The translations under genes and the position numbers were made by a program. Source: a virus. From it: a stretch of DNA of 35,307 bases. The notes beneath the pieces are model-generated. The model saw nothing but the letters and a program-made list of their open reading frames with translations. It was not told where the DNA came from and ran no database searches. Of the stretch, positions 1-35,307 are shown one piece after another. Within the stretch, counting starts at the first letter, position 1, and the number at the start of each line of letters is the position of its first letter. The DNA lies in IMG/VR virus record IMGVR_UViG_3300020181_000009, positions 1 through 35,307 of that record; one strand, written 5' to 3'.

Positions 1-127
1 ACGGCGAGTACCGCCTCGTGCTCGAGAAGGTCGGCCACGACAGCGAGGGCGACCGGACGTGGAACACGATGTTCGAGGTCACCGACACGGCCGACGCGAT
101 CGCGAGTACGTGGCTGCCCTCGCTCGA
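1..127. repeat. Terminal overlap copy 1 (identical to 35181..35307)
   Basis: Direct comparison shows 1..127 equals 35181..35307. A length of 127 matches a common maximum assembler k-mer, so this is most simply a circular-contig overlap. Unit length is 35180 bp. Confidence 0.9.
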
Positions 128-398
128 CGCGCGCCTCGAGCGCGAGCTGCCCGCGCAGGGTGCCGCGCCGACCGAGCAGCCCGCCTCGGCGCCGGCCAAG
201 CCGCGCAGCACCCGGGCCAAGAAGGCGGCCGCGCCGGCCGAACAGCCCGCCCCGGCCGCCGAGCAGCCCGCTGCCGCGCCGGCCGAGCCCGCCCCGGCGC
301 CCGTGATGGCCACGCCCGTCGCGGCGCCGCAGACGCCTGCTGAGCCGCCGCGGGTCAACCCGTTCGCCAAGCAGCCGCCGGTCACCGCGCAGGCGTAG
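1..398 (+). CDS. rusA: 3' part of the RusA-like gene that starts at 34706 and crosses the circular junction (Pro/Ala/Gln-rich C-terminal extension)
   Basis: Track ORF 18..398 is in the same frame as 34706.. once 35181 is equated with 1, with no intervening stop. The tail has PAEQPA-like repeats and ends RVNPFAKQPPVTAQA. Stop TAG at 396..398. Confidence 0.75.
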   Translation, partial: GEYRLVLEKVGHDSEGDRTWNTMFEVTDTADAIASTWLPSLDARLERELPAQGAAPTEQPASAPAKPRSTRAKKAAAPAEQPAPAAEQPAAAPAEPAPAPVMATPVAAPQTPAEPPRVNPFAKQPPVTAQA

Positions 399-421
399 GA
401 TCAACGCACCTGACACGGGTA

Positions 422-462
422 CAGAACGGCCCCGCCCCCTTCCGGGATGCGGGGCCGTTCTG
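422..462. terminator. Bidirectional hairpin terminator between convergent genes
   Basis: Perfect 14-bp stem CAGAACGGCCCCGC (422..435) / GCGGGGCCGTTCTG (449..462) with a 13-nt loop. It lies between the stop of the plus gene (398) and the stop of the minus gene (486). Confidence 0.7.
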
Positions 463-485
463 CTGCCACGGTGACGGACGCAGCA

Positions 486-968
486 TCAGGATTCGTCGTC
501 GGCCTCATCGCGCTCGCGCGCCTCGGCGGTCACCGGGTAGCGGTCCGAGTCCTTGGCGGGCGGGTCGTCCCACAGCCGCTCGCGCAGGTTGACTGCACCC
601 TGCGGGTCGTCGGCGTGGCCGAGTGCGTGACCCTGAGCGTCCACGGCGACCCCGCCGTGCGCGTAGATCGGCTCGCCGTCCTTGGTCTCGGCGATCTCGC
701 GGTGATCGGTGTCGGCCAGCTTGTCGGCCTCGCGCCCGCGGCGCCGCTTGTTCCAGTCCTCGCCGTACGCCTCGCGGGCGAGGTCGGCGTCGGTGGTCGG
801 GTTGGGGGCGGTCTGCGCCTTGATCGCTTCCTCGGACTTGGCGTCAGCAGCCTCGATGTTGTTCTCGAAGCGCCGCGTCTCGGTGACCTGCTCGGCCGCG
901 TTCTGCGGGCCGAGAGCATTGATGTTGACGGGCTCGTCGGCGCCCGCAGCCTGCGTGTCGGTGGTCAT
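486..968 (-). CDS. Hypothetical acidic protein, 160 aa
   Basis: Track ORF. D/E-rich with a non-shadow composition. Stand-alone gene bounded by the 422..462 hairpin and the AT-rich region at 1008..1036. Confidence 0.65.
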   Translation of the reverse strand: MTTDTQAAGADEPVNINALGPQNAAEQVTETRRFENNIEAADAKSEEAIKAQTAPNPTTDADLAREAYGEDWNKRRRGREADKLADTDHREIAETKDGEPIYAHGGVAVDAQGHALGHADDPQGAVNLRERLWDDPPAKDSDRYPVTAEARERDEADDES

Positions 969-1007
969 ACCGGCAGGGTACCCGCGCCGGGCGGGCCGGT
1001 AACCCCC

Positions 1008-1036
1008 GGACTTTTATTACGTGTCGATACAAGTAA
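1008..1036. repeat. AT-rich inverted repeat, left copy (contains 8-4-8 palindrome TTACGTGT-CGAT-ACAAGTAA)
   Basis: GGACTTTTATTACGTGTCGATACAAGTAA matches the reverse complement of 1311..1339 at 28/29 positions. It is strongly AT-rich in a GC-rich genome. Confidence 0.85.
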
Positions 1037-1055
1037 AACCGGGACGCTTCACCCC

Positions 1056-1085
1056 TTGCCAACCTATTAGGTCATGTATTAGACT
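1056..1085 (+). promoter_or_regulatory. Promoter box A: TTGCCA-N18-TAGACT with conserved 18-nt box
   Basis: -35 TTGCCA at 1056..1061 and -10 TAGACT at 1080..1085. The 18-nt box TAGGTCATGTATTAGACT (1068..1085) is shared with five other sites. ATG 1092 lies 6 nt after the -10, suggesting a leaderless transcript. Confidence 0.45.
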
Positions 1086-1091
1086 ATGGGT

Positions 1092-1265
1092 ATGACGAAG
1101 AACAAGAAAACCCACGAGCTGATCATCCGGGACGCGGACGGCCGGGAGGAGCTCCTCGGGGCCGGGACCGAGGCTGGGATGCTCGAGGCGCGGGCCGAGA
1201 TGCTCGACCAGGAAGACGAGCTCGGCTACCCGGCCGAGTGGCTGGTGGTGCAGCCCGCAGCGTGA
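1092..1265 (+). CDS. Small hypothetical protein, 57 aa (59 aa if ATG 1086 is used)
   Basis: Below the track cutoff; translated by hand as MTKNKKTHELIIRDADGREELLGAGTEAGMLEARAEMLDQEDELGYPAEWLVVQPAA. Third codon positions are mostly G/C. Stop TGA at 1263..1265 is followed by a GC hairpin. Confidence 0.6.
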   Translation: MTKNKKTHELIIRDADGREELLGAGTEAGMLEARAEMLDQEDELGYPAEWLVVQPAA

Positions 1266-1272
1266 ACGAGGA

Positions 1273-1296
1273 AGGGGCGCCCCACGGGGCGCCCCT
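1273..1296. terminator. GC-rich hairpin terminator (two abutting GGGGCGCCCC palindromes)
   Basis: AGGGGCGCC (1273..1281) pairs with GGCGCCCCT (1288..1296). It sits after the stop of the small plus gene and downstream of the end of the minus operon (1350). Confidence 0.6.
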
Positions 1297-1310
1297 CGTT
1301 CTGTGCCGCA

Positions 1311-1339
1311 TTACTTGTATCGACAAGTAATAAAAGTCC
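1311..1339. repeat. AT-rich inverted repeat, right copy (perfect 8-4-8 palindrome TTACTTGT-ATCG-ACAAGTAA)
   Basis: TTACTTGTATCGACAAGTAATAAAAGTCC is the inverted partner of 1008..1036. Confidence 0.85.
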
Positions 1340-1349
1340 TACCCCGCAC

Positions 1350-1646
1350 CTAGATGCGCGGCGGCCAGCTCCACTGTCCGGGCTCGGTGCCGTACGGCAC
1401 GTTGAACTCGGGGAACCCGCCGTTCGGGCCGGGAGTGAAAACGTGCAGGTGCACGTGCATCGACGAGTCGAGCGCCGGCACCGCGCCGGACTCGACCCCG
1501 CGCGGGTCGAGCGAGTCGACGTCGGCGCTGACGATGGCCGCCCGCACCGCGTGATGACCGCTCTTGCCGCGGTAGTGCACAATCCGGCCGAGCGACGGAC
1601 GCGCCGCGCCGGCCGGACCCATGACCGCCTCGCTCGGGCCAGTCAT
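1350..1646 (-). CDS. Hypothetical protein, 98 aa (last gene of the long minus operon)
   Basis: Track ORF. Its ATG at 1646 overlaps the upstream stop (TGATG). Confidence 0.6.
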   Translation of the reverse strand: MTGPSEAVMGPAGAARPSLGRIVHYRGKSGHHAVRAAIVSADVDSLDPRGVESGAVPALDSSMHVHLHVFTPGPNGGFPEFNVPYGTEPGQWSWPPRI

Positions 1647-1813
1647 CAGCCGTGCTCGGGGCGGTTCGGAACGGCGTACACGCCGAGGGCGCCGAGGATC
1701 GCGAGCGCGATCGTCACGCCATCGGTCGTGGTGAACACGTCGTCGGCGAGCGCGGTACCCGCGGCGACTGCGCCGGCCGTGACGGCCGCCACGATGAACT
1801 TGGCAATGCGCAT
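1646..1813 (-). CDS. Small membrane protein, 55 aa
   Basis: Hand-translated as MRIAKFIVAAVTAGAVAAGTALADDVFTTTDGVTIALAILGALGVYAVPNRPEHG. An AGAGGGAGAGA Shine-Dalgarno sequence precedes ATG 1813. Two hydrophobic segments. Below the track length cutoff. Confidence 0.6.
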   Translation of the reverse strand: MRIAKFIVAAVTAGAVAAGTALADDVFTTTDGVTIALAILGALGVYAVPNRPEHG

Positions 1814-1846
1814 GGTGTCTCTCCCTCTACCGGGCCGTTCGGCCCG

Positions 1847-2200
1847 TCAGTCACAGGGTACGGCGGTCGGCGCAGGATTCGCAGCCCGAACGCGGTCGGT
1901 CTCGCGTCGCGCCTCGGTGGCCGCCTCTCGAAGTGCGGCCGCACTTCGTTCCGCGGTCGGCCCCATGATGAGTGCGAGGTCAGCAGCACGCTCTCGGTCG
2001 GTTACCTCGGCGATCGCCTTGGTTCGATTGGCGTCAGCAGCCGCTTGCCGCTGCAAGCAGTCGATCAGCCCGACGTATCGGTAACCGACGTACATGCTGA
2101 CGACGAGCGAGACGAGTGCGAGCACCATGGCCACCGCCCGCGCCGCCGGCCGATCGGCCCAACGGAACCCGCGCGGGGCGGGCTCCCGGTATGGGCTCAT
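1847..2200 (-). CDS. Membrane-anchored lysis-cassette protein, 117 aa
   Basis: Internal ATG 2200 of track ORF 1847..2302 forms an ATGA overlap with the upstream stop. N-terminal TM segment AVAMVLALVSLVVSMYVGY, followed by a helical A/R/E-rich region. Confidence 0.6.
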   Translation of the reverse strand: MSPYREPAPRGFRWADRPAARAVAMVLALVSLVVSMYVGYRYVGLIDCLQRQAAADANRTKAIAEVTDRERAADLALIMGPTAERSAAALREAATEARRETDRVRAANPAPTAVPCD

Positions 2201-2316
2201 CGGCGAGACTCTCGGCGCCGATCGAGCTCGGCCAGTCCGCGGCGCGCGACCAGACCGATCAGGACCGACACGCCTATCGACCCTAGTGCCGTCATCTGCC
2301 ATGCAAGATCGATCAC
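2197..2316 (-). CDS. Small single-TM protein, 39 aa
   Basis: GTG 2316 overlaps the upstream stop (GTGA), and its own stop overlaps ATG 2200 (ATGA). Product is VIDLAWQMTALGSIGVSVLIGLVARRGLAELDRRRESRR. Confidence 0.5.
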   Translation of the reverse strand: MIDLAWQMTALGSIGVSVLIGLVARRGLAELDRRRESRR

Positions 2317-2543
2317 GGTGATTCCTCTTCCGCCGCCTCGGCCGTCGGACGGACCGCCCGACGTGGACGGGTTGCCCGCCCGCGGCCGATCGTAACCGGA
2401 GGAGCGAGAGCGATCACGAGTGCGGCCGGGATTCCGAGTGTCGCGGCATCCGGAAGTTTGCCCTGCATGAGCGTGGCGGTCACTGTCGCGAGCCACCCGA
2501 GCAGCCCAACGATCAGCGCCAATGTCTTAAGCCAATCCGGCAC
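2313..2543 (-). CDS. Holin-like membrane protein, 76 aa
   Basis: Track ORF. Two hydrophobic helices and a charged C-terminus. Lies immediately downstream of the endolysin candidate. Confidence 0.6.
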   Translation of the reverse strand: MPDWLKTLALIVGLLGWLATVTATLMQGKLPDAATLGIPAALVIALAPPVTIGRGRATRPRRAVRPTAEAAEEESP

Positions 2544-2564
2544 GCGCCCCGCCTTTCGATAGCG

Positions 2565-2595
2565 CCGGCCCGAACGCGAGAGGCGCTCGGGCCGG
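2565..2595 (-). terminator. Hairpin between endolysin and holin genes (attenuator or terminator candidate)
   Basis: CCGGCCCGA (2565..2573) pairs with TCGGGCCGG (2587..2595), with 3 further inner pairs. No U-tract. Confidence 0.3.
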
Positions 2596-2647
2596 GCGTG
2601 TACCGATCACTCTAAGTGCAGTTGCTGATTGCCCGCGGGCAGGCCGA

Positions 2648-3382
2648 TTACGACTCGACGACCGCCTCGGCGATGTCTCCGAGCAGCTCGTGCATGGGCA
2701 CGCGGGCGCCACCCTTGGCGGGCGAGGGCACGCCCTGCATGAGCACGTTGTGCCCGAGCGGGGTGTACTGCGTGCCGTCCGGCTTACCGTCCGGGCCGTT
2801 GAGCGGCCGGGCCCTGGTCAGGGCATTGACCGCGAGCTCCGCATTGCGCGCCGCGGTAACGGCCTTGGCAACCTCGGACGCGATCATGTTCCCGATCTTG
2901 TTGAGGTCTGCATCGGTCAGTGCCACCGGGATGTCCTCCAAACGCCATGAGGCTTTGCTCGCCTCGAGTGCGGTGTCGTAGCTGGCACTGAAGTGCCCGT
3001 GCTGGTCATGCGCGTTCGCGCCCGTGTACGTGCGCTGACGCCACCCGTTCGACGCTTCCCAGATACGCCGGTTCCAGATGATGTACCGCAGGCGCCGCTC
3101 GGTACCGTTACGGCACCGGGTTAGTAGGAATTGAACAACCCGCTCCATGTCGAGACCGGGTACGTTCAAGTCCTTGTCGACGTCGAGCGCGTGCACCTCG
3201 TTGATCTTGTCGGCGTCCCTGATCGGCACCTTGCCGGTCTCGTCGGGATTGTGGTCCGACGAGCTGCCCGCGTGCGCAGCGTCGCCGATCCAACCGTCGC
3301 TGCGCCGATCGCGGTTCGGCGCGATGTCGTCGAACTCGTTCCAGAGCTGCCGCAGGCATGAAACCAATTGGGCCGATGGCAT
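2648..3382 (-). CDS. Endolysin candidate (LAS/M15-like zinc peptidase signature)
   Basis: 244 aa. It carries WIGDAAHAGSSSDHNPDETGKV, HALDVD and HDQHGHFS, reminiscent of an H..D / HxH metallopeptidase arrangement. It sits between the tail genes and the holin-like genes. Confidence 0.55.
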   Translation of the reverse strand: MPSAQLVSCLRQLWNEFDDIAPNRDRRSDGWIGDAAHAGSSSDHNPDETGKVPIRDADKINEVHALDVDKDLNVPGLDMERVVQFLLTRCRNGTERRLRYIIWNRRIWEASNGWRQRTYTGANAHDQHGHFSASYDTALEASKASWRLEDIPVALTDADLNKIGNMIASEVAKAVTAARNAELAVNALTRARPLNGPDGKPDGTQYTPLGHNVLMQGVPSPAKGGARVPMHELLGDIAEAVVES

Positions 3383-3413
3383 AGTCTCCCCTTCCCTTCG
3401 GCTACCCGTGAGG

Positions 3414-4211
3414 CTACTGCGGTCCGGCGAAATACGTCGTGACGATGCAGACGCCGGTCGCCCCGTTGCCGCCGTTGACCGCGGTCAGCGAGGCACCCCG
3501 AGAGGCGCCCGAGCCGCCGCCGCCGTACGCCCGGCCCGTGCTGCCCGCGGTGTTCGAGCGGCCGACCTGCGAGCCGCCGAGGACCGTGCCGCCGCCATCG
3601 CCGCCGCGCTGGCCCGTGCCCGCGGTCGCCGTGATGCCGATACCGGACCCGCCAGCACCGCCCGGTACGCGGACGTCGCCGCCCGTGCCGCCCGAGCCGC
3701 CCGAGCGCACCCCGTCATTCGACGAGAAGTTTGCGGTACCCGCCGGCCGGACCCCGCCCGCGCCGCCGCCGGCCGCGGTGATGTGCGTACCGAACGAGGT
3801 CGTTCCGCCGCCCGTGCCCGACCCGGTATTACCCGTGCCGCCCGTGCCGATCGTCACGGCTACGGTCGACGCCAGATCGGTTGCGTTGAACCAACCCGCG
3901 GCGTACTCGCCGCCGCCGCCGCCGTCGCCGAACGACCACTGCGCCGCCGCGGTGGCGGCAGCGCCACCGCCCGCGCCACCGCCGCCGACGACCTGCACGT
4001 GCACGCGGTGCGCGCCGGCCGGTTTCGTCCACGTGCCGCCGGCCGTGAACACCTGCTGCGTCGGCGCGAGCGACATGTCGGTCAGCGCATCGTCGACCGC
4101 GCCGAGGGCGGTCTCGACCGCCTCGGCAAGATCCTGCCCGAGCGCCGGCCCGTCCGGCGCGTCGCCGGTCTCCTGGTAAGGCAGCGAGTACCTGCTCGTC
4201 GTGTCAGCCAT
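3414..4211 (-). CDS. Glycine-rich minor tail protein, 265 aa
   Basis: ATG 4211 follows an AGGAGAG Shine-Dalgarno sequence. Long GGxGG/GTGG runs are typical of actinophage minor tail proteins. The upstream extension shown in the track is rejected. Confidence 0.7.
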   Translation of the reverse strand: MADTTSRYSLPYQETGDAPDGPALGQDLAEAVETALGAVDDALTDMSLAPTQQVFTAGGTWTKPAGAHRVHVQVVGGGGAGGGAAATAAAQWSFGDGGGGGEYAAGWFNATDLASTVAVTIGTGGTGNTGSGTGGGTTSFGTHITAAGGGAGGVRPAGTANFSSNDGVRSGGSGGTGGDVRVPGGAGGSGIGITATAGTGQRGGDGGGTVLGGSQVGRSNTAGSTGRAYGGGGSGASRGASLTAVNGGNGATGVCIVTTYFAGPQ

Positions 4212-4219
4212 CGTCTCTC

Positions 4220-4948
4220 CTAGATCGCCATCGCGGTCATGTTGCGGTCGTCGAACGAGACCGTTCCGGCACCGCTCGCTCGCCGGTACTTGGCGACGAA
4301 CTTGGTCGCGCCCGGGGCGAGTCCGGTCAGCAGGTACGTCTTGCTCACCGGACTCGTGGTCTCGATCGCCGTGTCGAACCCGCCAGCCTGCGCCGAGTTG
4401 CGCCACAGCTGCCCGCGGATCGCGGAGTACGAGCCCGTGCCGAACTCGTTCGCGCCCTCGCCGACGAACGCCATCTGCGCCTCGACGCTCAGGATCCCGC
4501 TACCGCTCGGCACGTTGAGCGTGATGACCGAGGACATCCAGAGCACGACACGGCCACTCGCGCCGACCACGACCTCGATCTCGGGGCCGTAGTTACCGAG
4601 GTCGGTAAAGCTGCTGCTCGTGGTGGCCTCGTTGTTGCCGACGGTCTGTGACTGCACGCGCAGGCTGTCGAGCGCGCTGACCGCCTCGGGGGTGCCCGGG
4701 ATGGTGAACCGGCCCATGATGCCCCACGTGGCGCCCGAGACGAGGATGCCGACGACATCGCCGGCCGCCAGGATGGCCGCCTCGCTCGTGTTGAGAATCG
4801 GCAGGTTCGTCAGCAGCGAGTCGCCGACGCGCACGACGTTCTCGGCCGTGTCCTGATTCCACGCCACGATGACGCCCTGCCGGAACGTCACGCCCCGGCC
4901 CGCGGGCTGCGGGGTGCCAAGGAACGGTACGAGGTCGTCGGATCGCAT
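4220..4948 (-). CDS. Minor tail protein, 242 aa
   Basis: ATG 4948 lies 2 nt after the upstream stop. Beta-rich composition, and located in the tail-tip module. Confidence 0.6.
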   Translation of the reverse strand: MRSDDLVPFLGTPQPAGRGVTFRQGVIVAWNQDTAENVVRVGDSLLTNLPILNTSEAAILAAGDVVGILVSGATWGIMGRFTIPGTPEAVSALDSLRVQSQTVGNNEATTSSSFTDLGNYGPEIEVVVGASGRVVLWMSSVITLNVPSGSGILSVEAQMAFVGEGANEFGTGSYSAIRGQLWRNSAQAGGFDTAIETTSPVSKTYLLTGLAPGATKFVAKYRRASGAGTVSFDDRNMTAMAI

Positions 4949-4950
4949 GG

Positions 4951-6768
4951 TCAGCTCGTCTCGATAGACGTCAGGGTCTGCTCGCGGGTCCGGCCGCGCA
5001 GCGCGCCGGCCGCCACGAGCGGGATGGTCACGGTGTCGAGCACGTGCAGCTCGCCGCCCCGCAGCACGTTCGCCGGCACGTCGTACGCCCGGAAGTTGTC
5101 GATCAGGTACTGCGGCCCAGTGTTGTTCGTGTTGCCCGCCAGACGCCACAGATACAGCCCGTACCGGTTGTCCTGCCCTGCTGCGGCGGGTCGCATTCCA
5201 TCGTACGAGAGTGCCCAGTCGTTGGGCTCGGGCTGCTCGTCGCGCGGCCACGCCTTGAGCTCGCACACGTTGTCATGCGCGCGTGCGCGCAGCGTCCACC
5301 ACTGCGCCGCGGTGTACGGGGCGTACCCGTCGATCGTCGCGGGCTCGGCGTAACCGAGCGGCCCGTGATCGGCGATCTTGAGCGAGACGTCGCCGTCCGC
5401 GTCGAACTCGAGCCGAGCAGTGTAGAAGTCGTCCGCCGCGTTCCGGCGCAGCAGCGCGCCGATCGCGAGGGTCGCCCCGCCCGCAGCGATCGGCACCTGC
5501 AGATCAACGTAGACGTCGAGGTCGCGCCGGCCGATCGAGAGCGGGAGCACATGACTCGCGGTCGTGTTGACGGTCATGGTCCGTTGGAACACCGAACCGT
5601 TGACCGCGAGCTGCGAGCTCGGCGTCGATGGTGTCCATGCGTGCCCGGTCTCGCCGGCACCGATCGTGTCCGCCAGTACGCGAGAGAACGAGTCGCCGAC
5701 GATCAGCTCGGGCTCGATGATGCGCGGCTCGCCCTCGAGCCCGATCGCGATCGGGTCGTCGGGCTCGAGGGCCGGGTTGGGAACCGCGGTGAAATCGACG
5801 TTGTACGGCAGGCCGAGCGAGCGGCGCAGCACGGTCGCCGCTGCGAGCGCCGCCTGCGAGTCGGTGGTCAGCAGCGGGCTCGCGAACACCCGAGGCACCT
5901 TGCCGAACGGGCCGCCCCAATACGTCGGCGAGCTGGCCGAGCTGTCGACCGCGAGAGCGCGTACGGGCGGCTCGGTGTCGAGCGCCTCGCCCGTGGCGAG
6001 CACGCCGTTGTACACGCCCGAGCGGCTCAGTGAGCGGCCCGCGGACACGAGGACACCCCCGCGCCCCCGTGAGACCGTCCATAGCGGCAGCGTCGGGCTC
6101 GGCGGGCTGCGGACGATGAGCACGCCGCGGTGATCGAAGTAGGCGACCTTGCCAACCCCGGTCACGAGCTCGCGCAATCGCGCGTACCGATCCTCCTCGA
6201 CGATGAACGTGCGGCCGATCGCATCGCCCTCGATCAGTTCGTCATCCCACTCGATCACGACGTCGCCGTACGCGTCGGCGGCGAGCGCCTCGACGACCGC
6301 CCCGTACGTCTCGGTCGCGTCGAACTGCAGCACGCTGGTCAGCTTGGCGTCGATGATCATGGCCATGCGGTCGACGGCCGTGATCCGGATCGGGCCGTCG
6401 GGCGCCGCGGGCTGCTCGACGTCGTTGATCCGGAAGTAGCCGAGCGAGACGTACTCGACCACGCCGCCGCCGAACGCGACACCACGCTCGACGAACAGCT
6501 CGTGCGCACCGTACGGGGTCAGCGGGCTGCTCGCGCCTTCCGGCCACAGTGCCTCGCCCGTATCCGGATCGTGCGCGGCGACCTCACACTCGAGTGTCGA
6601 GCGAATGTCGGCGCCCCCGTCGAGCACGACGTCACCACCGATCAGCGGCAGGGTCACGCCGCCGGCCGGGCTCGTTCCGGTCTGCCCCGCCGGCACGGCC
6701 CGCAGCCGCACTGCGATGTTGTGCGAGCCGCCGACCGCGGCGAGGAAGCCCTGCGATACCGGCCTCAC
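4951..6768 (-). CDS. Tal-like minor tail protein (DUF5047-like N-terminus, lectin-like C-terminus), 605 aa
   Basis: GTG 6768 overlaps the Dit stop (GTGA). N-terminus reads FLAAVGGSHNIAVRLRAV...GGDVVLDGGADIRSTLE. The 290-aa upstream extension of track ORF 4951..7644 is Arg-rich shadow sequence. Confidence 0.65.
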   Translation of the reverse strand: MRPVSQGFLAAVGGSHNIAVRLRAVPAGQTGTSPAGGVTLPLIGGDVVLDGGADIRSTLECEVAAHDPDTGEALWPEGASSPLTPYGAHELFVERGVAFGGGVVEYVSLGYFRINDVEQPAAPDGPIRITAVDRMAMIIDAKLTSVLQFDATETYGAVVEALAADAYGDVVIEWDDELIEGDAIGRTFIVEEDRYARLRELVTGVGKVAYFDHRGVLIVRSPPSPTLPLWTVSRGRGGVLVSAGRSLSRSGVYNGVLATGEALDTEPPVRALAVDSSASSPTYWGGPFGKVPRVFASPLLTTDSQAALAAATVLRRSLGLPYNVDFTAVPNPALEPDDPIAIGLEGEPRIIEPELIVGDSFSRVLADTIGAGETGHAWTPSTPSSQLAVNGSVFQRTMTVNTTASHVLPLSIGRRDLDVYVDLQVPIAAGGATLAIGALLRRNAADDFYTARLEFDADGDVSLKIADHGPLGYAEPATIDGYAPYTAAQWWTLRARAHDNVCELKAWPRDEQPEPNDWALSYDGMRPAAAGQDNRYGLYLWRLAGNTNNTGPQYLIDNFRAYDVPANVLRGGELHVLDTVTIPLVAAGALRGRTREQTLTSIETS

Positions 6769-8036
6769 GGCACGATCACAGTCTCGGGATCGGCCACGTA
6801 CTCGAGCAGGTCGGCCCACGTCGGGAAGGCGGCCAGCACGGCGGCCCACGATCCGAAGTCGGCGATCAGCCCGGCCCATGTCGCGGCGTAGCCGACCACG
6901 CTCTCGGCGGGCGGGGCGACCTCGGTCATCGGCAGCGAGAAGAGTCGGCGGTCGTCGGCGAGCGTCCGACTGACCCGGCCGAGATTCATGTCGCCGAGCC
7001 CGACGTACCCGCCCGGGATGTCGTACTCGGGCGGCACCTGCACGAGCACGACGTCGCCCGAGGCGATGAGGAACTCGAGCGCGCGTTTCTCGGCCAGCGT
7101 GCGCGTGAGCACCTGCAGCGTCCACCCGGCCGAGCTCGGCACGTCGCCGACGCGCACGGGGAACGACCGCCCGGGTATCTCGAACAGCCCGGCCCGGGAG
7201 CGGCGCGTGACCGCCGTGTAATCCTGCACTGTGACAGGCATGTTGAGGAACGGCCGGGCGATGCTCTTGAGCCACACGCGGTCGATCGTCGGCGTGACCG
7301 TGACCGTCTCGGTGCCGAGCGACACCCCGACGTCCGAGAGGTACGTGACGCGGTACGTGTTGAGCACGCCCGGGGCGAACTCGTAGTCGTCGAGCTGCGC
7401 GGTGCCCGAGGTCGCCGACCGCTCTCGGCCGCCGCGCACGACCGCGTACGGCCGCGCCTCGGCCGACCGCTCGATCGTGACCGAGGCGGTGCCCGCGATG
7501 CCACCGCCGGCCGAGTCGTCGAGCAGCAGCACGTCGTCGAAATAGACCACCGTGCCGCCGGCCGGACTGCCTGTCAGCGACGGGCCGTAGCCGACGAAAG
7601 CGGCGCCGACCGGGGCGACCGCGGCATACGTGCGGTGCGTCCACGCGCCGGCCGGGAGCACGACGGTCTCGGCCGCGGTCGAGAGGTAACCGAACCCGCT
7701 GTCATACCAGTCCATCGAGACTGCGGCGCCCGCGTACCCCGCGGCCGAATAGAGCCACATGTCGAGCGTGTATTCCTCGCCGGGCGTGACCGCGGTCGAC
7801 ACCGACGGCCGGGAGTACGCCTGCGTCGGCGAGCCCGTCACGGTCAGCTTGCCCGAGTAGCTGCCCGTGTGCGCCTGCTCGTTCGAGCGGACGACCGTGC
7901 AGTCGAACCCGGTCCAGTCGGCAGCGCTGATCTCGAACGTGCCGTCAGCGCCGCCGACCCCCGTGCCCGTGCCGCCGGCATCGACGGTCAGTCGTACCCG
8001 GGCGAGATCGCTGTCGTACGTCGCCTCGATGCTCAT
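6765..8036 (-). CDS. Distal tail protein (Dit) with N-terminal carbohydrate-binding-like module, 423 aa
   Basis: Immediately downstream of the tape measure gene. The N-terminal ~190 aa resemble a CBM-type jelly roll (FEISAADWTGF...AHTGSYSGKL). The C-terminal half is Dit-like. Confidence 0.6.
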   Translation of the reverse strand: MSIEATYDSDLARVRLTVDAGGTGTGVGGADGTFEISAADWTGFDCTVVRSNEQAHTGSYSGKLTVTGSPTQAYSRPSVSTAVTPGEEYTLDMWLYSAAGYAGAAVSMDWYDSGFGYLSTAAETVVLPAGAWTHRTYAAVAPVGAAFVGYGPSLTGSPAGGTVVYFDDVLLLDDSAGGGIAGTASVTIERSAEARPYAVVRGGRERSATSGTAQLDDYEFAPGVLNTYRVTYLSDVGVSLGTETVTVTPTIDRVWLKSIARPFLNMPVTVQDYTAVTRRSRAGLFEIPGRSFPVRVGDVPSSAGWTLQVLTRTLAEKRALEFLIASGDVVLVQVPPEYDIPGGYVGLGDMNLGRVSRTLADDRRLFSLPMTEVAPPAESVVGYAATWAGLIADFGSWAAVLAAFPTWADLLEYVADPETVIVP

Positions 8037-10030
8037 GCGTACGCCCCTACTACTCGAGCGCCGGCCCGCCTGCGCGTCTGCCGATCGCGGCTTTCGATCT
8101 GCACGTCGACAATATCGGTCAGCTCACGGTCGCCGATGTAGACGTGCACGACCGGTGACCCGCTCTCGCCGAGAATGGCGCTCGTGTCGTTCGCGTTGCT
8201 GACGTAGGCGCGCCGGCCGACGCTGAGCAGCTCGGGTCCGTTCTCGCCCGTGAGGTACGTGCGGCCGGGCTGCGCCCAACCGCCCGAGGCGAGACGCGGC
8301 AGGTTCGGTGTCGAGAGAGTCGTTCCGCCGATCTTGCCGAAAGGCGTATTGATCGAGGGCAGCGAGAATGACAGGCCGTTCCATCGGTCGATGATGTAAT
8401 TGATGGCGTTCCGAAAACTGTTCTTGATGCCGTCCCACAGCCCGCCCGCAGCCGAGCTGATCCGGCCCTTGAGTCCGGAGATGTAGCTGACAACCTTGTT
8501 GAACCGGTCGACGATCCCGTCACGCACGCGCTGCGCGGCGGCGACAATCGTCATGATCACGGCGACGATCAGCTTGATGTAATTGACGTACGACGTGTAG
8601 ACCCACTTGGCGGCGGCGACGATTTTGTCCCACGCGGCCTTGAAGAAGTCCTGCACTTTCTTGATGGCGACCTGCATCGACAGGAATGCGACGAGGAAGA
8701 TCGGCACGAGGGTCGTGCGCCACCAATCCGCGACCGCGCCGGCCGCTGCCTTGATCGCACCCCAGATCACGGCCCACAGTTTCTGAAAGAATTCCGTCTT
8801 AGTGGCGAGCAGCACGATTCCTGCGACGATCAGCGTGATTCCGGTGATGAGCAGCCCGACCGGAGTGAGCCGCATCGCCAGACCGAACGCCTTGGTCGCG
8901 ACCGTGGCCACGTTGGTCGCGATCGCGGTGGCGGCCATGACCGCGTTGTATCCGGCCATGGCCACGGTGTACGCGAGCCACGCGCCGACCAACGCGGTGA
9001 TGAGCTCGGGCGGCAGGGCGGCGATGATGCCCGCCAACGCGGTCGCGATCGCGATCGAAATCGGGGCGATCGGCCCGAGCGCCTGCGCGATGACCACCGC
9101 GGCGGCACCGAGCTGCGAGAGCGCCTCGCCCGCCCCCGGGCCGTTCGAGCTGATCGAGTCGAGCAGCCGCTGCAGCCCGCCGTTGTCGCCGAACGCGGCG
9201 AGCCGCTCGGTCGCGTCCGCCAGGAACTCGAGAAAGCCCTGACCGTCCTCGACGGTCCCGGCGAACAGATCGCCGAGGAACGAACCGACGTTGCTGCCGA
9301 TCCGGCCGAGGCTGTCGAGCGCCGGCCCCGCGTTGGTCTTGACGAACGCGACGAACCGGTCGAGCCCGCCCCCGGTCGCGAACCGCTCGAGCGCGCCAAG
9401 TGCTCTGCTGGCCGCCGCCGCACCGATGTCATAGAGCGGCTGCAGCTTACTCAGGTTGTTGCCGATCAGCGCGTACCCGCGCTCGAGGATCCCGAACGTC
9501 GCGGGCTGATTGTCCTCGACGAAATCGTCCCACGCGCTCTTCATGCCGATGTACTGACGCGTCGCCTCGCGCACGGGCGCCGGCAGCAGCGACAGCCGCG
9601 CCTCGAGCTCGAGCGCCGCCTTACTCTGCGCCTTGAGATACTTGCCCGCCTCGAGTCCGTGCTTCTCGGCGAGCTCGGCCTGCCGCCCGTTGAGCCTGAT
9701 CTTCTCGGTCAGATCCTCGACCTTGGTCGCCGCCTCGCTGACCTCTTTCTGCGAGCTGGCCGCCACCGCGCCGAACACGCCAAGTGCCGCACCGCCCGCG
9801 CCGGCCGCCGCCACGACACCGACCAGCGCGGTGCCGAGAGCGGCCACGGCCGGGAGCGCACCGGGGGCGATCAGCGCCTTGGTCACCCGAGAGAACTTGC
9901 CCGCCGCCGCGCCGGCCCGGTCGGCTTGCTTCTCCCACCGCGCGAGCGCACCGCCCGCGGTCGCGGTGTCGGCGACGAACTTACGTACCTCGGACGTGAA
10001 CTTGATCTTGACTGTGCGTTCGCCGGCCAC
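8033..10030 (-). CDS. Tape measure protein, 665 aa
   Basis: Largest gene in the tail module. A/G-rich helical sequence with several hydrophobic segments. GTG 10030 overlaps the upstream TAG. Confidence 0.85.
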   Translation of the reverse strand: MAGERTVKIKFTSEVRKFVADTATAGGALARWEKQADRAGAAAGKFSRVTKALIAPGALPAVAALGTALVGVVAAAGAGGAALGVFGAVAASSQKEVSEAATKVEDLTEKIRLNGRQAELAEKHGLEAGKYLKAQSKAALELEARLSLLPAPVREATRQYIGMKSAWDDFVEDNQPATFGILERGYALIGNNLSKLQPLYDIGAAAASRALGALERFATGGGLDRFVAFVKTNAGPALDSLGRIGSNVGSFLGDLFAGTVEDGQGFLEFLADATERLAAFGDNGGLQRLLDSISSNGPGAGEALSQLGAAAVVIAQALGPIAPISIAIATALAGIIAALPPELITALVGAWLAYTVAMAGYNAVMAATAIATNVATVATKAFGLAMRLTPVGLLITGITLIVAGIVLLATKTEFFQKLWAVIWGAIKAAAGAVADWWRTTLVPIFLVAFLSMQVAIKKVQDFFKAAWDKIVAAAKWVYTSYVNYIKLIVAVIMTIVAAAQRVRDGIVDRFNKVVSYISGLKGRISSAAGGLWDGIKNSFRNAINYIIDRWNGLSFSLPSINTPFGKIGGTTLSTPNLPRLASGGWAQPGRTYLTGENGPELLSVGRRAYVSNANDTSAILGESGSPVVHVYIGDRELTDIVDVQIESRDRQTRRRAGARVVGAYA

Positions 10031-10482
10031 TAGTCCGCACCTTTCGAGAACGCAGCGATCGTGCGGTCAGCAGCCTCGCGCCACCGTGCAGCGATCTCGG
10101 CTGCATTCTCCTCGATCGTCGGGAAGAACCATATGCCCTCGCGTCCCTGATGCAGCCTCGGGAACTGCGTGTACTGATTCGAGCCGAACTCGGATCCGAA
10201 CAGCAGCTTCCACGCGGGTTTGCGGCGCGAACCGAGCCGTTTGGTGCCGCCGGCCTGCACGACCGGTACGCGGTCGCGAGCGGCCTTCACGGTGCCCGCA
10301 ACGAGCGCGGCCTGAGAGCCCTCGGCCTCGCCCGCTGCAGCCGCCTTGAGCGCGAGCAGGCGCGACAGATCGAGGGACGCGGCACGCAACTCGTTGTTCG
10401 CGTCCTTGGGCAGCGAGCGGAAAGCGGCGAGCGTCTCTCGCACGCCTTCCGCCCGCACGTTGATCGTGAGCTGCCTAGCCAC
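10030..10482 (-). CDS. HK97 gp10-like tail or neck component, 150 aa
   Basis: Sequence pattern INVRAEGVRETLAAFRSLPKDANNELRAASLDL...FGSEFGSNQYTQFP resembles the HK97 gp10 family. Confidence 0.5.
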   Translation of the reverse strand: MARQLTINVRAEGVRETLAAFRSLPKDANNELRAASLDLSRLLALKAAAAGEAEGSQAALVAGTVKAARDRVPVVQAGGTKRLGSRRKPAWKLLFGSEFGSNQYTQFPRLHQGREGIWFFPTIEENAAEIAARWREAADRTIAAFSKGAD

Positions 10483-10947
10483 TCATCTGCCTTCCGTCGT
10501 CGCGCCGGCCGGACTCGCGCTGCTGCTTGCCGCGCTCCTCGCCGAGCAGGTCGAGCGCGGTGGCGAGGTCGCGTTCATCCTCGGCCCACCATGCCGACGG
10601 GGCGATGCCGGACTCGATGGCTAGGGCGACAACGGCGCGGCTGAGAGAGCCGCGGGCGTAGGGTTTCCCAACTTCTCGGCGGGCTCCTCCTCCTCGACCT
10701 CCTCGCCGAGCTCGAAGTCGTGCGTCTCGGCGAACACGTCACCCGTCATGTCGTTGTGAATCTTGCCCTGCCGCCGGCACGCGGCGTACGCGATCTCGAA
10801 CAGGATCGTCGCGCTCAACGATGAGCGGTCGCTGAGCACGCCCATGCTGCGGCCGCGGTGCGTCTTCTCCCACATGCGCAGGTCGCGCATACTGGCTGTG
10901 ATCTCGAACGGCTCGCCGCCGTCCGGAAGGATCCGGAACTCGAACAC
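10475..10947 (-). CDS. Tail assembly chaperone GT-like fusion made by -1 frameshift
   Basis: The -1 frame is open from the slip site to TAG (10475..10477). It encodes ...AIESGIAPSAWWAEDERDLATALDLLGEERGKQQRESGRRDDGRQMSG. Confidence 0.65.
10621..10947 (-). CDS. Tail assembly chaperone (G-like), 108 aa
   Basis: Located between the tail tube and tape measure genes. Acidic C-terminus. Contains the slippery heptamer GGGAAAC. Confidence 0.75.
   Translation of the reverse strand: MFEFRILPDGGEPFEITASMRDLRMWEKTHRGRSMGVLSDRSSLSATILFEIAYAACRRQGKIHNDMTGDVFAETHDFELGEEVEEEEPAEKLGNPTPAALSAAPLSP
10663..10669 (-). promoter_or_regulatory. -1 slippery heptamer G_GGA_AAC
   Basis: Minus-strand zero-frame codons read ttG GGA AAC, the canonical X_XXY_YYZ pattern. 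Confidence 0.7.
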
Positions 10948-11002
10948 TGCTCTCCCCTACCTCTTGTTGATCACTGTCACGCGAACTTACGCCGCGGTGG
11001 CG

Positions 11003-11437
11003 TTAGCTCGACTCGTCAGCCCGGACGTACTCCGGCTTGCCGATGCACACGAGCGTTACCTCGGTGACCTCGTTCTCGCGCGCCTCGCCCCCGACACTCG
11101 GCGCCTTGATCTTGACCTGACCCGTCCACGTCACGTGCTCGGCCGGGATGTCCGGGTGGTGGTCGAGACGGAAGTCGACCGTCTCGCCGTCGTGCTTCCA
11201 CAGGTAATCCGAGAAGCCGTCGGACCGCCAGTCCGAGAAAGCCGTGATGTCGAGCGTGTAGTCGGGATCGGTCTCTTCCGTGTCCTCGCCCGCGGGGCAC
11301 AGCGTGTAAAGCTTGTCGCCGTCCTCGGTGTTGTTGTTGAGCGTCCACGCGCTGATCTGGCACTCGAACGCGATGTCGCTCGGGGCCGTGCCGAGCCCGA
11401 ACTCGATAAGTTTGATCTTGCGCTTGTGAATAGACAT
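11003..11437 (-). CDS. Major tail (tube) protein candidate, 144 aa
   Basis: Position immediately upstream of the chaperones. Beta-rich, acidic composition. Confidence 0.55.
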   Translation of the reverse strand: MSIHKRKIKLIEFGLGTAPSDIAFECQISAWTLNNNTEDGDKLYTLCPAGEDTEETDPDYTLDITAFSDWRSDGFSDYLWKHDGETVDFRLDHHPDIPAEHVTWTGQVKIKAPSVGGEARENEVTEVTLVCIGKPEYVRADESS

Positions 11438-11446
11438 CCTGCGCCC

Positions 11447-11821
11447 CTAGAGCGTCGTTTCTGCGGTGATTTGGTAGCACGGTAGGTCGGTCGTACCCGA
11501 CGGGTAGACGCCCGGGGCGCACGCTGTCACGGTCGTTTCACCGTGCAGCTTGCCGACCGCCTCGAGCAGCGCCGGCAGCAGCTCGAGCAGCCGCTCGACC
11601 GCCCGCTCGCCGAGATCCTCGATCACGTACACCGTGTACGTCATCGAGGTCGGCTGCTCGGGAAAGCACATGCCCTCCCACGTGAACGCGGGCGGCCCGA
11701 TCACGACGTCGCGCCGGCCGAGCGTCTTCGCGAGGTCGCTCTCGACCCGCATCGGTGTGTCGTCGAGCAGCTCGGCGAGCTCGGTCTGCAGCGCGAGGTA
11801 GGCCTCGCTCAGCACGCTCAC
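11447..11821 (-). CDS. Head-tail joining or tail completion protein, 124 aa
   Basis: GTG 11821 overlaps the connector stop (GTGA). Lies between the connector and tube genes. Confidence 0.5.
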   Translation of the reverse strand: MSVLSEAYLALQTELAELLDDTPMRVESDLAKTLGRRDVVIGPPAFTWEGMCFPEQPTSMTYTVYVIEDLGERAVERLLELLPALLEAVGKLHGETTVTACAPGVYPSGTTDLPCYQITAETTL

Positions 11822-12177
11822 GCGAACACGCTCGGGGCGAATCGGCCGATCCTGAGCATCCGGTCGATATCGGTGTCGAACGAGGGAACCCGGCCCGCAC
11901 CGAGCTCGCCCATCGCGACGAGCGCGTCGGGCGACCGCTTGCGCGTGTGCCAGCGCAGCGCGAGCCGAATCGTTCCGAGAACCATGGCCGCATCGGGCAG
12001 CGGCAGCTCGCTGTCGCTCTCGTCGGTCAGGTTGTACCGGTCGACGTGCACGCGCTGCACGAACCCGATCGCCGCGGTCAGCTGCCGCTCGAGCTCGGTG
12101 TCGTCGCGCGTGTCGTCGGCCGGAATGCCCTTGTCGATCTTGAGCTCGGCCAGCGTCGGCGGCCACGTCAGCGCCAT
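11818..12177 (-). CDS. Head-tail connector (gp6-like), 119 aa
   Basis: First gene after the capsid gene. Pattern LAELKIDKGIPADDTRDDTELERQLTAAIGFVQR is typical of gp6-like adaptors. Confidence 0.65.
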   Translation of the reverse strand: MALTWPPTLAELKIDKGIPADDTRDDTELERQLTAAIGFVQRVHVDRYNLTDESDSELPLPDAAMVLGTIRLALRWHTRKRSPDALVAMGELGAGRVPSFDTDIDRMLRIGRFAPSVFA

Positions 12178-12198
12178 GATCTCTCCCTCGGTCGAGTG

Positions 12199-12227
12199 CG
12201 GCGGGACGCCGTGGGGACGCCCCGCCG
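12199..12227 (-). terminator. Hairpin just after the capsid gene stop
   Basis: On the minus-strand RNA, an ~11-bp GC stem (including G-U pairs) starts 5 nt after the stop at 12233. Confidence 0.4.
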
Positions 12228-12232
12228 GCCGG

Positions 12233-13600
12233 TCAGCTGTCCTCTGCCGTGATCTCGACGCGCTTAACGCTCGCGGTGCCGTAGCGGATCAGCACGGCCG
12301 TGTAACCCCACACGCCCATCTTGATCGACTCGGGGCCGAGCGGCTGCTCGTACCGGAACCGCATGACGTTGCTCTCAAACAGGATGATGTCGTTCGCCCG
12401 CGCGACCGCGAACCGGTCGTCGAGCGCGATGCCGTCCGTCGGGGCGAGGATGATGCCCCGGTAACGGCCGCCCTCGAGCGCGGACACGTCGGCGGCACCG
12501 ACGATGTTCTGCCCCGCCTCGCCCTGACCGGTGACCAGCGGCCGACCGGTCGTGTCGCGCAGGTCGATGAACTCGCCCCACCGGTTGACGCTCATGGCCG
12601 CGATCGTCGCCGGCAGCTTGCGCGAGTTGCGCACCGCGACGGCCGCCTTGACGAACACGCGCGAGTAGTGCGAGACGTCGGTCACCGGGACGCTGACGTC
12701 ACCCGACTCGCTCGCCGGCAGCGCGGTACCGACCGCGATGAGCGCCGTGCCGATCTTCTTTTCGACCTTGAGCGCGAACGCGCCCATGAGGTCGCCGTAG
12801 ATCAGCAGGTCGATCGCCGGGCTCGCCATGTCGACCATCTGCCGGGAGACGATCTGCACGCCGGCCGTCGGCTTGGGGGTCACGGTGTCGACGTCGGTGT
12901 CGAACGCGTCATCGTCCTCGATCGGGTCGTTCTCGGCCGCCTGCTCGGTGACCTCGGCGTCGGTGCCCGCGGTCTGCTTGGGCAGGGTGATCGGCCGCGG
13001 GTCGTCGCCGAGCGGGATGTTGCGCACGAGGTTGGCCAGCACCCGGCCCTGACGGGCGAGCGAGGCGTACTCGTCGGTCAGCCACTTGGGCGCCACGATG
13101 CCGGACCCGGCACCGCCCGTGGCCAGCGCGCGGGAGTGCTCCTGCAGACGCGTGGCCGCGCCCTCGTCCTGCCGTTCGCGGGCCGAGTAGAGGTCACCGA
13201 AGAACGAGTGACGGCCGCCGGCCTGCAGCGACCGGTAATGACCCGGGTCGCGATCCTGCGTAGTGCCGCCACCGACCGGGCGCACGTTGCCCGAGCGCAG
13301 CTCGGTGTCGTTGCCACCAGCGTTACCGCCCTGGTTGCCCGAGCCGTCGCTGCCCCGCATCGCCGCCTGCACCTTGGCGGACATGTCCCGCACGCTGGCC
13401 GAGCGCAGCTCGACGTCGGTCAGGGTCTCGATCTCGGTGTACAGCTTCTTACCCGCCTCGGTCATCTCGCCGATCGAGCGCAGTTCGTCCTCGGTCAGCG
13501 AGCGGTTCGCCTCGGCGGCACGGGTCTGCAGTCCTTCGATGGAACTGCGCAGACCCTCGTACTCCTCGCGCTTGCGGGCGAGGTAGACGTTCTCGGCCAT
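12233..13600 (-). CDS. Major capsid protein, HK97 family, with N-terminal coiled-coil delta-like domain, 455 aa
   Basis: Size, position after the prohead protease, and a coiled-coil N-terminus followed by an HK97-like body. GGGAGG Shine-Dalgarno sequence upstream. Confidence 0.9.
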   Translation of the reverse strand: MAENVYLARKREEYEGLRSSIEGLQTRAAEANRSLTEDELRSIGEMTEAGKKLYTEIETLTDVELRSASVRDMSAKVQAAMRGSDGSGNQGGNAGGNDTELRSGNVRPVGGGTTQDRDPGHYRSLQAGGRHSFFGDLYSARERQDEGAATRLQEHSRALATGGAGSGIVAPKWLTDEYASLARQGRVLANLVRNIPLGDDPRPITLPKQTAGTDAEVTEQAAENDPIEDDDAFDTDVDTVTPKPTAGVQIVSRQMVDMASPAIDLLIYGDLMGAFALKVEKKIGTALIAVGTALPASESGDVSVPVTDVSHYSRVFVKAAVAVRNSRKLPATIAAMSVNRWGEFIDLRDTTGRPLVTGQGEAGQNIVGAADVSALEGGRYRGIILAPTDGIALDDRFAVARANDIILFESNVMRFRYEQPLGPESIKMGVWGYTAVLIRYGTASVKRVEITAEDS

Positions 13601-13729
13601 TTGGAATCCTCCCGGAATCGGCCCATTGACTGTCAGGTCGCATCCGGGGGTGTCGTCACCGTGACTCGGGGGTGCCGCTCCCGCGGGGTGCCCGGCCGCG
13701 GGCGGGGTGCCCGAGCGTGCTGCTCGCGA

Positions 13730-14431
13730 TCATAACTGCTCGTAGGGCGACGGTCGCGACAGTGCGCGCCGGATTACCTGACCGATTTCGTGATAGCGGA
13801 ACGACGTGTCGGCCGTCGACACCCATGCGCCGGCCGGGGCGCCGCCCTCGCCGTGCACCTTGACGTCGGGCACGCGGTCGCCACCGAGGCGCATCAGGTT
13901 GCCGTAGAGCGACCGCCACGACAGCCGCTCGAGCTCGCTCGTGCGGTGGCGCAGACCGTGATCGAGGGTCAGCTGCAGCCCGGCGCGGCTCATGACGAGC
14001 GGCGCGTGCAGGGTGTACGCGAGCGGGTCGGCGTGTCCGGCCTCGATCAGCAGCTGCGCGGTCGCGCGGAGCATCTCACCGTACCGCCCGGACCGCTCGG
14101 CCGCCTGCTCGAGCAGCGGCCCGCGGTGCGCCGGCAGCGGCATGCCGCGGACGGGGGCGAGACAGTAGAAATCATCGTTGAACAGGGCGAACCGATCCGG
14201 GCCGAGCTCGGCGATCTCCTGCAGCAGCCGCAGCGCGTTCTCGTACTTGAACCGGTTGGGGTCGCGCTGCGGCACGAACAGGTGCCGCACGTTGGTCACG
14301 TGCGGCGGCCGATGCCCGACGACCCACACCTCGCCGTGCGGCACGTTCTGCAGCGAGCGGAGCGAGTAGCGCAGCTCGGCGTTCTCGTTGCCCGGCCGCA
14401 CGACATAGACAACCGGGAGCGGCTCGGTCAC
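13730..14431 (-). CDS. Stealth-like (CR1-CR3) sugar-1-phosphotransferase or glycosyltransferase, 233 aa
   Basis: Motifs VVYVV, ENAELRYSLRSL, VWVVGHRPPHV and FKYENALRLLQEIAELGPDRFALFNDDFY resemble Stealth conserved regions. GTG 14431 overlaps the upstream stop (GTGA). Confidence 0.65.
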   Translation of the reverse strand: MTEPLPVVYVVRPGNENAELRYSLRSLQNVPHGEVWVVGHRPPHVTNVRHLFVPQRDPNRFKYENALRLLQEIAELGPDRFALFNDDFYCLAPVRGMPLPAHRGPLLEQAAERSGRYGEMLRATAQLLIEAGHADPLAYTLHAPLVMSRAGLQLTLDHGLRHRTSELERLSWRSLYGNLMRLGGDRVPDVKVHGEGGAPAGAWVSTADTSFRYHEIGQVIRRALSRPSPYEQL

Positions 14432-14658
14432 GACTTCTCGAGCGCCGCGATCAGCGCCTCGACCGGAACGCCGGCCATCGTGGCGAGCGCGGTGGCGATG
14501 ACGTACTCGACGTCATCGTCGTCGATCTGATCGCCCCACGAAACCGCGACGCCCGGCGCACCCCCCTCGGTGGCCGGACGCTCGAACTCGATCAGGACGA
14601 ACGGCCGCGGGTCGCCGTCGCGCAGCAGCAGGTCGCCCCGCGCAGTGCTGGCGCTCAT
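14428..14658 (-). CDS. Hypothetical acidic protein, 76 aa
   Basis: ATG 14658 forms an ATGA overlap with the protease stop. Confidence 0.55.
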   Translation of the reverse strand: MSASTARGDLLLRDGDPRPFVLIEFERPATEGGAPGVAVSWGDQIDDDDVEYVIATALATMAGVPVEALIAALEKS

Positions 14659-15305
14659 GACAGCTTGCGCAGCGTCGGCAGGGCGGGCAGCGCCGGCAGG
14701 GTGAGGCGCTGCGCCGTGACGTCGCGCTGCGCGCCCCGCAGCTCGGCTAGCTCGTTGCAGCACGTGCAGCCGTGAGCGGCCGCGACCCGCGGGTCGATGG
14801 CGCGGGCCGAGCGCACCCCCGCGATCTCGGCCTGCTCGCCGTAGGCGCCCTCCATCACGAATGCGATCTCGAACAGGTCGGCCGCGGTGCGCTGGATGAC
14901 GTTGTTCGACGTCCGCTTGTTGCCGTGCGGCCGCTCGCGGAACCCGATCGAGGTCTGCCGCAGAGCGCCGTCGTTGATCAGCTCGAGCGTCTCGTCACCG
15001 GTCGGGGTGCGGCTCACCCGGGCCTCGAACCACAGCCCGTCGTTGCGGTCGTCGAGCGAGCGCACCGCGCCGATCAAGGTGCCGCCGAGCTGCACGTGCT
15101 CCCGGGCGGTCCGGATCCGGTTGGCTGCCCGCAATTGGTGGTCGAAGCAGCCGCGCACGAACTCCTCGGTCAGTCCGTCGTAGATGTACTGCGGCACGCC
15201 GTACGGCACCGCCCGGCCGAACACGGTGCGGCCGTCGCCGCCGTTGTTCGACGAGCGCAGCTCGAGCTCTCCGTCGAACGTGCGGGTCAGCAGCTCGGTG
15301 GTCAT
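14655..15305 (-). CDS. Prohead protease, HK97 (S78) family, 216 aa
   Basis: ATG 15305 forms an ATGA overlap with the portal stop. Pattern FGRAVPYG...REHVQLGGTLIG...GLWFEARV...TSIGF...EIAFV. Confidence 0.85.
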   Translation of the reverse strand: MTTELLTRTFDGELELRSSNNGGDGRTVFGRAVPYGVPQYIYDGLTEEFVRGCFDHQLRAANRIRTAREHVQLGGTLIGAVRSLDDRNDGLWFEARVSRTPTGDETLELINDGALRQTSIGFRERPHGNKRTSNNVIQRTAADLFEIAFVMEGAYGEQAEIAGVRSARAIDPRVAAAHGCTCCNELAELRGAQRDVTAQRLTLPALPALPTLRKLS

Positions 15306-16558
15306 GATTCGATCCTCTCGGTTTCCGTGCCGCTCGGCTCGGTCGGTACGCCCGGTGCGCCGGCCGGGCCGCCGACCGGTGCGGGGGTGGTGGCGTTGTC
15401 GATGCCGTCGACCTGCGGCATCTTCTCCTTTGCGCGCACCTCGCTCGGCAGCAGCCACGGCTTGCCGCCCGTGGCGACGTTGTACGCCCCGTAACGGGCT
15501 ACGGTGTCGCTGGCGAGCAGCGCATCGAGGTCGGGCTCGACGTACGTCCCCCGGGGGAACGCCTGCGAGATCGTCTCTTTGAACACGGCGAGATGATCGC
15601 CGAGCGTGAACTTGAGCAGGTTGATCGCGTCCTGCTCGATGTTCGAGTACGTGCGGCTCGAGGTCTGGCCGCCGAGCCACCCGACGGGTAGACCGAAGAT
15701 CAGCTCGAGCTCGGTCAGCGAGAACTTACGCGCCTCGATCAGCTGCGCCTCCTCGGGATTCCACGCGAGCGGCTCGAACGAGGTCGTTGCGTTGAGCACG
15801 GCGACCGTCCGGTTCCGCTGCGTCTCAATCCACTTGGTCTTCATGGCCTTGGCCTCTGCCTCGGTCAGATCGGCGTTGTCGCTCTTGAGCACGCCCGTCG
15901 GCACGCCTTTGACCGTGTGCGCGTCGGCCGAGAGCGTCATCGCGCCCCGCAGCGTGGACAGCTGCGTCTCGAGCACGCCGAGACCGCGCAGTTCACCCGG
16001 GGCGCACGGTCCCTTGATGTGCAGCACCTCGTCGGTCGTGAACGACATGTTCCCGATCAGGTACTCGATCGTGCCGAGCGGCAGCGGGTAGTTCCGCTCG
16101 TCGACTCGGCGAACCATCACGGTCGACGCCGGCACGGGCACGATCGCGGTCGGCCACCCGTAGCGGTCGCGAGCAGCGTAGACGCCGATCGCGTTGCCCT
16201 CCCACAGGTAATCGAGAGCGAGCGAGCGGAACGTCGAGAACCGCGGTTCGGGCGGGGCGGGCTGCTCGAGCAGGGGCGGGGTCGGGGTGATCAGCCGCGG
16301 GCTCGGGTCGCCGCCGTACGGGCGCCGGAACGCGTGCCACGGGGCGCCGGCCAGCAGCCCGGACAGCAGCAGGCTCGCCCGCCACGCGCCCGGAATCGTC
16401 ATGCCCGACTTGTAGGCGCTCGTCGGCCAGTCCGGGGCGATGTTGCCCGCCACCGAGAAGGTATCGATCAGCCCGTCGGTCGCGATGTCGTACACCTCGT
16501 ACCGCGTGCCGCCGCCAGCGTCGGGCACCGACCGGGTGAGCATCTTGCCGAGTCCCAT
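15302..16558 (-). CDS. Portal protein, HK97 family, 418 aa
   Basis: Position after TerL. Pattern WNPEEAQLIEARKFSLTELELIFGLPVGWLGG. Confidence 0.9.
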   Translation of the reverse strand: MGLGKMLTRSVPDAGGGTRYEVYDIATDGLIDTFSVAGNIAPDWPTSAYKSGMTIPGAWRASLLLSGLLAGAPWHAFRRPYGGDPSPRLITPTPPLLEQPAPPEPRFSTFRSLALDYLWEGNAIGVYAARDRYGWPTAIVPVPASTVMVRRVDERNYPLPLGTIEYLIGNMSFTTDEVLHIKGPCAPGELRGLGVLETQLSTLRGAMTLSADAHTVKGVPTGVLKSDNADLTEAEAKAMKTKWIETQRNRTVAVLNATTSFEPLAWNPEEAQLIEARKFSLTELELIFGLPVGWLGGQTSSRTYSNIEQDAINLLKFTLGDHLAVFKETISQAFPRGTYVEPDLDALLASDTVARYGAYNVATGGKPWLLPSEVRAKEKMPQVDGIDNATTPAPVGGPAGAPGVPTEPSGTETERIES

Positions 16559-16560
16559 GA

Positions 16561-16932
16561 TCAGACCTTCCCAGCTTCACGCAGCGCACCGAGCACGACC
16601 GCGGCGACACTCGCCGTGATCAGGGTAACGGCATACCCCGCGAGCAGGTACATGCCTGTCAGCGCGCCGAGCCCGCCGGCCGCCTGCACCGCGCTCGCCG
16701 TGAGGCGGTCGCGCAGCCGCGCCCGCGCCGGCCGGGTCGGCGCCTCGACGTCGATCGAGATCATGTTCACGCTCACGCCGAGGTAGTGCGAGAGCTCCTC
16801 GATCAGGATCGGCGCCGCGTTGGCCAGCTTGTCAGTCTTGACGACCGGAGCGTCCCGTGGCAGCGCCGGCACGCTGACGTGCCACATGCCTCGCCGCCGC
16901 TCGACCTTGGTCCGGTACCGAATCTCTTTCAT
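16561..16932 (-). CDS. Hypothetical protein with HicB/UPF0150-like N-terminus and C-terminal TM helices, 123 aa
   Basis: YRTKVERRRGMWHVSVPALPRDAPVVKTDKLANAAPILIEELSHYLG resembles the HicB-fold pattern. The C-terminus LGALTGMYLLAGYAVTLITASVAAVVLGAL is hydrophobic. Confidence 0.5.
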   Translation of the reverse strand: MKEIRYRTKVERRRGMWHVSVPALPRDAPVVKTDKLANAAPILIEELSHYLGVSVNMISIDVEAPTRPARARLRDRLTASAVQAAGGLGALTGMYLLAGYAVTLITASVAAVVLGALREAGKV

Positions 16933-16939
16933 ATCTCCC

Positions 16940-18598
16940 CTAGAAGACCTTGCTGCGAGGCTTGACGGGCTCGGTCACGGGCGGCTCGAGACCGCTCGCG
17001 AACACGGCCGCCGCCAGTGCGGGCGCCGAGTCGATCCGGCGCCGATTCTTCCCCTTCCGCAGTGTCCATCCTCGGTCACTGGATTGCGTCGCGGCGCTCG
17101 CGATCTGATCGGCGAAATCCGGCGCCCCGTCGTGAATCAGCTCACCCTGCACGATCAGCTTGTACAGCCGGGCGTACGCGACGATCATGTTCCGGCCCTG
17201 CTGCGGCATCCGGAACATCGGCACCGGGGGGTGCTCCTCATCGCCCTTCTCGAGCTGCGGCAGCGTCGGCCACCACGCCTCGTCGGCGGCGGCCCACACG
17301 AGCGCGTACGTGGACGCGATCAGCCTGATATACGCATCCGGGCCGTTCGGCCCGTCCTGATCGATCAGCTCGCCGTCGGGCAGCCAAATCTTGCTCGTCG
17401 CCTGATAGAGCGTGCCGAGCTTGCTGCGGTTGTTCGGCGCCGGCCGCTGCTGCAGTGTGACGACCGCGGCCGAGTCGCGCTTGAGCGCCATATCGGCGCC
17501 GAGCCACGTCGGCCACGACGGCTCGAACTCGATCGTCAGCCCGCGACGCTGCGCGCTGTTGGCGTCCCACGCGCCCGCCGGCAGCCACGACTCGTCACTC
17601 GGTACCCACTGATTCCAGTAGTACCGTTTCGCCCTGTTGAGCGGCATTCCCTTGAACTTGCCGAGCAGCTTGCGCACGTTGGCCACGCCGCGGGCGGCGA
17701 GCGGGTTGGCCTGCCTGATGCCCGTGATGATGTCGGCGTCATTGGTCGGGTCGAGACCGGTCTCGGCTTCCATGCACACGAACAGCTCGTTCTCGGCGAA
17801 GTCGCCGCGCTTGCCGCGGGCGACCTGCCGCCCGAACAGGCTCGTCATGTCGTTGCCCGCGGTCGATCCGAAGATCGTCAGGCCGTTCTCGCGCTTGCTC
17901 GTGCCGCCCCACGCGACATCGACCGCCTTCTCTTGATTCTCGGTCGTGAGCTCGTGCACCTCGTCGACGAGCAGCAGCGGCGACTTGCTGCCGTCCGCCC
18001 GCCGCGGGGTCGCCGGGATCCGTTTCGCGATCGCCTTACGGTCGTGCATGACGATCTCGCCCTTGCCCGCGGCGGCACGGCCTTTCATCGGCGCTTCCTC
18101 ATGCTCGAACGAGGCGCGCATCTCGTCGAGCACGAGGTCGGCCTGCTCGTACGAGCTGGCCATATTGAGCACGCCCGGGTTGCCCCGAGCCATGCCGCGG
18201 GGGTTGCCGTTCGGCGCCCACTCCCGGAATACCGCGCAGTCGCTGGCCAGCTCGATGCAGCCGAGCCACGCGAGCACCGGGCTCTTGCCGGACCCCTTGG
18301 CCAGCGTGATCAGCGCGAACTCGAACCGTCGCGAGCCGTCGTCGTTGAGCTCGGCCAGTTTCCAGAACAGCGCCTGCTGCTCGGGGGTCATGCGCGCCGG
18401 CCGCCCGTAGACGTCGCCCTCACCCATCACGCAGTGCTCGTGGACGAACCGGACCCACGTCGGGCCGAGCGTGCGGTTGCGCGCCGGCAGCGGCCCGTTG
18501 TTGCCGAACGTCAGCGCGGCCATGAATCGCGGGTCACACTGCTCGAGCAGCTGCTCGCGCGCCAGCGGGCGCATCATCGGTTCAGAAAGCTTGCGCAT
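16940..18598 (-). CDS. terL: Terminase large subunit (Terminase_1-like), 552 aa; alternative start ATG 18577
   Basis: Walker A LAKGSGKSPV and Walker B LLLVDEVHE. Size and position upstream of the portal gene. Confidence 0.9.
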   Translation of the reverse strand: MRKLSEPMMRPLAREQLLEQCDPRFMAALTFGNNGPLPARNRTLGPTWVRFVHEHCVMGEGDVYGRPARMTPEQQALFWKLAELNDDGSRRFEFALITLAKGSGKSPVLAWLGCIELASDCAVFREWAPNGNPRGMARGNPGVLNMASSYEQADLVLDEMRASFEHEEAPMKGRAAAGKGEIVMHDRKAIAKRIPATPRRADGSKSPLLLVDEVHELTTENQEKAVDVAWGGTSKRENGLTIFGSTAGNDMTSLFGRQVARGKRGDFAENELFVCMEAETGLDPTNDADIITGIRQANPLAARGVANVRKLLGKFKGMPLNRAKRYYWNQWVPSDESWLPAGAWDANSAQRRGLTIEFEPSWPTWLGADMALKRDSAAVVTLQQRPAPNNRSKLGTLYQATSKIWLPDGELIDQDGPNGPDAYIRLIASTYALVWAAADEAWWPTLPQLEKGDEEHPPVPMFRMPQQGRNMIVAYARLYKLIVQGELIHDGAPDFADQIASAATQSSDRGWTLRKGKNRRRIDSAPALAAAVFASGLEPPVTEPVKPRSKVF

Positions 18599-18741
18599 CG
18601 GGGGCAGCGGCGCCGGCCGCCCGGCGCCCCGACGATCCGGAACACGGGATATCCACAGACTGTGCGCGGCGACCGTGGAAGCCGATCGTGCACGAGCGCC
18701 GTCTTGCCGCGAGTCAGCACGAGGTCAGTCGTCGGCATCAT
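18574..18741 (-). CDS. Possible small Cys-containing protein, 55 aa, between TerS and TerL
   Basis: MMPTTDLVLTRGKTALVHDRLPRSPRTVCGYPVFRIVGAPGGRRRCPRCASFLNR. About three quarters of third codon positions are G/C. Its stop forms an ATGA overlap with ATG 18577 in the TerL frame. Confidence 0.35.
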   Translation of the reverse strand: MMPTTDLVLTRGKTALVHDRLPRSPRTVCGYPVFRIVGAPGGRRRCPRCASFLNR

Positions 18742-19192
18742 CGCGCACCGCCTCTCCTGCGCCCGCTGAGCGGCCCGCTGCGACGACAGCGGCACCGATG
18801 ACCAGTCTGCCCCGGGGTGTGATGCCGAGCGTCTGCTCGAGCTGCCTGATCTCCGCGGCGAAACCGAGCAGCACCCGGGCGAACTGCGGGTCGAACGGCA
18901 TGTCGACGTCGCCCTCCTCGAGCCACGCGAGCTGCCGCTCGAAAGCCGCGTCGAGCTGCCGCCCGCGGGCGTAGAGCACGAACAGGCGCGTCATCGGCTC
19001 GAGGTCGCTCACCGGGTCGAGAATCTGCGCGACGGGGGACGTCCATACCGCCTCCCAGCGATCCCGCAGGTCGCGGTCGACCTTCTCGAGGCGCGCCGGC
19101 AGCTCGGGCACGACGAGCGCACCCGATCCGTCGAGCGTGGTCGGCAGCGTGCGGTGCCCCGCGCGCTGCTCGACGTCTTTCGCGTGGCTCAC
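18725..19192 (-). CDS. terS: Terminase small subunit (P27-like), 155 aa
   Basis: GTG 19192 overlaps the upstream stop (GTGA). Position near TerL in an HNH-containing phage. Helical pattern WEAVWTSPVAQILDPVSDLEPMTRLFVLY. Confidence 0.6.
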   Translation of the reverse strand: MSHAKDVEQRAGHRTLPTTLDGSGALVVPELPARLEKVDRDLRDRWEAVWTSPVAQILDPVSDLEPMTRLFVLYARGRQLDAAFERQLAWLEEGDVDMPFDPQFARVLLGFAAEIRQLEQTLGITPRGRLVIGAAVVAAGRSAGAGEAVRDDADD

Positions 19193-19527
19193 GGTCGCGG
19201 CCGCCAATCCTCGGCGAGCGCGATGACCTCGGTAGGCGTGTCGCGCGTCTTGGCGAGCAGGTCGAGCGGCACGCGCAGGCGCTCCTCGACCTCGGCCTCG
19301 GGCTCGTCGAGCGCGTAGCAGCTCGACCCGGCCGGGCACGGGGCGTGCTCGAGCTCGACGCCCACGTACTCGAACTGACCCGCCACCGCGGCCCACGCGC
19401 GTGCGAGATCGGCGTACGCAGCGGCGCCGGCCGGGTCGCCGAGAGTGCGCAGTTTCTCGTCGGCGACCTCAGCAGCGCGCCACGCGTTGGCCGCCGCGGT
19501 CGCCTGCGTCATGCCCTCGTTGATCAT
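19189..19527 (-). CDS. Hypothetical protein, 112 aa
   Basis: ATG 19527 follows a GAGGGAGAGG Shine-Dalgarno sequence and forms an ATGA overlap with the upstream stop. Confidence 0.6.
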   Translation of the reverse strand: MINEGMTQATAAANAWRAAEVADEKLRTLGDPAGAAAYADLARAWAAVAGQFEYVGVELEHAPCPAGSSCYALDEPEAEVEERLRVPLDLLAKTRDTPTEVIALAEDWRPRP

Positions 19528-19703
19528 GACCTCTCCCTCGGTGTCAGAATCCTCTGCAGCTCGGCCGCCGCCAAGAGCGCCTCTTGACGCTTCCTGGCGC
19601 GTGCCGACCGCGCTGCCACGGGGCGGCGGCCGGGCGTCCAATGCTCACAGCCCTCGGCCGCAGGCACGAGCGCCCGGCACGCGCCGCACGGTCGGTGCGT
19701 CAC
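19524..19703 (-). CDS. Small Cys/His protein, 59 aa
   Basis: GTG 19703 overlaps the upstream stop (GTGA) and its stop overlaps ATG 19527 (ATGA). Contains CGAC...C.H. Confidence 0.5.
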   Translation of the reverse strand: MTHRPCGACRALVPAAEGCEHWTPGRRPVAARSARARKRQEALLAAAELQRILTPRERS

Positions 19704-20287
19704 AGCGAGACCTCGCACGATGCCGAGTGCTCGCCGTCGCTGCAGCTCGGCAGCTCGCTACAGGCCGCGGGGTCCGAGCCGCGCGAATCCCCCGACCACC
19801 CCGCGGCGAGCGCGCGGTCGCGCCACAGTTCACGCGATCGTTGCGCCAGCACGAGCGCACCGCGCAGCTTCCCGAGCTCGTACTCAGGCTCGTCGGGCGC
19901 CGGCACCGCGGGCACGCCGTGCCAGTCGTGGCCGCCCGCGTGCCCGCGCTCGAGCGCGCAGACGTACTCGCAGTCCATCACGCGATTGACTTCCGGGCAC
20001 TGGGCCGATTCCGCCCGCACCGGGGGCGCAGGTTTTTCGGAAGGGCGCGGATCCCTGGCCACCCCGTCATCCGTAAAAAAACGGACGATGCACGCAATGC
20101 AGTTCACATCGGACAGCACGAACGACACGCGCACGGTTTCGACGCGCTCGTACGTCTCGCACATCGGCAGCACATCGAGATCGTCTCGGCCTGCTGCGTA
20201 GTGGCGCACCATGAGCAGCTCGGCGACCTGCTGCTCGAGCTTGCGCACACGCTGCAGCAGAGCGGCACGCTCATTGGTCTCGGTCAT
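19700..20287 (-). CDS. Hypothetical Cys-rich protein, 195 aa
   Basis: ATG 20287 forms an ATGA overlap with the upstream stop. Confidence 0.6.
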   Translation of the reverse strand: MTETNERAALLQRVRKLEQQVAELLMVRHYAAGRDDLDVLPMCETYERVETVRVSFVLSDVNCIACIVRFFTDDGVARDPRPSEKPAPPVRAESAQCPEVNRVMDCEYVCALERGHAGGHDWHGVPAVPAPDEPEYELGKLRGALVLAQRSRELWRDRALAAGWSGDSRGSDPAACSELPSCSDGEHSASCEVSL

Positions 20288-20658
20288 GATGCGTACCCCT
20301 GCTCTACCAAGATCACAAAGTCGTGACGCAGGATGCGCCATACCTCGAGCTCGTCGGGTGCCGCGTCACGCAACACTGCTCGGCGCAGTTGCGCCTCACC
20401 CAGCGTGAACACGTAGGTGTCCATGTCCAGGGTCGGCTCGTCGTGCTCTACGTGCTCGGCATACGCCTGCGGCAGCGTGGCCTCGGGGCCGCAGTAGACG
20501 AACGTGCAGCGCCTGTCCCCGTCAGCGGTCAGGAACGAGACGATCGGGTCGACCTCGCGCACGGGCACCGCCTCGGCACCGTCGTGCAGCAGCAGGGTCA
20601 CCTGACCATGCATCCAATGCCGGATCCGGTGCGTTCCTGTGACCGCCGAGCGCCTCAT
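20284..20658 (-). CDS. Hypothetical protein, 124 aa
   Basis: ATG 20658 forms an ATGA overlap with the upstream stop. Confidence 0.6.
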   Translation of the reverse strand: MRRSAVTGTHRIRHWMHGQVTLLLHDGAEAVPVREVDPIVSFLTADGDRRCTFVYCGPEATLPQAYAEHVEHDEPTLDMDTYVFTLGEAQLRRAVLRDAAPDELEVWRILRHDFVILVEQGYAS

Positions 20659-20975
20659 CGCAGGCCTGCCTCTCGCGCCCACTGCACGGACGGGTCGCCC
20701 TCGGCGTACTGCCGCTCGCAACACGCCCCGCAGGCGAGGCGCTGGCCCGGCCGGCGCGTCACCGTGCCATCGGAGCGTCGCACGTAGGCCTGCGTCACGA
20801 GCCCGACGAGCTCACCCCGCTGCCAGTCGTGGCCACAGGTGCAGCACTCGCCCGCGTTGTGCGCGGCCCACAGCTTGGGCAACGTCATGCGCGAGAGGTC
20901 GGTCAGTCCGACGTACGGGCTCGGGTCGACCCGGCCCCGCAGATAGTTGAGCAGGTTGATCAGCGCGCGGATCAT
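20655..20975 (-). CDS. Hypothetical zinc-ribbon-like protein, 106 aa
   Basis: ATG 20975 forms an ATGA overlap with the upstream stop. Contains CCTCGH ... CGACC. Confidence 0.6.
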   Translation of the reverse strand: MIRALINLLNYLRGRVDPSPYVGLTDLSRMTLPKLWAAHNAGECCTCGHDWQRGELVGLVTQAYVRRSDGTVTRRPGQRLACGACCERQYAEGDPSVQWAREAGLR

Positions 20976-21178
20976 TCCGAGACCTCCCGGAAGCCGTACG
21001 GCGGGTTCTGCGGCACGCTGTGATCGACGATCAACCCGGCCCATGGGTCGAGCTCGATGTCGACCTCGGTCGAGTTGTGCGCGCCCCCGGTCGCGCCCAT
21101 GACGCTCGATCCGTCACGCCTTACGGCGACAACCTGCACGACCCTGCAGCCGTCCCAGATCCTGATGACCTTTTCCAT
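20972..21178 (-). CDS. Hypothetical protein, 68 aa
   Basis: Track ORF. A GAGGGAG Shine-Dalgarno sequence precedes the ATG. Confidence 0.6.
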   Translation of the reverse strand: MEKVIRIWDGCRVVQVVAVRRDGSSVMGATGGAHNSTEVDIELDPWAGLIVDHSVPQNPPYGFREVSE

Positions 21179-21190
21179 CGTGTGTCTCCC

Positions 21191-21589
21191 TCACACTGGT
21201 AGGCGGTCGATGATGCGCTGCGCGAGCAGCCGTACCGCGGGCTCGGGTGCGAGCCCGCTGTGCACCCACTGCTGCAGGGTGCGGTTCCCCTTGCTCGTGT
21301 TGCACCGCGCACACGCGGCGAGCGTGTTCTCTGGCGAGCTCGTGCCGCCCTTGCTGTGGGGCACGACATGATCCCCCGTGTTCGCCGGACCGCCGCAGTA
21401 GTCGCAGCGTCCCCCGCTCGCTGCGAGCGCCGCCCGACGCAGCATGGCCCACACGCGCGACGAGTACGTGCCGTTGACGACACTCGGCCGGCGCGGCCGG
21501 TAGCCACCCCGTTTCGGGTGCCGCGGGCAGTCGCCATCCGGAACGGGCTGCGAGCAGACCCCGCACGGCCGCAGCGGACGGTGCGTCAT
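21191..21589 (-). CDS. HNH endonuclease, 132 aa
   Basis: Contains GDHVVPHSKGG...NTLAACARCNTSKGN. ATG 21589 forms an ATGA overlap with the upstream stop. Confidence 0.85.
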   Translation of the reverse strand: MTHRPLRPCGVCSQPVPDGDCPRHPKRGGYRPRRPSVVNGTYSSRVWAMLRRAALAASGGRCDYCGGPANTGDHVVPHSKGGTSSPENTLAACARCNTSKGNRTLQQWVHSGLAPEPAVRLLAQRIIDRLPV

Positions 21590-21867
21590 CGGCGCGACTC
21601 GAGGTAGGCCTCGACGTCGGCCAAGTCCCACACGCGACCCGCCTTGATCGTGTCGAGCGGCTCGGGCAGGTCGCGCCACTGACAGACCGCGGGCGAGGAC
21701 ACCCCCGCGAGCGCGGCGATCTCGGCGATGCCGGCGAGACGCGGCCGGACGACCTGCGCGGTGCCGAGCAGGCCGGCGCGCGTGAGCAGCTCGTGAATCG
21801 CTCGAGCCTGCTCGGCGGTCGCCCCGTCGCCGAGAGCGTGCCGGATCCGGCCGATACCGACAGACAT
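21586..21867 (-). CDS. Helix-turn-helix DNA-binding protein (excisionase/MerR-like HTH_17 pattern), 93 aa
   Basis: Pattern AGIAEIAALAGVSSPAVCQWRDLPEPLDTIKAGRVWDLADVEAYL. A GGGAGGGA Shine-Dalgarno sequence and an A7 spacer precede ATG 21867. Confidence 0.65.
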   Translation of the reverse strand: MSVGIGRIRHALGDGATAEQARAIHELLTRAGLLGTAQVVRPRLAGIAEIAALAGVSSPAVCQWRDLPEPLDTIKAGRVWDLADVEAYLESRR

Positions 21868-21899
21868 TTTTTTCCGTCCCTCCCCCCGCTGACCTGCGA

Positions 21900-21928
21900 A
21901 TCTTAACAGCGCTAAGCCATCTCGGCAA
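21900..21928 (-). promoter_or_regulatory. Candidate promoter TTGCCG-N17-TAAGAT
   Basis: Minus-strand -35 at 21928..21923 and -10 at 21905..21900, upstream of the HTH gene. Confidence 0.3.
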
Positions 21929-22694
21929 TCAGCGAGGCCAGCTTGGTCACGCCGAGCTTGTGCGGCCGGTCGCCGTTGCGCCACCCGAGCGCCGCGTCGC
22001 TTTTCCACGTCGCGCCCGGCCGGCGCGCCCATGCAGCGAACGCGCGCAGATCGTCGCGGTGCATCACGAGCGCGCTCGTCTCGGTGCCATCGGCCGCGAC
22101 CCAATACCAGGGGTCGACGACCCACCCGGCCGCTGCTGCTTTCGACCCGAGACGCGTCGCGGCCGGCGCGATCTCGTCGAGCGAGACCGTGTACCGGGCG
22201 GGCACCTGCGGCACGACCGCCTCGGCGGCCAGTGCGACGCGCACCGCGAGCGGGAACGCGGCGACCGCGGGCTCGGGGTGCGCCGCCGCTGCGGGCAGGC
22301 CTGCCTCGGCCGCCCGCAGCACGGTGAGCGGGTCGGGCTCGACCGCGGGCTGCAGCGGCAACCGCGGCACGGGCCGGAACGGCTCGGCCGGCGCGGGCTC
22401 GCGGTACGACCCGCGGCGCAGCGTCGGGAGCGCACCCGATTCGGTCCGAGGCCTTCCGGGGCACACGAGGTCGGTGCGCACCGGTCGCCCGCTCACCGCG
22501 CTGCCGTGATCGGCGAACCATACGACCGGGCTCGGCGGCCACGTGGCCGGACCCGTCGCCGTGAACAGGCGCAGCGGGCTCGGGGGAGTGGTCGCCGGGC
22601 CGTGCTCGCTCGGCAGCTTGCCGCAGGCGCACAGCGGGCAGTCGCCCACTTGATCGTGATACTCGGGGCCGTAGCCGCACGCGGCGCAATGCAC
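21912..22694 (-). CDS. Hypothetical protein with N-terminal zinc ribbon and Pro-rich linker, 260 aa
   Basis: GTG 22694 lies 1 nt after the methyltransferase stop. Contains HCAACGYGPEYHDQVGDCPLCACG. Confidence 0.55.
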   Translation of the reverse strand: MHCAACGYGPEYHDQVGDCPLCACGKLPSEHGPATTPPSPLRLFTATGPATWPPSPVVWFADHGSAVSGRPVRTDLVCPGRPRTESGALPTLRRGSYREPAPAEPFRPVPRLPLQPAVEPDPLTVLRAAEAGLPAAAAHPEPAVAAFPLAVRVALAAEAVVPQVPARYTVSLDEIAPAATRLGSKAAAAGWVVDPWYWVAADGTETSALVMHRDDLRAFAAWARRPGATWKSDAALGWRNGDRPHKLGVTKLASLIAEMA

Positions 22695-22695
22695 G

Positions 22696-23616
22696 TCAGC
22701 CCCCGAGCCGCTGATACGCGAACCGCGCCTGATCCGGCACGACCCCGTTACCGGCGAGGCGCACGACATCCTGCCGCTGCAGGCCTCGGCCCGAGATGTG
22801 ACCCGCGGGCAGCATCATCAGCCACTCGGCGAACCGCCCCGAGAGGCGACCGTGCTCGTCGAGCGGCAGCGGGGCCGGCGCGCCCATGGTCGCCTCGTGG
22901 CGCCTGATCGCGCCCTCGTAGATGCCCCACGTGCCGGGAGCGAGCGTGCCCACGGCATCGTTGAGCGTCGGCCCGGTGCCCGTCCGGGCCGCCCGGTCGG
23001 GCTCTACGCCGCGCTTCTCGTCGCCCGCCCGCGGGGTCGGCAGCAGTCGCCCGAGCCGCAACGGGTAGCCGCACGCCATCCGGCGCACGTGCACCGCCTC
23101 GGGAGCGGGCCGGTTGACCACGCGGTCGGCCAGCAGGAACCACCGGTGCCTGTGATGGGCCGCGCCGACCTCGCAGGCGCCGTAGACGCCCCACCGAACC
23201 GCGAACCCGTCCTCGCGCAGGTTGCTCAGGATCTCGGCGTGCAGCCTGCCGCCCTCGATCGTCACGAGGTTGCCGACGTTCTCGAGGAACACCCGGAACG
23301 GCTCGGCGGCCCGGATCGCCGTACGCGCGTACGGCCACAGCCACCGCTTGTCGGCCTTACCGCGCTTGCGGCCCTGCACGCTGACGGGCTGACACGGCAC
23401 GCCTGCGGTCAGGATGTCGACCCGACTGAGCAGCTCGAACAGCCCCGGATCGGTCAGGTCGCCGAGATTCGGAGCGAGCGAGTTCAGCTCGAGCACGCGA
23501 GCGGCATCGGGCTCGTTCTCGACGTGCCACAACGGCGTATGCGCCACCCCCGCGAGGGTCAGCGCCATGCCGAGCCCGTCATACCCGCTGCACAGGTGCC
23601 CGCTCGTAATCGTCAC
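22696..23616 (-). CDS. DNA (cytosine-5) methyltransferase, 306 aa
   Basis: Motif I LCSGYDGLG, motif IV GVPCQPVS, motif VI FLENV, motif VIII RHRWF, motif X LAGNGVVP. Confidence 0.85.
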   Translation of the reverse strand: MTITSGHLCSGYDGLGMALTLAGVAHTPLWHVENEPDAARVLELNSLAPNLGDLTDPGLFELLSRVDILTAGVPCQPVSVQGRKRGKADKRWLWPYARTAIRAAEPFRVFLENVGNLVTIEGGRLHAEILSNLREDGFAVRWGVYGACEVGAAHHRHRWFLLADRVVNRPAPEAVHVRRMACGYPLRLGRLLPTPRAGDEKRGVEPDRAARTGTGPTLNDAVGTLAPGTWGIYEGAIRRHEATMGAPAPLPLDEHGRLSGRFAEWLMMLPAGHISGRGLQRQDVVRLAGNGVVPDQARFAYQRLGG

Positions 23617-23975
23617 GCTCGCACCATCGCTCGGGTGCGCCGCGCCTCGACCTCGGACGCGATCTCTTCCGCGGCGAGCGCCGGGTACGGCACGCCCCCG
23701 TCCGACTCGATCAGCCCGCGCTCGACGAGCGCCGCGATCGTCTCGGCCACGAGCACGCAGTTCCGGGCGTTGAGCTCACGCAGGTCGGCCATCGCTACCG
23801 GCCACTCAGCCATCGCGAGGATGACGAGCGACTCGGTCTCGGTCATACGCTCGATCTCGGTCAGTGCCTTCTCGGCGTCGGCCGCGGTCGGCAACGGGCC
23901 GACGACGCGGATCGTGCCGCGGTTGATCTCGTGTCCGTACTGCGTTTGCTCGATCCGGAGCTCGTTCGTCGTCAT
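23613..23975 (-). CDS. Hypothetical protein, possible winged-helix, 120 aa (leaderless start)
   Basis: ATG 23975 lies 6 nt after the -10 of box B. Confidence 0.6.
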   Translation of the reverse strand: MTTNELRIEQTQYGHEINRGTIRVVGPLPTAADAEKALTEIERMTETESLVILAMAEWPVAMADLRELNARNCVLVAETIAALVERGLIESDGGVPYPALAAEEIASEVEARRTRAMVRA

Positions 23976-23981
23976 GTCCCT

Positions 23982-24011
23982 ACCCTAACACGTGACCTAT
24001 TAGGTTGTCCA
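23982..24011 (-). promoter_or_regulatory. Promoter box B: TGGACA-N18-TAGGGT
   Basis: Box TAGGTCACGTGTTAGGGT on the minus strand (23999..23982). -35 at 24011..24006, inside the helicase 3' end. The 11-bp palindrome ACCTATTAGGT lies at 23995..24005. Confidence 0.45.
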
Positions 24012-25682
24012 ATACCCGGCCGGCGAGACCTGCTCGACGCACGGCAGCGTGTCGATCGCGGTCGCGGCCCATCGTGCGTCCTGCGCCTCGACCAGCGCGC
24101 CGACGGTCGTCGGTGCCTGCTCGCCGCCCGGCGCCTCGCCCGCGTAGATCGCCGCGATGCGCTCGGACCGGGTGAGCCGCTTGCCCCGCCACGCGGCAGC
24201 GCGCTCGAGCGGACGCTCGGCACGCGCCCTGGCCGCCTTCTCGCCCCAACTCATCGCCGCGGTGATGTCGCACGGATCCTCGTGCACGAGCTCGCCGTCG
24301 GTCCAACGCACGTCGTACCGGTCGACCTCGGCGGCCGGTACGAGGATGACTGCGGCACCGCTCCCGGTCGGCAGATACCAGACGCCCCGCGGTGAGCGCT
24401 GCCACGCCGTGTGACTCGCCGAGAACAGGTCGATCAGCTCGTACCCGAGCTCGCCGTCGACACCGTGAAGTTCATCCGGAGTAGGCGCACCAACGGTTTT
24501 CGGCTCGTCGTCGTCCACATCGGACTCGTCATCGAACTGCTTGAGCTCGTCGTCGAGATCCTCGATCATCTCGGCGCCCTCGAGCTGCACGACGGAGCGC
24601 AGGCGGTGCCGCCCGGTCGCGCCGACGACATCGAGCACGAGGCAGTCGGTCTGTCCGGGGTACGGCCGCAGCCCGCGCCCGGCCATCTGCTGAAACAGCA
24701 CTTCCGAGCTCGTCGGCCGCCCGAGTACGACGAGATCCCAGATCGGCACGTCGGTGCCCTCGGTGAACAGCCCGACGTTGCACACGACGTCGTACTCGCC
24801 GAGGCGGGCGCGCTTGATGATCTCCTTACGTACCGCCTTGGGCGTGTCCGCATCGACGTGGATGCTGCGCAGCCCGTGCTCGGCGAACACCCGGGCCTGC
24901 TCTTTGCTGAGCTCGACGCTCGGCAGGAAAGCGACCCCGCGGCGGCCCTTGCCGTGCTCGAGCACGGCCCGCGCGATCGCGGCCGGCGCGAGCGCATCGC
25001 TCATCGCCTGCGCGACCGCCCGGTCGTCAAGCCCGCTGTCGCTCGTGCGCGACGTCCGGACCCGCGAGAAGTCGAGTCCCTCGACCTTGACGCGCACGCC
25101 CCGCGGGCGCAGCAGCCACCCGTCGCGGATCAGTTCATCCATGGGCACGACCTCGCTCGGCGGCCCGTCAAACGTGTCACCGAGGGCGAGCCCGTCGGCG
25201 CGGCCGAGCGTGGCGGTCACGCCAAGCAGCAGCGGCCCGGTCGGCTCGAACACGCCGAGACCGCGCAGGATCGTCTGATAGCTCGGCGCCGCGATGTGAT
25301 GCGTCTCGTCGACGATCACGAGACCCGGCCGGCGCGCCGCGACGAGCCCGAGCGCACCCGGGCGCACGACGGTCTGCACGCTGCCGACGATGACCGCCCG
25401 GTCGACCTCGCGCCGCCGCCCCTGCAGCACCCCGACCGACAACCCGGCCGAGGAGCTCAGCAGCTTCTCCTCGGCCGAGTCGATCAACTCGGTACGGTGC
25501 GCGAGCACGAGCACGGGCGCGCCAGCCGCTACGCAGTCGACCGCGGCGCGGGCGAACACGACGGTCTTACCGCCTCCCGTCGGCAGCACGAGCGGCACGC
25601 GGCGCCGGCCAGCGCCGTACGCGGCATACGTCTTGTCGATCGCCCGCTGCTGGTAAGGCCTGAGCGTGAGCGCCTCGGCCAC
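24000..25682 (-). CDS. SF2 DEAD/DEAH-box DNA helicase, about 560 aa (track ORF extends to 25757)
   Basis: Motif I PTGGGKT, motif II VIVDETHH, motif III TATLGR. GTG 25682 overlaps the upstream TAG. Confidence 0.85.
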   Translation of the reverse strand: MAEALTLRPYQQRAIDKTYAAYGAGRRRVPLVLPTGGGKTVVFARAAVDCVAAGAPVLVLAHRTELIDSAEEKLLSSSAGLSVGVLQGRRREVDRAVIVGSVQTVVRPGALGLVAARRPGLVIVDETHHIAAPSYQTILRGLGVFEPTGPLLLGVTATLGRADGLALGDTFDGPPSEVVPMDELIRDGWLLRPRGVRVKVEGLDFSRVRTSRTSDSGLDDRAVAQAMSDALAPAAIARAVLEHGKGRRGVAFLPSVELSKEQARVFAEHGLRSIHVDADTPKAVRKEIIKRARLGEYDVVCNVGLFTEGTDVPIWDLVVLGRPTSSEVLFQQMAGRGLRPYPGQTDCLVLDVVGATGRHRLRSVVQLEGAEMIEDLDDELKQFDDESDVDDDEPKTVGAPTPDELHGVDGELGYELIDLFSASHTAWQRSPRGVWYLPTGSGAAVILVPAAEVDRYDVRWTDGELVHEDPCDITAAMSWGEKAARARAERPLERAAAWRGKRLTRSERIAAIYAGEAPGGEQAPTTVGALVEAQDARWAATAIDTLPCVEQVSPAGYWTT

Positions 25683-25960
25683 TACCCCGCCCGCCAGTGC
25701 GTCACGCGGGTAAGGCGCCGGGAGCGGTACGGCTCGAGCCCGCTGCACCGCCCGCACACGGGGTCGTCGCCCGCTCGGCCGAGCGCCTTACGGTCGCCGC
25801 ACCCGACACAGTTCGGCTGCGGATCCTCGCTCAGGTCGCCGCCCGCGGTCGGCCCCTCGAGCGCCTCGGCCAGCGCCGGCCAGATTGTCCGCACCGTTTT
25901 CTGCTTGCTCTGCCCGGCCGCCTCGCGCCAGACCTTGTACGGATCGAGTGCCATCGTCAC
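25682..25960 (-). CDS. Hypothetical CxxC...CxxC protein, 92 aa
   Basis: Track ORF. Contains NCVGCG...VCGRC. GTGA overlap with the upstream stop. Confidence 0.55.
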   Translation of the reverse strand: MTMALDPYKVWREAAGQSKQKTVRTIWPALAEALEGPTAGGDLSEDPQPNCVGCGDRKALGRAGDDPVCGRCSGLEPYRSRRLTRVTHWRAG

Positions 25961-26496
25961 GCCTTCCCATGCTTAGCGGCGATCTCGCGCACCTGCTCGC
26001 CGACCTCGCCAAACGTCCTCGCCAGATAGAACGCCTCGCCACACGGGCAGACGAGCTCGGCGTTACCGTCGCGATCGATCTCGAACGCGAACAGGTCGAC
26101 AAATGGCACGTCGGTCGGGAAGTAGTCGATTCCCTCACTCGCTCGCCACTGCCACCGCGCGGGCGGGGTGCGGCCGATGGTGCAGAACACGGTCTCGATG
26201 ATCGGGTGCAGCGGCCGGATCAGGATCCGGGTACCGCGGTCGCGCAGCACCGCGCGCAGATCGTGTTCTGCGCAACCTTGAGCGGCCCAGACCGTGCGGT
26301 GATCGCCACCCTCGGCCGCGGGCACGAGTCGCTCACCAACAACGCGGTACGCGCGAACGGCGCGACCCGTGCCCCGCGGCTCGCTGACGACCCGGTACTC
26401 GACACCGTACGCGGTCGTGCCCTCGTACGCGGTCGCGCCGACCATGGCCTCGGCGTTGCGCAGCCCGCGGGCGCGCCGCCAGCTGATGGCGCTCAT
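25957..26496 (-). CDS. Hypothetical protein, 179 aa
   Basis: ATG 26496 forms an ATGA overlap with the upstream stop. The track's upstream extension is Arg-rich. Confidence 0.55.
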   Translation of the reverse strand: MSAISWRRARGLRNAEAMVGATAYEGTTAYGVEYRVVSEPRGTGRAVRAYRVVGERLVPAAEGGDHRTVWAAQGCAEHDLRAVLRDRGTRILIRPLHPIIETVFCTIGRTPPARWQWRASEGIDYFPTDVPFVDLFAFEIDRDGNAELVCPCGEAFYLARTFGEVGEQVREIAAKHGKA

Positions 26497-26846
26497 CGGG
26501 TGGCCTCGGCGACCGCGTAGCCGATGTGGCGGTCGCAGTGCAGCACGGGATCGCGGCCGCCGACGCGACGCACGTGACCACTCGCGACCGCGGGGCAGTA
26601 CCGGCACTTGCCGCTGATGCCCGCCCGGTACTCGGTGATCTCCTGCGGGCTCAGCGCTCGCGCGGTCGGGCGCCGCAGGGTCCGGCGGATCGCGATGTCG
26701 AGCACGACCACGACCAACGCGACGCAGGCGAACACAGCGACCGCGAACGTGGCGGTCACCGAGCGCATGACGAGCGCGGTCAGGATGGCGATCACGGCAT
26801 AGAGCGCGAGGCGCCCGGCGCGCCGGCTGAGCAGGTTCCGGATCAT
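26493..26846 (-). CDS. Membrane protein with C-terminal CxxC...HCxxH motif, 117 aa
   Basis: ATG 26846 follows a GAGGGAG Shine-Dalgarno sequence. Two TM helices, then KCRYCPAV...HCDRH. Confidence 0.6.
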   Translation of the reverse strand: MIRNLLSRRAGRLALYAVIAILTALVMRSVTATFAVAVFACVALVVVVLDIAIRRTLRRPTARALSPQEITEYRAGISGKCRYCPAVASGHVRRVGGRDPVLHCDRHIGYAVAEATR

Positions 26847-26880
26847 GATGTCTCCCTCATCGGATCGACTTGATACGTCC

Positions 26881-26910
26881 AAGCTAATAGGTCGGCTACT
26901 AGCTTGTCAA
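26881..26910 (-). promoter_or_regulatory. Promoter box D: TTGACA-N18-TAGCTT
   Basis: Minus-strand -35 at 26910..26905 and -10 at 26886..26881. Box TAGCCGACCTATTAGCTT. A 34-nt leader with a Shine-Dalgarno sequence runs to ATG 26846. Confidence 0.5.
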
Positions 26911-26948
26911 CCACTCACTGTCAGTGAGCGTTACGTTTACAGAGCGTG

Positions 26949-27034
26949 TGATACGGATGATACGGATGATTCCCGTTCCTCGCGTAACGCGCAGGCATGC
27001 GCGTTCTTGGGAACCATCCGTATCATGTGTATCA
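26949..27034. repeat. Imperfect palindrome with TGATACGGA repeats downstream of the primase gene
   Basis: Direct copies at 26949..26957 and 26958..26966; inverted copy at 27017..27025; TGATAC half-copies at 26871 and 27029..27034. Inner hairpin AACGCGCA-GGCA-TGCGCGTT at 26986..27005. Confidence 0.7.
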
Positions 27035-29617
27035 ACCCTGCTCAGCGGTAGTGCCGGAGACAAAACGGACGCCCCACCATGCCCGCTGCATCTTACCGAC
27101 AGCAGCCTCAGCGGTACTCTGTGAAGCGACCGCCCCGAACGCCGGCATGAGCAGCGAACGCGGCCGGAACGACCTCTGCTCGCCTTCCCGTACCCGCCGC
27201 AGCGCGAACGTGACCCGATGCGACACGGTTTCGTCGTGTTGCTCGAACTTGGTCTTAAATGTCTGGATAGACATCGGTTTGTGCCCGCTCGCCTCGGCCC
27301 ACGCGTTGAACTCGGCGTGCATGTCGGTGCCCGTGATGTAGCTCGAGGGGTCCGCGGTCAGGCACTCGCGCCAGAACCGGATGATCATGTCGCTGTCCTC
27401 GCGCCACTGCAGCGTGTCGGCCGCGACGGTCGCCGGCAGCGGCGGCATCCGGCGCTCGGCCGCATACCAGCGCATGGCGCCGGCCACGAGCCACGCGAGA
27501 ACCGCCTCACGCTGCCGCTCGCCCTCTTTCATGCGGTCGCGCAGGGTCGGGTCACCCGGACGCTCGTGCTCGGCCCCTGTGGCGTCCTGCGGGCTGACGA
27601 ACTTGAACGGGAACTGCACGAGCACGAGTCGCCGCCACGTCCCGTGGTCGGTCTCGGTGACCTTGGGCAGGTAGTTGGTCGAGACGAACAACGAGTGCGT
27701 GCTCTGCCACGTGATCGAGTCCTGCCTGATCTTGCGGGCCGTCATCTCGGGGGTGCCGATGACGTCCTTGAGCCGCTTCACGTTCAGGTGCCCGTCGTCG
27801 GGCAGCTCCTCGGCCAGCGCGAACCGCGCCCCGAGCAGCACGGTCATCTCGGTCGAGTGCGCCTTGGGGTCGGCGAGCAGAACCTTGTCGCTGACGAACA
27901 CGCCGTAGCTGCCGAGGCAGGACTTAACCGCATTAAGCACGGTCGACTTGCCGTTCTCACCGCCACCGCGCAGCAGCAGCAGCTTGTCGTCGCTGGTCAT
28001 GTGGCCTGTAATGGCCTGCCCGAACCGCACCGCGAGCCACTCGGCCACGTCCGGCGCCACCGCGGTCAGCGCCGCTCGCCAGTCCGGGTGGTCGGCGCCG
28101 GCCACGTAGCCGACGTCCGTGATCTTCGTAAACCGCATGGCCGGGTCGTGCGCCCGCTGCTGCCCGGTGCGCAGGTCGACGATCCCGCTCTGCGTGTTGA
28201 GCAGATCGGGGTGCGCGTCGAACGCCTCGGCCTCGACGTGCAGCACGCCCCGGCACAACCGGGTGATTGCGCCGATCCGGTACGCCGAGTTGAGCCCGTT
28301 GATCGCCTTACTGACCTCCCGGTCGACGGCGAACACGTTCTCGAGCTGCTTGGCCGCGTACCGCGCGAGCCACAGCCGCACGACCTCGATCACGCTCTCT
28401 TCGCTGGTCTCGCGCCAGCGCTGGCCCGTCCACGCGAGCCACCCGAGCCCGGGTGCCCAGCAGTGCGAGGCGTAGAGCAGCTCGTCACAGAGCAGCTGCG
28501 CGATCGCCGAGTCGGTCAGCTCGGCCTCGGCGATGCGCTCATCGACTTTTGGGGGCGCGACCATCACCTGACCGTCCGGGGCCGTAGGCAGGTTCGGGGG
28601 CGGGGGCGCGAGCAGGCTCGGCACGCTGCAGGCGCAGAGCGTCCGCGGTACCACGTTGTCGGCCGCCGCCAGACTCACCGCCCCGGTCAACAGCCGCAGC
28701 CACTCGCCCTCGCTGTCGCGGCCGGGCGCCGCGGTCACGTCCACGAACACGGCACCGAGCTCGAGCAGCGCGCCCGGCGCGCCGGCATGCCCCTCGCCGC
28801 CGTACGCCGCGATCGTCCGCGCAGCGTCCCGGGCCGTCTCGTGCCGCCCGGCCCGGCCGACCCGCAGCTCGCCGACCGCCCGCTGCAGCGCGTCCGCGAC
28901 CCGCGGGCAGGGCGCCTCGTCGCGCAGCTTCTCCCACCACGCAGCCATGTCGCCGTGTGCGAGGTCGCTCTTTTCAGTGCGCTCGTACGACAGCGCGAGT
29001 CCGCGTACCCACGCCTCGGGCAGTATCGGAAACGTTCCGGGATCGGGTGGGTACGGGCACGCATCGCCAAGCTCGGCGCCGTGCTGATAACGCCACGCGT
29101 ACTCGGCACCGTCCGCCTCGGGATTGGTGCTCGGCCACACGACCGCGTACCGGTGCCCGTGCTGAATCAGCTCGATGCCCTTGGCTGCTTCACCGGGCCA
29201 GTTGATCGGGCGCCCGTCGAGCTCGGTCGGTACGCGGAACCATCGGATCCCGCTCGGCGCCGGCCGGGCCGAGCTGACCCACGTCGGCGGCAGCGGCCCG
29301 TACTTGGCCTCGAGCTCGGCGAGCGCAGCGGCGCCGGCCTTGACCTGTCCGCCCTTCTCGTACGCGTCCACGTCGAGCCCGAGCACGCCCTCGGGGGCGC
29401 GCAGGCCGATGTTCCGCTCGCCGTGCGTCTCGATGTACGCCTCGACGTCGGCGGCCGACGGGTCCGGGTTGCCGTGCCCGGTGAAGCCTCGCGGCGGCGG
29501 CCACTTCTCGCCGGCCTTGGCGCCGACGGGCAAAACTCCCAGCCACCCGGCCGCTCGATATAGCCGAGCGGCTCGTGCATATGGGCCGGTAACGGTACTA
29601 TCGCCGCTAGTCAGCAC
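27032..29617 (-). CDS. Bifunctional primase-polymerase / P4-D5-type primase-helicase, about 861 aa (track start 29647)
   Basis: N-terminal prim-pol pattern with VLGLDVDAY. C-terminal Walker A GGGENGKST. GTG 29617 follows an AGGGGAG Shine-Dalgarno sequence. Confidence 0.85.
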   Translation of the reverse strand: MLTSGDSTVTGPYARAARLYRAAGWLGVLPVGAKAGEKWPPPRGFTGHGNPDPSAADVEAYIETHGERNIGLRAPEGVLGLDVDAYEKGGQVKAGAAALAELEAKYGPLPPTWVSSARPAPSGIRWFRVPTELDGRPINWPGEAAKGIELIQHGHRYAVVWPSTNPEADGAEYAWRYQHGAELGDACPYPPDPGTFPILPEAWVRGLALSYERTEKSDLAHGDMAAWWEKLRDEAPCPRVADALQRAVGELRVGRAGRHETARDAARTIAAYGGEGHAGAPGALLELGAVFVDVTAAPGRDSEGEWLRLLTGAVSLAAADNVVPRTLCACSVPSLLAPPPPNLPTAPDGQVMVAPPKVDERIAEAELTDSAIAQLLCDELLYASHCWAPGLGWLAWTGQRWRETSEESVIEVVRLWLARYAAKQLENVFAVDREVSKAINGLNSAYRIGAITRLCRGVLHVEAEAFDAHPDLLNTQSGIVDLRTGQQRAHDPAMRFTKITDVGYVAGADHPDWRAALTAVAPDVAEWLAVRFGQAITGHMTSDDKLLLLRGGGENGKSTVLNAVKSCLGSYGVFVSDKVLLADPKAHSTEMTVLLGARFALAEELPDDGHLNVKRLKDVIGTPEMTARKIRQDSITWQSTHSLFVSTNYLPKVTETDHGTWRRLVLVQFPFKFVSPQDATGAEHERPGDPTLRDRMKEGERQREAVLAWLVAGAMRWYAAERRMPPLPATVAADTLQWREDSDMIIRFWRECLTADPSSYITGTDMHAEFNAWAEASGHKPMSIQTFKTKFEQHDETVSHRVTFALRRVREGEQRSFRPRSLLMPAFGAVASQSTAEAAVGKMQRAWWGVRFVSGTTAEQG

Positions 29618-29649
29618 GGATGGATCTCCCCTATCTCGCTGTCGCACCT

Positions 29650-29684
29650 GAGCGCGTTGCCGACCCCCGTGCGGCGACGCGCTC
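29650..29684 (-). terminator. Long hairpin between the RHH gene and the primase gene
   Basis: GAGCGCGTTGCCG pairs with CGGCGACGCGCTC: 13 positions including one wobble or mismatch, with a 9-nt loop. Confidence 0.45.
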
Positions 29685-29717
29685 TCGTGTCGTATTCGGT
29701 TGTGCGGGCGGGCAACG

Positions 29718-29993
29718 CTACGCCGTGCCTGCTCGCTTGATCAGCTCGGCGCGCCCGAGCTTGATGCGCCTGTCGTACTCGGCATTCAGCACGGCCGATG
29801 TCCGGTAACTCTCGATGGCATCCTCAAGCAGCGCGCGGGCGACCGCGCCCTCACTGCGCGCCCCGTCGGCGATCTTGCTGCCGAGCAGGAAGGCTCGCGT
29901 CTCCTCGGTCATCAGTACGTTGACGTGCTCCGTCAGCAGCGCGGGCTCGGCCGCGGGGGCGACTCGCGCCTCGGTCTCGTTTGTCATGGTCAT
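29718..29993 (-). CDS. Ribbon-helix-helix (CopG/Arc-like) regulator, 91 aa (89 aa if leaderless ATG 29987)
   Basis: Pattern HVNVLMTEETRAFLLGS...EGAVARALLEDAIESY fits strand-helix-helix. The gene abuts the operator palindrome. Confidence 0.6.
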   Translation of the reverse strand: MTMTNETEARVAPAAEPALLTEHVNVLMTEETRAFLLGSKIADGARSEGAVARALLEDAIESYRTSAVLNAEYDRRIKLGRAELIKRAGTA

Positions 29994-30042
29994 AACCTAA
30001 CAGACGACCTAGGTTGCGCGCTATTAGGTCGTCTGTTAGGTT
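29994..30042. promoter_or_regulatory. Divergent operator/promoter: perfect 18-bp inverted repeat with 13-nt spacer
   Basis: AACCTAACAGACGACCTA (29994..30011) is the exact reverse complement of TAGGTCGTCTGTTAGGTT (30025..30042). Each arm ends in a TAGGTT -10 facing outward. Confidence 0.6.
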
Positions 30043-30049
30043 CATGGGC

Positions 30050-30220
30050 ATGAAGTTGTTCCGGACCCGGCGCCACCGCGGCGCACACCGTGCCCGCCGG
30101 CCGGGAGACTGCCACTGCACGGTCCGTCCCCCGGTCGACCCGTGGGCCGGTAACCCGATCCTGTTCCCCCGGTACGCCCCGGCACTGTGGGCGGCCGCCG
30201 ACCGAAAGGCGATCCTCTGA
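30050..30220 (+). CDS. Small basic protein, 56 aa (leaderless; 58 aa if ATG 30044)
   Basis: MKLFRTRRHRGAHRARRPGDCHC.... Third codon positions are very G/C-rich. ATG lies 7 nt after the -10 at 30037..30042. Confidence 0.55.
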   Translation: MKLFRTRRHRGAHRARRPGDCHCTVRPPVDPWAGNPILFPRYAPALWAAADRKAIL

Positions 30221-30726
30221 TGGCCATGCCCGCATACGAACCGCGCCGTAAGCGCAACACGATGAGCGGCGTGCTGCTCGGCGCGCTGGTGCTCTTCCTG
30301 ATCTGCATCGGCGGCACCGTGTTCGCCGCACTCTCGGATGACAGCACGCCACCGCCGGCCGTGCCGACGTTCGACCCGACGAACCACTCGACGCAGCCGC
30401 CGCGGACGCTCGCTCCGACGGTCGCACCGACGACCCCCGCGGCCGAGCAGCCCGCACCGAGCACGGCGGCCGCCAAGGCGCCCGCCCCGACGATCGCAGG
30501 CGATGACGTCGTGCAGGTCGGGCAGGACGTGCCCGCGGGCACTTACCGCGCCGTGGAAGCGGTCGAGAACGACGGCTTCCTGATGTGCTATTGGCTCAAG
30601 AGCAGCGACGCCGAGGGCACGCAGATCATCAGCAACGGCCTGCCGCAGGGCGGGCGGCCGCAGGTGACGCTCAAGAAAGGTCAATGGTTCACCTCTCAGG
30701 GTTGCCCGACGTGGCGCAAACAGTGA
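30220..30726 (+). CDS. Membrane-anchored protein with Pro/Thr/Ala linker and small Cys-bonded C-terminal domain, 168 aa
   Basis: ATG 30220 overlaps the upstream stop (TGATG). TM segment VLLGALVLFLICIGGTVFAAL. C-terminal pattern PAGTYRA...CYW...GCPTW. Confidence 0.65.
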   Translation: MAMPAYEPRRKRNTMSGVLLGALVLFLICIGGTVFAALSDDSTPPPAVPTFDPTNHSTQPPRTLAPTVAPTTPAAEQPAPSTAAAKAPAPTIAGDDVVQVGQDVPAGTYRAVEAVENDGFLMCYWLKSSDAEGTQIISNGLPQGGRPQVTLKKGQWFTSQGCPTWRKQ

Positions 30727-31475
30727 GCAGCGGGCCGTGCCCGTTCCGGCTGTGCTCGGCGACCGTGCAGTTCCTGCCGACCCGGCCGCGGACGCTGGCC
30801 GATGCCGATGAGCCGCCGAGCACGCTGATCGAGCAGCACCGCCTCGAGCCCGAGTCGCAGTACGGTCTGTGCCCCGCCTCGCTGCAGCAGTACCCGCTCA
30901 GCGAGTACGCGGTCGAGCAGCTCGAGAACGTGGCGGTCGGGCTCGAGCGGATGATCAACGAGCGGAAGGCGGGCACGATCACCGCCTCGGGGGCGCCGGC
31001 CACGCCGCAGCACCCGAAAGCGCCGCAGCCCGACGAGCGCGGGCAGCAGTGGTTCGGGCAGGGATCCGGGGGCGGGCGCAGCAGCGGCCCGACCGCCTTG
31101 CCGAAAATGGAATCCGTACCGACACCGACGGGAGACAACGTGGCGAGCGTTGCCGAGACCAAGGCGGCCATTGCGACCGCCAATCAGACGATCGCCGAAG
31201 CGCAGGCCGCGACGCAGAACGCGATGCAGATCGTCGCCGACGCGCAGGCCGCGACCGCGGCGGCGAACGACCTGTTCGAGCAGGCGCTGCGCGAGCTGCA
31301 GGCGGTGCAGGGCGCCTCGCACGCAGACCTCTCGCGCAGCGAGATCAGCCGCGCCATCACGGTCATCGAGATGGCGCAGGCGCTGCTCGCGCAGACGAGC
31401 GAGGAGCTCGAGACTGCACACTCGGTGGCCACGCCGGCCATCGAAAAGAACGCGATGTACGCGGAAGGGCTCTGA
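30723..31475 (+). CDS. Hypothetical protein with helical A/Q-rich C-terminus, 250 aa
   Basis: GTG 30723 overlaps the upstream stop (GTGA). Confidence 0.55.
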   Translation: MSSGPCPFRLCSATVQFLPTRPRTLADADEPPSTLIEQHRLEPESQYGLCPASLQQYPLSEYAVEQLENVAVGLERMINERKAGTITASGAPATPQHPKAPQPDERGQQWFGQGSGGGRSSGPTALPKMESVPTPTGDNVASVAETKAAIATANQTIAEAQAATQNAMQIVADAQAATAAANDLFEQALRELQAVQGASHADLSRSEISRAITVIEMAQALLAQTSEELETAHSVATPAIEKNAMYAEGL

Positions 31476-31744
31476 TGAGTGGCAACCTTGACGATCTCGG
31501 CGCCGCGTTCCGGTCCGCGATCGAGAAGCTCGGCGAGGCGCAGAGCTCGGTCGGCGTGTCCCGTGACCGCCACGACGAGGCGCTGCGGCAGATTTCGCAG
31601 GTCAGCGACGGCAGCGACAACGCCCTCGTGACCTCGGCGCTCGAGAACGTGGCGGCCGCCGACGCGGCGCTCGAGGAAGTGCTCGGGATGTACCAGGCTG
31701 CGCGCGAGGCGCTCGCGACCTACCTGCACGCCAAGGGCATCTAG
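31475..31744 (+). CDS. Small helical protein, 89 aa
   Basis: ATG 31475 overlaps the upstream stop (TGATG). Confidence 0.55.
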   Translation: MSGNLDDLGAAFRSAIEKLGEAQSSVGVSRDRHDEALRQISQVSDGSDNALVTSALENVAAADAALEEVLGMYQAAREALATYLHAKGI

Positions 31745-31746
31745 TC

Positions 31747-32022
31747 GTGCCCGACACGTGGGAGTCCGTGCACGTCGGCGACGTCGTACGCGGGCATGAT
31801 GGGCAGACGTACGGGGTCGCCAGCATTCAGCTCGGCGACCCCCGCGGGCCGATCGTGGCGCTCTTTCGTCACGGTGCGGTCATCGGCCCGGCGCAGCCGC
31901 CACCGGGCACGCCGATCGAGATTATCCAACGGGCCGACAGCGCAGCCGAGGCGCGGGCGTTCGGCATCCTGGCCGCCGCCGGCCTCGGTCCGGAACTACT
32001 AGGGGAGACCTACCAACCATGA
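31747..32022 (+). CDS. Hypothetical protein, 91 aa
   Basis: Track ORF. Its stop overlaps the next ATG (ATGA). Confidence 0.55.
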   Translation: MPDTWESVHVGDVVRGHDGQTYGVASIQLGDPRGPIVALFRHGAVIGPAQPPPGTPIEIIQRADSAAEARAFGILAAAGLGPELLGETYQP

Positions 32023-33368
32023 CCGATCTGCAGGCGCCGGCCATCGTCGGCCGCATCGGGTCGATGCGCGTGCGCAACGGCCGTTACTTCGATGGTGACG
32101 AGTCCTACCAGCGCACGAGCAACGCGCTCAAGAACATCGAGACGGACACCTATCAGCTCGACGAGTGGAAGGCGAACACGCTCGCGATCGGGCTGTCGTC
32201 GCGGTCCGACCTCGTGCTCGGGGTGGCCGCCGCCGCGCAGTACGACCCGGCGACGGGCAAGCTGACCAGCGAGGCGAAAAGCACGTTGCGCGGACTGCGC
32301 GAGCAGGCGATGCAGGCGGGCAAGAGTAAGGCGGGCAGCAACGCCGGCACCGCCGTGCATACCGCGACCGAGCGGCTCGACATGGGCGAGACCGTCGAGC
32401 AGGTCGGCCTGCCGTACCCGTACGACGTCGACCTCAAAGCGTACGAGACGCTCAAACGGGCGATGCGGCTCAGCTTCCGGCCCGAGCACATCGAACGCAC
32501 CGTGCGGCTCAAGCAGTTCGGCATCGCCGGCACGTTCGACCGCCTCGGCGAGAGCGGGCTGCTCGTCGAGCTCGGCATCCTGGCGCCCGGCGAGCTGCTC
32601 GTCGTGGACGTGAAGACGGAGACCGACCCGCTGCTGAACCTGATTCACATCGCACCGCAGCTCGCCTCGTACGCGCACGGCGACGACATGTTCGTACCCG
32701 AGCCGCAGCCCGCCACCGACGCGGACCCGAGCGGCCCGTTCCGCGGGCGGTACGAGCCGCTGCCGAACGTGAGTAAGGTCGTCGGGCTCGTCGTGCACGT
32801 GCGCGCCGGCCGGGCCGTGCCGTACCTGATCGACCTCACCTCGGGTTGGGCCGGGACGGTCGCGGCGTACGAGCAGCGCGAGCGGATCAAGGCCAGCAAG
32901 ATCAAGCTCGGCGATGAGGGCTGTTGGGCCGTCGCGCTGCCGATCGACCTGCCGCCCGTGACCGAGTTTGTTGCCGACTCGATCGCCCGCGGGCCGCTCG
33001 GTTTCTCGGCGCCCGCCGGCATGACGCACGAGCAGTACGTCGCGCAGCCCGCCCTGCCCGCCGCGCCCGTCATTGAGCAGGCCGTGCGCCGGCCGGATGG
33101 CATGGTCGATTGGGTGCCCGCGGGCATACCGCCCGGCGAGGCGCCGCTCGAGGCGATGCTATGGGAAGCGATCATGTCCGCCGACTCGCTCGAAGAGCTC
33201 GCGCGGTTGTACGAGAACGCGACCGCGACCGGGATCGAATGGCTCGGGCCGATCGCCGAGGCGGGCATCGCCCGCGCAAAGATCGTGCAGTGCGTGCAGC
33301 GCGACCTGCACGTTCCGGCCAGCGGTGGCGCGTGCGCGTGTGGATGGCGCGCGGAGCTTGTGCCCTAA
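32019..33368 (+). CDS. PD-(D/E)XK (RecB/Cas4/YqaJ-like) exonuclease, 449 aa
   Basis: Motifs GTAVHTATE, GTFDRLG...LLVVDVKTE and QLASYA match the D / (D/E)xK / QxxxY nuclease signature. Confidence 0.65.
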   Translation: MTDLQAPAIVGRIGSMRVRNGRYFDGDESYQRTSNALKNIETDTYQLDEWKANTLAIGLSSRSDLVLGVAAAAQYDPATGKLTSEAKSTLRGLREQAMQAGKSKAGSNAGTAVHTATERLDMGETVEQVGLPYPYDVDLKAYETLKRAMRLSFRPEHIERTVRLKQFGIAGTFDRLGESGLLVELGILAPGELLVVDVKTETDPLLNLIHIAPQLASYAHGDDMFVPEPQPATDADPSGPFRGRYEPLPNVSKVVGLVVHVRAGRAVPYLIDLTSGWAGTVAAYEQRERIKASKIKLGDEGCWAVALPIDLPPVTEFVADSIARGPLGFSAPAGMTHEQYVAQPALPAAPVIEQAVRRPDGMVDWVPAGIPPGEAPLEAMLWEAIMSADSLEELARLYENATATGIEWLGPIAEAGIARAKIVQCVQRDLHVPASGGACACGWRAELVP

Positions 33369-33386
33369 TAGATGACGTGTTAGGTT
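33358..33386 (+). promoter_or_regulatory. Promoter box E: TTGTGC-N17-TAGGTT (no ATG follows)
   Basis: Box TAGATGACGTGTTAGGTT at 33369..33386 is near-identical to box B. It would start a ~197-nt untranslated RNA upstream of ATG 33590. Confidence 0.4.
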
Positions 33387-33438
33387 TGTTCCACGCCCCC
33401 CGGCTCATAGGGGTCGGCCCTAAGGGCCGGGGGAGCAC

Positions 33439-33541
33439 GCAGGGGCAGCATGCTGGAGTATGCGCCGCAGCCTTGACGGTATTAGTCCTCGAGCTAGCCG
33501 CCGGCACGCGGAGATCGCGGGTCCGAATCCCGCTCCCTGCT
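33439..33541 (+). other. tRNA-like fragment (T-arm plus acceptor 3' strand); not a canonical tRNA
   Basis: GCGGG-TCCGAAT-CCCGC (33517..33533) resembles a T-arm but has C at the usual T55 position. TCCCTGC (33534..33540) can pair with GCAGGGG (33439..33445). The middle segment is about 30 nt too long and no anticodon arm can be drawn. Confidence 0.3.
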
Positions 33542-33589
33542 CGGTGCGGCCACCCGGCCGCGACCACGGTCCCGTTGATTGGACACAGC

Positions 33590-34309
33590 ATGACGAACCC
33601 GTTCTTGCCGCAGCAGCCGCAGCAGCAGCCCGCTCAGCAGCCGCAGCAGCAGCCCGCTCAGCAGCCGCAGCAGCAGCCGAACCCTTACCAGCAGCAGCCC
33701 GCGGCGCCGGCCGCCCCGGCGAACCCGTACGCCCCGGCCACCCCGCAGCAGTACACACAGCAGCCCGCTCAGTACGGCGCGCCCGCCGCGCAGCAGTACG
33801 CCCCGCCGGCCGCCAACGTCCCCGTTGCGCAGCCCGGCCAGTTCCTCGCCCCGCCGCCGCCGAGCGCGAGCGGCTCGGGCAACATGCCGAAAATCGGCGA
33901 TCTGCAGGGGCGCCTGCTCATCGTGATGCCCGAGTCCCTGCAGCGCGGCCTGCCGAGCAAGTTTCAGGGGCAGGGCGGTGGCGCGCAGTTCGTCGACCGG
34001 ATGACGTGCAAGGTCATCGTGCTCGACGGGGGTCCGCTGTCGTGGGGCGGCACGACCCCGGGCTCGCAGCGGCAGACGGTCAACACGCCGTACGTCGTGA
34101 ATGGCCTGTGGATTCAACAGGTCAAGCTGATCGAGCAGCTCGAGGAAGCGCTGCGCGTCCGCCAGTCGGGCGGGCCGGGCCTGTCCCTCGGTCGCCTGTG
34201 GAAGACGGGGCCGAGCAACAACGATCCGTACGTGCTCGCTGCCCCGCAGCCGCAGGAGGTCGAGCAGTACAACGCGTACGTCTCGCAGCAGAACCCGTTC
34301 GCTGCCTGA
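33590..34309 (+). CDS. Q/P-rich low-complexity N-terminus plus globular C-terminal domain, 239 aa, function unknown
   Basis: ATG 33590 in the frame of track ORF 33110..34309. N-terminus MTNPFLPQQPQQQPAQQ...; C-terminus ...QQNPFAA. Confidence 0.65.
   Translation: MTNPFLPQQPQQQPAQQPQQQPAQQPQQQPNPYQQQPAAPAAPANPYAPATPQQYTQQPAQYGAPAAQQYAPPAANVPVAQPGQFLAPPPPSASGSGNMPKIGDLQGRLLIVMPESLQRGLPSKFQGQGGGAQFVDRMTCKVIVLDGGPLSWGGTTPGSQRQTVNTPYVVNGLWIQQVKLIEQLEEALRVRQSGGPGLSLGRLWKTGPSNNDPYVLAAPQPQEVEQYNAYVSQQNPFAA
33611..33679 (+). repeat. 24-bp tandem repeat, about 2.9 copies, in coding sequence
   Basis: CAGCAGCCGCAGCAGCAGCCCGCT at 33611..33634 and 33635..33658, plus 21 nt of a third copy. Encodes QQPQQQPA units. 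Confidence 0.9.
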
Positions 34310-34323
34310 TCGGCCGATGACGT

Positions 34324-34390
34324 GGGGCGCCCCGAGCAGGTGGTGCAGGGAAGGATGCGGTGCGGGAGCGCGCACCGCACGGGGCGCCCC
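34324..34390 (+). terminator. Composite structure: GGGGCGCCCC palindromes flanking a 9-bp hairpin
   Basis: Palindromes at 34324..34333 and 34381..34390. Hairpin TGCGGTGCG / CGCACCGCA at 34356..34379. Lies between the stop at 34309 and ATG 34411. Confidence 0.4.
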
Positions 34391-34410
34391 GCCCCCTTGG
34401 GAGGGAAGGC

Positions 34411-34614
34411 ATGCAGACATGGGAACAGGCGATGCAGCTAGCGGCCCGTCGGGTGGCGACGACCGGATTTCGGTACCGGGTCTCGTGGAATACCGACGAC
34501 CGGGAGTGGCAGGTTCGCCGGACGGGGCGGGGGCGACGTCTCGGCGAGCGCGTAACGAGCAGGACGCGCGAGACCTCTGCGCCGGGCTCGTCGCGATCGT
34601 CACGGGCGCAGTGA
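34411..34614 (+). CDS. Small protein, 67 aa; only the N-terminal ~40 aa look protein-like (see frame-switch finding)
   Basis: A GGAGGGAAGG Shine-Dalgarno sequence lies 6 nt before ATG 34411. Third codon positions are G/C-rich early on. The tail is Ser/Arg-rich. Confidence 0.45.
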   Translation: MQTWEQAMQLAARRVATTGFRYRVSWNTDDREWQVRRTGRGRRLGERVTSRTRETSAPGSSRSSRAQ

Positions 34615-34709
34615 TCATGCTGCTCGCGGGCGGCTCGCTGCAGGAGGTCGCCGCGATCCTCACCGTGCTGACCGCGGTCGGCGCCGGCATCCTGGCGATC
34701 GCCCGGTGA
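34506..34709 (+). CDS. Two-TM small membrane protein reading frame (start uncertain: GTG 34506, GTG 34611, or entered by a -1 shift from 34411)
   Basis: Frame encodes ...DLCAGLVAIVTGAVIMLLAGGSLQEVAAILTVLTAVGAGILAIAR. Its stop overlaps the rusA GTG (GTGA). Confidence 0.45.
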   Translation: MAGSPDGAGATSRRARNEQDARDLCAGLVAIVTGAVIMLLAGGSLQEVAAILTVLTAVGAGILAIAR

Positions 34710-35307
34710 CCACGCTCAACGTGCTGGTCACCGGGCGGCCCGCTCCCGAGGGGTCGCACGACGTCGGCTCGAACGGGTACGTCATGCACTCGAGCAAGTA
34801 CCTCGCCGCGTGGCGGCACGCGGTCAACCGCGGCACGCGCGAAGCGTACGTCGCGGCCGGACTGTCGGGCGCCGACATGCCGCTCGTGCCGTACCCGCGG
34901 CCGGTATGGGTCACCGTGTTGCATCTGCTGCTCGACGAGCAGTGCCGCGCCGAGGGAACCGACGACCCGACCGGAAAGCCGGACGGAGACAAGCTGCTGC
35001 GCGCCACGATCGACGGACTCGGCGAGGCGCGGGCGTTCGGCGATGACTCGCAGGTCATCGGGCACCGATCGTTCAAGGCGCGGGGCCGCCGGCCCGGCGC
35101 AGTCATTCAGATCACGGACGAACGGCCCTGGTGGGCCGAGATGAACAGGGAGAGATCGACTGTGGAGACGTTCAACCCGAACGGCGAGTACCGCCTCGTG
35201 CTCGAGAAGGTCGGCCACGACAGCGAGGGCGACCGGACGTGGAACACGATGTTCGAGGTCACCGACACGGCCGACGCGATCGCGAGTACGTGGCTGCCCT
35301 CGCTCGA
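34706..35307 (+). CDS. rusA: RusA-like Holliday junction resolvase, 5' part (runs off the window and continues at 1..398; about 290 aa in total)
   Basis: Hand translation VTTLNVLVTGRPAPEGSHDV...PDGDKLLRATIDGLGEARAFGDDSQVI matches the RusA pattern (G.P..KG / D.D..K...D.L). No stop before the window end. Confidence 0.75.
   Translation, partial: MTTLNVLVTGRPAPEGSHDVGSNGYVMHSSKYLAAWRHAVNRGTREAYVAAGLSGADMPLVPYPRPVWVTVLHLLLDEQCRAEGTDDPTGKPDGDKLLRATIDGLGEARAFGDDSQVIGHRSFKARGRRPGAVIQITDERPWWAEMNRERSTVETFNPNGEYRLVLEKVGHDSEGDRTWNTMFEVTDTADAIASTWLPSL
35181..35307. repeat. Terminal overlap copy 2 (identical to 1..127)
   Basis: Same 127 bases as the window start. Confidence 0.9.

Follow-up and report, generated by a model that had tools for sequence, protein, structure and literature searches.

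The immI region of phage P22 carries the RHH repressors Arc and Mnt at the overlapping divergent promoters Pant and Pmnt. Arc, which represses and also autoregulates, acts as a dimer of dimers on a partly symmetric operator of ~21 bp. The half-sites of this operator contain TAG and are separated by roughly one turn of the helix, and the operator covers the -35 and -10 elements as well as the DNA that separates them. In mycobacteriophage BPs, a temperate phage with integration-dependent immunity, the repressor gp33 is a tetrameric HTH protein, and its operator, which occurs as dispersed copies, is the 12-bp palindrome CGACATATGTCG with a variable second half (PMC4557955). The stoperators of cluster A mycobacteriophages (L5, Bxb1, and TipsytheTRex) are asymmetric 13-bp sites that are bound by a monomer, are mostly found outside promoters, and block elongation in one orientation (PMC9283540). 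In the leaderless SigA promoters of Actinobacteria, TANNNT ends ~6 to 7 nt before position +1 and TGn is frequent; in Mycobacterium smegmatis and Mycobacterium tuberculosis, a 5' ATG or GTG is sufficient for translation, and about one-quarter of the transcripts are leaderless (PMC6448022). For M. smegmatis, the -10 element that SigA prefers is TANNNT, located at -6 to -13 relative to the start, and the leaderless fraction is ~24% (PMC6448022).

The DNA analyzed here (the window) comprises the 35,307 nucleotides of IMG/VR virus record IMGVR_UViG_3300020181_000009. The phage is small and high-GC and is known from metagenome assemblies. An earlier, sequence-only reading had described an 18-nt box, TAG-N9-TTAG-NN-T, that recurs six times. 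The six sites are located where they had been placed, whereas the gap is N8 (N9 gave 0 matches). TAG-N8-TTAG-NN-T matches at 1068 to 1085, 30025 to 30042, and 33369 to 33386 on the plus strand and at 23982 to 23999, 26881 to 26898, and 29994 to 30011 on the minus strand; ~0.01 matches are expected by dinucleotide shuffling, and none of 100 shuffles reached six. All six boxes are at gene boundaries, each aimed at a downstream gene or noncoding RNA, and the genome-wide scan for intergenic restriction that had been proposed beforehand found no copy inside gene bodies. A PWM scan of all 35.3 kb identified no further copies, the other high scores being the same six sites on the reverse strand. An isolated half-site (31995 to 32003) is at chance level, and no operator-only copies were found in the window. 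The unit itself is not the 18-mer of two TAGGT half-sites that had been proposed; it covers ~30 bp and consists of a -35 element and a dyad of 21 to 24 bp, the right arm of which is the -10 element. In boxes B and E, the left arm contains the TAA stop codon of the upstream gene (helicase and exonuclease, respectively). An exact scan of IMG/VR with TAGGTC-N3-TGTTAGG-N-T gave at least 119 contigs with one match each, mostly low-GC, and these were discarded as chance matches. The box is probably a promoter for the host housekeeping sigma factor that is fused with the operator of a phage regulator and is leaderless at several sites, and the first protein of the leftward operon, gpC', is the likeliest binder. 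The boxes and the associated genes are as follows.

1056 to 1094 (+): box A, with -35 hexamer TTGCCA (1056 to 1061), dyad ACCTATTAGGTCATGTATTAG (1062 to 1082), -10 hexamer TAGACT (1080 to 1085), and ATG at 1092
1092 to 1265 (+): box A gene, encoding gpA, a 57-aa acidic accessory protein
23975 to 24012 (-): box B, with -35 hexamer T(T)GGACA (24012 to 24006), dyad (24005 to 23984), TGn and -10 hexamer TAGGGT (23987 to 23982), and ATG at 23975
24002 to 24000 (-): helicase stop codon TAA, inside the left arm of box B
23613 to 23975 (-): box B gene, encoding gpB, a 120-aa protein
26844 to 26910 (-): box D, with -35 hexamer TTGACA (26910 to 26905), dyad AAGCTAGTAG-CCGAC-CTATTAGCTT, and -10 hexamer TAGCTT (26886 to 26881)
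ATG at 26846 (-): box D gene, encoding gpD, a 117-aa membrane-like protein, behind a 34-nt leader with Shine-Dalgarno sequence GAGGGAGAC
29987 to 30017 (-): box C', with extended -10 element TGTTAGGTT (-10 at 29999 to 29994), no -35 hexamer, a weak left arm, and ATG at 29987; predicted promoter of the leftward early operon
29718 to 29987 (-): gene for gpC', 89 aa, gene 1 of the leftward operon; RHH-like protein of an uncharacterized family and candidate box-binding regulator
30014 to 30052 (+): box C, with -35 hexamer TTGCGC (30014 to 30019), -10 hexamer TAGGTT (30037 to 30042), and ATG at 30050; predicted promoter of the rightward arm
30000, 30012, 30024, and 30036: centers of the four C'/C half-sites, in 12-bp phase
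30050 to 30220 (+): Arg-rich 56-aa ORF behind box C, at leaderless spacing, overlapping ATG 30220 of the next gene
30220 to 30726 (+): Rv1352-like gene
33358 to 33386 (+): box E, with -35 hexamer TTGTGC (33358 to 33363) and -10 element TGTTAGGTT, ending at 33386; predicted promoter of a noncoding RNA
33366 to 33368 (+): exonuclease stop codon TAA, inside the left arm of box E

Each box is a predicted housekeeping-sigma-type promoter with TTGaCa, a spacer of 17 to 18 nt, often TGn, and TAGnnT. The previously noted -35-like hexamers TTGCCA, TGGACA (24011 to 24006), TTGCGC, TTGACA, and TTGTGC, with spacers of 17 to 18 nt, can be read from the sequence in five of the six boxes; box C' has TGn and no -35 hexamer. 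The -10 element fits TANNNT in every box (TAGACT, TAGGGT, TAGCTT, and, three times, TAGGTT), and across the 50 boxes of the family, the information content is 2.0 bits at its T, 2.0 bits at its A, and 1.7 bits at its final T. Comparative evidence from nine genomes supports the earlier view of the boxes as a promoter family, and we infer promoter function and start positions on this basis. A scan for promoters and terminators of the Escherichia coli consensus called none of the boxes; it is uninformative because TAGGTT agrees with TATAAT at only three of six positions, below the 4-of-6 rule of the scan.

Two mechanisms had been offered for the conserved spacer, an overlapping operator and recognition by a modified polymerase. 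The operator is favored. The modified polymerase is unsupported because Pfam/PHROGs detected no RNA polymerase- or sigma-like domain in the ORFs scanned and box-less promoters exist beside the boxes; the boxes also keep canonical -35/-10 geometry. The dyad might instead serve positive control or a redirected polymerase, through a phage activator, a MerR-like spacer binder, or a phage sigma factor or appropriator. Such control would suit box C', which has no -35 hexamer, the weak -35 hexamers of several other boxes (TTGTGC and TTGCGC), and the 18-nt spacer, which is one base longer than the optimum, as in MerR-type promoters. However, MerR-like domains are, like sigma- and RNA polymerase-like ones, absent from the ORFs scanned, and boxes C and C' would fire first after infection, so they must use the unmodified host polymerase. 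Activity in the absence of a -35 hexamer is explained by the extended -10 TGn, and a site over the -10 element is a typical repressor location. We therefore consider positive control highly improbable and retain the operator reading.

The ATG codons that had been noted behind boxes A, B, C, and C' (1092, 23975, 30050, and 29987) are located 6, 6, 7, and 6 nt past TAGnnT, respectively. This distance leaves no space for a Shine-Dalgarno sequence. That these four boxes are spaced for leaderless mRNAs, as had been suggested, has comparative support, as ATG or GTG is found 6 to 8 nt past the -10 element in 26 of 52 family boxes, compared to 3.6 expected. At box C', the ATG is 6 to 7 nt past the -10 element in all nine family genomes and also in six distant relatives, with variable intervening bases. 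For gpC', gpB, and the Rv1352-like genes, the start chosen by the gene finder is the leaderless ATG; for gpA, it picks ATG 1086, two codons upstream of and in frame with the leaderless ATG at 1092. Boxes D and E have no start codon at leaderless spacing, and the leader of box D with its Shine-Dalgarno sequence is as described previously. The 56-aa ORF behind box C is not called by gene finders and has a weak codon bias. Its N-terminal sequence, x-L-[FI]-R-R-[YF]-x-[YH]-R-G, recurs in ORFs of 16 to 56 aa in four relatives, and in three relatives, the leaderless ATG of box C is the start of the Rv1352-like gene itself. We do not confidently regard this ORF as a real gene.

Box E had been proposed to lead into noncoding RNA. 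This proposal is supported by the surroundings of the box, behind which no ORF starts and where relatives have tRNA genes. Two elements were identified downstream.

33397 to 33433 (+): GC-rich hairpin, 5' end of the predicted box E transcript
33439 to 33540 (+): degenerate tRNA-like element with acceptor stem, D arm, and T arm and a 34-nt insertion in the anticodon arm

In relatives, the E-orthologous boxes precede a conserved hairpin and tRNA genes (Lys and Ile in L146, Ala in L150, Ser in L151, and Arg in L152), whereas in place of the tRNA genes the window has only the degenerate tRNA-like element. RNAalifold analysis of seven genomes gave 15 pairs for the hairpin, 5 of them with compensatory changes. 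The tRNA-like element scored 21.4 bits (E value, 0.053) with the Rfam tRNA-Sec model, below the gathering score of 47; in the window, ARAGORN found no tRNA and Rfam gave no match at the gathering threshold.

The palindromes of the boxes could themselves be nucleic acid hairpins acting as terminators or as signals for RNA processing, replication, or packaging. Transcripts that read through from upstream genes would include boxes B, D, and E, and folding is pronounced for box D (-13.9 kcal/mol; z score, -4.2) and for the inverted repeat formed by C' and C (-31 kcal/mol; z score, -7.9). However, folding of boxes A, B, and E is weak (-6 to -8 kcal/mol; z scores, -1.2 to -1.7), and hairpin function was rejected for most boxes on this basis. 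In addition, no T-run follows the palindromes, base identity (TAGGT and TTAGG) is conserved while pair covariation is not significant, and the copies carry -35 and -10 elements in register with the downstream gene (C' without the -35). Hairpins are thus an extremely improbable explanation, and the symmetry is better accounted for by an operator.

The reported 11-bp palindromes of boxes A and B are present (ACCTATTAGGT and ACCTAATAGGT, respectively), and comparison of the boxes revealed a dyad of ~21 bp, CCTAnTAGGT-S-ACCTrTTAGG, fused to the promoter, with the -10 element as its right arm. It extends over the spacer and the -10 element, i.e., the predicted RNA polymerase contact region. Among related phages, in which a motif search had been advised, eight metagenomic ones (regulator 62% to 82% identical) retain the box both at orthologous positions and at additional ones, and these together with the window contain 50 unique boxes. 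Orthologues of box B are present in L146, L147, L148, L149, L150, and L152, and box D also has orthologous sites in relatives. Among the relatives, the box A gene is shared only by L146, the closest one, where two A-type cassettes lie in tandem. No match to deposited phages was obtained by megablast with 24 kb of the window, and an exonuclease-based search found no loci.

In these nine genomes, the spacer TAGGT (1.4 to 1.9 bits) is conserved as strongly as the -10 element, TG carries 1.5 to 1.9 bits, and the flanks are random (~0.02 to 0.06 bits just downstream). When TGnTAnnnT alone was used for selection, 42 of the 53 occurrences had TAGGT at the exact spacer position, and the conservation is therefore not an artifact of the PWM. 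The consensus arms are complementary at 9 of 10 positions, the sole break being the G of TGn; the mean arm symmetry is 6.2 of 10, compared to 2.9 for random sequences, and the symmetry is complete in some copies, among them CTAATAGGT-G-ACCTATTAG of L146. Conservation of the spacer beyond the needs of sigma-70, which had been pointed out previously, would thus reflect a dyad-symmetric operator. Site-by-site covariation of the symmetric positions was not significant family-wide, and an apparent compensation between the two arms of box D was for this reason dropped as evidence. An origin of the dyad from bidirectional promoters was rejected, as boxes B and D are in codirectional operons and the reverse strands have no -35 hexamer.

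A promoter-like site without a box was also found.

21865 to 21928 (-): box-less promoter-like site, with TTGCCG (21928 to 21923), a 17-nt spacer, TGt-TAAGAT (21908 to 21900), a Shine-Dalgarno sequence, and ATG at 21867
21586 to 21867 (-): gene for the 93-aa protein gp93

This site precedes a gene for a 93-aa, weakly Cro-like protein (gp93), HNH, and the packaging genes, and L146, L147, L149, L150, and L152 conserve it at the corresponding position. Promoter and spacer motif are separable, because the left arm is lost in C' while its -10 element is kept, and the box-less site has -35, TGn, and -10 but not the motif. The spacer motif is accordingly read as an add-on and not as part of the core promoter, the packaging genes having a conserved, predicted promoter without it. 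This separability bears on the possibility that the boxes are a plain family of strong promoters with no separate regulator, their spacer being kept by cassette duplication or by a preference of the host polymerase. All boxes contain predicted promoter elements, and A, B, and D, together with the duplicated A cassette of L146, do resemble mobile promoter-gene cassettes. A plain promoter family is nevertheless very unlikely: TAGGT retains its information content across nine genomes whose proteins are 60% to 90% identical and in which the adjacent bases are randomized, the consensus is a dyad that sigma recognition does not need, and a distant clade has altered both arms symmetrically while keeping TAGnnT.

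This distant clade shares the layout and also keeps the ATG spacing of 6 to 7 nt, but the half-site is now CTGCTAG (CTAGCAGG/CCTGCTAG). All six loci of the clade carry a diverged gpC' homologue with the strand motif QxH[VT]LVD, the corresponding sequence in the window gpC' being HVNVLMT. The operator type and the gpC' subfamily therefore change together between the two clades, but this is a single clade-level contrast (n = 1), and any coinherited protein would show the same. The gpC' homologue P0070 (L156) is ~33% identical to the window protein and yet is associated with a window-type half-site. The idea that an internally palindromic 9-bp half-site implies one dimer per half-site is weakened by the half-sites of the CTAGCAGG type, which are not internally symmetric.

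The assignment of the regulator rests on gene position and comparison, by which gpC' is most likely the box-binding protein. It is conserved in all relatives (62% to 82% identity) and has 49 homologues, unlike gpA, gpB, and gpD, which are not conserved in every relative, and it is located at the divergent control region, the classical position of an autoregulator, in every near and distant relative. The AF2 model (pLDDT, 92) is extended to residue 27, followed by helices at residues 28 to 41 and 46 to 63 and an extra helix at residues 68 to 88. Among the Foldseek matches listed, ~15 of 22 are RHH proteins, including NikR (root mean square deviation, 1.0 to 2.8 Å over 42 to 49 residues), MazE-mt1, PrpA, AtaR, and Reg576, all with E values of ≥1; no match had an E value of <1. 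Pfam searches with 29 and 30 members of the gpC' family (E values of ≤0.5 to 1) and a PDB sequence search with gpC' gave no match, and hhalign comparison with four classical RHH proteins (Arc, CopG, Mnt, and ParD) gave a probability of 0.6%. An RHH assignment of gpC' was consequently not adopted, all four methods being below significance. The half-site spacing of 12 bp, which exceeds one helical turn, also counts against the regulator model proposed here.

The operator could be real and yet be bound by another phage protein or by a host factor. The phage candidate is gp93, which could shut off the box promoters late. This 93-aa protein is conserved (45% to 98% identity), has subthreshold matches to P22_Cro (E value, 0.017) and HTH_23 (E value, 0.08), and is encoded behind the only recognized box-less promoter, an arrangement that would give a simple temporal switch. 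A dyad of 21 bp whose half-sites are spaced by 12 bp would also suit an HTH dimer, and gpC' has no significant match to a DNA-binding family. However, the gp93 matches fall below curated cutoffs, whereas gpC' holds the autoregulator position, its strand motif tracks the operator type, and its weak structural matches are mostly RHH repressors and antitoxins. A binder other than gpC' is thus unlikely, and we infer binding and repression by gpC' in the model below.

In the proposed model, the operator would be the ~21-bp dyad, made up of two 9-bp half-sites with centers 12 bp apart, which fills the promoter spacer, and its right half-site would be the extended -10 element itself. A bound regulator would consequently compete with RNA polymerase for these bases and could shut all six promoters together. 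For A, B, C', and probably C, the first transcribed base would be the A of the ATG, which would give leaderless mRNAs, whereas D would give a leadered mRNA with a Shine-Dalgarno sequence and E a structured noncoding RNA. One gpC' dimer may bind each half-site, with weak autoregulation through the half-strength site C'. The predicted regulon corresponds to the nonstructural part of the genome: the leftward operon (regulator, primase-polymerase, helicase, and methylase), the rightward arm with recombination genes and RusA, and the tRNA-like RNA and three small accessory genes, each with its own box. The packaging and structural genes would be outside the regulon, behind the conserved box-less promoter.

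More tentatively, and with considerable doubt about the combination as a whole, gpC' may found an unclassified family of RHH-like early regulators with operators fused to the -10 element, coswitched specificity, and immunity-group-like regulons. Regulators of this kind would be global and would occur in widespread uncultivated high-GC phages of 35 to 42 kb with no recognizable integrase; integrase, partition, and sigma genes were not found among the ORFs scanned here. The specificity switch would be from CTAATAGG to CTAGCAGG, with N to H in the putative DNA-reading strand, and the regulons would include tRNA promoters and accessory gene cassettes that carry promoters. Since the half-site is the extended -10 element, regulator and sigma would read identical TAGGT bases.

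An actinobacterial host is plausible. The remote TerL relatives are nearly all actinobacteriophages, but a protein of the contig is labeled Brevundimonas sp. at NCBI. Primase-based relatives in IMG/VR and GTDB (Nocardia, Mycobacterium, and Acidobacteria MAGs) are 39% to 45% identical and are uninformative on host and lifestyle because they lack the box and a gpC' homologue.

If confirmed, the box would provide a regulatory map of an uncultivated phage family, with coregulated early genes, transcription starts, and leaderless genes, and an unannotated family of ~90-aa proteins would be nominated as regulators with two natural specificity variants. A repressor half-site that is also the -10 hexamer could serve as a tight, portable switch in high-GC Gram-positive hosts. 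The general view of phage gene control is unchanged, as dispersed operators at early promoters and leaderless transcripts are well documented in actinobacteriophages.

Joint switching of early genes by a repeated promoter and operator, as predicted here, is a known kind of system. As in BPs, the host of which is a high-GC actinobacterium, as is plausible for the window phage, a small phage DNA-binding protein (predicted here) is located at a divergent control region and the full site consists of two half-sites; unlike in BPs, the ORFs scanned include no recognizable integrase, one half-site is at the same time the -10 element, the candidate is RHH-like and unclassified, and binding is a prediction. 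The boxes resemble the stoperators, which also belong to phages of high-GC hosts, in that a short site is repeated along the phage genome with a copy at an early promoter, but every box is dyad-symmetric and coincides with a full predicted promoter, and operator-only copies were not found. The likeness to Arc lies in a candidate small RHH-like protein that is expressed from one of two back-to-back promoters and is predicted to bind a dyad of ~21 bp. Arc, however, has a single operator with half-sites 11 bp apart, a Gram-negative host, and leadered mRNAs, whereas the window has six sites and a spacing of 12 bp, and gpC' has no detectable sequence relationship to Arc by hhalign. Finally, the leaderless promoters of Actinobacteria are unrelated cellular promoters with no common spacer motif, whereas the boxes described here share a spacer dyad that would link them in one phage regulon.

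The pattern had been written as TAG-N9-TTAG-NN-T, a form with no match in the window; the 18-mers behind it have an 8-nt gap, and TAG-N8-TTAG-NN-T matches exactly the six copies that had been reported. The expected number is 0.01, and none of 100 dinucleotide-preserving shuffles reached six. No further copies were found by a weight-matrix scan of the 35.3 kb. All other high scores fell on the reverse strands of those six copies, a first hint that the boxes are in part palindromic.

Boxes (position of the end of the TAGnnT hexamer, read from the sequence) and the genes around them
1085 (+): box A, ahead of a single plus-strand gene amid lysis and tail genes
23982 (-): box B, within the leftward operon, ahead of small genes
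26881 (-): box D, within the leftward operon, ahead of small genes
29994 (-): box C', back to back with box C where the two genome arms diverge
30042 (+): box C, back to back with box C'
33386 (+): box E, directly after the exonuclease gene
29987-29718 (-): 89-aa protein gpC'; further minus-strand genes are Prim-Pol/D5 helicase, DEAD-box helicase, C5 methylase, HNH endonuclease, large terminase, portal, capsid, tape measure and tail fibre
From about 30050 (+): Rv1352-like protein, exonuclease and RusA

As the sequence-only reading had it, an ATG lies 6, 6, 6 and 7 nt after TAGnnT at 1092, 23975, 29987 and 30050, respectively, box D has a 34-nt leader carrying GAGGGAGAC, and boxes A and B contain the 11-bp palindromes ACCTATTAGGT and ACCTAATAGGT. 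No ORF start was seen on reading the site after box E. TTG-type hexamers 17 to 18 nt upstream are present in five of the six boxes; box C' is without a -35.

The window (G+C content, 70%) is clearly the genome of a phage of siphovirus type, and no close relative was found among deposited phages. Nucleotides 1 to 127 are identical to 35181 to 35307, and this 127-nt end overlap indicates that the assembly, of about 35.2 kb (~35.18 kb), is circular or terminally redundant; in other samples, contigs of this phage measure 35,180 to 35,297 nt. The RusA-like gene continues across the junction of the window ends (34682 through 398). Domains resembling an integrase, a partition protein, a sigma factor, or RNAP were not found among the ORFs scanned. 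The helicase stop TAA (24000-24002, -) and the exonuclease stop TAA (33366-33368, +) lie within the left arms of boxes B and E, which are thus squeezed into very tight gene boundaries. These stop codons are the TAA of the left putative operator half-site CCTAATAGG, so that both boxes overlap the end of the upstream gene, with the -35 inside coding sequence. Just upstream of the box D -35 (26911-26970, -) are a perfect small hairpin, CTCACTGACAGTGAG (26914-26928), and two tandem copies of ATCATCCGT (about 26951-26968), both within the 130 nt that separate the box from the primase gene; a terminator for the upstream operon and a replication-related element are possibilities.

The same phage, with identical boxes, occurs nearly unchanged in at least six metagenome assemblies, and 49 gpC' homologues (61 to 100% identity) were identified, many on contigs of 33 to 38 kb. 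We compared eight relative genomes (gpC' identity, 62 to 82%), fetching 12 to 20 kb of each. Within these stretches each genome has four to eight boxes, at positions orthologous to C', C, D, B, E, and A and also at additional gene starts. The consensus of 50 unique boxes comprises tTGaCa and aCCTAnTAGGTsACCTGTTAGgTT. Information is high in the -10 (T, 2.0 bits; A, 2.0 bits; final T, 1.7 bits) and in the TG one base 5' of it (1.5 to 1.9 bits) and drops to 0.02 to 0.06 bits in the four bases 3' of it. The boxes hold up as a family of predicted promoters with a -35, a 17- to 18-nt spacer, a TANNNT -10, and often a TGn; as far as sequence goes, this is how high-GC Gram-positive bacteria build their housekeeping-sigma promoters. 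In Mycobacterium smegmatis, the preferred -10 of SigA is TANNNT at -6 to -13 from the start (PMC6448022).

The claim that the spacer is conserved beyond the needs of sigma is borne out by a dyad consensus in which TAGGT carries 1.4 to 1.9 bits per position, equal to the -10. Because the weight matrix was derived from the window's own boxes, sites were also selected on TGnTAnnnT alone; TAGGT (at least 4 of 5 bases) stood at the exact spacer position in 42 of the 53 occurrences in nine genomes. In CCTAnTAGGT-S-ACCTrTTAGG, 9 of 10 arm positions are complementary, and the sole break is the G of TGn, suggesting that symmetry gives way to promoter function at this one base only. Perfect palindromes occur among the copies, such as CTAATAGGT-G-ACCTATTAG in the relative L146, and mean arm symmetry is 6.2/10 versus 2.9 by chance. 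The symmetry belongs to the consensus: the symmetric positions show no significant covariation family-wide, and an indication of compensatory changes in both arms of box D was withdrawn on that ground. The four half-sites of the divergent region, with centres at 30000, 30012, 30024, and 30036, keep strictly to a 12-bp phase.

Bidirectional promoters could be the source of such a dyad, an explanation rejected because boxes B and D are inside co-directional operons and no -35 is present on the reverse strands. A hairpin signal as the general role of the box was likewise ruled out by the weak folds of A, B, and E (-6 to -8 kcal/mol; z about -1.2 to -1.7); good folding is confined to box D and the C'/C inverted repeat.

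In all nine genomes, box C' retains both CTGTTAGGTT and the distance to the ATG, with a poorly conserved left arm and no -35. A promoter-like site without a box (21865-21928, -) consists of TTGCCG, 17 nt, TGtTAAGAT, the Shine-Dalgarno sequence GGGAGGGA, and the ATG at 21867, and is conserved in six of nine genomes. It heads a 93-aa gene followed by HNH and packaging genes and is a candidate middle/late promoter. The 93-aa protein gave weak P22_Cro/HTH_23 matches, and its gene is a candidate alternative source of the box-binding regulator. Box C' without its left arm and the box-less promoter together suggest that the dyad is an add-on marking the promoters of non-structural genes, behaviour that would be expected of an operator. 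The conserved spacer had been ascribed either to an overlapping operator or to recognition by a modified polymerase; this separability favours the operator and counts against a polymerase whose recognition sequence has been altered and lengthened.

Leaderless spacing is widespread: 26 of 52 family boxes have an ATG or GTG 6 to 8 nt after the -10 that opens an ORF of at least 15 aa (3.6 expected at random positions), and 22 do so with ORFs of at least 40 aa (2.7 expected). For gpC' the start spacing is kept in 9/9 genomes while the intervening bases vary (atgacc, gtgacc, ggtccac, cggccgc), and independent gene calls on metagenome contigs place the starts of gpC', gpB (the product behind box B), and the Rv1352-like protein on these ATGs. 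Orthologous B-, D-, and A-type boxes elsewhere have 30- to 40-nt leaders with GAGGGAGAC, so leaderless output is frequent and not obligatory. Behind box C lies an Arg-rich ORF of 56 aa (30050-30220, +) with leaderless spacing, uncalled by gene finders; through its terminal TGATG it overlaps the Rv1352-like gene at that gene's start. Counterparts of 16 to 56 aa with the N terminus x-L-[FI]-R-R-[YF]-x-[YH]-R-G occur in L146, L149, L150, and L152 (near 9940), and in three other genomes the Rv1352-like gene starts at the equivalent ATG. This mini-ORF may be an upstream regulatory peptide or a frameshift remnant.

Box E leads into noncoding RNA, as had been proposed. Right after its predicted transcript start is a GC-rich hairpin (33397-33433, +), conserved in seven genomes, with compensatory changes in 5 of its 15 pairs; it could be a processing signal for a tRNA precursor or a stabilising 5' stem. 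In relatives, one or two tRNA genes (Lys plus Ile, Ala, Ser, or Arg) lie downstream of the E-type box, and L152 has a further box ahead of tRNA-Ala. At 33439-33540 (+) the window has a tRNA-like element whose acceptor, D, and T arms are good but whose anticodon arm contains a 34-nt insertion; it scored 21.4 bits against Rfam tRNA-Sec (gathering score, 47), was rejected as a tRNA by ARAGORN, and may represent either a tRNA in decay or an unusual functional RNA.

The genes behind boxes A, B, and D (1092-1265, 23613-23975, and 26493-26846) are accessory, being missing or unrecognisable in most relatives. In the closest relative, L146, two A-type cassettes lie in tandem (3179-3705), both with a box of their own and an identical atgggtATGacgaag start. 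Box and small cargo gene seem to move together as a promoter-gene cassette. A Neprosin-family (PF03080) gene, an unusual cargo for a phage, is found at differing positions in L148 (14306-15628), L150 (3571-4908), and L153 (12864-13793, with its own box promoter) and is absent from the window.

The candidate regulator, gpC', is encoded by the first gene of the leftward operon, with leaderless spacing, in every relative, and its residues 19 to 53 are nearly invariant across the family. This stretch resembles a ribbon-helix-helix (RHH) motif (VNVLMT, then EETRAFLLGSKIADGA, then RSEGAVARALLEDAIESY). No Pfam or PDB sequence match was obtained, even when a deep profile was used, and comparison with four classical RHH proteins by hhalign gave a probability of 0.6%. 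The AF2 model from a more diverse alignment (pLDDT 92) is extended to residue 27, with helices at 28-41, 46-63, and 68-88. Foldseek returned no match at E<1 for this model; about 15 of the 22 matches listed were RHH proteins (NikR, MazE-mt1, PrpA, AtaR, Reg576, and 1y9b). We regard gpC' as RHH-like, an assignment that is unproven.

A library-wide profile search identified distant gpC' homologues (about 30 to 45% identity) that keep the synteny, with a divergent gene a few tens of nucleotides off and Prim-Pol next. The 40-kb phage L153 has seven boxes of the form ACCTAGCAGGT-ACCTGCTAG-nnT (-10, TAGnnT), five with an ATG 5 to 7 nt after the -10, and no copy of the window-type half-site. L155 and L157 to L160 have the CTGCTAG type in a 12-bp phase, with the regulator ATG 6 to 7 nt after the -10. 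The strand motif is QxH[VT]LVD at all six CTGCTAG-type loci and HVNVLMT in the window family; L156 has QLSVLVT with window-type CCTAACAGG/CCTGTTAG. Operator type and protein subfamily thus change together while the promoter elements stay constant, in what is essentially one clade-level contrast, and a single contrast would appear with any co-inherited protein.

The exact gpC' sequence is deposited at NCBI as "hypothetical protein [Brevundimonas sp.]", evidently because the window was binned into a metagenome-assembled genome. Remote relatives of the large terminase (up to 25% identity; 558 records) are almost all from actinobacteriophages, so the Brevundimonas label appears to be an artefact of binning. 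An r1t-type holin is encoded by one family member and an Rv1352-family protein by several, and the promoter logic fits Actinobacteria. A high-GC Gram-positive host is likely but not established; the leaderless-spacing evidence is independent of host identity.

We consider the box family real and its initial interpretation essentially right, with the steps past sequence anatomy being predictions. What is new is modest: an unclassified candidate regulator family, a putative operator half-site doubling as an extended -10, the same box serving tRNA promoters and promoter-carrying accessory cassettes, and a design common to a whole uncultivated phage group. The box is functionally similar to the P22 Arc operator, which lies between the divergent Pant and Pmnt promoters. 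Dispersed palindromic operators are also found in mycobacteriophage BPs, where tetrameric gp33 binds to five regions and four promoters are under its control (PMC4557955); in function the box is similar to these as well. Unlike stoperators (PMC9283540), the box sites are symmetric, every one is a predicted promoter, and there are no operator-only copies, which rules out a stoperator system.

Follow-up and report, generated by a model that had tools for sequence, protein, structure and literature searches.

The question raised by this locus is why a perfect 18-bp inverted repeat should lie between two divergent operons of a tailed phage, and whether it acts as a genetic switch. The phage is known from metagenomes alone; its genome is approximately 35.2 kb with a G+C content of 70%, and the window analysed here is the whole stretch of 35,307 bp. 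The first-pass annotation had read the repeat as a unique mirror switch, in which a dimer of dimers of an RHH protein, bound to both 18-bp half-operators, would cover both -10 elements and form an autoregulated on/off device. We find instead that the palindrome is two cassettes of promoter plus candidate operator placed back to back, which is a familiar kind of phage control region. Our overall reading, to which we attach a probability of roughly 0.6, is that these are divergent SigA-type leaderless promoters made from the standard early cassette of the phage and likely repressed by the adjacent RHH-like protein.

Inverted repeat and divergent promoters

The repeat and the genes beside it have the following coordinates.

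29994-30011: left arm of the repeat, AACCTAACAGACGACCTA on the plus strand, which is TAGGTCGTCTGTTAGGTT on the minus strand
30012-30024: 13-nt spacer, GGTTGCGCGCTAT (other strand ATAGCGCGCAAC), containing both overlapping -35 regions
30025-30042: right arm of the repeat, TAGGTCGTCTGTTAGGTT on the plus strand
29718-29987, minus strand: small gene, the RHH candidate (89 aa, P0001), first gene beside the divergent region
27032-29647, minus strand: primase-helicase gene (Prim-Pol / D5_N / Pox_D5), downstream of the small gene
30050-30220, plus strand: opening ORF of the plus operon (56 aa, rich in Arg), with a stop codon that overlaps the next ATG (TGATG, 30218-30222)

A repeat search of the window returned the arms as two 18-nt sequences, 100% complementary and 13 nt apart. 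With up to three mismatches allowed the arm 18-mer is present at two places only in the window (0.00 expected from 100 shuffles), and the perfect repeat with its 13-nt spacer, as originally described, is unique there and far above chance. The region is locally AT-rich, its 49-bp core having about 49% GC (hand count) compared with ca. 70% for the window. In the related loci the small gene is always the first beside the divergent region, and wherever downstream genes were listed the Prim-Pol/D5 gene comes next; the two are co-oriented and the window has no cassette (see below) between them, an order of the CopG-RepB type. The content of the first slot of the plus operon varies among the relatives. 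Neither an integrase nor a CI-like repressor was found among the approximately 50 ORFs scanned, which bears out the earlier statement that the phage lacks both.

A repeat of this kind might be a nucleic acid structure, that is a terminator, an RNA hairpin or a DNA cruciform. Folded as single-stranded DNA, positions 29985-30052 give a predicted hairpin of -23.5 kcal/mol against -5.7 +/- 1.8 for shuffled sequences (z = -9.8). The flanking genes, however, both point away from the repeat, and a T-run is absent; transcription is predicted to begin beyond it on either side, so that the repeat itself would not be transcribed; the stem is not maintained by compensatory changes in the relatives, where 12-16 of the 18 positions match; and Rfam gave no match above threshold. 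The terminator, RNA and Rfam readings were rejected, and a structural role for the repeat appears scarcely credible.

The promoter elements are listed below.

29994-30002, minus strand: box B, extended -10 of the small-gene promoter, TGTTAGGTT
30034-30042, plus strand: box B, extended -10 of the plus promoter, TGTTAGGTT
30014-30019, plus strand: -35 of the plus promoter, TTGCGC, with a 17-nt spacer; it overlaps the weak minus -35 region at 30017-30023
29985-29987, minus strand: predicted leaderless start of the small gene, a conserved ATG 6 nt past the -10
30050-30052, plus strand: predicted leaderless start of the plus operon, a conserved ATG (GTG in some relatives) 7 nt past the -10

They were compared in the window and 18 related metagenomic phage loci, making 19 loci, 13 of the window family and six distant. 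No match to the region was found among 50,697 phage records by megablast, and distant blastn recovered the primase gene only, in phages of Microbacterium, Brevibacterium and Mycobacterium; the small gene and the cassette are both absent from Microbacterium phage OscarSo. Searching the phage records by tblastn with the small protein and a distant relative also gave no match. An exact scan of 596 Gb of genomes with a 15-mer from the spacer (CCTAATAGCGCGCAA) returned >119 stretches, 0 of them with promoter context, and in viral contigs the same 15-mer recovered only the already-known contig. Locus scans with protein alignments yielded one viral and five metagenome loci; further related loci were found with the subfamily alignment A3, the wide alignment A2 being too diverse as a query.

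On the small-gene side all 19 loci retain the extended -10 motif TGnTAnnnT. Both outward-facing TAGGTT elements belong to such conserved motifs and can be read directly in the sequence together with the ATG 6 nt (29987) and 7 nt (30050) beyond them. On the small-gene side the start codon follows the -10 by 6-7 nt in 19/19 loci; on the plus side an ATG or GTG lies 7 nt past the -10 in 13/13 window-family and 4/6 distant loci. Within the window family the two starts are 63 bp apart in 12 of 13 loci; of the five distant loci measured, four have a distance of 75 bp and one of 83 bp. The arrangement TGNTANNNT-N6-ATG occurs twice in the window compared with 0.06 expected; the box B extended -10 motif is rarer than in shuffled sequence (5 observed, 12.6 in shuffles). 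In actinobacteria a TANNNT -10 is the norm, as are frequent leaderless transcripts (PMC6448022). Divergent leaderless promoters at the repeat are thus a well supported prediction from these conserved motifs and spacings.

A TTG-type -35 (TTGCGC) is found on the plus side alone, as had been noted, and this feature is conserved in the relatives. The minus promoter is without a good -35, having TAGCGC at 18-nt spacing (or AGCGCG) at the matching position, and its extended -10 would have to make up for this. The plus side possesses an additional in-frame ATG at 30044, and on the minus side a second in-frame ATG (29991-29993) abuts the left arm. The latter had been taken as the start of the small gene, giving a 29718..29993 product; since this upstream ATG is not kept in relatives, and the database gene call is 89 aa, the start is placed at 29987. 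The first-pass annotation also had the two longest transcription units starting back to back from leaderless promoters. The predicted leaderless promoters stand, but neither side is one long unit, both being broken up by internal promoters of the same type.

A two-box cassette at the early promoters

Both back-to-back promoters are built from the standard early-promoter cassette of this phage, which is why the repeat is palindromic. The cassette consists of a -35 (TTGnnn), a 9-bp dyad CCTNNNAGG (box A), 4-5 nt and then TGnTAGGnT (box B), the starts of the two boxes being 11-12 bp apart. The TTGnnn, 16-18 nt upstream, is present for the plus promoter and most other cassettes and absent for the small-gene promoter.

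30020-30028: box A dyad, the candidate operator, GCTATTAGG (consensus CCTNNNAGG), at about -30 to -22 of the plus promoter and centred at about -37 of the minus promoter
30008-30016, minus strand: degenerate box A of the minus promoter, CAACCTAGG, of which the window family retains the TAGG half only
1064-1085, plus strand: cassette TTGCCA-a-CCTATTAGG-tcatg-TATTAGACT; leaderless start codon, ATG at 1092
23982-24003, minus strand: cassette TGGACA-a-CCTAATAGG-tcacg-TGTTAGGGT; leaderless start codon, ATG at 23975
26881-26902, minus strand: cassette TTGACA-ag-CTAGTAGC-cgacc-TATTAGCTT
33365-33386, plus strand: cassette TTGTGC-c-CTAATAGA-tgacg-TGTTAGGTT

Four further early transcription units of the window are thus headed by the cassette (near 1085, 23982, 26881 and 33386). 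At 26881-26902 a leader is present, its ATG lying approximately 44 nt downstream of the -10 and preceded at 5 nt by GAGGGAG; this site can be read on the opposite strand too as a weaker cassette. PWM matches in the window fall at 1085, 23982, 26881, 30042 and 33386, and there are 3-5 in each of the relatives L160-L162. CTAWTAG-N6-TNNTANNNT occurs five times in the window against 0.00 expected; CTAWTAG by itself also occurs five times (0.25 expected), each within a cassette. In the distant relatives (L163-L168), 5-10 extended -10 sites of each locus are accompanied by a CCTGCTAGG box, and many of these sites are leaderless; the full CCTGCTAGG is present at the box A position of their minus promoter as well. 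Cassettes are confined to the early/replication part of the genome. The structural gene block has 0, and is headed by a different conserved promoter (21900-21908) ahead of the HNH-terminase genes. String searches of the literature with the box sequences gave nothing relevant. An IdeR/DtxR-like iron box (TTAGGT repeats) was also considered; the use of CCTGCTAGG by the distant family, and a repeat geometry unlike that of the iron-box consensus, led us to drop it.

Ten genomes together contain 45 cassette matches, with box A at a fixed offset between -35 and -10 and in both orientations. Its centre is GCT in 16 and the reverse complement AGC in 5, ATT in 10 and AAT in 7; since both members of each pair occur, box A is orientation-independent at a fixed position. 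The dyad CCTNNNAGG overlaps the core promoter and is conserved beyond promoter needs. The occurrence of both orientations at one fixed place in the promoter spacer suggests that box A is bound by a two-fold-symmetric protein.

It is unlikely, in our opinion, that no dedicated regulator exists. The boxes would then be promoter architecture and the palindrome a by-product of back-to-back placement; box A would be a duplicated -10-like or spacer element of very strong early promoters, contacted by RNA polymerase or a host factor (RbpA/CarD-type or a global regulator), and the small protein would be otherwise employed, e.g. as a replication accessory with Prim-Pol. Box A is indeed like box B (CCTGCTAGG versus cCTGCTAGGnT), in some loci each of the two scores as an extended -10 element, at a distance of 12 nt, a near-consensus -35 with an extended -10 already makes for a strong promoter, and the small protein has no sequence-level DNA-binding signature. 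The reader of box A could in principle be polymerase or a host factor. Nevertheless, the spacer sequence of sigma-70-type promoters is normally unconstrained; the presence of box A in both orientations (GCT, AGC) is unexpected if sigma reads it directionally; the late promoter at 21900 is without box A; and the predicted fold of the small protein favours a DNA-binding RHH.

The four-box cluster at the repeat might alternatively be, or double as, a replication origin, its boxes serving as iterons for the Prim-Pol/D5-type helicase. A parallel is satellite phage P4, whose ori and crr contain repeated octamers bound by the alpha primase-helicase. The cluster here is the largest, lies immediately upstream of the small-gene/Prim-Pol operon in the AT-rich segment (ca. 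49% GC over the 49-bp core against ca. 70%) and could form a strong hairpin, and the C-terminal region of the primase-helicase is Pox_D5. Against this, the dispersed box pairs are oriented with the downstream gene and keep an exact distance to the start codon or leader, which is promoter behaviour, and other origin features were not found. We consider an origin very improbable.

The cassette also bears on the mirror switch first proposed. The repeat is perfect, each arm comprises box B plus part of box A about one helical turn apart, which would suit two cooperating dimers, and the neighbouring gene has an RHH-like fold prediction. The -10 boxes co-vary in some relatives, both being TACCTT in L013/L160 and both TAGGTT in L003, as though evolving in concert. 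But each arm is a cassette copy of the kind found at four other promoters of the window and in the relatives, and the site is not unique; internal promoters of the same type split the two supposedly long units. Perfect 18-bp symmetry is restricted to the window and two close relatives, the arms matching at 12-16/18 positions in the other members of the window family, and we conclude from this comparison that it is lineage-specific. The positions in the middle of the arms are the least conserved and the 13-nt spacer is the best-conserved portion of the region within the window family; the best-conserved element, 30012-30028, is off-centre in the repeat, as is the 9-bp dyad at 30020-30028, which is the element conserved apart from the promoter itself. 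The putative DNA-reading strand of the small protein, LTEHVNVL, is almost invariant in the window-family relatives in spite of their lower symmetry, and the arm in its entirety is thus not what is conserved as the recognition unit. A unique mirror switch is accordingly a doubtful proposition.

The adjacent 89-aa protein

The first-pass annotation called the product of the small gene an RHH protein and suggested structure prediction as a check. AlphaFold (AF2) with the deeper alignment A2 gave a model with a pLDDT of 91.6, in which residues 1-27 are non-helical, the block 21-30 has a pLDDT of 95, and helices span residues 28-41, 46-63 and, in addition, 68-88. The order is strand, helix, helix and extra helix, with a disordered N-terminus and an extended segment predicted at about residues 20-27. 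In the first AF2 model, from a shallower alignment, residues 24-27 were helical, and Foldseek with that model found no match. With the A2 model every Foldseek match in the PDB had E>1 and none was <=0.001, but about 17 of the best 21 are, as we take it from the entry titles and our knowledge of the entries, of the RHH type. These weak matches (E>1) include NikR (rmsd 1.1-2.7 A over 41-49 columns), PrpA, AtaR, Reg576 (TMt 0.74) and MazE-mt1. The protein is slightly acidic overall by a hand count of its residues.

Every test at the level of sequence failed. Neither the protein nor any of 52 plus 40 relatives matched an RHH family of Pfam, NCBIfam or PHROGs; sequence and profile searches of the PDB gave no match; and hhalign against Arc, Mnt, the Mnt family alignment and OscarSo gp47 (annotated as RHH) gave E = 0.24-0.66. 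The RHH assignment is hence compatible with the better model and with the nature of its best structural matches, and finds no echo in the sequence searches. Judged on the better model, the 89-aa protein probably has an RHH fold with a C-terminal oligomerisation helix, and it is a plausible regulator of the cassettes. No covariation of the reading strand with the box A centre could be demonstrated: in L009 both change, and in L010 the box centre differs from that of the window although the putative reading strand is identical. Since the small-gene promoter of the window family keeps half of box A only, simple autorepression is not obvious.

Proposed early-gene control and its known parallels

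On the preferred reading, two extended -10 promoters of the housekeeping-sigma (SigA/sigma-70) type would face apart, and we infer that transcription begins at or beside 29987 and 30050 to give leaderless mRNAs. The minus transcript would specify the small protein and the Prim-Pol/helicase, and the plus transcript accessory and recombination genes. With only 63 bp between the starts, and with the -35 regions of the two promoters overlapping in the 13-nt spacer, two polymerases would probably compete, the plus promoter with its TTGCGC -35 being intrinsically favoured. Box B is related to box A and doubles as the extended -10. A two-fold-symmetric phage protein would occupy box A and, probably in a cooperative manner, box B at a distance of one helical turn, and so block polymerase at all early promoters; the best candidate for this binder is the adjacent 89-aa RHH-like protein. 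Box A at the repeat is centred near -26 of the plus promoter, which the protein would switch off directly, and near -37 of the protein's own promoter, which it would modulate. The outcome would be a CopG/Arc-type circuit that feeds back on the early genes or shuts them off.

We also entertain, as a fairly improbable elaboration, a bistable switch in this integrase-less phage. The protein, on the off-centre dyad, would shut the plus promoter and the other early cassettes and lift its own: with polymerase competition lost, its box-A-poor promoter would come on, following an Mnt-like logic at Pant/Pmnt. The repressed state would sustain itself, for example as a carrier state or an episomal prophage, and sigma and repressor alike would read box A, as a decoy copy of the -10.

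By analogy, the control region belongs to a CopG/Arc-like kind already known. In plasmid pMV158 the gene for the RHH repressor CopG is first in the operon and the replication gene second, behind an extended -10 promoter; the operator overlaps this promoter, and several dimers bind on one face across several helical turns (PMC2724298). As in Pcr/copG-repB, a small RHH-like gene here precedes the Prim-Pol/helicase gene, with an extended -10 and boxes about one turn apart. Unlike that system, there is no detectable sequence homology to CopG, the promoters are divergent and predicted leaderless, and the candidate operator recurs at other early promoters genome-wide.

In the immI region of P22, small RHH proteins govern the divergent, overlapping promoters Pant and Pmnt; Arc represses both from an operator between the -35 and -10 of Pant (PMC2724298). 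Two divergent overlapping promoters are predicted here as well. Mnt is an RHH domain with a C-terminal tetramerisation helix, and the predicted layout of the 89-aa protein matches it. However, hhalign against Mnt and Arc was not significant (E = 0.24-0.66); Arc has TAGA boxes 5 bp apart, in place of the CCT-N3-AGG dyad and second box 11-12 bp away; and the present phage is without an antirepressor or lysogeny module.

Cluster O mycobacteriophages have divergent SigA-like promoters, PL1 and PR2, in an AT-rich intergenic region and predicted to be leaderless; they carry a multi-copy 17-bp dyad repeat for which a dimeric binder has been proposed, and lack an integrase (PMC4351075). The phage described here shares the divergent predicted-leaderless promoters and a multi-copy dyad, and no integrase was found in it either. 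It differs in that each copy lies within a promoter spacer, while most Cluster O dyads are away from promoters, and the sequences and proteins are unrelated. Many short sites for one phage-encoded DNA-binding protein are also represented by the conserved inverted repeats of phiC31; stoperators are asymmetric, are bound by a monomeric HTH repressor, lie mostly in transcribed regions and block elongation. The stoperators of temperate Cluster A actinophages are likewise many short genome-wide sites for one phage DNA-binding protein (PMC9283540, PMC6550527). A short site in many genome copies is common to these systems and the present one; the site here, unlike those of Cluster A, is a symmetric dyad within promoters, in a phage without an integrase or recognisable immunity repressor.

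For the reading of sequence the locus carries a caution, since a striking perfect palindrome may be merely two copies of a reused promoter cassette. The small protein represents a family of about 50-90 members, missed by current family libraries and probably having the RHH fold. If the bistable reading were true, a repressed state would exist within a phage group thought to be purely lytic. If the circuit that we favour is true, strong leaderless promoters, a 9-bp operator and an 89-aa repressor would provide compact, portable parts for high-GC Gram-positive hosts, and early-gene timing would be accounted for in a whole group of uncultivated 35-43-kb phages.

Genome organization and relatives

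The window has a G+C content of about 70%, and its first 127 nt (1-127) exactly repeat its last 127 nt (35181-35307), which marks it as a circular molecule assembled to about 35,180 bp; the junction is spanned by the gene for a 290-amino acid RusA-like resolvase (34706 to 398). From 29987 downward the minus strand carries a small gene (29718-29987; 89 amino acids) and then a Prim-Pol/D5 primase-helicase, with further genes for a helicase, DNA methyltransferase, HNH endonuclease, prohead protease, terminase, portal, capsid, tape measure and tail proteins. The tape measure protein (8033-10030, minus strand) also matches the endolysin PHROG phrog_971 (E = 3.7e-28), which suggests an embedded lytic domain. 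Among the plus-strand genes from 30050 onward are a 56-amino acid ORF, one for a putative membrane protein, one for an exonuclease and the resolvase gene at the junction. A scan of approximately 50 ORFs turned up neither an integrase nor a CI-like repressor.

Nucleotide searches of phage records revealed no close isolated phage; the primase gene gave the sole match, to Microbacterium, Brevibacterium and Mycobacterium phages (best matches 65-68% identity). The 52 homologs of the small protein are all metagenomic, many on contigs of 33-37 kb, and an exhaustive profile search gave 42 representatives at 50% clustering. We compared 13 distinct loci of the window's family plus three 20-kb loci, and six more with distant small-protein homologs (46-49% identity to the subfamily query). 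In every locus with flanking genes listed, Prim-Pol follows the small gene and a divergent operon precedes it. The first slot of the latter is variable: in the window (30050-30726) it holds the Arg-rich 56-amino acid ORF, TGATG-coupled to the 168-amino acid putative membrane protein, and in relatives (L003, L011 and L158, about 2420-2940; L002, 2436-2825) an Rv1352-like (PF27111) or Excalibur-domain protein. It looks like a moron or accessory slot under the strongest early promoter.

Predicted divergent promoters and their cassette

Between the two operons lies a perfect 18-bp inverted repeat (arms 29994-30011 and 30025-30042; 13-nt spacer GGTTGCGCGCTAT). Both arms end outward in TAGGTT, with an ATG 6 nt past the arm on the minus side (29987) and 7 nt past it on the plus side (30050), while TTGCGC (30014-30019) is found 17 nt upstream of TAGGTT on the plus side only. 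All of these elements had been described in the first-pass annotation, and the sequence and a repeat search bear them out. No other copy of the 18-mer occurs within the window with up to 3 mismatches allowed (shuffles 0.00).

Comparison within the window's family gave the consensus, in small-gene orientation, CAT/CAC - 7 nt - AAnnTAnCAG - nnn(n) - ACCTA ATAGCGCGCAA(C/G)C TAGG - nnnn - CTGnTAnnnT - 6 nt - ATG. On either side the outward element is an extended -10 promoter (TGnTAnnnT), with free variation at the N positions of its hexamer (TAGGTT, TAGCTT, TACCTT, TAACTT, TATGTT). The start codon follows at a constant distance, and start-to-start is 63 bp in 12 of the 13 loci. Relatives do not share the ATG at 29993 or that at 30044, which leaves 29987 and 30050 as the true starts. 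These promoters agree with the actinobacterial SigA -10 (TANNNT) and the high frequency of leaderless mRNAs in these bacteria (PMC6448022).

The extended -10 is rarer in the window than chance (5 versus 12.6 in shuffles), and four of the five share a common upstream sequence. CTAWTAG occurs five times (0.25 expected), each inside a cassette composed of a -35, a 9-bp dyad (box A; 30020-30028 in the plus promoter), 4-5 nt and the extended -10 (box B); CTAWTAG-N6-TNNTANNNT also occurs five times (0.00 expected).

Cassettes in the window
1064-1085, plus strand: TTGCCA-a-CCTATTAGG-tcatg-TATTAGACT; leaderless ATG at 1092
23982-24003, minus strand: TGGACA-a-CCTAATAGG-tcacg-TGTTAGGGT; leaderless ATG at 23975
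26881-26902, minus strand: TTGACA-ag-CTAGTAGC-cgacc-TATTAGCTT; leadered, GAGGGAG ahead of the ATG
30020-30042, plus strand: plus promoter of the divergent region; leaderless ATG at 30050
33365-33386, plus strand: TTGTGC-c-CTAATAGA-tgacg-TGTTAGGTT; without ATG or GTG at 5-8 nt

The same cassettes are found at equivalent places in the related loci L160-L162, and none lies outside the early/replication region. The third cassette of the window is near-palindromic (26881-26905, AAGCTAATAG-gtcgg-CTACTAGCTT), so that either strand can be read as two boxes; on the minus strand these come with a perfect TTGACA -35, whereas transcription from the plus strand would run antisense to the primase gene. Cassettes of the distant family are built alike but around a different box (-35, CCTGCTAGG, 4-5 nt, TGCTAGGnT); each 14-20-kb locus has 5-10 extended -10 sites, many of them with an ATG 6-7 nt on. 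In the divergent region of that family there are four boxes, in the order B, A, centre, A, B, and a start-to-start distance of 75 bp, exceeding that of the window's family by 12 bp, one box period. Ahead of the HNH-terminase-structural block is a promoter lacking box A (TTGCCG-N14-TGTTAAGAT, 21900-21908, minus strand, then tcgcaggtcag), which is conserved in L160 (18425-18433, plus strand) and is probably the late promoter.

The first-pass annotation took the repeat for a switch in which a protein bound to its two arms would occlude both -10 elements. The arms are identical (18/18) in the window, L002 and L006 only, and match at 12-16 of 18 positions in the rest of the family (15 in L015, by hand count); within the region the 13-nt spacer is conserved most and the mid-arm least. 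Two other, less likely readings are that the repeat is a nucleic-acid structure (the single strand has a folding energy of -23.5 kcal/mol, z = -9.8) or that the region is an origin of replication. Because the arm is a cassette reused elsewhere in the window and in relatives, the palindrome is, from sequence comparison, two cassettes juxtaposed back to back; on the small-gene side the family retains the TAGG half of box A alone. Best supported is a reading as two competing, overlapping, leaderless SigA-type promoters made from the phage's standard early cassette.

The small protein and a candidate operator

Pfam, PHROGs, NCBIfam and PDB searches assigned the small protein to no family, and hhalign comparisons with Arc, Mnt, 19 aligned Mnt homologs and the annotated RHH protein of Microbacterium phage OscarSo gave E = 0.24-0.66. 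An AF2 model from a shallow alignment (pLDDT 83.6) had a doubtful helical turn at 24-27 and no Foldseek matches. With a deeper alignment pLDDT rose to 91.6, the chain was non-helical up to residue 27 (21-30 block, pLDDT 95), and helices followed at 28-41, 46-63 and 68-88. The Foldseek matches of this model were all weak (E = 1.5-10), with RHH proteins in the majority: MazE-mt1, PrpA (with RHH domain in the title of one entry), NikR (rmsd 1.1-2.7 Å), AtaR and Reg576. An RHH fold is likely rather than established. The predicted layout recalls Mnt, in which a long C-terminal helix follows the RHH domain, and would suit a dimer-of-dimers on two boxes.

Across 45 tabulated cassette matches the element between the -35 and TGn is CCT-NNN-AGG, with centres GCT (16), ATT (10), AAT (7), AGC (5) and a few others. 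As GCT/AGC and ATT/AAT are reverse complements, box A is present in both orientations at a fixed position. Were this promoter architecture with no regulator, such indifference to orientation would be unexpected, sigma reading its elements directionally; it is expected for the site of a two-fold-symmetric protein, and box A looks like an operator. In L167 (9942, minus strand, and its other cassettes) CCTAATAGG and CCTGCTAGG both serve as box A, and its binder, whatever its identity, therefore tolerates either centre. In L158 (about 2950-2990) the inner box bases are changed symmetrically on both sides (CCTG...CAGG replacing CCTA...TAGG), possibly a single compensatory event favouring symmetric recognition. 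Box B and the bases just before it form a second copy of the box (cCTGCTAGG / tCTGTTAGG). The two boxes start 11-12 bp apart, roughly one turn of the helix, a spacing that would let two dimers bind cooperatively on one face, covering the extended -10. CTAG or TAGG is present in all promoter boxes, and the DNA methyltransferase is encoded at 22696-23616 (minus strand).

We infer that the small protein acts at every early promoter by binding box A, alone or together with box B. Its site in the divergent region would have its centre near -26 relative to the plus promoter and near -37 relative to the protein's own promoter. The protein would turn off the plus operon and modulate synthesis of itself and of the primase-helicase. 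Such a circuit would work in the manner of CopG at Pcr (copG-repB) and Arc at Pant/Pmnt (PMC2724298).

There is precedent for divergent leaderless promoters, described earlier in Cluster O mycobacteriophages (PMC4351075), for operators embedded in promoters and for small RHH regulators encoded in front of replication genes, and general surprise is low. New are this particular cassette, its conservation across a group of uncultivated phages, and a protein family missed by the family libraries, which are of moderate interest to specialists in phage and actinobacterial gene regulation.
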